Shown in pieces: positions 1 to 64,000 of a stretch of 64,000 nt of DNA. This stretch comes from Tubiluchus corallicola. Taxonomy: Eukaryota; Animalia; Priapulida. A program made the position numbers and the translations under genes. The stretch spans positions 124,001 through 188,000 of the forward strand of contig JAQGDQ010000364.1 of the NCBI GenBank assembly GCA_030141605.1. Direction: 5' to 3'. Below the pieces are notes generated by a model. It made no database searches, was not told the DNA's origin, and saw only the letters and a list, made by a program, of their open reading frames with translations. Position 1 is the first letter of the stretch, and the number at the start of each line of letters is the position of its first letter.

Positions 1-546
1 ATTGAAGCTAACGACTTCCTAGAATAACCCAGTAAATCATCAGTTTTTTGGTAAAACAACACTGCTTTCAGTTGAGCTTGCGTAGACAGGGGGTGACTGG
101 AGTCTGAATGTTTTGAATAGCATTTGTCACAGATAATTGCTATTACTTTTCTTTGCTTGACTAGCCCATTAGATTTCCTGCAGAATTGGCAACTATTTCT
201 GGTGTTTAGCATAGCACTTGACTGACTCGCGTCGTTGGTATCTGGCATATCGACCCAAGGAAAGCTAGGTGCCAAACTTTTCTATTCATTAGCTAATTAG
301 CCGGAATAGTTGTAATGATCTTGTTTTGCTAGTCCTAGGCACAGCACGTTAACTGAGATGACCAAATTTCCCGACAAAACTCAACGTGTGGCCAAAAGAA
401 ATTTTGTTTTTTACAGAAAACCTGATAACGCCTTGCTGTAATTTGATTATAGATGGCACTATTGTTTTCCTGGTAACTTTACAATTCTGCTAATACCAAT
501 TTATACTAAGCATATGCAGGAAAAAACACACAAATCTGCAATCTTG

Positions 547-712
547 TGAGACACGAAAATAACGTGACCGTAACAATCTTTGCACACAACCATTCAACAT
601 CTAAAAATAGAAACAACGCATGTAGGAATTTGAGACGCGAAAATAACGTGACCGCAACAATCATTGCACACAACCACTCAACATCTAAAAATAGAAACAA
701 CGCATGTAGAAA
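547..712. repeat. 84-bp tandem duplication (2 units) at the breakpoint of the truncated defensin duplicate
   Basis: TGAGAC.CGAAAATAACGTGACC...ACATCTAAAAATAGAAACAACGCATGTAG occurs at 547 and 631, period 84. It explains the repetitive ORFs 506..751 and 546..764. Confidence 0.85.
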
Positions 713-2076
713 TGGTAAAGCTTTGATCCATTGGAAGATGAACATTATCAAGTACCTTTTGTAACTAGTTAGGCAAATTTGTTAGGTCTTTAAAATTAAC
801 TGCAAGAAGTACGAAACTACTGCAGGCTACCTCGGCTCAAAGTGTAAGGCCTAATGTTTCACATAGATCTCTCTGAATCATGCGAAGTCTCGATTGATTT
901 TGAAAAGCTGCAATAAATTTTAGTTTTAGTAAACCGCCTGCAGAACTTGGTGAGAGCGTGGTGAATTCTAACAATCAGCAACATTTAAGTTGAGCTCACA
1001 AAAAACGATATTTTCTGCTTTTCGTTTTTGATTGTTGGAACTTATATAGGAAACAATCAGCTACGAAAAGCAGGAACTATCATTTTTATTTTAGTGAGCT
1101 CAACTTAAATGTTCCTGATTGTTAGAATTCACCACGCTCTCACCAAGTTCTGCAGGCGGTTTTCTAAAGCTAAAATTTAATGCAGTTTTTGATAATCAGA
1201 AGAACACAGGCTTATAGGTAACGTTTTAGTTTAGTTGTAAATGATAACAAGCATACCAGGGTTCTGTGAGAATGTTTTGGTTAAAATAAAATCACTCCAT
1301 TGGAATATTAAGAGAGTACTTTGTCTGGGATATTAGGCCTTACGTGATGAGCTGAGAGTCTGCATTTTTAAACTTTAAAAATGAACTTTTTTGAACTCAC
1401 CCTCATCGGCCACATCTTCAGCATGGATAGCAGCAACTACAGCCATGACAACAATCAGTGCATTGATTATGCCGGTCTTCATTGAAAATCCAAATGTTGC
1501 AATAATTCTGTAAAATATGACGAGGTTTTCATTCATTCACAGCGCAGCCTGGTAGTTACATTTCAATTTTTGCAGAATTCCGTAAATTACGGAACATAAT
1601 CGTGAAAATTTGAATTCTTGTGATGCAATACAAACTACAATAATGACTGCAGCAACCACAATCTCAGTGACAGTGACAATGACTATGACAACATTATAAC
1701 AACAACAATTACAAGTACCGATATAAATAGTTATGATGAAAAAATTAAATTGTTTTATCTTATGCGTCCAAGTGATCTTTGTAAGCTCGTGTCTTGTTCC
1801 TAGAAACTTCTACACAACTCAGATTTTAGAAGGCTTTTTATATCTATAGATGACCTCTTTTTAGAAGGAAATGATACCAAGAAGTTTCATGATCTTTAAA
1901 ACAATGTCGAGTGCGCTGTTAAATATTTTGTAAACTGTTTATAAAATGTTTAAACAATTCGTTAATAAACATGAACAAGCGGAAGCACTTGAAGAGTCAT
2001 TGAATTTTGTAAACAAAATTAGGAGCGCCTAAACATGCAACTAACACCTTTCAGGACAGGCCGACTACGAGTTTTG
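681..2076 (-). pseudogene. Truncated duplicate of the defensin-like gene: promoter, signal-peptide exon 1401-1482 and intron, with no mature-peptide exons in the window
   Basis: Direct, highly similar copy of 4805-6203. Exon 1482-1401 reads MKTGIINALIVVMAVVAAIHAEDVADE followed by a GTGAGT donor. Similarity stops 4 nt into exon 2 (681). The 5'UTR donor reads ATAAGA rather than GTAAGG (1763). Confidence 0.7.
905..1190. mobile_element. Foldback/MITE-like element with ~90-bp inverted arms in the intron of the duplicate
   Basis: AAACCGCCTGCAGAACTTGGTGAGAGCGTGGTGAATTCTAACAATCAG...AAGTTGAGCTCAC (~905-998) is reverse-complemented at ~1094-1190. The same element is at 5031-5310. Confidence 0.75.
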
Positions 2077-2117
2077 GCACTTGTTTGTTAAGCATTTCTG
2101 TATTTTGGATGCGGGTT

Positions 2118-2412
2118 GGTGAGTGAGTACTCACACCTTTATGGTGAGTATTCACACCTTTATGGTGAGTATTCACACCTTTATGGTGAGAGCTCACACC
2201 TTTATGGTGAGTACTCACACCTTTATGGTGAGTGCTCACTCCTTTATGGTGAGTACTCACACCTTTATGTTGAGTACTCATACATTTATGGTGAGTATTC
2301 ACACCTTTATTTTGAGTACTCACACCTTTATGGTGAGTACTCACACCTTTATGGTGAGTATTCACACCTTTATGGTGAGTACTCACACCTTTATGGTGAG
2401 TATTCACACCTT
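2118..2412. repeat. 21-bp minisatellite (~14 units), consensus GGTGAGTACTCACACCTTTAT
   Basis: Direct tandem array without spacers. Each unit contains the palindrome GTGAGTACTCAC. Confidence 0.95.
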
Positions 2413-4340
2413 AAATGTGAATGTTTTTAAATGTTTTTAAACAAGTATAATTATCCTGCCGCCGAAGGCAGTAGTTGCTTCTTATAACTAAACTGTGCAG
2501 AAATTAAGATATAATTCATTTGTCTGATGCATCATTCGTGACAGAGATGTAGAAAAGTGATGCAAAGATAAACAGCTATACTACTTGCTTAAATAGAAAT
2601 ACTTTTCTGCTAAGTTTAGACCATTTCACATCAGTAATTTTTATTGTGCACAAAAACATATTTTGTGTCTTTATATTAATTTAACTGAACCAGTTTTCAA
2701 GTTAAACCAGCTTTTAATAATTTCACTAGATGGCAGTACCAGTATTGTCGTAATAAGATGATGTATTGTGCTCAATGTGGTGACATCTATTATCAAGAAA
2801 CAAGAAATATTATAAGCTGCAAATCTTTTTAAAACTCCGATGTCTAAGTTCACCTTGTAGCTCACCGTTTTTATGTTTCCTCAATATTAAGACAATATGC
2901 TGTAACAAAGGCTGTTACGATGGCAGTTTTTGGACTGTTAGTTGTATATGGTTTAAAAAAATTACTTGTTTTGTTGTCTGTGCAGTTTGTTGTTATTTTT
3001 GTTTATTTCTTTTAATGAAGAAACTTGAGCATACTGCAAAATGACCTGCTGAAAATCAAGAAGAAAAGGAAGTTTTAGTTTATCAAACGATACTTTCCAT
3101 AGAAAGTTATATTACTTGACATTACACTTCCTGTTTGAAAGGCTTGTGTAACTGGAAGAGAAAATTCTTAGTATTTTAAAATGTTCGTGCCACCTGATCG
3201 CACATCACTGCTTCACCATCTCAGTGTGCATCACTGGCTCACAAAAAATACTTTATTGATGAATGTTCCAAGAAAAACGACATTTCATTTGCTGACAGCA
3301 AAATTGTTCTAGTTACTAAAAGACTCCTTATTAGTATTAAGTATATTCATATTACCAATGTCACTGATGCTAAACCATTCAAACGTCGTAATAAGAAGAG
3401 GAAGACCATTGTGACAAATTTGACAAGGATTGACCTTGAAATTTAGCAGGGTATTATAACTGCATCTACATCCATCCAGAAATAAGCAGGAAATTTGTTG
3501 CTTAAGTGTCAACAGTTATTGGTATTTTAACAGTGACGTATGTAATACGATGCATAATTTAACCTACACCAATTTCATATGAAACAAAACAATTTTTCTA
3601 AATTTGAAAAATAATTTTATTATTTTAGAATCACAGCAATCTGCCAACAGGTATAAAATTTTGGGAATAAATTTAATGAGAGATCATTAAACGTTCAATA
3701 AATCAGTTCATAATCTTTATTTGAAATAAATTGTCTGAGAAACAGGAACTTGCAATAACGTTAATAATGGCTGCACAAGCAGCTTTTTATTTAAAATTTT
3801 ATCACACTCATAAGAAGACATTAAAAAATAATAATCATGGTAAATCATAGGCAGGTGTCTAACAAAGACTATCAAGTATACTTTTGTGTAATTTTACCAA
3901 AACACAGTCCTCGTAACTACAGTCTTCATAAGCAGACGATGTGCACATTACCTTTTTGCCATACCGAGTGGTTTAAAAATAGTTTAGTAACATATGCACT
4001 TTTTAATTATACCAATATAAGCTTGTTACCACAGTATAAATAGTGACACCGAGATTTTAACAAATTTTAATAAGGTTAATGTTAAAGAAAATTGTTGCTT
4101 TTTAATGTAATGTAATTTACCATTTTAATAAGTTTATTTATATTATAACTATTAATGTTATTATCATTATTATTACAATTACTATTGTCGTCATCATTAT
4201 TATAATAAGATAAAAATGTCAAGAACAATGATTCAGGTATCAAATCACAGTAGGTTAATTTCAAATCATCAAATCAATTCTTCTATTTAAAATATTCCAC
4301 CAGATATGACAACGATTTTACTAGTTGTTCATCAAGTCTT

Positions 4341-4438
4341 CTAACATCGTGCACAATAGCAATCATATCTGCAGTCACAAAATCCAGTGAAGTAACCTCT
4401 GCGTCTACATTCAGAGTGGCAGCGCGGGGTGTGTCCAA
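4341..4438 (-). CDS. Defensin-like gene, coding exon 3 (most of the mature peptide and the stop)
   Basis: ttttttcatttgatttag|TT GGA CAC...TGT TAG = (V)GHTPRCHSECRRRGYFTGFCDCRYDCYCARC*. Confidence 0.85.
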
Positions 4439-5603
4439 CTAAATCAAATGAAAAAAATCACTTATCATTTAGTAATAATAATAATCGTTTTTTTCAAACA
4501 CTGTTACCAAAATTCAATTCAGCACGTTAAACTTTGGTAACATTTCAAATCTTAATGAACACTACATGCATGGATAAGCATCAGTTTAACTTGTTAATGT
4601 TGTCAAAACAAATCAGTTTTATGATTTTATAATCATAAAAAGTATAATTGTTAACTCCTTGAAGTTTTAAAAGGCTTTATACCGAAAGAAGTCTAATTTA
4701 ATACCATCTATTTTGTGAACATCTAGTTTACGTACCTCTACAATAATAGCTGCTGCGTTCCTGTGGAGGGTCGATGTTCTCAAATGCGAATTGCTTTTCG
4801 GTCACATCTAAAAATAGAAACAACGCATGTAGAAATTGTACAGCTTTGACCGATTGGAAGATGAACATTATCAAGTACCTTTTGTTACTAGTTAGGCAAA
4901 TTTGTTAGGTCTTTTAAATTAACTGCAAGAATTATGAAACTACTGCAGGCTGCCTCGGCACAAAGTGTAAGGCCTAATGTTTCACATAGATCTCTCTGAA
5001 TCATACGAAGTCTCGATTGATTTTGAATAGCCGCAATATATTTTAGTTTTAGAAAACCGTCTGCAGAACTTGGTGAGAGCGTGGTGAATTTTAACAATCA
5101 GTAACATTTAAGTTGAGCTCACAAAAAACGATATTTTCTGATTTTCGTTTTTGATTGTTGGAACTTATATAGGAAACAATCTGTTGCGAAAAGCAGGAAC
5201 TACCATTTTTATTTTAGTGAGCTGAACTTAAATTTTACTAATTGTTAGAATTCACCACGCTCTCACCATGTTCTGCAGGCGGTTTACTAAAGCTAAAATT
5301 TAATGCAGTTTTTGATAATCAGAAGAACACAGGTTTATAGGTAACGTTTTATTTCAGTTGAAAATAATAACAAGCATACCAGGGTTCTGTGAGAGCATTT
5401 TTGTTAAAATAAAATCACTCCATTGGCACAATAAGAGTACTTTGTCTGGGATGTTAGGCCTTACGTGATGAGCTGAGAGTCTGCATTTTTAAATTTTAAA
5501 AATGAACTTTTTTGAACTCACCCACATCGTCCACATCTTCAGCATGGATAGCAGCAACTACAGCCATGGCAACAAGCAGTGCAATGATTATGCCGGTCTT
5601 CAT
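4341..5603 (-). CDS. Prepro-defensin-like cysteine-rich secreted peptide (CS-alpha-beta type, 8 Cys), 83 aa; join(5603..5522,4807..4736,4438..4341)
   Basis: Three exons joined by phase-1 GT-AG introns give MKTGIIIALLVAMAVVAAIHA-EDVDDVDVTEKQFAFENIDPPQER-SSYYCRVGHTPRCHSECRRRGYFTGFCDCRYDCYCARC*. It has a hydrophobic signal peptide, acidic propiece, and CxxxC, GxC and CxC motifs. 82+72+98=252 nt, in frame. Confidence 0.85.
4736..4807 (-). CDS. Defensin-like gene, coding exon 2 (propiece and start of mature peptide)
   Basis: tttctatttttag|AT GTG...AGA G|gtacgt = (D)VTEKQFAFENIDPPQERSSYYCR. Confidence 0.8.
5031..5310. mobile_element. Foldback/MITE-like element in the first coding intron of the defensin-like gene
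   Basis: ~90-bp inverted arms at ~5031-5121 and ~5217-5310; paralogous to 905-1190. Confidence 0.7.
5522..5603 (-). CDS. Defensin-like gene, coding exon 1 (signal peptide)
   Basis: acaATG AAG ACC...GAT GTG G|gtgagt = MKTGIIIALLVAMAVVAAIHAEDVDDV. An upstream acceptor ttttgcag lies at 5629-5631. Confidence 0.85.
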
Positions 5604-5884
5604 TGTAAATCCAAATGTTGCAATAATTCTGCAAAATATGACGAGGTTTTCATTCACTCACAACACAGCCTGGTAGTTACATTTCAATTTTTACAGAATT
5701 TTTTCTGTAAATTACGGAACATAATCGTGAAAATTTGACTTCCAGTGATGCAATACAAACTACAACAATGACTGCAGCAACCACAACCTCAGTGACAGTG
5801 ACAATGACTATGACAAGATTAAAACAACAACAATTACAAGTACCGATGTAAATAGTTATGAAAAAATTAAATTGTTTTACCTTA

Positions 5885-5964
5885 CGCGTCCAAGTGATCT
5901 TTGTAAGCTCGTGTCTTGTTCCTAGAAACTTCTACACAACTCTGATTTTAGAAGGCTTTTTATA
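5885..5964 (-). promoter_or_regulatory. Putative TATA box and non-coding first exon of the defensin-like gene
   Basis: TATAAAAAG at 5964-5956 on the minus strand, then a GC|GTAAGG donor at 5885 that can pair with the acceptor at 5629. Confidence 0.55.
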
Positions 5965-7983
5965 TCTATAGATGACCTCTTTTTAGAAGGAAATGACACC
6001 ATAAAGTTTCATGAGCTTTAAAACAATGTCGAGTGCGCGGTTAAATATTTTGTAAACTGTTTATAAAATGTTTAAACAATTCGTTAATAAACATGAACAA
6101 GCGTAAACACTTGAAGAGCCATTTGAATTTTGTAAACAAAATTAGGAGCAGCCTAAACATGCAGATAAGAACACCTTTTAGGACAGGCCGACTACGAGTT
6201 TTGACTTGTAACTTCGTATGAATGATTTTTGTAATACCAACGGTGGTATTTTCACGTTTAGACGTTTCAATACTTTTAGACTTTTAGTTCATTTTATGCA
6301 GTTTGGCACCCCGAAGTTGGATCCGGCATTCAACGCTGGCATCGCATAAACTTTGTGCCTGTGGTAGAACCGGCACTTAGATAAGTGCCATGGCTAATCC
6401 TATACGATATGATAGCGAACTAGCAAAGATGCTTTACCCATATTTGGCAGGATGAGTCCCTCCTACAGAAGGCAAATAACGCAGCGTTGCTTAACTTTAG
6501 ATGCTAAATGCATACTGTGTGAACACACCACTGTAGTTCTCTCGCCTCTAGTTTTGAGTGAACGAGTTTTTTGTAACTTAGAAAAATTGGCTCCAATTTC
6601 GTCGTATCTGATTGAATCTTTCGTATCAAACTGTTGCTTCTTAATAAACGTACAACTGCTCACTTATCGTAATCTAATTTGAACAGCAGATTTCATGGTG
6701 CTGCTGGTGTTGTAATACCTTTATTGATTTTTCCTGCAATTTTATAAATTTTCACTCTTAAGCAATTGTTACTGTGGTCCTTTATATTGTGGTGAGCTCA
6801 TGATCGTGGTTTAGTGTTGTGTTGGTTACGAAAGGTAATGATTGAAGTCAACCAAAACGCTTTGAACTGGTGGTTAATTTCTACTGTTTGTTTGTTCCAA
6901 AGTTAAAGCAAACTTTTCAGTCCAGAACTCTGATGGTTAATATCGTTTTTACTGTGCCAAGCCCAAAACATAAGACTGTAATAATGAATTGTTTCCAGTG
7001 TGCCAAGCATATGTCAAAACTCAGATACAGATTTAGAAGTTTGCCTCCATTACAAGCATAGTATCAGTGTTAGTCTGTGAGAAAGAGAGTGCCACTCTGT
7101 CTGTTCTGCTCCCTGCCTCAACTCTCTTTTTATAAATAACCACTTCGCCTCACCAAACCAGAAAATAAAAACTAGATTTTTTCCGGCTAGTGAACATCCC
7201 AGTGCCTGGCAGGCCTGTCCCATTGAGGTATGCATATAAGATTGTAATTTAAACCATAAAACTGAGATATACAAAATAGTAGGGAAAATCAATAACCCCA
7301 TAATAAAAATATTTCATATATTGATGTTTGGAATTCAGTCAAACATGAGCAACCTATTATTATGCTATGCGTATGGGTAGATTCTTTGAATGCCGCAAAA
7401 TATTCTTAAATAGCATATAACAACAATAACAACAGCAACAACAACAACAATAATAACAACAACAACAACAACAATATTAATAAAAATAATAATAGTAATA
7501 AAAGAGCAAGAAAACGGTGTAGTACCGTTATTCGAAAAAAACCGCCACTCATTCCCTGAATTACGTTGTTTTTTAATTGGCTTTTTGCTTATTTTTTTAT
7601 CGTCATAATGTACCGAATTGTAGTTTTGTCGTGTACATTTGTCTGTGTTCAACTCTTACAATAAAATATGTTATCAAATGTCCTCAAATCTGGTTTGTTC
7701 ACTAAATTTAGTAACAAGTATAATAAGTACATTACGGATATGTGAAATGTTCCTAGGCCCACCTCTGTTTTGATAATATATTTGTATTAAACATAATTAT
7801 GCTTTATACACAAGGTGCATCAACCCGACCCTAACAGCTGAATTACATGACAAATTTAGAAAACACCTGCAGCTATAAGGTGACTATTGACGTCACAGTA
7901 AACAAACTACAGTAGTTTTGTTTATTTATTTCGATTAGTAATTTCCTGTTTGCATTTTATTTCAATTTACAAAGTGACAACAG

Positions 7984-8600
7984 GCTATTACACTCGCTGG
8001 TGTATGTCGGGCCATTACACTTGCTGGTGCATGTAGGGCCATTACACTTGCTGGTGCATGTAGGGCCATTACACTTGCTGGTGTATGTAGGGCCATTACA
8101 CTTGCTGGTGCATGTAGGGCCATTACACTTGCTGGTGTATGTAGGGCCATTACACTCGCTGGTGTATGTAGGGCCATTACACTTGCTGGTGCATGTAGGG
8201 CCATTACACTTGCTGGTGCATGTAGGGCCATTACACTTGCTGGTGCATGTAGGGCCACTACATTTTCTGGTGCATGTAGGGCCATTACACTTGCTGGTGC
8301 ATGTAGGGCTATTACACTTGCTGGTGCATGTAGGGTCATTACACTTGCTGGTGCATGTAGGGCCATTACACTTGCTGGTGCATGTAGGGCCATTACATTT
8401 TCTGGTGCATGTAGGGCCATTACACTTGCTGGTGCATGTAGGGCTATTACACTTGCTGGTGCATGTAGGGTCATTACACTTGCTGGTGCATGTAGGGCCA
8501 TTACACTTGCTGGTGCATGTAGGGCCATTACCTTTGCTGGTGCATGTAGGGTCATTACACTTGCTGGTGCATGTAGGGCCATTACACTTGCTGGTGCATG
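7984..8600. repeat. 27-bp minisatellite (~23 units), consensus GCATGTAGGGCCATTACACTTGCTGGT
   Basis: Direct tandem array. It generates the repetitive ORFs HAPASVMAL and HVGPLHLLV. Confidence 0.95.
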
Positions 8601-8869
8601 ATATAACTTGGTATTAAAATGACAAACGATTTCGGGAAAACTAACCAATTTAATGTGCATAATAAACACATTTAAACTGCGTCAGAGCAGACCTTATGTA
8701 TGTATATATATATATATATATATAGTCTATCAGATCTACAGGTTAAGCTATCACAGTTTACATATCACCATGGCACAGTTTCCACAAAGCAAAAAGTAAG
8801 TTTTAAAACAGTTTTTTTAAATAATTCCACTTGTTCAAATGATGAAACAATTTTTCATAATACTTACTT

Positions 8870-9188
8870 AAGTTAATAAAGCAAAGTTAATAAACGGAAT
8901 CATGGATGTTGTGATAAAAGAGTTGTAATTTTATTTTATAACGAAAGATATTTCACCAATGAAGCAAGTGATGGATGATTTATGTTGATGTAGCTGGATT
9001 TCTATCTAGTAGAAATAACGAAATACACTACACCATTATGCATGCGCCGAACTACTTTATTTACAATGCGGTCTCACGCATTAATACATAACAATGGGTT
9101 GCGAAACATCTGTTCGTCAGCAAATAAAATCCTAACTCCTTTATCACAACATCCATGATTCCGTTTATTCACTTTGCTTTATTAACTC
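8870..9188. mobile_element. MITE-like element with ~50-bp terminal inverted repeats
   Basis: AGTTAATAAAGCAAAGTTAATAAACGGAATCATGGATGTTGTGATAAA is inverted at ~9138-9188. Confidence 0.65.
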
Positions 9189-9720
9189 AATTATCATAAC
9201 ATTCATGCTTCCGTTTATAATTTTGTTAAAACAACTGTTTAGAACTGTCCGGTTTCTCTCGCTGATGGAACTACTAACTTCGCTTACTGTTTTCTTAAAC
9301 CAAAAACTTGGGGGAGGGGGTTGTATTTGTCACGACCTCTTCCATTAGTAATTTTTTGGTATACTTTGAAAAAGCAACCGAACATCTGTGTTTCATAACA
9401 GTGAAATAATGCTACACACTGTATCTCTAAATTACACATAGAAATTGATTTATTTTTTTATTGTGATCATTACGCCTCTAGCACATAATTTTGTTCAACT
9501 TTTTCCAACTCGTTCCTTGTATGTAGGCAGATTCTTTTACTAGTGTTACTAATTTCATCTAAACGTTGAGATCTATCAATGGGGAGGATTTGTGTTTGGT
9601 TGTCTACTTTTGAGTGTCCTCTGTAACGTACTTGTAAATGCTTAGGATAGCATCGCGTTTGAAGCTAGGGAGAAATTCATTTCTAATTATTTTTTGCAGT
9701 TATAGTGGAGCGACGTTACA

Positions 9721-10166
9721 ATGAAGACATTTTGCAGTTGCAGTCATTTTACTGCACTGTCTAATAGGTTCAACTGAGGCTGAACCAGGTAAGTACAGTC
9801 AAATTTGTGAATTAAGAGTCCGTCATCATTTTACAGTAGAACTGGTACAAATAGGTTAGTTAGGACGTCGTGCTTTATTTAGTGTAAGTCGAGTCTATAT
9901 TAATTATTGTTTAAAAATTAACACACAAAAATGCTGAAATGTGTGTTGAAGCTACAGCTAACTGCCGAGCGATTGGGGGTTTTCACACGTGGTTGCAGGG
10001 CTTTTGTTGTGGAGATCGCTGGCATCTATTAGCATTAAATCTCCAAAGGAATTTCGCAAATATTTGTGTTGAATATTTGTTTAATAATAAAGAAATATTA
10101 GTAATTTTACGTGTTATCTCTGTCTGTATGGTTTACCAATTGAGTATCACTTATATGTTGAAATGA
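9721..10166 (+). pseudogene. Frameshifted (or mis-assembled) secreted cysteine-containing peptide gene; exons ~9721..9788 and ~9952/9958..10166
   Basis: tttttgcag|...ttacaATGAAGACA has the same start context as the defensin-like gene. Removing one T from the TTTT at 9730-9733 gives MKTFAVAVILLHCLIGSTEAEP + G|gtaagt (phase 1). The downstream phase-1 frame reads ANCRAIGGFHTWLQGFCCGDRWH. Confidence 0.5.
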
Positions 10167-10343
10167 GTTTTTAGATGACTTGTTATATTGTTCAAATGTC
10201 TGTATTGATTAATCTTTTCTGTACAGTATGTTTTTGATGTTCAAACACTGATTTTACTAGATGTACCAATAAAAATATCTTTAATTTAATCTACCATTTA
10301 CATTTTTATTCACGCCAGTACAACAGTGCTATGCCTTCAATGC

Positions 10344-10741
10344 TGTTAAGATGACCCTGCTCTTGTGAGATGAGAAAGAACGTGGTAGGAGAGCTTGGCA
10401 GATCTTTGGTGTTTATGTGTGTTGTGGAGATCTGGAATATTCTATAGTATAGTAGAACAATCTTCTTACCTTGTAGAAGTTTCTATTTCTAGATTATTCC
10501 CTGGCACTGATATATAAGGCGGAGCTGGCCACTGAAGTACATTCTCTCACATTCTCTTGTGTCCTCGTATTCTCAGATGCGCTTTCTCGCTTTCACGTTT
10601 CCAGATTATCACATTTACTGTATACATTTCACATTCCCTCATACTTTTGTGTTGTAGAATCCTCGCATAATAAACTAGTTTAATTTGACGACGTGTTTTC
10701 TGGTTTTCTCTACGAGCCTTCCAAGAGAAACAAAGACAACA
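10344..10741 (+). mobile_element. Solo LTR
   Basis: TGTT...AACA termini, internal TATATAA (~10511) and AATAAA (~10668), and near-identical 4-bp flanks ATGC/ATGT. Confidence 0.65.
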
Positions 10742-11452
10742 ATGTGCATCCTCTGCACATGGTAACCTTTACAGCTTAATGCGTGAGCTGAATAATTTCA
10801 TATACTATAAATTAAATTTGTAACTTCAGTTACAGCAAACAGGCTTTACACATGTTTGCAAATTTCTGTTTAACTGCAGTCATAAATTTTAAATTTTGTC
10901 CCTTTTTCTGAGTTTGTTTACCATTACTGTGAGACAGAACCAAATCAAAAACCAAAATTTAGAAAAAACTATAGAACACTGAAATAATATGTTAATTTTA
11001 TTGATCTCTGGTAAGTGGACTTAATTGCAATGTCAAGTGACACAAAAATGTGCTTAAATTATTACAACAAAAAAATAACGGAATTGCTTGAAAAAACTAC
11101 AATGATGTTAGAACATATCTTTAACAGTACTTTATTAACAGAAGAACGATTTCTTTATTATTCTGCTGCCATGTATTGATCGCTTTTGATCTAATGGTGA
11201 CATTGTTCCAACATTTAAATTTTTAACATGCAAGAGTTTATCGGCCACAACTTAAAAACAACTAAAACCATAAACTTGCAACTTACACGAACAAACACTA
11301 ATGAACCACAGTATCCTGCTATGAAATTTCAACTTTGTGGAGTACTTGCTTTAAATGTTATTGCACTCTAAACTTCGGCTAAACTGAACCACCCGATACG
11401 TCTTACAACAGCTAAATCACGAGTCTTAACATAACTGCAACTTCTCAAACAC

Positions 11453-13006
11453 CTAGTTATGAATGACACCCTTGAAATTTTCCTTTTTCATCACAACGAC
11501 CTTGTACTGTACCCGCTGATCAGGAGGTTGCCTTTTTGGTTTTTGCAAAACTTTCTCTGGTTTTGTGACAGGAGCTCCGGGACACGAATGAAGAGTATGC
11601 TTGCTTAAACAGACTTGTCGCTTAAAGTACTTTAAGCAGGCACTACACTGAAAAGGATGCTCATTGCTATGAGTGATCATATGCAGTTTAAGTTCGTATT
11701 TATTAAATGCAGAATGACTACAGATGTTACACTGAACCTTGCGTTCATTTAGATGCATTCTTCGGTAATGAATTGCACGGGCACTGGCCGTAACAAAAAC
11801 AGCTGAACAAGCTTTACACTTGTAAGGTTTCTCTCCTGTGTGAATTCTCATGTGATCTTTTAAACAAGAACTTTTAACAAATGTCTTATTGCAGATTGAG
11901 CATCTAGGTTTTGGATTCCAAGATAGTCTGCACGTTTTGGTCAATTTATCACGATTTTCTATTCCGCATGACATTGTGTGCTTTTTAAAATAATCAGGAC
12001 TTTTGAATCTTTTCTGGCACTTATCACACTTAAATGGTCTTTCAGTTTGATGAACGAGCATGTGTTTCCTCAATGTTTGTTTCAAAGAGAAAGTTTTATC
12101 ACACTTATCGCACTTAAATGGCTTTTCTTCACAATGACTACATTGCACATGCATACGCAGAGCTCCTTTTTCAGCAAATCGTTTTTCGCACATATAACAC
12201 TTAAATGGCTTCTGCCCAGTGTGTATTCTAAGATGTACCACAAGCTGGTTTCTTGCACAAAACTTTTTGTGACACACTATACATTCGTATGGCAGAGAAC
12301 CTTCATGTTTTTGCATGTGCCGTCTCCAAGATGTTTGATATCTCATGCGCTTGTGACACACCCAACATTCGTAAGGCAACTTCTTGTCATGTATTCTTGC
12401 ATGATTATTGAGTGACTGAGATGTAGTTACTGTTTTGTGACAAACCTGGCAGGTGTAATTTTTCTTTTTTGTGTGCTGTCGCTCTGTGTGCCTTAACATG
12501 TTCCTCTCTGAACTGAATTCTTTCTCGCAGAATTGGCAAGGAAAGTTCACCAACTTTTCAGCAACCTGAACTTCACGTCCTATTAGATTTTCCATCGTTT
12601 GTCTGAAATCCAGAGCCATTTTGGTTGTACATGCTGAGTCATTGCCAAAACTTGAGCCATATGCTGTTGCACTGTAATCATGTCCAGACAAGGTGGCAAT
12701 ATCAAAACTCTCGGCACCTTGCTCTAATAAATGACGAGCAGCAGCAGGATCAGTAACATCATCATCACCATCATCAGTGCATTCTTGATCATCTGCATCA
12801 TACACAGACATGCTATCGCTAACAGAAAATGACAAAGAACTATTCTCCAGTGTACCAAATTCTAGTTCGTTAGCAGAAGGTTGATTCTCTTCACATGTGA
12901 TGATAACGCAATGATTTTTCATCGCGTGTTGAAGAAAATCTTTTTCTGTCTCCAAACAGTCGGAACAAGCAGTACATTTATAATAGACAAGTCTCTCGCT
13001 ATTCAT
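11453..13006 (-). CDS. Multi-C2H2 zinc-finger protein (about 12 fingers); first in-frame ATG at 13006
   Basis: Uninterrupted ORF with one N-terminal finger, an acidic linker, and 11 tandem C2H2/C2HC fingers with TGEKP-like linkers (TGQKPFKC, TGEKPYKC). Confidence 0.92.
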   Translation of the reverse strand: MNSERLVYYKCTACSDCLETEKDFLQHAMKNHCVIITCEENQPSANELEFGTLENSSLSFSVSDSMSVYDADDQECTDDGDDDVTDPAAARHLLEQGAESFDIATLSGHDYSATAYGSSFGNDSACTTKMALDFRQTMENLIGREVQVAEKLVNFPCQFCEKEFSSERNMLRHTERQHTKKKNYTCQVCHKTVTTSQSLNNHARIHDKKLPYECWVCHKRMRYQTSWRRHMQKHEGSLPYECIVCHKKFCARNQLVVHLRIHTGQKPFKCYMCEKRFAEKGALRMHVQCSHCEEKPFKCDKCDKTFSLKQTLRKHMLVHQTERPFKCDKCQKRFKSPDYFKKHTMSCGIENRDKLTKTCRLSWNPKPRCSICNKTFVKSSCLKDHMRIHTGEKPYKCKACSAVFVTASARAIHYRRMHLNERKVQCNICSHSAFNKYELKLHMITHSNEHPFQCSACLKYFKRQVCLSKHTLHSCPGAPVTKPEKVLQKPKRQPPDQRVQYKVVVMKKENFKGVIHN

Positions 13007-13217
13007 TTTTCTCGGAATTTTTGTACTCAACTGTAGCTCTGAAACAACAAATGTGCACAATAATTAGGTGAAAAGAAAAAGCTAATTGACTCCCAGAACC
13101 CGTTTACACTGTTATGCATGATTGAAGCTGCCTCAAGCCAGAATAATGCTCAAAGCAAGACCTAGTCAATGCAGATGGTTGTGACTGGACATGAATCTTA
13201 TTATAAAATTATTTTAA

Positions 13218-13585
13218 GTGTAGATTTAAAATGAACAAATCGGAAGAAGACACCACAAGTTTACATTAACATTTTATTAAAATATGACAGCACTTTATTT
13301 GACAAGTATCTAGTGCATATAAATAAATAATTATCTGTTATCATGTAAAAATATGATCCTCATTGTTAATTTTTTAACATGATATCTAACTTGTTAAATT
13401 GTTGCACTAGTTGTACTCATGCTAAGTTTTGGTGTGAATAAAAAAGAATAGATACACTTCTGTTACTTACGGTTTCTGTCATGCACTAGATACTTGTGAA
13501 ATAAAGTGCTGTCATATTTTAATAAAATGCTCACGTAATCTTGCGGTGTCTTCTTCCGTTTTGTTCATTTAAAATCTACACATAA
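13218..13585. mobile_element. MITE with ~100-bp terminal inverted repeats
   Basis: AAAATGAACAAATCGGAAGAAGACACC...CAAGTATCTAGTGCAT is inverted at 13481-13580. A second copy of the right part lies at 14210-14870, split by a Helitron. Confidence 0.75.
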
Positions 13586-14312
13586 AATACTAAAAACCAT
13601 TATAAAGATTAATCGGCTAAGAGGTGGACGTTGACTCGCAGAAGTAGTTCAGCAACACTCGGATGTGTAAACAGACTCTTTTGTCTGGGATGAAATTAAT
13701 AACCTGGAGCACCAACAACTGCCTGAAATTGATTTCAGCTTAGCTTAACATTGCATCCTTTCAAACTTTGTGTTAAGCATTTCGCTTGACACACAATCTG
13801 GTTTGCCAAATCTTTTCAGTTTCACATATTCTATGTGGACGGGTAATTTGGGAGTCGCCATTTGGGCACGAGAAAAGTGGGTGCAGTCATTTGGGCACCT
13901 GACACTTCGACACTGGCTCATTTAGACACGATACATTTGGATGTCAGTGTTGACACACAAGTTATGTCCAACAGAACCTCGCAGGAATAAAGTATATCCA
14001 TTTTACGTTACAAATCACACTGCCTATAACGGGCTAAAATTATCGTTGAAACGTCGTCCACTACCTCATTACCATGGTTGTGACTTTTAAAACATCCAAA
14101 ATTTTTGCAGGAAAAAAATATCTTCGTGAGTATCATTCAAGGAATCCATTTCTAGGTCAATTTCTTCCAAAGCACATCAAACGTTCAACACCAAATGAAC
14201 ACATAGTATCATGATATTTTACTTGTTAAATTGTTGCACTAGTTGTACTCATGCTAAATTTTGGTGTGAATTTCTGTCATGCACAAGATATTTGTGAAGT
14301 AAAGTGCTGTCA

Positions 14313-14786
14313 TCGTATATATTAATTTCGCTGGTATATATCATGGCATATATATATATGCCATGGCATCCCGTAACGGGCGTTTTCCCGGACCCAACTC
14401 GTGATTTTTTTTAAATTTTGACCAAACAGCATACGGAAAAAACGTTCTAGCGGCGCCTGGTGGGACTCTCGAAAGGAGATATATAGGTCTTTAGAAAGAC
14501 GAAGAACAGGGATACATGGTGATGTGGGCTATATTTTAGTACACGTCCACCAAGAGGAGTGCCGACGAGTTAATTAGATGTTCTATTTTGGCAATTTTCG
14601 CTTGGAAAACTGCGGATGCAAAGCCATTGTTGTCACGTCATCCATTATACTCTGTTTGTAACCTTATAGCTTTAATTCAGCAAAAGCTGCTGGCTTTGCG
14701 TTACAAACGAGGACTATGTAGGATGTTCGCGTATTTTTGATTATGAGTGTATTTATACGCAAAATTTTTTGCGGGGCCTCTGCTAG
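14313..14786 (+). mobile_element. Non-autonomous Helitron
   Basis: 5'-TC...CTAG-3' inserted between A and T with no TSD. The empty site GTGCTGTCA|TATTTTAATA is seen at 13506-13524. Subterminal hairpin CGCAAAA/TTTTGCG; second copy near 42550-42962. Confidence 0.85.
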
Positions 14787-14971
14787 TATTTTAATAATAT
14801 GCTAATGTAAACTTGCGGTGTCTCCTTCCAATTTGTTCATTTTAAATCTGCACATAAAATACTAAAAACCAGAAACTGTAAATTGCCTGGTTTTAATTGT
14901 TATATTATACTCATATTTTTGATTTAGTGAAGCAATAATTCTTAAAAATTATTGTGAGAATTAGGAAATTT

Positions 14972-15095
14972 GGCTGCAGTTTACGATTTCCGACACAAAA
15001 GAAATTAGTTCGTAAAGCAGATTAGGGTTAGGGTCAGGGTTGGGATTTGGGTTGGGTTAGGGTATTTAAATTGTGCGGGAAATTGTGAACTCCTT
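14972..15095. repeat. Small inverted-repeat element enclosing degenerate TTAGGG repeats
   Basis: GCAGTTTACGATTTCCGACACAA / TTGTGCGGGAAATTGTGAACTCC arms; TTAGGGTTAGGGTCAGGG at 15022-15062. Confidence 0.5.
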
Positions 15096-16280
15096 CTGGA
15101 AATTCTAGCGAGTCATTACCAAATTTAAATAAAATTAAAAACTTGCGTTCAAAGTCCCCATGCCCAAGTATTTCATTCCCAAATGTCATGTACCATATTC
15201 TATGAACAACATCAAAAAATTCTAATTCTGTTTGCTTGAGTTTGTTTCAACATTTTGTAATGTATACGAAGACAGCATATGAAGTCAATTAACGTAATTA
15301 AATAAAATAATTAGAAAATCTCTATAATTTACATATGAAAACAATTTCCTGCCTTGGTGAATAAGTTCATAAGGTACTAGGTTAATAACATTCCCACGAG
15401 GCAACGCTTGGCTACATAAGTGCGCTCAAGCGGTCTCACGTATACGCGCCCCATCAAAGCTTATTTATTTTAAAAAAAGTGTAAATGACCGGTACGTAAA
15501 AAATACCGATACCGTGCAAGCTTCAAGTATGTGGATTATTTTCTTCAGTTTCCTCCAATTTCTCATAAATTCTCAACTACCCATCGAAAATTTGAAATCA
15601 TTGTCACTTCTTAGGATTGTTACGCTACTGGATTTAGCAAGAGGGGAGATCCCCCAAAAGCGACAATATAATTTTTATAAATTAGAGCTGTTGCTACGCG
15701 CACACAAATTGGAATAGAATGTTCCTATAATTTTGTTCTTCAGTATGTAATTCCATTAATCTATTTGGACACATGAATTCCTATGCCAGACAAAAGAAGC
15801 ATTTATAAAGTTTATCACAACACAGAGAATTTTCCTTCCTCTTTAGCATATTACGCAACATTTACTTTTCTTTTTAATGTTCTTCCAAACACATACTCTC
15901 ATGACATCCTAAACTAACATTGATTTTTCCCTTGGAAAACTAATATTTTGCCGTCAGTTTACCAGAGTGCAGCTGCCTTTGGCTGGTTAGTAAATCTTGC
16001 AGGCAACGCAACTAATTGAAGTCTTTTCAAAACTCTTTGATTGAGACCTAAAGGAATTATTTTATTCACCTGTTCTGCAGTGTAAGTTTCTCTGAAGCTG
16101 AGCATTTCATTATGCTGATATGAAAACGACTATCACAGCATGATTTTATTTAAAAAATGTGGGCTTGCTGTTCGGATTCATAAAGCGTCACTGTTACAGG
16201 CTGTAGTCACCAACATATGTGGCAGATATCCTAAGAGTCACCAAAATCATTTCCCTAATCAATCGTTTTGTTCAGTTCTG

Positions 16281-16660
16281 TTATATACAGCACTGAACTA
16301 AAACAATGATTTTCATATATATGACTAGGTGGGGTTAAATTCATGTACCTGGCTTAACATTGCTCATTTAAATATGAAAAATTTCCACCTGGAGCCGAAA
16401 ACCTGAACGGTGAGTCAGGCACAATCACTTTTCCAGTGTTGAGCAATAGTAGTTTGTAATACGTCAATGAGAAATCTTAAAAGGACAATCAGCGGTATAG
16501 GCTGACCTGAAATGTGTGGATCCTTGACCACGGGTGATGGATCAAGAAATTAACAGTTCCGATTTCATTAAAAGAACATGCAATTTTTAGGCAATCAAGC
16601 AGGATGAATTTAATTAAAGTGATAACATAAAAATGGAATTCAAAGTACATATTATTGATA
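16281..16660. repeat. Dispersed repeat, copy 1 (copy 2 at ~23958-24330)
   Basis: TATATACAGCACTGAACTAAAAC...CAAAGTACATATTATTGA is shared at high identity between the two copies. Confidence 0.85.
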
Positions 16661-17097
16661 TATCTCAAGTAAGGAATTTTTTAAGTAAAGACGACAAATT
16701 TAACAAAAACGAAAACGCCCAAAGATCACCCCAATAGCTGATAATAAGATTGACATTGAAACCAATAGCCTGATGATGTCATGAGTGCAATAATTATACT
16801 GAAAGAACAAAAAGACGTACAGAAGTCATGTGCCTCTGATAGAGCATAAGGATAAACAGTTTTTCAATTAAAAGGCTAAAAGGGCTAGAAAAGAGACAGG
16901 CAGTTAGAGTCGGTAAATGATGAGAAAATCCCTGAAATGAGGGTTGGTGTTCCGCGTAAGAACATCACAAATGTTGGAAAACTTCTAATGTACTAACATG
17001 CAATGTGGAACACACAAAAATGACTTACAACTCTTATTGAGGCTTACATCACACGCACTCTCATCACTGCCCTTCTGTCCCTCATCAAGGCTCTAAA

Positions 17098-17332
17098 CCA
17101 AGAACGCCAAGCCACCACGATTTCAAGGTCAAGAACGCCAAGCCGCCAAGAATGCCAAGCCACCAAAAATGCCAAGCTGCCAAGAACGTCAAGATGCCAA
17201 GAATGCCAAGCCAACAAGAATGCCTAGCTGCCAAGAACGCCACGAATGCCAAGCCGCCATAAATACGAAGCTGCCAAGAATACCAAGCCGCCAAGAACGT
17301 CATGCTGACAATAATGCCGCGAATGCCAAGCC
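17098..17332. repeat. Degenerate 17-bp tandem repeat (CAAGAATGCCAAGCCGC)
   Basis: Recurrent CAAGAAYGCCAAGCYRC units. Confidence 0.8.
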
Positions 17333-20300
17333 AGATTGGTTGACAGACAGACAGACGAATTGGCTGACAAGCAAACGGATCTTCTTATAGAAATTGTTAT
17401 TTTGTATTTTCTTCAGCATATATAGAGAAAGATTTTATCAAGAAATATATAAATATATGTGGACATGGTTGAAATTTATTTAAGAATTTCCAGTTCATAT
17501 TCAGTATCTATGTTCATTATTGGGAAATATTTAATTAACATGCATTTGCTTTGGCATCCAACTCAGTCTTTAAGTGTAATCAAATATTGTGTGATACGTG
17601 GGGGCAAGTTTTTGCAACAACATGTAAAAATAGTTAAAAAGTAGATTTTTTAGATATTTTTAAAATTTGCAGGTCACTGATTCCATTGTTATGCTAATGT
17701 CTCATACCATTTCACAGGAAATGTAAGCTATTACTGATAAGCTATTATCAGAATAATGAACTGACTGAATGACGGACTAATTAAATAGCTTAACTGCCTA
17801 GCTAACTAACTAATTTGATTACAAAAAGTGCAGTCTTGAATAGAGTTAGTGTACCCATTGCGTACATGATAGTCTATTTGCAACATGTAAACTATTATCA
17901 CGATTAGTGTCACTCAAAATTTTACAGATTTAATTTAATTGCACCATTGAAAGGAAAACTTGTCAAATATGAATCAATACATTGAAATTAAACAATAAAA
18001 TTATATGAATTACTGTTTATTTATTCATATTTTTTAGTAGCAATGTTTAACAATTTTGACCTTATGAGATTCAGATTTCACGTTTAATGATTTTTATTAA
18101 TATTTATCATTATTGCCAGCCAAACTCTATTTTTTTATTTAATTTGAAACAGCTAGTTAAAGAAAAAGTAGTAACTGTTAATGCTATTAAATTATATCCG
18201 GGGAAAATCAGCAGATTAGTAATCGTAGTAGTGATGAAACTACCATCTTTGCAATCAGTAACTTTAACCCAATAAGCTAACACTCACGAAACCTTGTGAA
18301 AACATGCTTAGTCCTTGTAGGTGAAAGACATCAGAAAGTTGCAGCCAACATCAAGCATCTTTACAAAATCACTATTCAAATCAGTATAATAGTTTGATTG
18401 TTCAATTTCAATTGTTTTTACTCAATGTTTGGCAAGGCTTTGCACTCAATGGTGCAATTAAATTAAATATGTAAAAGGTTGAACGCTGTTATGATTCAGC
18501 TTACGTTATGCACAAAAGATTTATTGTATAAATTCCAAAATGACTTAACTGCTAATATTTCGACTAAAAATGCTGGGAGCATGTACTAGTATAAATCTCT
18601 ATATAAGTCTCTAAGAAAACAAACTTATTCAAAAGAGCATAAATAAGGTTATAATCTTAATACAACAAAATAAAACACAAATATCCAAAAAAATTATTCA
18701 CTATATCAAGTATGCTTCAGAAGGCTTAAAATGGGCTAGACCTCCTAGTTGAGAGGCCGGGGAAGCTATCTACAGCTTCCCCAGCCTTTGCATCTGCCTT
18801 TCTACTGGGTTACATTTGGACCTCTCCCCCCTCAAAAATCCTGGATTGGTCCCGGCGGACAAAGGTTGCCCTTCACACCATTTTCAAGGTCTTCAGCACA
18901 TCTAGTCTGTAAGTTTCATGTGTCCAGCCGTCTGCGTTTGTGAGTTGACATGAATTAAAGGTGCATGCCCAAATTTTCACATTTTGACTATTGTCTCTGG
19001 CCCTTAAATAAACAAAAAAAAAATTACTATGGTACGAATCCCTAATAATACTCCCAGATGTGTATCCAATAAGTTTCGTTACTCTATAGTTACTATAGTT
19101 TTAGAGTCACTGATTTTTTTATTCATTTTGGCTCCTATCTTAAGCTCTTACAGATTCCAGGTTTTTAAAACGCGTACATATCTGCATTCGTCATATTAGG
19201 CGCCAAGGTAAACAGAAACCCGTGGGAAGTCCACATTTAGAAACGAGTCATTTGGACACACGGTATTTTGCACACAAGGTATTTTGGATACTCAAGTGGG
19301 TTGGACACAAGGTAATCTGTGGACACATAGATCATTTGGACACATAAACCATTTGAACGCTATGGGTATAAAGGCTAAACAGGATAACTGGACACTAGAT
19401 AGTTTGGACATATACGTCATTAGGACATTTTGCACAAGAACTGAAAGCTTCTAAGAGTAGGCGTTTAGATTAGTGTGTCTTGTTTTTCAATGTCTAACCC
19501 CTGACACAATACAGTATCAACAGTTTGACGTTTCCAAACGTTATGAGAGACGAGGCATACCGCTTTTTAAGCACGTTCGCAAGCAACTTCTGTAAGATAC
19601 TTCTCCCGTCTTAGATCTCAATGTGCGAGGCAAGGCCAATCTAATGAACGACATGCTGTAACCTTGTCTCGTAATTTAACAACAATTGGATCTTTGGAAT
19701 CAAGAATACAGCGGTTATTAACACTTTTGACTCGCGATGATAACCGCTAACTGATACTAGAGAAAGGGGGAGCGACAGACAGACAAACGAGAGAAATAGA
19801 ACAGGAAAGGACAGGCCAGGACAGGACAGATAAAGACAGAACAGAATAGAATAAAATACATTTATTTTACAACAACAAATGCAACGATACAATAATATAA
19901 TAACAATAAAAAGAAAGTTGTTGTAAGGAGGAAGAAGGAGCAAGTACTTTTTAGTCTTCCTCCTACAGGTGGACACCACAACTGATAACATCATTCTATA
20001 ACTACATAAATTCAATTGCAAAAACAAAATTGTAAATTTCGGGAAACTTGTCAAATTTTATGGAACAACTACAACATCACTCAAGGGAAACACTTGAACG
20101 TTTTAAAAGCTCTTAACACAATTCTATTGAACTAACAATAATTCTTACAACAGATGCATCGGAAAAACGTTTACTCGGTAGATTATAAATAACAATCAAA
20201 CAAAAAACTTGTTTAACTGATTTTTTAAACTTACTCAAACTAAACATTTTAAATTCATCAGGGATTTTCAACGAAAGTTTAGTCTAGTGCTGTGGCATAA

Positions 20301-20584
20301 AGTAATTAGTAGATGCAGTATAGTGATCATGAGCATGGAGAACTGGATTAAAACATTTAGGAGGAAAACTGGAAGAGAAGGTTACCATACTCTGAATTTT
20401 GAAAGCAAATTCTCTGATTAAAATCGTATAGTCATTTAATGAGCATCAACTTAGCGTTCATCGTTTGATCATTTTCCATTGTTTTCCGATTTTATTCATC
20501 TAGTGAATAACCCAAAGCTACATATTAACACTATAAATGATGCAAAAAAGTTTGAAGTGCTAGAAACCTATTTACGAAATTTAT

Positions 20585-20650
20585 ATTTCGCGGGATTTGA
20601 ACTCACAACCGTAATGTCTGTAGACGAACACGTTACTCGTTGCGCCATCC
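20585..20650 (-). mobile_element. tRNA-derived SINE head (degenerate)
   Basis: Minus strand has an A-box-like TGGCGCAACGAGT and a B-box GAGTTCAAATCCC at tRNA-like spacing, but no complete cloverleaf. Confidence 0.5.
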
Positions 20651-22669
20651 AAACAAATGACGTCATTATACAGCAAGAAGCCTTACCAATGCGCGCACAA
20701 ATAGATCTTAAAATTACAGATGTCGCCACATGAATAAAATTTAAAAATACATAGCAACCAATACAAAGAATTATAACGCACCACAAACTGTTTGGGAAAC
20801 CGCGAAAAATATATGCAAATACTCACTCAAAGATGTCGCCACGTGATAAAGTTTAAAATACACGTAGACAACAATGCTAAACAACTGTAACGTACCACAA
20901 ACTGTTTGAGTAAGGCAAGTCTATATATAAATAAGTTTTCGGCTTTGTAATAAGTGGGGATGGCATCTCCGATAGAATAACTGGTCATACGACAGGGCTC
21001 TAGGAATGTGTGACCTCCATCGGATGGAACTGTAGAGTACGCACAATACTAAGTACGATAGCCGATAGGCGGTAGCTATTGTATGATTAGTTATATGGCT
21101 GTACAGTATACCGTAAAAAATGCTGCATGGAGGTAGCCCAGAAGCTTGTGGTATGACCCATCTGAGGGGACGAGTCCTTTTTGCAAAATTAAATTTTGGT
21201 TTGAAAGCTTGTACGTCTTCCAATGTAACACGAGAATTACGTTTAAAAATTTTAAAATCAAAATTTGAAGTTTTTTGAAGTCCCAAAATTCTTTTCTGGA
21301 ATTTTGGCATGCAAACAAGCATTAGACACGCAAACTGTAGACATCTTTTGAAATTTTATAAGTTCTTTAGTTTTACAAATTACCAGTAAAACGGTATTTC
21401 TATTTTTAAGTAAAATCGTGATGGCTTTAAAATGGCAGACTGACGAAAGAATATTAAAAAGATTTGCAAGGCTGGTGCTCTCTTTTTTGAAAACAACTGC
21501 AAGCTTCCCAGTAGCAGTATATCACCATCCAGCTTTCACTCTTTTGCATTTAATAACTAAAAGTATGAAATCAGCGTGGCCATAAGTTCGAGTGGCTCGT
21601 ACTTGCTTTCTAGCCTGGGTCATTTTGCTGAAAGAATGCTACACATGTGTGAACTTGAAATTTTATGCATTAATACTGTACTTACGTCATAACAAGCAGC
21701 AAGTCTACCAATAATTTAGAAATAATTATCCTAGTTAAACTGCAAATTTTGTAATGCTTTGAAGCCTAAAGCTACAGTGAATGATTGGTGATCTTGCCTA
21801 TCTCCACATTTAAGTTACCCACATAACAAAAAGAATGCGTACACTAGCTCTGTTTGCCTCTACAAAAATTATATATATATTAGGTCTAGTTGAAGAAAAG
21901 CGATTGACGCCCCATCTTCGCAAACACCTACAGTAAAGCTCACTATGTTTCAATAAAACAGTACAATTAAACAAAAGTGGTAGATAGCTGTCTAAAAATG
22001 AGGTTAAACTTTAAAACAAAAGTTGAAAAACGAGGAAACAAAACTCGTACTGGTCTGGTCTTCTGAATTCTCGGCGCCATGAAGTGTGCTTTCATTTTGC
22101 AGTAGGTCACTATATTTAATCTCATAATGCCTGATTCTATCACGAAGCACTTGGTAGTGAAAAAGTGTAGAATACACAAAAAAATTACTATCGAATTATC
22201 GACGCCTGGATCAAATTTACGTTCAATCCCACATGCGCTCCAATGTTTAAATGATCAACGAGACCAATTTTATTTCAATTTATTTCCAAATTATTGTTTG
22301 ACAGACGTTATAATAATTAGAAATTCGCAGGATATGTAAAAGTTTATAAAGTTTGGCAGCAACCGCAGTCAATAGACCAGTGTTTACAATTAACCTTGCA
22401 CTGCTGCTTGCTGTTTTGCTTTATAAAGAATAGGAAAACTAAAATTGCCTAACAGTGGCGCCTGCGCAAGCCGCGGCACTTTTGATGTCATACTCAGTTT
22501 CTAGTTCATAATAAATTAGATTATTTGCACCGTTTCGACTAATATTAGCATTACGTATAGTGTTTGTAAAAAATATGATTATTTCCTGGTTCTGCTCAAC
22601 AAAAAACATTTTACATTAGCCTGTTTTGTAAGTTATAAATATAACATATATATATATATATATATATAT

Positions 22670-23070
22670 AGTGTACTGCAGGGCTGTGATGAGATAGTGT
22701 AATACTGGCAGGGGAATACAGCAGACTTCTCAGGTGTGCGTGTGAACGTGGCTTTATCTAGCACATAGACTCTTATTCTGACCTAGTATTAGTAGGAGCC
22801 ACTAGTCACGTGCACACCTGAGCTTATAAAAAGGGTAGGTCTGCTGTAGATCCTTGTCAGTGGTCGTCTCCTCCCAGCTCTGTTCACATTTCAGGCTTTG
22901 CTCTATTCTATTCTGTTCGGTAAGCTATTTGGAATATTTTTTTGTAATAAATTGTCATTTTGATTTTATTATTCATTTTGGTTTGGCATTGACTTAGTTG
23001 AGACACGCCGCACGGTGTAGGCCGCGGTGCCATCCGTTCTGCCTCCATTAAAAGCGGAGGGCAGTCCAAT
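22670..23070 (+). mobile_element. Solo-LTR-like element inserted in (TA)n
   Basis: Imperfect inverted termini AGTGTACTGC / GCAGTCCAAT, internal TATAAAA (~22825) and AATAAA (~22946), and (TA)n on both flanks. Confidence 0.45.
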
Positions 23071-23391
23071 ATATATATATACAGCGAAAAATTAAGGCCG
23101 ACAATTGTCAATGCAATTCAATTCGCACTTTCACTCTCTTTCGTGTGAGTTTGTGACTTTGCTTTCATCTCTCTGTTGCCCATGTCTCTCATCATCGTCA
23201 TTATAGAGGTGATTTTTTATAAGTTTGAGTCTTGAAAAGACATAGATAAAAGATAAGCATGGAGGGCTCGATGCTCGTGTTGCCCTGGGCAATTGCCCGG
23301 GTGCCTGTTTGTGTTAACCCTTATACGGCCACGATTTTTTACAACCGATTTTGGTAACAGGGGGTGGGGGGTAAAAAAGTACCCCCATCAT

Positions 23392-23800
23392 CAGGGCCGT
23401 AGTCGGCTTTTGAAAAGTGGTCCAGCCACAGATACGGAACAGGTAGAAAAAGAATACAGCAGCAACATATAGAAGAGTATATTATAATTTATAACACAGA
23501 GTTATAATATAATAGAGCACTACACATACTCAATGATGACATGATTGATTAAAACTTCCCAAACACACATCTGCGCCGCTCATTTCTAGCAGTAAACTCG
23601 TTCGCAATTTCCTTCAGGTCGAGAGTGTCTGTTCTATCCATATGTACATGCAAAGTCATGAGATTGTTCAGTCTAGTTTGAGTCATCGTACTCCGCAAAT
23701 AAGTTTTTACTCTACGCAGGGCTGAAAATGTCTAGGCACGTATGGCAGAAAAAGTGGTCCGGCCATGGCCGGACCGGCCGGACCGCCGACTACGGCCTTG
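23392..23800 (-). mobile_element. hAT deletion derivative carrying the transposase C-terminal dimerisation fragment
   Basis: TIRs CAGGGCCGTAGTCGGC / GCCGACTACGGCCTTG and a degenerate 8-bp TSD (CCCATCAT/ACCATAAT). Minus strand ~23730-23550 reads TFSALRRVKTYLRSTMTQTRLNNLMTLHVH...EIANEF. Confidence 0.85.
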
Positions 23801-23957
23801 ACCATAATTCTTAAATTACTTTTGATAAACCGCCGTGTTTCATTAGTAAACAGCAACAGCATAATTTGTGGTTATGCTGACCACCATAGGATACATTATA
23901 CCGCTGCTTAAAGACATGCGACTTACTAGTAATGCGAAATTTAAATTCAGAATTATA

Positions 23958-24330
23958 TTATATACAGCACTGAACTAAAACAACGATTTTCATACATATG
24001 ACTAGGTGGGGTTGAATTCATGTACCTGGCTTAACATGGGTCATTTAAATATGAAAAATTTCCACCTGGAGCCAAAAACCTGAACGGTGAGTCAGGCACA
24101 CTCACTTTTCCAGTGTTGAGCAATAGTAGTTTGTAATACGTCAATGAGAAATCTTAAATGGACAATCAGCGGTATAGGCTGACCTGAAATGTGTGGATCC
24201 TTGACCACGGGTGATGGGTCAAGAAATTAACAGTTCCGATTTATTTAAAAGAAAATACAATAGGTAATCAAGCAGGATGAATTCAATGAAAGTGATAACC
24301 TAAAAATAGAATTCAAAGTTCATATTATTG
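23958..24330. repeat. Dispersed repeat, copy 2 (copy 1 at ~16281-16660)
   Basis: Direct sequence match to copy 1. Confidence 0.85.
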
Positions 24331-25052
24331 AAGGACAAGATGCTGGTCATTTTAAAGTTGAATGAAGTACTAACACATTTATGATGATAACTGTTTTGTG
24401 CTTATAACAATAATTATTATCATAACTAATCTCAAATTCAAACATCAGTCTCCAGATAACTAGCTGATGTCAGTTCAAGGTCAAAATAGGCAGCAATATG
24501 ATTCTTTAGGTAATTAAGCAGGGTGATTTCACAAAAAACAAAATTATGCCCTTCAGACAAAAAGAGCAGACAAAGTCCTTGCTCCACGGTCTGGCTTGAT
24601 ATAAACAGCTAGAATTTAGTGGTCAGTCGGGAAACAAAATCGTATACTTGTATAATAATTACACTGTTTACATTACATTTACATTACATTTTTAGTTTTT
24701 AGAACAGAATAATGCAATATGTACCGTTTAATGCAACAAATATGGTAAAAAAAGTTGATAAAATAAAATTGGCTTCAAGCAAAATAAAAAATTATCTTTA
24801 AAACGAAACAGTTCGTCGTCAAGTGAAAAAAGGTGAAAGAATGATCAGCATCGTTAAAACGAAACAACGCTAAATGGAAAGTCGTTAAGCGAAGACTTAC
24901 TGTATTTAAAACAGCTTACATATGCAGACAATTTTGATCTGCATATGTAAGACGCAGACAAAAACCTCAAATATAACTTTGAAAACTTTTAAGCTTTTGT
25001 ATACTCTTTATTTATTATATTATGTACATAAAAACTTGTCTTTCTCAAGCCT

Positions 25053-25067
25053 TTATATGATGCCGAT
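25053..25067 (-). CDS. RPL23A: RPL23A exon 6 (IGII*)
   Basis: tttctttcag|ATC GGC ATC ATA TAA. Confidence 0.9.
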   Translation of the reverse strand: MGII

Positions 25068-28000
25068 CTGAAAGAAATGAAAAACCAAAATTACTATTAC
25101 ATATTACTATTACATAATTTATTAGATAATCTTGATAAAGGAAAGAAAATAGTTTCTTTAATAACATGACATGCTCTTGAACGCCCAGTTTTGCATAAAT
25201 TCACATTCTTCACTGTCAAGAGTCAAATTATCCAAAAATGAAAACGTGCCTGCTAGAAGAGCATGTACCGCACATCATGACAATCTCTAATTTCACAAAA
25301 TTTATAGAAGCGAACTTCAGTCAAGCATCTGACCAATCTTACACAAGAAATTTTCATGTGTGAGGAACTGTAAAAATCTATTTTTGTCAGGCAGTAGGAT
25401 TGCGCAAGAGCAAATTTAGGACACTCAAACTGGAATTGGTATTTACGCTGACAATCCTATCTTATAGCGTCATCAAAAAAAGTCAAAAAGGTATAAAATT
25501 TATTTAAAACAATACCGGCAAATTGTTTAATAAAAATTGACAAATTTCAAGCCTTTTTTGACTTGTAATTATTGTGTTATTAAAGAATTTGCCGGTAATG
25601 TTTTTCTGGACAACCTATTCTTATCACGGCCTTACCTTATTGGCTACATCCAGAGCATCATAATCTGGAGCTAAACGAACGTACGCTTTCTTCTGTCCAT
25701 CGGGCCTGGAAGTAAAATGTTGGTAGTTAACCTTGCTGTTACTATGGCGATGTAGTAACTTACACAGCTGTGTAGCACAGTTACAGTTATGCTGAAATCC
25801 ATTCAGCTATGCAGCAGCACGTTTATGCAAGAATCGACTTGCAGATAGGTACATGCAACAACACAAGTTTGGCAATATAATAACGATACGATAAATTATT
25901 TCAAACGATAACATTTTTTATCGGCTTTATTCCATAATTACTATAAAAAAATAGAAAAGAAAAGGGACTATACTTTATAAACGCAAGCGATAAGCAACGA
26001 CAATTTCCAAATTCTATACGATAACGATATTCCCGGAATGTTATTGATACGATAAAGATTTTTACAAATTTTTCACATCGATATGATAATTACAGATACG
26101 CATTATTATAATTAGCATTCCTGCTTGCAGACATTTAACATGTCTTCGTATCTAAGGTCTCGGATTATAAGGGACAACATCTTCAGGCCATGCGTAATAG
26201 AAACCCAGGTAAATTACCACTTTATATAAGGGACCCTATGATAAATTGGGCAAAAAAAAAGAAAAGTGCAGGTCCAGATATACCCTCGATCTGACTGAAC
26301 TGGGCAACTGTTTGCCGAGTCAAATTTTTTTACAGTTGGGCACCCTAGCCTATTGGTTAATGCGTCCATGTCCTACTAAATTATTGAAACCAATACCTAA
26401 TGAGAGTGTTGACCTTTGCCACGTCGATGTCGTACAGTTTCTTCACTGCTGACTTTATCTGTGGTTTATTTGCTCTCAGAGCAACGAGGAAGACCAGAGT
26501 GTTGTTATCTTCAATCTTCTTCATCGCCGATTCAGTCGTCAGCGGATATTTGACGATCGAATACTGGTCCAGTCTAAGTAACGAAAAAATAAACAGATAT
26601 TATTCACATAACAAACTCAATTCAAATGCTGGAAGCTGTTAGCAAGCGTGACTCATTGAAAATGAACAACAAAAAGAATCATTTTAAACAAAACCAGACT
26701 AAGTTACTCAATAGGCTAAGTTAGAGTGCCAGAAGAGGGGGTGTTTTTCTTGATTTTGTCCAATTAAATCACGTATAAATGTTTAAACAAATAGCATGAT
26801 TAGATAGCCGAGATTTCCTCGAACAGAACAGTACCTAATTTCTAATCATTTAGTCATGTTTGTGCTCATACACTAGCAGTAAAGGTCTTATAAGACTTAT
26901 TTTAAAAGGTGCGGCCCTGAAGGAGTTGATACCATCAAGTACACTGAATACCTGTTCCTTTTTGGGGCGCTTTTCCGAGGATATTTTGGTGCACGAGGAA
27001 GTTTTAACGTTTTCGGCCGTCGAAAGTGCACCGTTGTCCACATCTTTCTCGTCCGCTGCCCGCGCACACCCCTCAGCACGCTCTTCTTAGCCTTTCCTGC
27101 TTTAGCGATCTGCAGAAATAAAAATAACAAAGAAAAATAAAACGAAAAAACAAAGGAAAACCACATACCAGTGACGTTACAAAATGCAGGATGGTTGAGT
27201 CCTGCAGCAGAATCTTAGATCTTCTCATTTTACTTCATTTGTCCAGATTACAAGCAACACAGAATAACGAATGTGCTTGTGAAAAGAATATCAATAAACT
27301 CAAATACCAGTCATCAGACTACTTAGCTGTACATGTATTAATCATACGAAAATGGTATATTCAGCTGCAATCACGAAATATACGTTCCTTGACCTCGATT
27401 TTAGCCTACCGTGATAGCCTGAGCTTAAATTTTGCCGCAAATGCAACAAACTGTCTTTAATATCGTCGGGTCAATGCCTTCACATGTGCGGTAATACTCG
27501 ATGAGCCATCTTAACGACATTATAAGCTTGTGGGCAAAACAATGCACTGGCGTCTATTCGTACACAACCCCTCTTAAGAATAAAAATTTAAACTTAAACA
27601 CTACGTACAAAGCAGTGTGTAAACATTAAAAAACATGCTCCACAGCAACGATTAATCAACACAAACATTTGAAAAATATAACACACCTTGAAAAACACAA
27701 ACGTTTCAAAATATGAATGATACTGAATTGCTAAACCATACAGACAGAGATGAAACTGTATAAAATTACTGTGAGTTATTTGTTAGTAATCAAGTGTTCG
27801 ACACGAACGTTTACAAAATTCTCGTCGAAGCCAGTGGCGTAACAACTAGGCTGGGGGCCCTTGGACAAATCTTGACTGGGGACCCTGGGACAAACTGAAT
27901 GAAAGGCCCCATATCGACCCTCTTTTTAATTTTCTAAAAAAACGTGTTGAAGTAATGAAATTATTATAAAACACAAAAAAATGATTAAATGAAAAGCGGA

Positions 28001-31000
28001 ATCGAAGTCGGCTCTCTGTTGATTGCCAGAATTATTAGGTGTTTTTATGCCAAGATTAATAATGTTTGTAAGGTGCATTCTTTAGGGTCAGGCTTGGGGG
28101 CCCCTTGACCTCGGAGGGGCCCCAGTCCAGATCCCTAGATCTAGGGGAAAATTCCTAAGAGTGGCAACTGGTAACCATTCGGAATGGAAGTCAGTTCCCC
28201 GTTGGTTGCATTTTCCTGTCTGTAAATTTGTATGTTTTTAGGGTCAGGCTTGGGGGCCCCTGGCATTTGTTCTGCACTGTCCAATGGGCGTTACGCCACT
28301 GGTCGAAGCTGCAGAGAATTGAGGATGTCATTTTTTTTACACGAGTGAAAGCCAGCTCACATGTTGATGCGTCATACGATGCTGATTTTTTTATAAGTTT
28401 TAGTCTTGAAAATAAACATCTCCTGCACAGCTGGTCCACTTGTAACACAATAACATATGTTTATGGTATAGTACAGTCAACCTGGGGTGTAATGTACTCG
28501 CTTACAAGGGTCATTCACTTAGAAGGGACCACCAACACCGGTCCCGATGTTCCGTAACGTTTTTCCTATGTAAAAATCTTCGTATATATGGTACTCGGAT
28601 ATAAGGGACTTTCGGTTATAAGTGACGATAAAGATTTTACAAATTTTTCATATCGATATGATAATTATAGATACGTATCGTTATAGTTAACATTCAGGTA
28701 TTTAACATACAGTCAACCTCAGGTATAAGGTACTCATATATAAGGGACTTTTGGTTATAAGAGACGATTTAAAAACCATTCAAGTTTGCATTGTTGCAGG
28801 TATTGTGATGTTTGCATTTTCACTGTTTTAAAATGCATTCAAGTTTGCACTGTTGCATGTATTGTGATGTTTGCATTTTTATCATTTTAAAAACCATTCA
28901 AATTTGCATTGTTGCAGGTAATGTGATGTTTGCATTTTCATTGTTTTAAAAACCATTCAAGTTTGCATTGTTGCAGGTATTGTGATGTTTGCATTTTCAT
29001 TGTGTTAAAAATCATTCAGGTTTGCAGATGCCAGTGTGATGTTCTCAACATTAAGTTTAAGCATTCCTAACAAAGGGCAATAAGACCTGACATAATGTTG
29101 TTTGTAGCACTTAATGTTGAAAGTCTGTGACAAAAGAAGATGGTAATTAGTACTTTAATATCTTTGTAATATTTATGCAGTTAATTTTTTGGTTTTCACA
29201 ATTTCTGTGCTGCACATATCTTGAGCTAAGCGTGAAGTATATTTATAGTTAAAATGCCATAACTTTAGTAAAACTCTTAATTTACATTAATACTTTTTAC
29301 TTAATAGTTAAAAATCACGTCAAACATTTTAACAGAGCTACTGCTGTCATCATCAGTGTTAAATTTTTACAAACATGCCACCAGTTTATATAGACAGAGT
29401 CTACAGTATAGAACATTACCCTCCTATTTAAAAACACATCTATTCAATACTTATTGTAATAGCTTCTACTATATAGCCACCTGGCGGCATTTTCATAATT
29501 ATAATCTGAACAAACTTATGGTTGCTCATAAAAATCAATGCAAAAATTTTTCAATTATCAGTTCTATCACAGTGCCAGGGACATTTCTGTGACGCATAAA
29601 TTAGTGTAGTTTGATGTTATTTACAGGAAAAGCATTTACAGCCTGAATACTAGAATTTCAAACAGTGAAAACTTGTTATGTAGAACGATATTCGGTAGTG
29701 ATACTTTATTTACTTCCAGTATAAGAAAGATTTGGAGAAGGATATTGTATGCTTAGTTTTTACATTGTTGATATTCATTGATATAATGATTGAAGCCAAT
29801 GCGAAATGTTATTATTATTATTATTATTTGTAATGTTGTTTACTTTGTGTGCTTCGTGTTGTTTATTTACTTGTATTTTCGTTGTATATATTTTTAATGT
29901 TGTACTAATATCATATGAACGAAAGTTTGAAATAAAGAAGTAAATCAAAAATCAAACGACCCATGATTATTCAGACATTTCTGCTTAATCACTACTTATT
30001 TGGCGTTTTGTGAATACATAATTAGTGCATAACGTTCTACACCGTAGGCTCTGCCTATATAAACCGGTTATTTGTAAAATTTTACCACTCATGATGACAG
30101 CAGTAGCTCTGTCGAAAGCTCATGCCGTTTGACATGATTTTTAACAATATAAATTAAAAGTTATAATAAAGTTGTGGTGTTTTACTATAAATAATTCCAA
30201 GTGCCTGTAATAAAAGAATTTATAACCATGTTCTTTACTGCATTAACATTTTAAGAAGGTTCTGAGGTGAGCTCCAGTAGCTTTCGAATCATGCAGGCAG
30301 TGACAGAGAATTTCTCTTCCAACACAAATTTTGTCAATAGTGTTTATTATATCAATTTATTTGCATGCCTTACTGCAACTGCATTGCAACACTGCTGCAT
30401 TTTACAAACGCAAACAGCAAGATGCTTCTACATCGTATTTTTCATCGGGACGGGGGTGGGGAGTTTAGCGTACTCCGCAAATTCAAGCACCACCCAGGCC
30501 GTCGCAAGATCTAACTATGTCACTGTGCCGTTCAACTTCAACCGAAGCCACACTGCACTCACCGGCGGCTTAAAACAATTACAGCACTTGTTCAAGTTTT
30601 TGTAAATTCACTTGGGTAACGAGAACTGACCACTGCCCTAACGATCTGACCGAGCATATCAAGAGTTTGCATAACTCACTTGTGCTTTCTGCTCAGGAGG
30701 AGCCCTTTTGGCCGGTCCCTTGCCGGGTCTCTCCTTACCGGGTCGAGTGTCCGGTCCACCTTCCGCGCCAGACGTCGGCTTCTCTGGCTTTGCAGGTTTC
30801 GCTGGTTCTGTCTTTTTGGCTAGAGGCACAAAACAGCATGAAAGCCTTCCTCACAAGTCAGGAAGAATTTGGTGGAAATGGTTACTTTACATCATGCTTG
30901 TGATCTTACACATGCCAAGGTTGTAAACAGCTATTATTTACTGACAACAGGTTTTGATATTGAAATTCTCTAGAAACTGCATAATTATTTCTTGCTTCAA

Positions 31001-32104
31001 ATACAAAATTCTTTGGACAATTAGCAACACCCGAAAGACCTGTGTCATGAAAACCTAGAGTGACTGACTAATTACATAAAAAAATGGAATTATCACAGTC
31101 TTGAACATCAGTTTAAAATGAAAACTCGGGACAGATAAAGAAAAACGATAATTTCACAATGCAATCTATAAGTGGGAGTGTGCTGTATTCAATTCAATTC
31201 AAGTTTTTATTTCGATAACTAGAGCCATATAAAATACAAATACAGCATTAAAATGAAATAAAATACAATGAAATAAAAATTACAAAAGTTAATATATATA
31301 TGTATTTAGTAATATATATATATAATAATTATATATATATATATATATAATAATATATATATATATATAATTAATATATATATATAGACAGGGTAGTAAA
31401 CTAAAAGCTAAATAAGTTTTAGAGGCTAATTATGTAATAATTTGCTCCATTTCACAAAAAAAACAAGATTTGACAAGTCTATGTGAGTTAATAATAGCAG
31501 TTATAATACTAAATGTTGCCAGTGTACAGCATTAACCTGTTTCGAATGCTATAATGTGATCTATAGACGGGCGAAAAATTATCTGTGAAAGATTACAGCA
31601 AAGTGTTTGTAAATTTTCAGAAAAATTTGAAAGCTCGAAATATTCCAAACAGGCGTACAAGTGCATTCACTAGTATGAATGACTTAAATTTCTTTTCGCA
31701 TTTTTAAGATATGCATTTCATGCACGAATCAATTGGGTAATTTCAGTATGTCAAGTGTATATTACAATACAATGACGGTTCTTGAAAGATAGGTTTTCTG
31801 TACCACACAAACTTTTTATTTCAATAGGTGAAAATAATCGAATTATAATTCCAATTCTCATTCAACATTAATTACTATGGCGCCCATTTTAATATTGACA
31901 TTGTGAATGTTCAGACTTCAGTATTATAAAAGGCCATGTTTTTGAGTTTTTTAAATTTCAGTCATATATTTTAAACAAACAAACTTTCCCTTGTTTTATC
32001 AGATCAGTAATATTTCAGAGAATAATCGATAGCCAATGTATAATGGGATTTTCCGTACCTTTTGCAGTACCCACAGAAGCGGCTGCCTTCTTTTTGGGTC
32101 CCAT
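25053..32104 (-). CDS. RPL23A: 60S ribosomal protein L23a (uL23), 201 aa; join(32104..32059,30819..30680,27109..26952,26573..26397,25705..25636,25067..25053)
   Basis: All junctions are GT-AG and phase-consistent (606 nt). Hallmarks include [42 protein letters not shown] and [40 protein letters not shown] lies ~40 nt after the stop. Confidence 0.95.
25636..25705 (-). CDS. RPL23A: RPL23A exon 5
   Basis: [23 protein letters not shown]; boundaries ttccag| and |gtaagg. Confidence 0.95.
26397..26573 (-). CDS. RPL23A: RPL23A exon 4
   Basis: [58 protein letters not shown]. Confidence 0.95.
26952..27109 (-). CDS. RPL23A: RPL23A exon 3
   Basis: [52 protein letters not shown]. Confidence 0.95.
27832..28301. 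mobile_element. hAT-type MITE in RPL23A intron 2
   Basis: TIR CAGTGGCGTAAC / GTTACGCCACTG and a perfect 8-bp TSD GTCGAAGC. Confidence 0.92.
28473..28765. mobile_element. Partial copies of a pogo/Tigger-like MITE
   Basis: TA|CAGTCAACCT...TAAGGTACTC...TAAGGGAC starts at ~28473 and ~28710; same family as the full copy at 59909-60112. Confidence 0.7.
28766..29030. repeat. ~59-bp tandem repeat (~4.5 units)
   Basis: TTTAAAAACCATTCAAGTTTGCATTGTTGCAGGTATTGTGATGTTTGCATTTTCA repeated in tandem. Confidence 0.9.
29240..30192. mobile_element. Long-TIR element enclosing a decayed LINE 3' fragment (~29405-29955, + strand)
   Basis: Inverted arms at ~29240-29403 and ~30045-30192 (ACAGAGCTACTGCTGTCATCAT / ATGATGACAGCAGTAGCTCTGT). 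The interior reads [14 protein letters not shown]...NLNKLMVAH, resembling a non-LTR ORF2 C-terminus, and ends AATAAAG. Confidence 0.65.
30680..30819 (-). CDS. RPL23A: RPL23A exon 2 (K/P/A/G-rich N-terminal extension)
   Basis: gcctctag|CC AAA...GCA CAA|gtgagt = (A)[46 protein letters not shown]. It is needed to reconcile phase 1 (exon 1) with phase 0 (exon 3). Confidence 0.88.
32059..32104 (-). CDS. RPL23A: RPL23A exon 1
   Basis: ATG GGA CCC AAA AAG AAG...AAA G|gtacgg = [15 protein letters not shown]. Confidence 0.88.
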
Positions 32105-32107
32105 GTT

Positions 32108-32118
32108 GGAAAAAGGAA
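32108..32118 (-). promoter_or_regulatory. TCT initiator / 5' terminal oligopyrimidine (TOP) tract of RPL23A
   Basis: TTCCTTTTTCC immediately upstream of aacATG matches the YYCTTTYY motif typical of ribosomal protein genes. Confidence 0.8.
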
Positions 32119-33852
32119 CTCGTGCAGCGAAAGCTTCGCCATCTATTAGCAGAAAACAAAATCAATACTTACTGTTTAGTAAAAAAAGCTGACTAGATGA
32201 CAGCGCATACTGTATTTCAATGTGATTATTGACTATAATGAATAAACAAAATGTTTATGTTTGTCTCATATTATTAGTGTCATAAACAAGCTTACTTATC
32301 ATTTCTATTACGCCATTATTAAATTTTTTGTCTCTAGTAACCAAAGAGCTATTTTTTTTAAATTATTTCCCCCTTTAGCAAATGAAAGTGTATCAAAATA
32401 ATATTAATAGGAAGTATTTTTAAAAATACAGTACGAAATTAATGATACAAACAGATTTGAAACAGTTGAAGACCGAGTGGCAATTATATGTAATAGATCT
32501 TCAATTTATGCTGTTGTACATATGATAAAATCTGGCTGATAATGATTGCGGTCGATGCTAAATCTTGTATAATCTAGGCATTTTCATTTTCTGCTCAGTT
32601 TGTCGATTTAAAAACAAAATTTAATTAGGTCTTAGTAACCCTACAAAACTGCATGGCTTGAATTTGTTGATCGTGGTCTCAAAAATGAAGCAAAACAGTG
32701 ACTGAGCGAAAAAAGGATAAAACGGCAAGGCCTACATAATATGGATGACTGTGATGGTACTGGAACCTAGCTTGTCATCTAGTAGATTCTAGGTAAACGT
32801 AATTATACACAAATGTAATAATCAGGATGACACAAGAAACTGTCCAGAAGCGGATTTCTTGCCAGTCATTCGTCCATTTGCTGACAATGCATGGTGTTGC
32901 TTAACTTTGTATCCAACCACGCAAGCAGCGTGATTCAAAGTTTGTACGCCTCATCCTAAACAGATCAGCAAGCATGCATTGTGTAGCTGACTAGCTGTAC
33001 AGCACAAGTGCACTAAAATAAGCTTACAATGTTTTACATGTTTGTGTTGTCATCTATTGACATTATTGTAAAAATTCATGAAAGCAAGCACAACTTTGAA
33101 AGATAAGATGATTTAATTTTGCATATGCAAAAAAACTGACCTAATTTACCTTAATGAATGCAAAAATAATTGCAAATTTTTGAAATAAACTCTACATTTG
33201 CTGCCTTTCCATTTCAGTTTTAAAGCAGACAGCAATTGCGTATTACGACTTTACAACGGCTGATAGTTCTGTCCCATGCAATACTACTGTGAATTTATGG
33301 TTGTTTATGTAATGAGCAGATTAAACAATTACTTCTGGTGTATTAGAAACACTATTAATCTAGTTTTTACGTGGTCATTATTAATTACACGTATTTGATT
33401 AACGCTTATATTCAAGCAGTCTGTACAACTGCTTGCTGTGTAATATATTGCATTATGTGTTACTTATATAAGAGCTGAAGCTAATGACTGTCTGTGGTGT
33501 GTTACAAAATGAGCCTTTTACATAAATATGAAAGTATACACGTATTTTCTGAGGAGAATAAGAATTTTTTTTCTAAACAGTGATGCCCCTCAAGCTTTGG
33601 AACCCTAGACTATAGCGTAAATAGCCTACTGGTTAATATGCCTTTTAATGCAGATTGTAAATGAGTTTACTAACGATTTGTGTGTTGACATTTTGTGGAT
33701 AAGTGATGACAATATCACATTACTAGCAACATTGTAAAGTTAATTATTGTTAAAACATATTTACTACTTAGCCTGTATTGCATGATGATTTTATCTACCG
33801 AATTTCATCACTTACAATAACAGATACCCATAGTATTTAAAAAAGAAAGAAT

Positions 33853-35082
33853 TCAACCAGCTACCAAAAGCCTGATAAGCACTGAAACAACGTGAACATT
33901 CAAGCTGTTGCCCAGCAATTTATAACAATCTCTGCTTGACATCTGAGTGGGAAAGTTGAACGAACTTGGAAAGTACATGATATTGGCAATCTCCTTTGGC
34001 GTAAAGTACCTCAAACTCGCGTCGACCACATCTGCACACTTGTTGGATTTCAATTCGGTTATTTTATTGGCTTGCACACCGTTTGTTAACAGTACTGATC
34101 CAGTTCCTTCTGCGTATCTGCCGTAAGCTTTCGTAAAACAGCACGAGCGCGTGGATTGCGGATGAATGACATCCATTACCTTGAGAAATCTCTGTAATGT
34201 TTGCTTTGGGACAAGAAATTCTTCTGTGGGTGGGTCGACCTCCAAATAATGGCTCAACTCTAGCATATCTTTCGTTATACAGTTGCACAGAGTTTTATTA
34301 TTGACTAGAAATTCACAGAACATTACATATGAACTCCTTGGCTGTTCACTGTGCCCAGACTTTGCAGATTCACTCTCTAATTTCGCAAAAGGTAACTCAT
34401 GGGAATTCACTTCCGTACATTCCGTTTCCATATCCACAACTAAGTTATCATGAGCACTGTTGAAATGTTTAGTAGAACACTCAGTTTTGGTGGAATTAAA
34501 CACTGAATATTGCAGCATGATGCTACAGGTGTAACAGTGAGAAATTGGTGTAGGCAACTTCAGTTCACAGTTTTGATGCTTAGCGATCAAATAATATCGC
34601 AACCGCGAGTTTGGTATTCCGAACTGTACAGGAGACAGCAGAAATTCCTTGTACACATATTTGCAGTCTTTTAAGCAATGGATAAGTTTGCTTCGTGCGG
34701 ACGATGACTCGAACCCAACGACGTTTTCGAGAAGTATGTATTTGGGTGGCATAGGCCAATTGGGTAAGACATCCAGCAAGGCAAGGAGCGACTTGCAGCG
34801 TGGGTCAGCCGTATCTTTCTCACAACCTTGCCTCGTAAATGGCTGACACGGAGGGCTCATTAAAATTGCGTTCACGTTCATGGCTGCGAGTTCCGACACA
34901 GTTAATGACTCGATGTTTCTTTGAATCAAATTTGTGGATGGATAATTGTGCCTGTAAACCTCATTCGCCTTCTCATTGATATCAACGGCAGCGGCGACGG
35001 TAAATGAAATGCCGCTTCTGTCCAAAGCTGCATGCATTCCACCAATTCCACTATATAGTTCTAAGACATTCAATTGCTCCAT
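33853..35082 (-). CDS. TRDMT1: tRNA (cytosine-38-C5)-methyltransferase DNMT2/TRDMT1, 409 aa, single coding exon
   Basis: Motif I LELYSGIGG, motif IV SPPCQPFTR, motif VI ENV, motif VIII NSRLRYY, DNMT2-specific CFTKAY, motif X LLGNSLN. A 5'UTR acceptor ttttgcag lies at ~35154. Confidence 0.95.
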   Translation of the reverse strand: MEQLNVLELYSGIGGMHAALDRSGISFTVAAAVDINEKANEVYRHNYPSTNLIQRNIESLTVSELAAMNVNAILMSPPCQPFTRQGCEKDTADPRCKSLLALLDVLPNWPMPPKYILLENVVGFESSSARSKLIHCLKDCKYVYKEFLLSPVQFGIPNSRLRYYLIAKHQNCELKLPTPISHCYTCSIMLQYSVFNSTKTECSTKHFNSAHDNLVVDMETECTEVNSHELPFAKLESESAKSGHSEQPRSSYVMFCEFLVNNKTLCNCITKDMLELSHYLEVDPPTEEFLVPKQTLQRFLKVMDVIHPQSTRSCCFTKAYGRYAEGTGSVLLTNGVQANKITELKSNKCADVVDASLRYFTPKEIANIMYFPSSFNFPTQMSSRDCYKLLGNSLNVHVVSVLIRLLVAG

Positions 35083-36154
35083 TGTATATATAACTATCTA
35101 GTGATTTCTCAAGAATCTTTTTGATATCTGTATGATTAGAATGCACTGGTGAACTGCAAAAATAAAATAATCACAAAAAAGTAGTTATGAGTCCACTGAG
35201 ATTACTAATCAGACCGGGAACAATGCACGCATCACCAGCAAAATAATTAAACACCTAATTAATTTAAAAATTGGGTATTGATTTATGCCCACCAGTCAAG
35301 CTACTCTGTACTCACTTTAATTCTGCAAGTGTTGCGAACCACGTGAAAAAATTACAATTGTGATGACGTGTAAAAGCTGTAACTCTATACAAGTGCAACA
35401 CGAAAAAATCAGTTTTTTACGATCATTGCCTGCAGCCCAATATGGATTAACTACTAGTACTACAAAAGTTTGCAGGTAAGGCAAAGTGTTCTAGAAAGGG
35501 AAGAGGAAGAAAATTTAGAGGAGTTATATTTGACACGACACTAAAACCAAGTCGACATATACCAGAAGTGACAAAGAACGCTAACCAAAAGTGTCGCCTG
35601 TCGGTCTGATACACAGAAGCTATACATACCAGAAAAAAAGATGCTTTCCAAGCTAAACAAATCGATTGTAAGACCTCTGTTGGAAAACGCAAATGTAAAC
35701 ATCAGTGAAAAGCCACCTCGTTTTTGTTCAAGTGAAATTCTTCTATCTTTAATGTGATATAATGTATCGATAGAATAAGGGTTAGACCTTAAAGAAGAGT
35801 CCGAAGATAAAAATATTAGGTATTAAAACAATTATAACAAATAACAGCAGCCCACCGGACTAGTAGACCCACGCTTTGCCCTGTTGCGCATGAGAAACGT
35901 CTGTCTAGTACAAAATACGTGCACAACGCGACGCCACAAGCACTTTAGGGGCTGCGGTTTCTCCATCATTTCTCAAGTTTGGTTGTGTTTTTGCAGTGTC
36001 TCCGAAGAAATAAGGATTTTCCCCCAAGTATGGGTTATTTGTTGTGATTTATGGATGAGACTTTTGCAGGGGATCCAAGGAGTGTTCTGGTGCTACGAAT
36101 GAAAATGCTTCTTTAGCAAAAACTGGAGAAAACGACGGGAGGTTGCCGTGCAAA
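35083..36154. promoter_or_regulatory. Probable bidirectional promoter region between TRDMT1 (-) and NLK (+)
   Basis: Start codons are ~1.07 kb apart and divergent; a CpG-containing stretch at ~35850-35960 includes TGCGCATG. Confidence 0.5.
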
Positions 36155-62238
<26,084 letters not shown>

Positions 62239-64000
62239 GTAAAGTGATTAATTAAATCTCACGTATGGCTCGCATGATAGTTTTATGCATACATTAGATC
62301 ATCACGACGGTATGAAGATGTTTTGAAAAGTGCAAATGTACATTGAAATTAACAAAGTTTAAAGCACAAGTAAACCCTCCTCAACATAAAGCTTAAAAAA
62401 TTCGTCTTGAAATTTTATATCACTTAAATGCTGTCTTATTGCATGCAGAGCTTGCATTAGCAGTAACGCTGTATAAAACTTGAACACTTAAACTCCTGTG
62501 ATAGCCGTTAGATGCAGCCATTTTGAGGATAAGTCATTTGGAATAAGTTTAGATAACGTTGTTCCGCAAAGCTTGAAAAATAATCAGAGAATCTGTAGCG
62601 CCCTCTTTGGTAACTAAGGAAAAGTTTAAGTTGTCGGTAACATCAACAATGTGTTTCTGTTGAGTGAGTGGTTCACATCTTGATGGTGAGGCAGTGCCGT
62701 TTTATCAGATCACATGAATATTTTAAATTAACAATTTTCCTTTCTAACTTACACAAGCCTTTCAAACAGGTAAGAGTAATGAAAACTAATAGCAAAGTAA
62801 CTTTGTGTGGGCAGTCCTGGGCGCATATATTAAATTTTCCTTTAAGCTTCAGGGCCCTTATTCCATACCTACATTAAACATGTGCAAGAATTTATGCTTC
62901 TGCAATTGTGGTCTATGCATTCTAAAATAAATTTAGGAAATGTCGCCCAAAAGTGCTTTCAAACCAAAAAAAGAAATTGATAGCTGTGGTTTCGTTCACA
63001 CCCCTTCAAGGAAACTAGCAGTTGAATCCCATGTCTTATTTTTTGGTGAGAAGGGGCTAACTTCGTGGCCTCATTTTTAGGCGTCTGTGTCCTCATCGAG
63101 GCCGTTGTAAAGATGGTGGGGCCATTTGTACCTTCTGTATCCTATTGTAGCTGTTTGTGAAGAACCCCATAACCAGTTCAAGCCTCCTTGCCCCAAAAAT
63201 GAAGGTCTACCGCTAACTGTTCATCCCCTGTTGACATCATATGCTCAGGACCTGTGAATCCGCTGTCACCATCTTTCAGATTTGTATTCGCTAGATCGCT
63301 TTGTATCTACCTAAGTATGACTGACTTCCTTTTAATTATATTGAATAGAACCTATCATTAGGAATCCAGCCAAAAGTGCCAAGTTTACTGGAACTTATTA
63401 TAAACTGTTACTCGTTCATACAGTATTAGCCTCCATTTGTGATTTTTTCCTAGTTGGTTTATAGCACAACTCAGTCCAAATGCTTGACTGTTTATTCTTT
63501 TTTAAAAGTTTAGCTTGGATGCTATTCTCCACAAGACGAGATGATTTAATTCATGATCTACCCTTGAAATACAACTTTACTCTATATACATACCGTAATT
63601 GCTGTATAATTTAAAGTTACGATATTACTGTTATTAGGTAATCACTAATTTGTGTAATTGGCTCGACAGCATGACATTAATTTTTCACGCTGCGGCATTG
63701 TCAATTTGTTACTGTAATAATACAGCTGGTGCCATCTATTGAGAAATAATTGAACGTGGTGACTATAATTTCTATATATTTGCTCTCCTTAAAGGACAAG
63801 AAAAGGGGTACCTGAAGTACGTTTCAGAAAAATCGTCTTAAAAAATTATTCTACTCTACAGCAATTATATGCATATATCGTACCCGCGTTGAAAGAAATT
63901 TTTGTTTCCATTTTAAATCTTTCTCAATATTGTTCCGACGGCACCATTACATGACGTCACAGCGTAAAACGTTAATCAGGGGACGAAAAGGCAATGTTAA

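Follow-up and report, generated by a model that had tools for sequence, protein, structure and literature searches.

The 64-kb stretch of Tubiluchus corallicola DNA analyzed here (the window) carries on its minus strand a gene for a defensin-like precursor, split over three coding exons, together with a truncated tandem duplicate of the same gene (Table 1). The coding parts of the exons, 82 nt (5603-5522), 72 nt (4807-4736) and 98 nt (4438-4341) in length, join to 252 nt that encode 83 aa plus a stop codon, with no internal stop and no frameshift. Both coding introns are GT-AG and phase 1, and GC content is 46-49% in the exons vs. 26-34% in the introns. We additionally ranked splice sites across 4300-5990 with a simple scheme of our own, whose weights are approximate: the two coding donors rank first and second of 109 GT sites, the acceptors at 5629, 4808 and 4439 all fall within the top 4 of 89 AG sites, and the two candidate donors of an upstream non-coding exon rank sixth and eighth among the same GT sites. 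An earlier note on this DNA had proposed that the three exons splice in phase to an 83-aa precursor, and this gene model is confirmed at the level of the genomic sequence. That note had also placed a TATA box and a non-coding exon upstream; the TATA box sequence is present at 5964-5957, while the non-coding exon is plausible but less well supported than the coding exons. Searching with two patterns of our own, we found no kappa-B-like site in the 1.85 kb upstream of the gene.

Table 1 Features of the defensin-like gene and its truncated duplicate, in window positions
Feature	Positions	Strand	Basis
TATA box TATAAAAA	5957..5964	-	sequence; putative function
Probable non-coding first exon, start approximate; donor GT 5885, alternative 5880	5886..5935	-	donor ranks 6 and 8 of 109
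Coding exon 1: 25-nt part of the 5'UTR, ATG at 5603, 21-aa signal-like peptide, start of acidic propiece	5522..5628	-	splicing ranks, translation
Intron, 714 nt, phase 1; holds MITE-like inverted repeat 5018-5321	4808..5521	-	sequence
Coding exon 2, 72 nt, phase 1-1: remainder of propiece, PQER, first 6 mature residues including C1	4736..4807	-	sequence; third-position bias in data set X1
Intron of 297 nt, phase 1, separating C1 from C2 within the mature domain	4439..4735	-	sequence; consensus base at donor +4 in data set X1
Coding exon 3: C2 to C8 and stop codon	4341..4438	-	AF2 fold; ARD1/heliomicin matches
Candidate AATAAA polyadenylation signal, about 200 nt past the stop	4133..4138	-	sequence; putative use
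Truncated tandem duplicate: promoter, non-coding exon, exon 1 (1482-1401), intron 1	681..2084	-	93.4% identity over 1413 nt

The spliced translation falls into three parts: a signal-like segment of 21 aa whose core is hydrophobic (Kyte-Doolittle mean of 3.2 across residues 5-18), a 24-aa propiece with 9 Asp or Glu residues, and a 38-aa putative mature peptide with 7 Arg, 3 acidic and 7 aromatic residues, no Lys and a net charge of about +4. Our recount of these parts agrees with the composition first reported. The propiece ends in PQER, which fits the definition of a processing quadruplet (PQM) given in PMC6832493. Eight cysteines punctuate the mature part at spacings of 7, 3, 9, 1, 3, 1 and 2, in agreement with the pattern C-x7-C-x3-C-x9-C-x-C-x3-C-x-C-x2-C read previously, and they include the CxxxC, the CxC and the third cysteine pair, with GxC, by which PMC5116183 defines CS-alpha-beta peptides from sequence. 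The combined CxxxC..GxC..CxC motif is present once in the six frames of the window; of 200 dinucleotide-shuffled windows, 2 contain it.

In the ten-cysteine scheme of Tarr (PMC5116183), the peptide carries C2, C3, C4, C6, C7, C8, C9 and C10, and so keeps reference C7 and C10 without either usual partner (reference C1 and C5). Compared by eye, its spacing matches none of the 533 rows of Tarr's reference sheet (PMC5116183 supplement 1), and it occurs in none of the 30 mytilins tabulated in PMC7168163 (Table 1). The array had been called unusual, a description borne out by its lack of a counterpart in the reference table, and its extra cysteine had been said to follow the GxC rather than precede it as in mussel and oyster defensins; we likewise find the 9 residues after CxxxC free of cysteine and C5 in the hairpin turn. 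The further suggestion of an undescribed family stands as far as the array is new against the reference table and falls short as to the family itself, represented here by one intact gene, one truncated copy and no homologue found.

We also compared the gene with a second data set, X1, which is of unspecified kind and may share its source with the window. A 322-nt piece of an X1 contig spans exon 2 with 11 differences, 9 of which are listed. All five exon-2 differences fall on third codon positions (P=0.003 by chance), four being silent and one changing a residue, and among all coding changes listed 6 of 8 are at third positions (P=0.02). Two of the three exon-1 differences listed replace one hydrophobic residue with another, although these come from a deeper contig that possibly merges copies and from a table listing 40 of 59 rows. 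At the donor of the second intron, the X1 contig carries the consensus base at +4 (place 4732). X1 leaves exon 3 uncovered at 85% or 80% likeness, a hole that is uninformative, and no exon-exon joints were observed. Another data set, X2, yielded no contigs. Divergence in X1 is 5/72 in exon 2 vs. 6/250 in the flanking introns (P=0.07), with the exon changes mostly silent; old alleles or gene conversion could account for the higher value in the exon.

The duplicate lies 4.1 kb downstream of the intact gene and ends 4 nt into exon 2, with no match for its exons 2 and 3 in window positions 1-680, and the window as a whole holds one intact and one truncated copy. All five changed codons in the exon 1 of the duplicate alter the residue, one of them bringing an Asn into the hydrophobic core, and the non-coding exon has lost both of its candidate donors. 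Judged on these changes, it is likely a dead partial copy or pseudogene fragment, best read as a sign of local gene turnover; we rejected the alternative of a second, intact paralogue. Intron 1 of both copies contains a MITE-like element whose terminal inverted arms, 110 nt long, stand 84 nt apart (5018-5321 and 895-1198). At the breakpoint of the duplicate lie two tandem 84-nt units (547-713), each repeating the exon-2 acceptor, and read-through would give an 86-aa product with 4 cysteines. Just past the upstream end of the duplicated block is a 21-nt minisatellite of about 14 copies (2123-2412), and a 27-nt minisatellite of about 23 copies at 7983-8600 is open in four frames, including a cysteine-rich repeat on the minus strand, and is probably non-coding.

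Elsewhere in the window, we observed a DNMT2/TRDMT1 tRNA methyltransferase in one uninterrupted 414-aa frame, apparently without coding introns (33853-35097, minus strand), a multi-exon RPL23a gene (about 27110-25480, minus strand), a C2H2 zinc-finger protein of 536 aa in a single frame, bearing about 10 fingers (11453-13063, minus strand) and an exon of a protein kinase domain (61921-62244, plus strand). Priapulus caudatus is top-scoring among the 120 DNMT2 matches listed. In trees of thin taxon sampling that include no kinorhynch or loriciferan, DNMT2 groups with Priapulus caudatus at 99/97 with 53% identity (19 rows, using 18 of 120 matches), and RPL23a (about 27110-25636) groups with Priapulus at 96/88 (26 rows spanning molluscs, an annelid, a nemertean, arthropods and a nematode, using 25 of 120 matches). 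By these two genes, the host would probably be a priapulid other than P. caudatus. A search of the 64-kb window against Rfam returned no matches.

To place the peptide structurally, we relied on exon 3, for which AF2 predicts a helix at residues 5-13 and strands at 18-21 and 27-30 (pLDDT 88.7), in a single-sequence model of this exon alone (32 aa) that lacks C1. Foldseek places lucifensin, ETD151, drosomycin and cobatoxin in the top rows for this model, and no match reaches E<=0.001; VIA gives a Z of 4.0 at best and shows plant defensins, venom peptides and drosomycin as tied. Drosomycin (1myn), third in Foldseek and sixth in VIA, aligns over the whole exon-3 model. Of 13 sequence matches in the PDB, the best 4 are chains of ARD1/heliomicin (E 0.0006-0.003). 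Venom peptides of scorpions and robber flies appear in both the sequence and the fold matches, and by sequence they score below the antifungal defensins. Our queries were single exons rather than the full spliced precursor or the whole mature peptide, which lowers sensitivity: exon 3 has no Pfam family and no match at E<=0.001 among 1.84 billion representatives, a search in which a 32-aa query is blind to distant relatives, and the exon-2 open frame yielded no candidate among 90% clusters. Given the Pfam and representative searches, the peptide is without a close annotated relative. In the Atlas, the nearest clusters are scorpion short toxins at 0.81-0.82, under the 0.9 lead level, and excluding scorpion families leaves no usable match.

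Exon 3 is thus predicted to fold as CS-alpha-beta, with fold matches that are statistically weak. The motif, the modeled helix and two strands, and the defensins among the top fold and sequence matches together agree with the initial assignment of a defensin-like CS-alpha-beta precursor, and by its sequence the peptide is a variant of this well-known superfamily with an array absent from the reference table. Cysteine pattern alone cannot separate toxin from antimicrobial (Tarr 2016, PMC5116183).

The eight cysteines leave several pairings to be weighed. In reference numbering, C10 pairs in known families with C1 (drosomycin, plants) or with C5 (molluscs, nematodes), and in macins C7 pairs with C1 (PMC5116183). 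A crude model in torsion space, with backbone and pseudo side chains and restraints that we assumed, allows the core disulfides C1-C4, C2-C6 and C3-C7. C5 lies in the beta-turn of the AF2 model and C8 at the opposite end of the hairpin; across the 15 crude core models listed (of 16), they are 14.6-23.1 A apart. We then freed the tail and scored each alternative from 17 starts, a procedure that cannot rank pairings firmly: the best scores were 5.7 for the core only, 6.1 for a mollusc-type control bond, 10.0 for the core with C5-C8, and 5.0 (next best 8.7) for C1-C5 with C4-C8. Forcing C5-C8 brought the pair to 4.6-4.7 A under moderate strain, and we accordingly rejected the idea that this bond is geometrically impossible.

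The fourth disulfide proposed earlier, C5-C8, is therefore strained but possible in this crude model, given its score relative to the core alone; its placement across opposite hairpin ends leaves the bond short of established, and we regard it as a tentative option. Two other arrangements seem possible without being probable, each about as likely as C5-C8 or slightly more so: C5 and C8 may be bonded between chains or unpaired, inter-chain bonds having been proposed for Perna mytilins, or they may take part in a re-paired C1-C5/C4-C8 scheme, the mollusc/nematode order C1-C5, C2-C6, C3-C7, C4-C8.

Taken together, these observations make it fairly probable that the precursor gives rise to a secreted priapulid innate-immune peptide with a CS-alpha-beta defensin fold that would kill microbes, most likely Gram-positive bacteria. 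The signal peptide would be removed on secretion, the acidic propiece would mask the cationic domain until cleaved, and a protease may cut after the Arg of PQER, resembling cleavage at a processing quadruplet, to set the putative mature start. The core bonds C1-C4, C2-C6 and C3-C7 would then form, and a cluster of Arg at the end of the helix, with nearby aromatic residues, could bind anionic lipids of the microbial envelope. We lean toward a Gram-positive target because Gram-positive activity arose in drosomycins that have no wrapper bond (PMC4999892), and because the peptide lacks hydrophobic loops of the type seen in ETD151, which uses an L1/L3 patch on fungal glucosylceramide (PMC12455092).

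Antifungal activity is the main rival to this antibacterial reading. Here the peptide would act like drosomycin or heliomicin on fungal membrane sphingolipids, as a true relative of the drosomycin-type peptides of arthropods, nematodes and tardigrades, which we consider unlikely. ARD1 and heliomicin are its best sequence matches, drosomycin aligns with the whole exon-3 model, and the drosomycin-type genes of nematodes carry a single phase-1 intron (PMC9751787). From drosomycin's second cysteine on, moreover, the spacing 7-3-9-5-1-2 is that of the priapulid peptide with the loop cysteine set aside; however, a clam defensin and a tardigrade defensin are listed with the same six-cysteine spacing of 7-3-9-5-1, so this run is non-diagnostic. 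Drosomycin's first cysteine and first strand are missing, and the loops that would bind glucosylceramide are shorter and polar in the priapulid peptide.

It is quite improbable that the product is instead a CS-alpha-beta ion-channel modulator or another secreted defense or prey peptide. The Atlas proximity to scorpion short toxins, below the lead level, gives weak support to the toxin-like character suggested at the outset, and venom peptides recur among the sequence and fold matches, yet they score lower than the antifungal defensins. Pore-blocking scorpion K-channel toxins depend on a lysine, carried in the first strand of the short toxins, whereas the mature priapulid peptide has none. To our knowledge, no venom system is known in priapulids. 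The processing site points the other way, PQM-type sites being known mainly from spider venom precursors (PMC6832493). We regard it as very improbable that this copy of the gene died recently or was mis-assembled, or that its exons are joined otherwise, e.g., by skipping exon 2 to a 59-aa form with 7 cysteines: the splicing is predicted from genomic sequence, the neighboring copy is decaying and the frame survives skipping because exon 2 is symmetric (phase 1-1), but neither a stop nor a frameshift interrupts the reading frame, the changes in exon 2 are biased to silent sites in the proposed frame, its splice sites are top-ranked, and an even number of cysteines requires it.

In the literature searched, outside which most subscription papers fall, we found no description of a priapulid defensin or other antimicrobial effector. 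Priapulus has Dorsal and Relish homologues (PMC7056985), and the word "defensin" does not occur in the portions of that paper on priapulid immune signaling that were available. Because priapulids are an early branch of Ecdysozoa, their defensins are informative on the origin of insect, nematode and drosomycin-type defensins. With three exons of less than 100 coding nt each, no Pfam match and no database relative, similar genes may sit unannotated in related genomes. The CS-alpha-beta superfamily tolerates many cysteine arrays, which limits the weight of one more.

A more far-reaching reading, which we find rather doubtful, takes the product as the first CS-alpha-beta peptide from Scalidophora, built on a drosomycin-lineage scaffold that lost its N-terminal cysteine and re-used the orphaned last cysteine with a new hairpin cysteine. 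If true, the disulfide topology would be new to the superfamily, with either a novel bond within the chain or a dimer linked covalently head to tail, and would be encoded by a gene whose intron interrupts the fold. Drosomycin-type peptides, reported from Arthropoda, Nematoda and Tardigrada (PMC9751787) as a grouping that is disputed (PMC10506718), would extend to a fourth ecdysozoan phylum, and the hypothesis of transfer from plants to ecdysozoans would become testable at the base of Ecdysozoa.

Among named families, the positions of the cysteines rule out mussel defensin, mytilin, macin and drosomycin proper as the class of this peptide. It compares most closely with drosomycin and heliomicin, more so than with the defensins of mussels or oysters. 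The lepidopteran antifungals heliomicin and ARD1 (PDB 1i2u, 1ozz) have in common with it the helix motif, the x3 and x9 spacings and the CS-alpha-beta fold, and the common residues sit in the helix and the following loop; they differ in having six cysteines (10-3-9-7-1) rather than eight, and their hydrophobic L1 and L3 loops are not kept, being shorter in the priapulid peptide with a polar hairpin loop. Drosomycin additionally has its C-terminal cysteine in the same place. The priapulid precursor is free of cysteine before residue 50, however, and in the absence of the N-terminal cysteine of drosomycin and plant defensins (reference C1) it has no C1-C8 wrapper bond; it further differs from drosomycin in its extra hairpin-turn cysteine, acidic propiece and two coding introns, the Drosophila drosomycin gene being intronless (PMC9751787).

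Eight cysteines ending in CxCxxC are also found in the mytilins and in the mollusc and nematode defensins such as MGD-1, myticin and ASABF, but there the extra cysteine (reference C5) stands 4-6 residues past CxxxC, before the GxC, and mytilins carry their acidic extension at the C-terminus rather than the N-terminus. Macins have a reference C1-C7 bond, a long n-loop and a hairpin spacing of 6-8, whereas the priapulid peptide has no reference C1 and a hairpin spacing of 1-3. Among the arrays listed, the closest precedent for a pair of neighboring cysteines just before CxC is Hypsibius dujardini defensin 4 (Tarr 2016, Fig. S1), which, compared by spacing alone, has nine cysteines (8-7-3-10-2-2-1-7), one of them N-terminal, and a longer tail. 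Finally, arthropod and mollusc defensin genes described in PMC6435467 keep the mature peptide unsplit on one exon, whereas the priapulid gene divides it between C1 and C2 with the 297-nt phase-1 intron at 4735-4439, as the earlier note had recognized.
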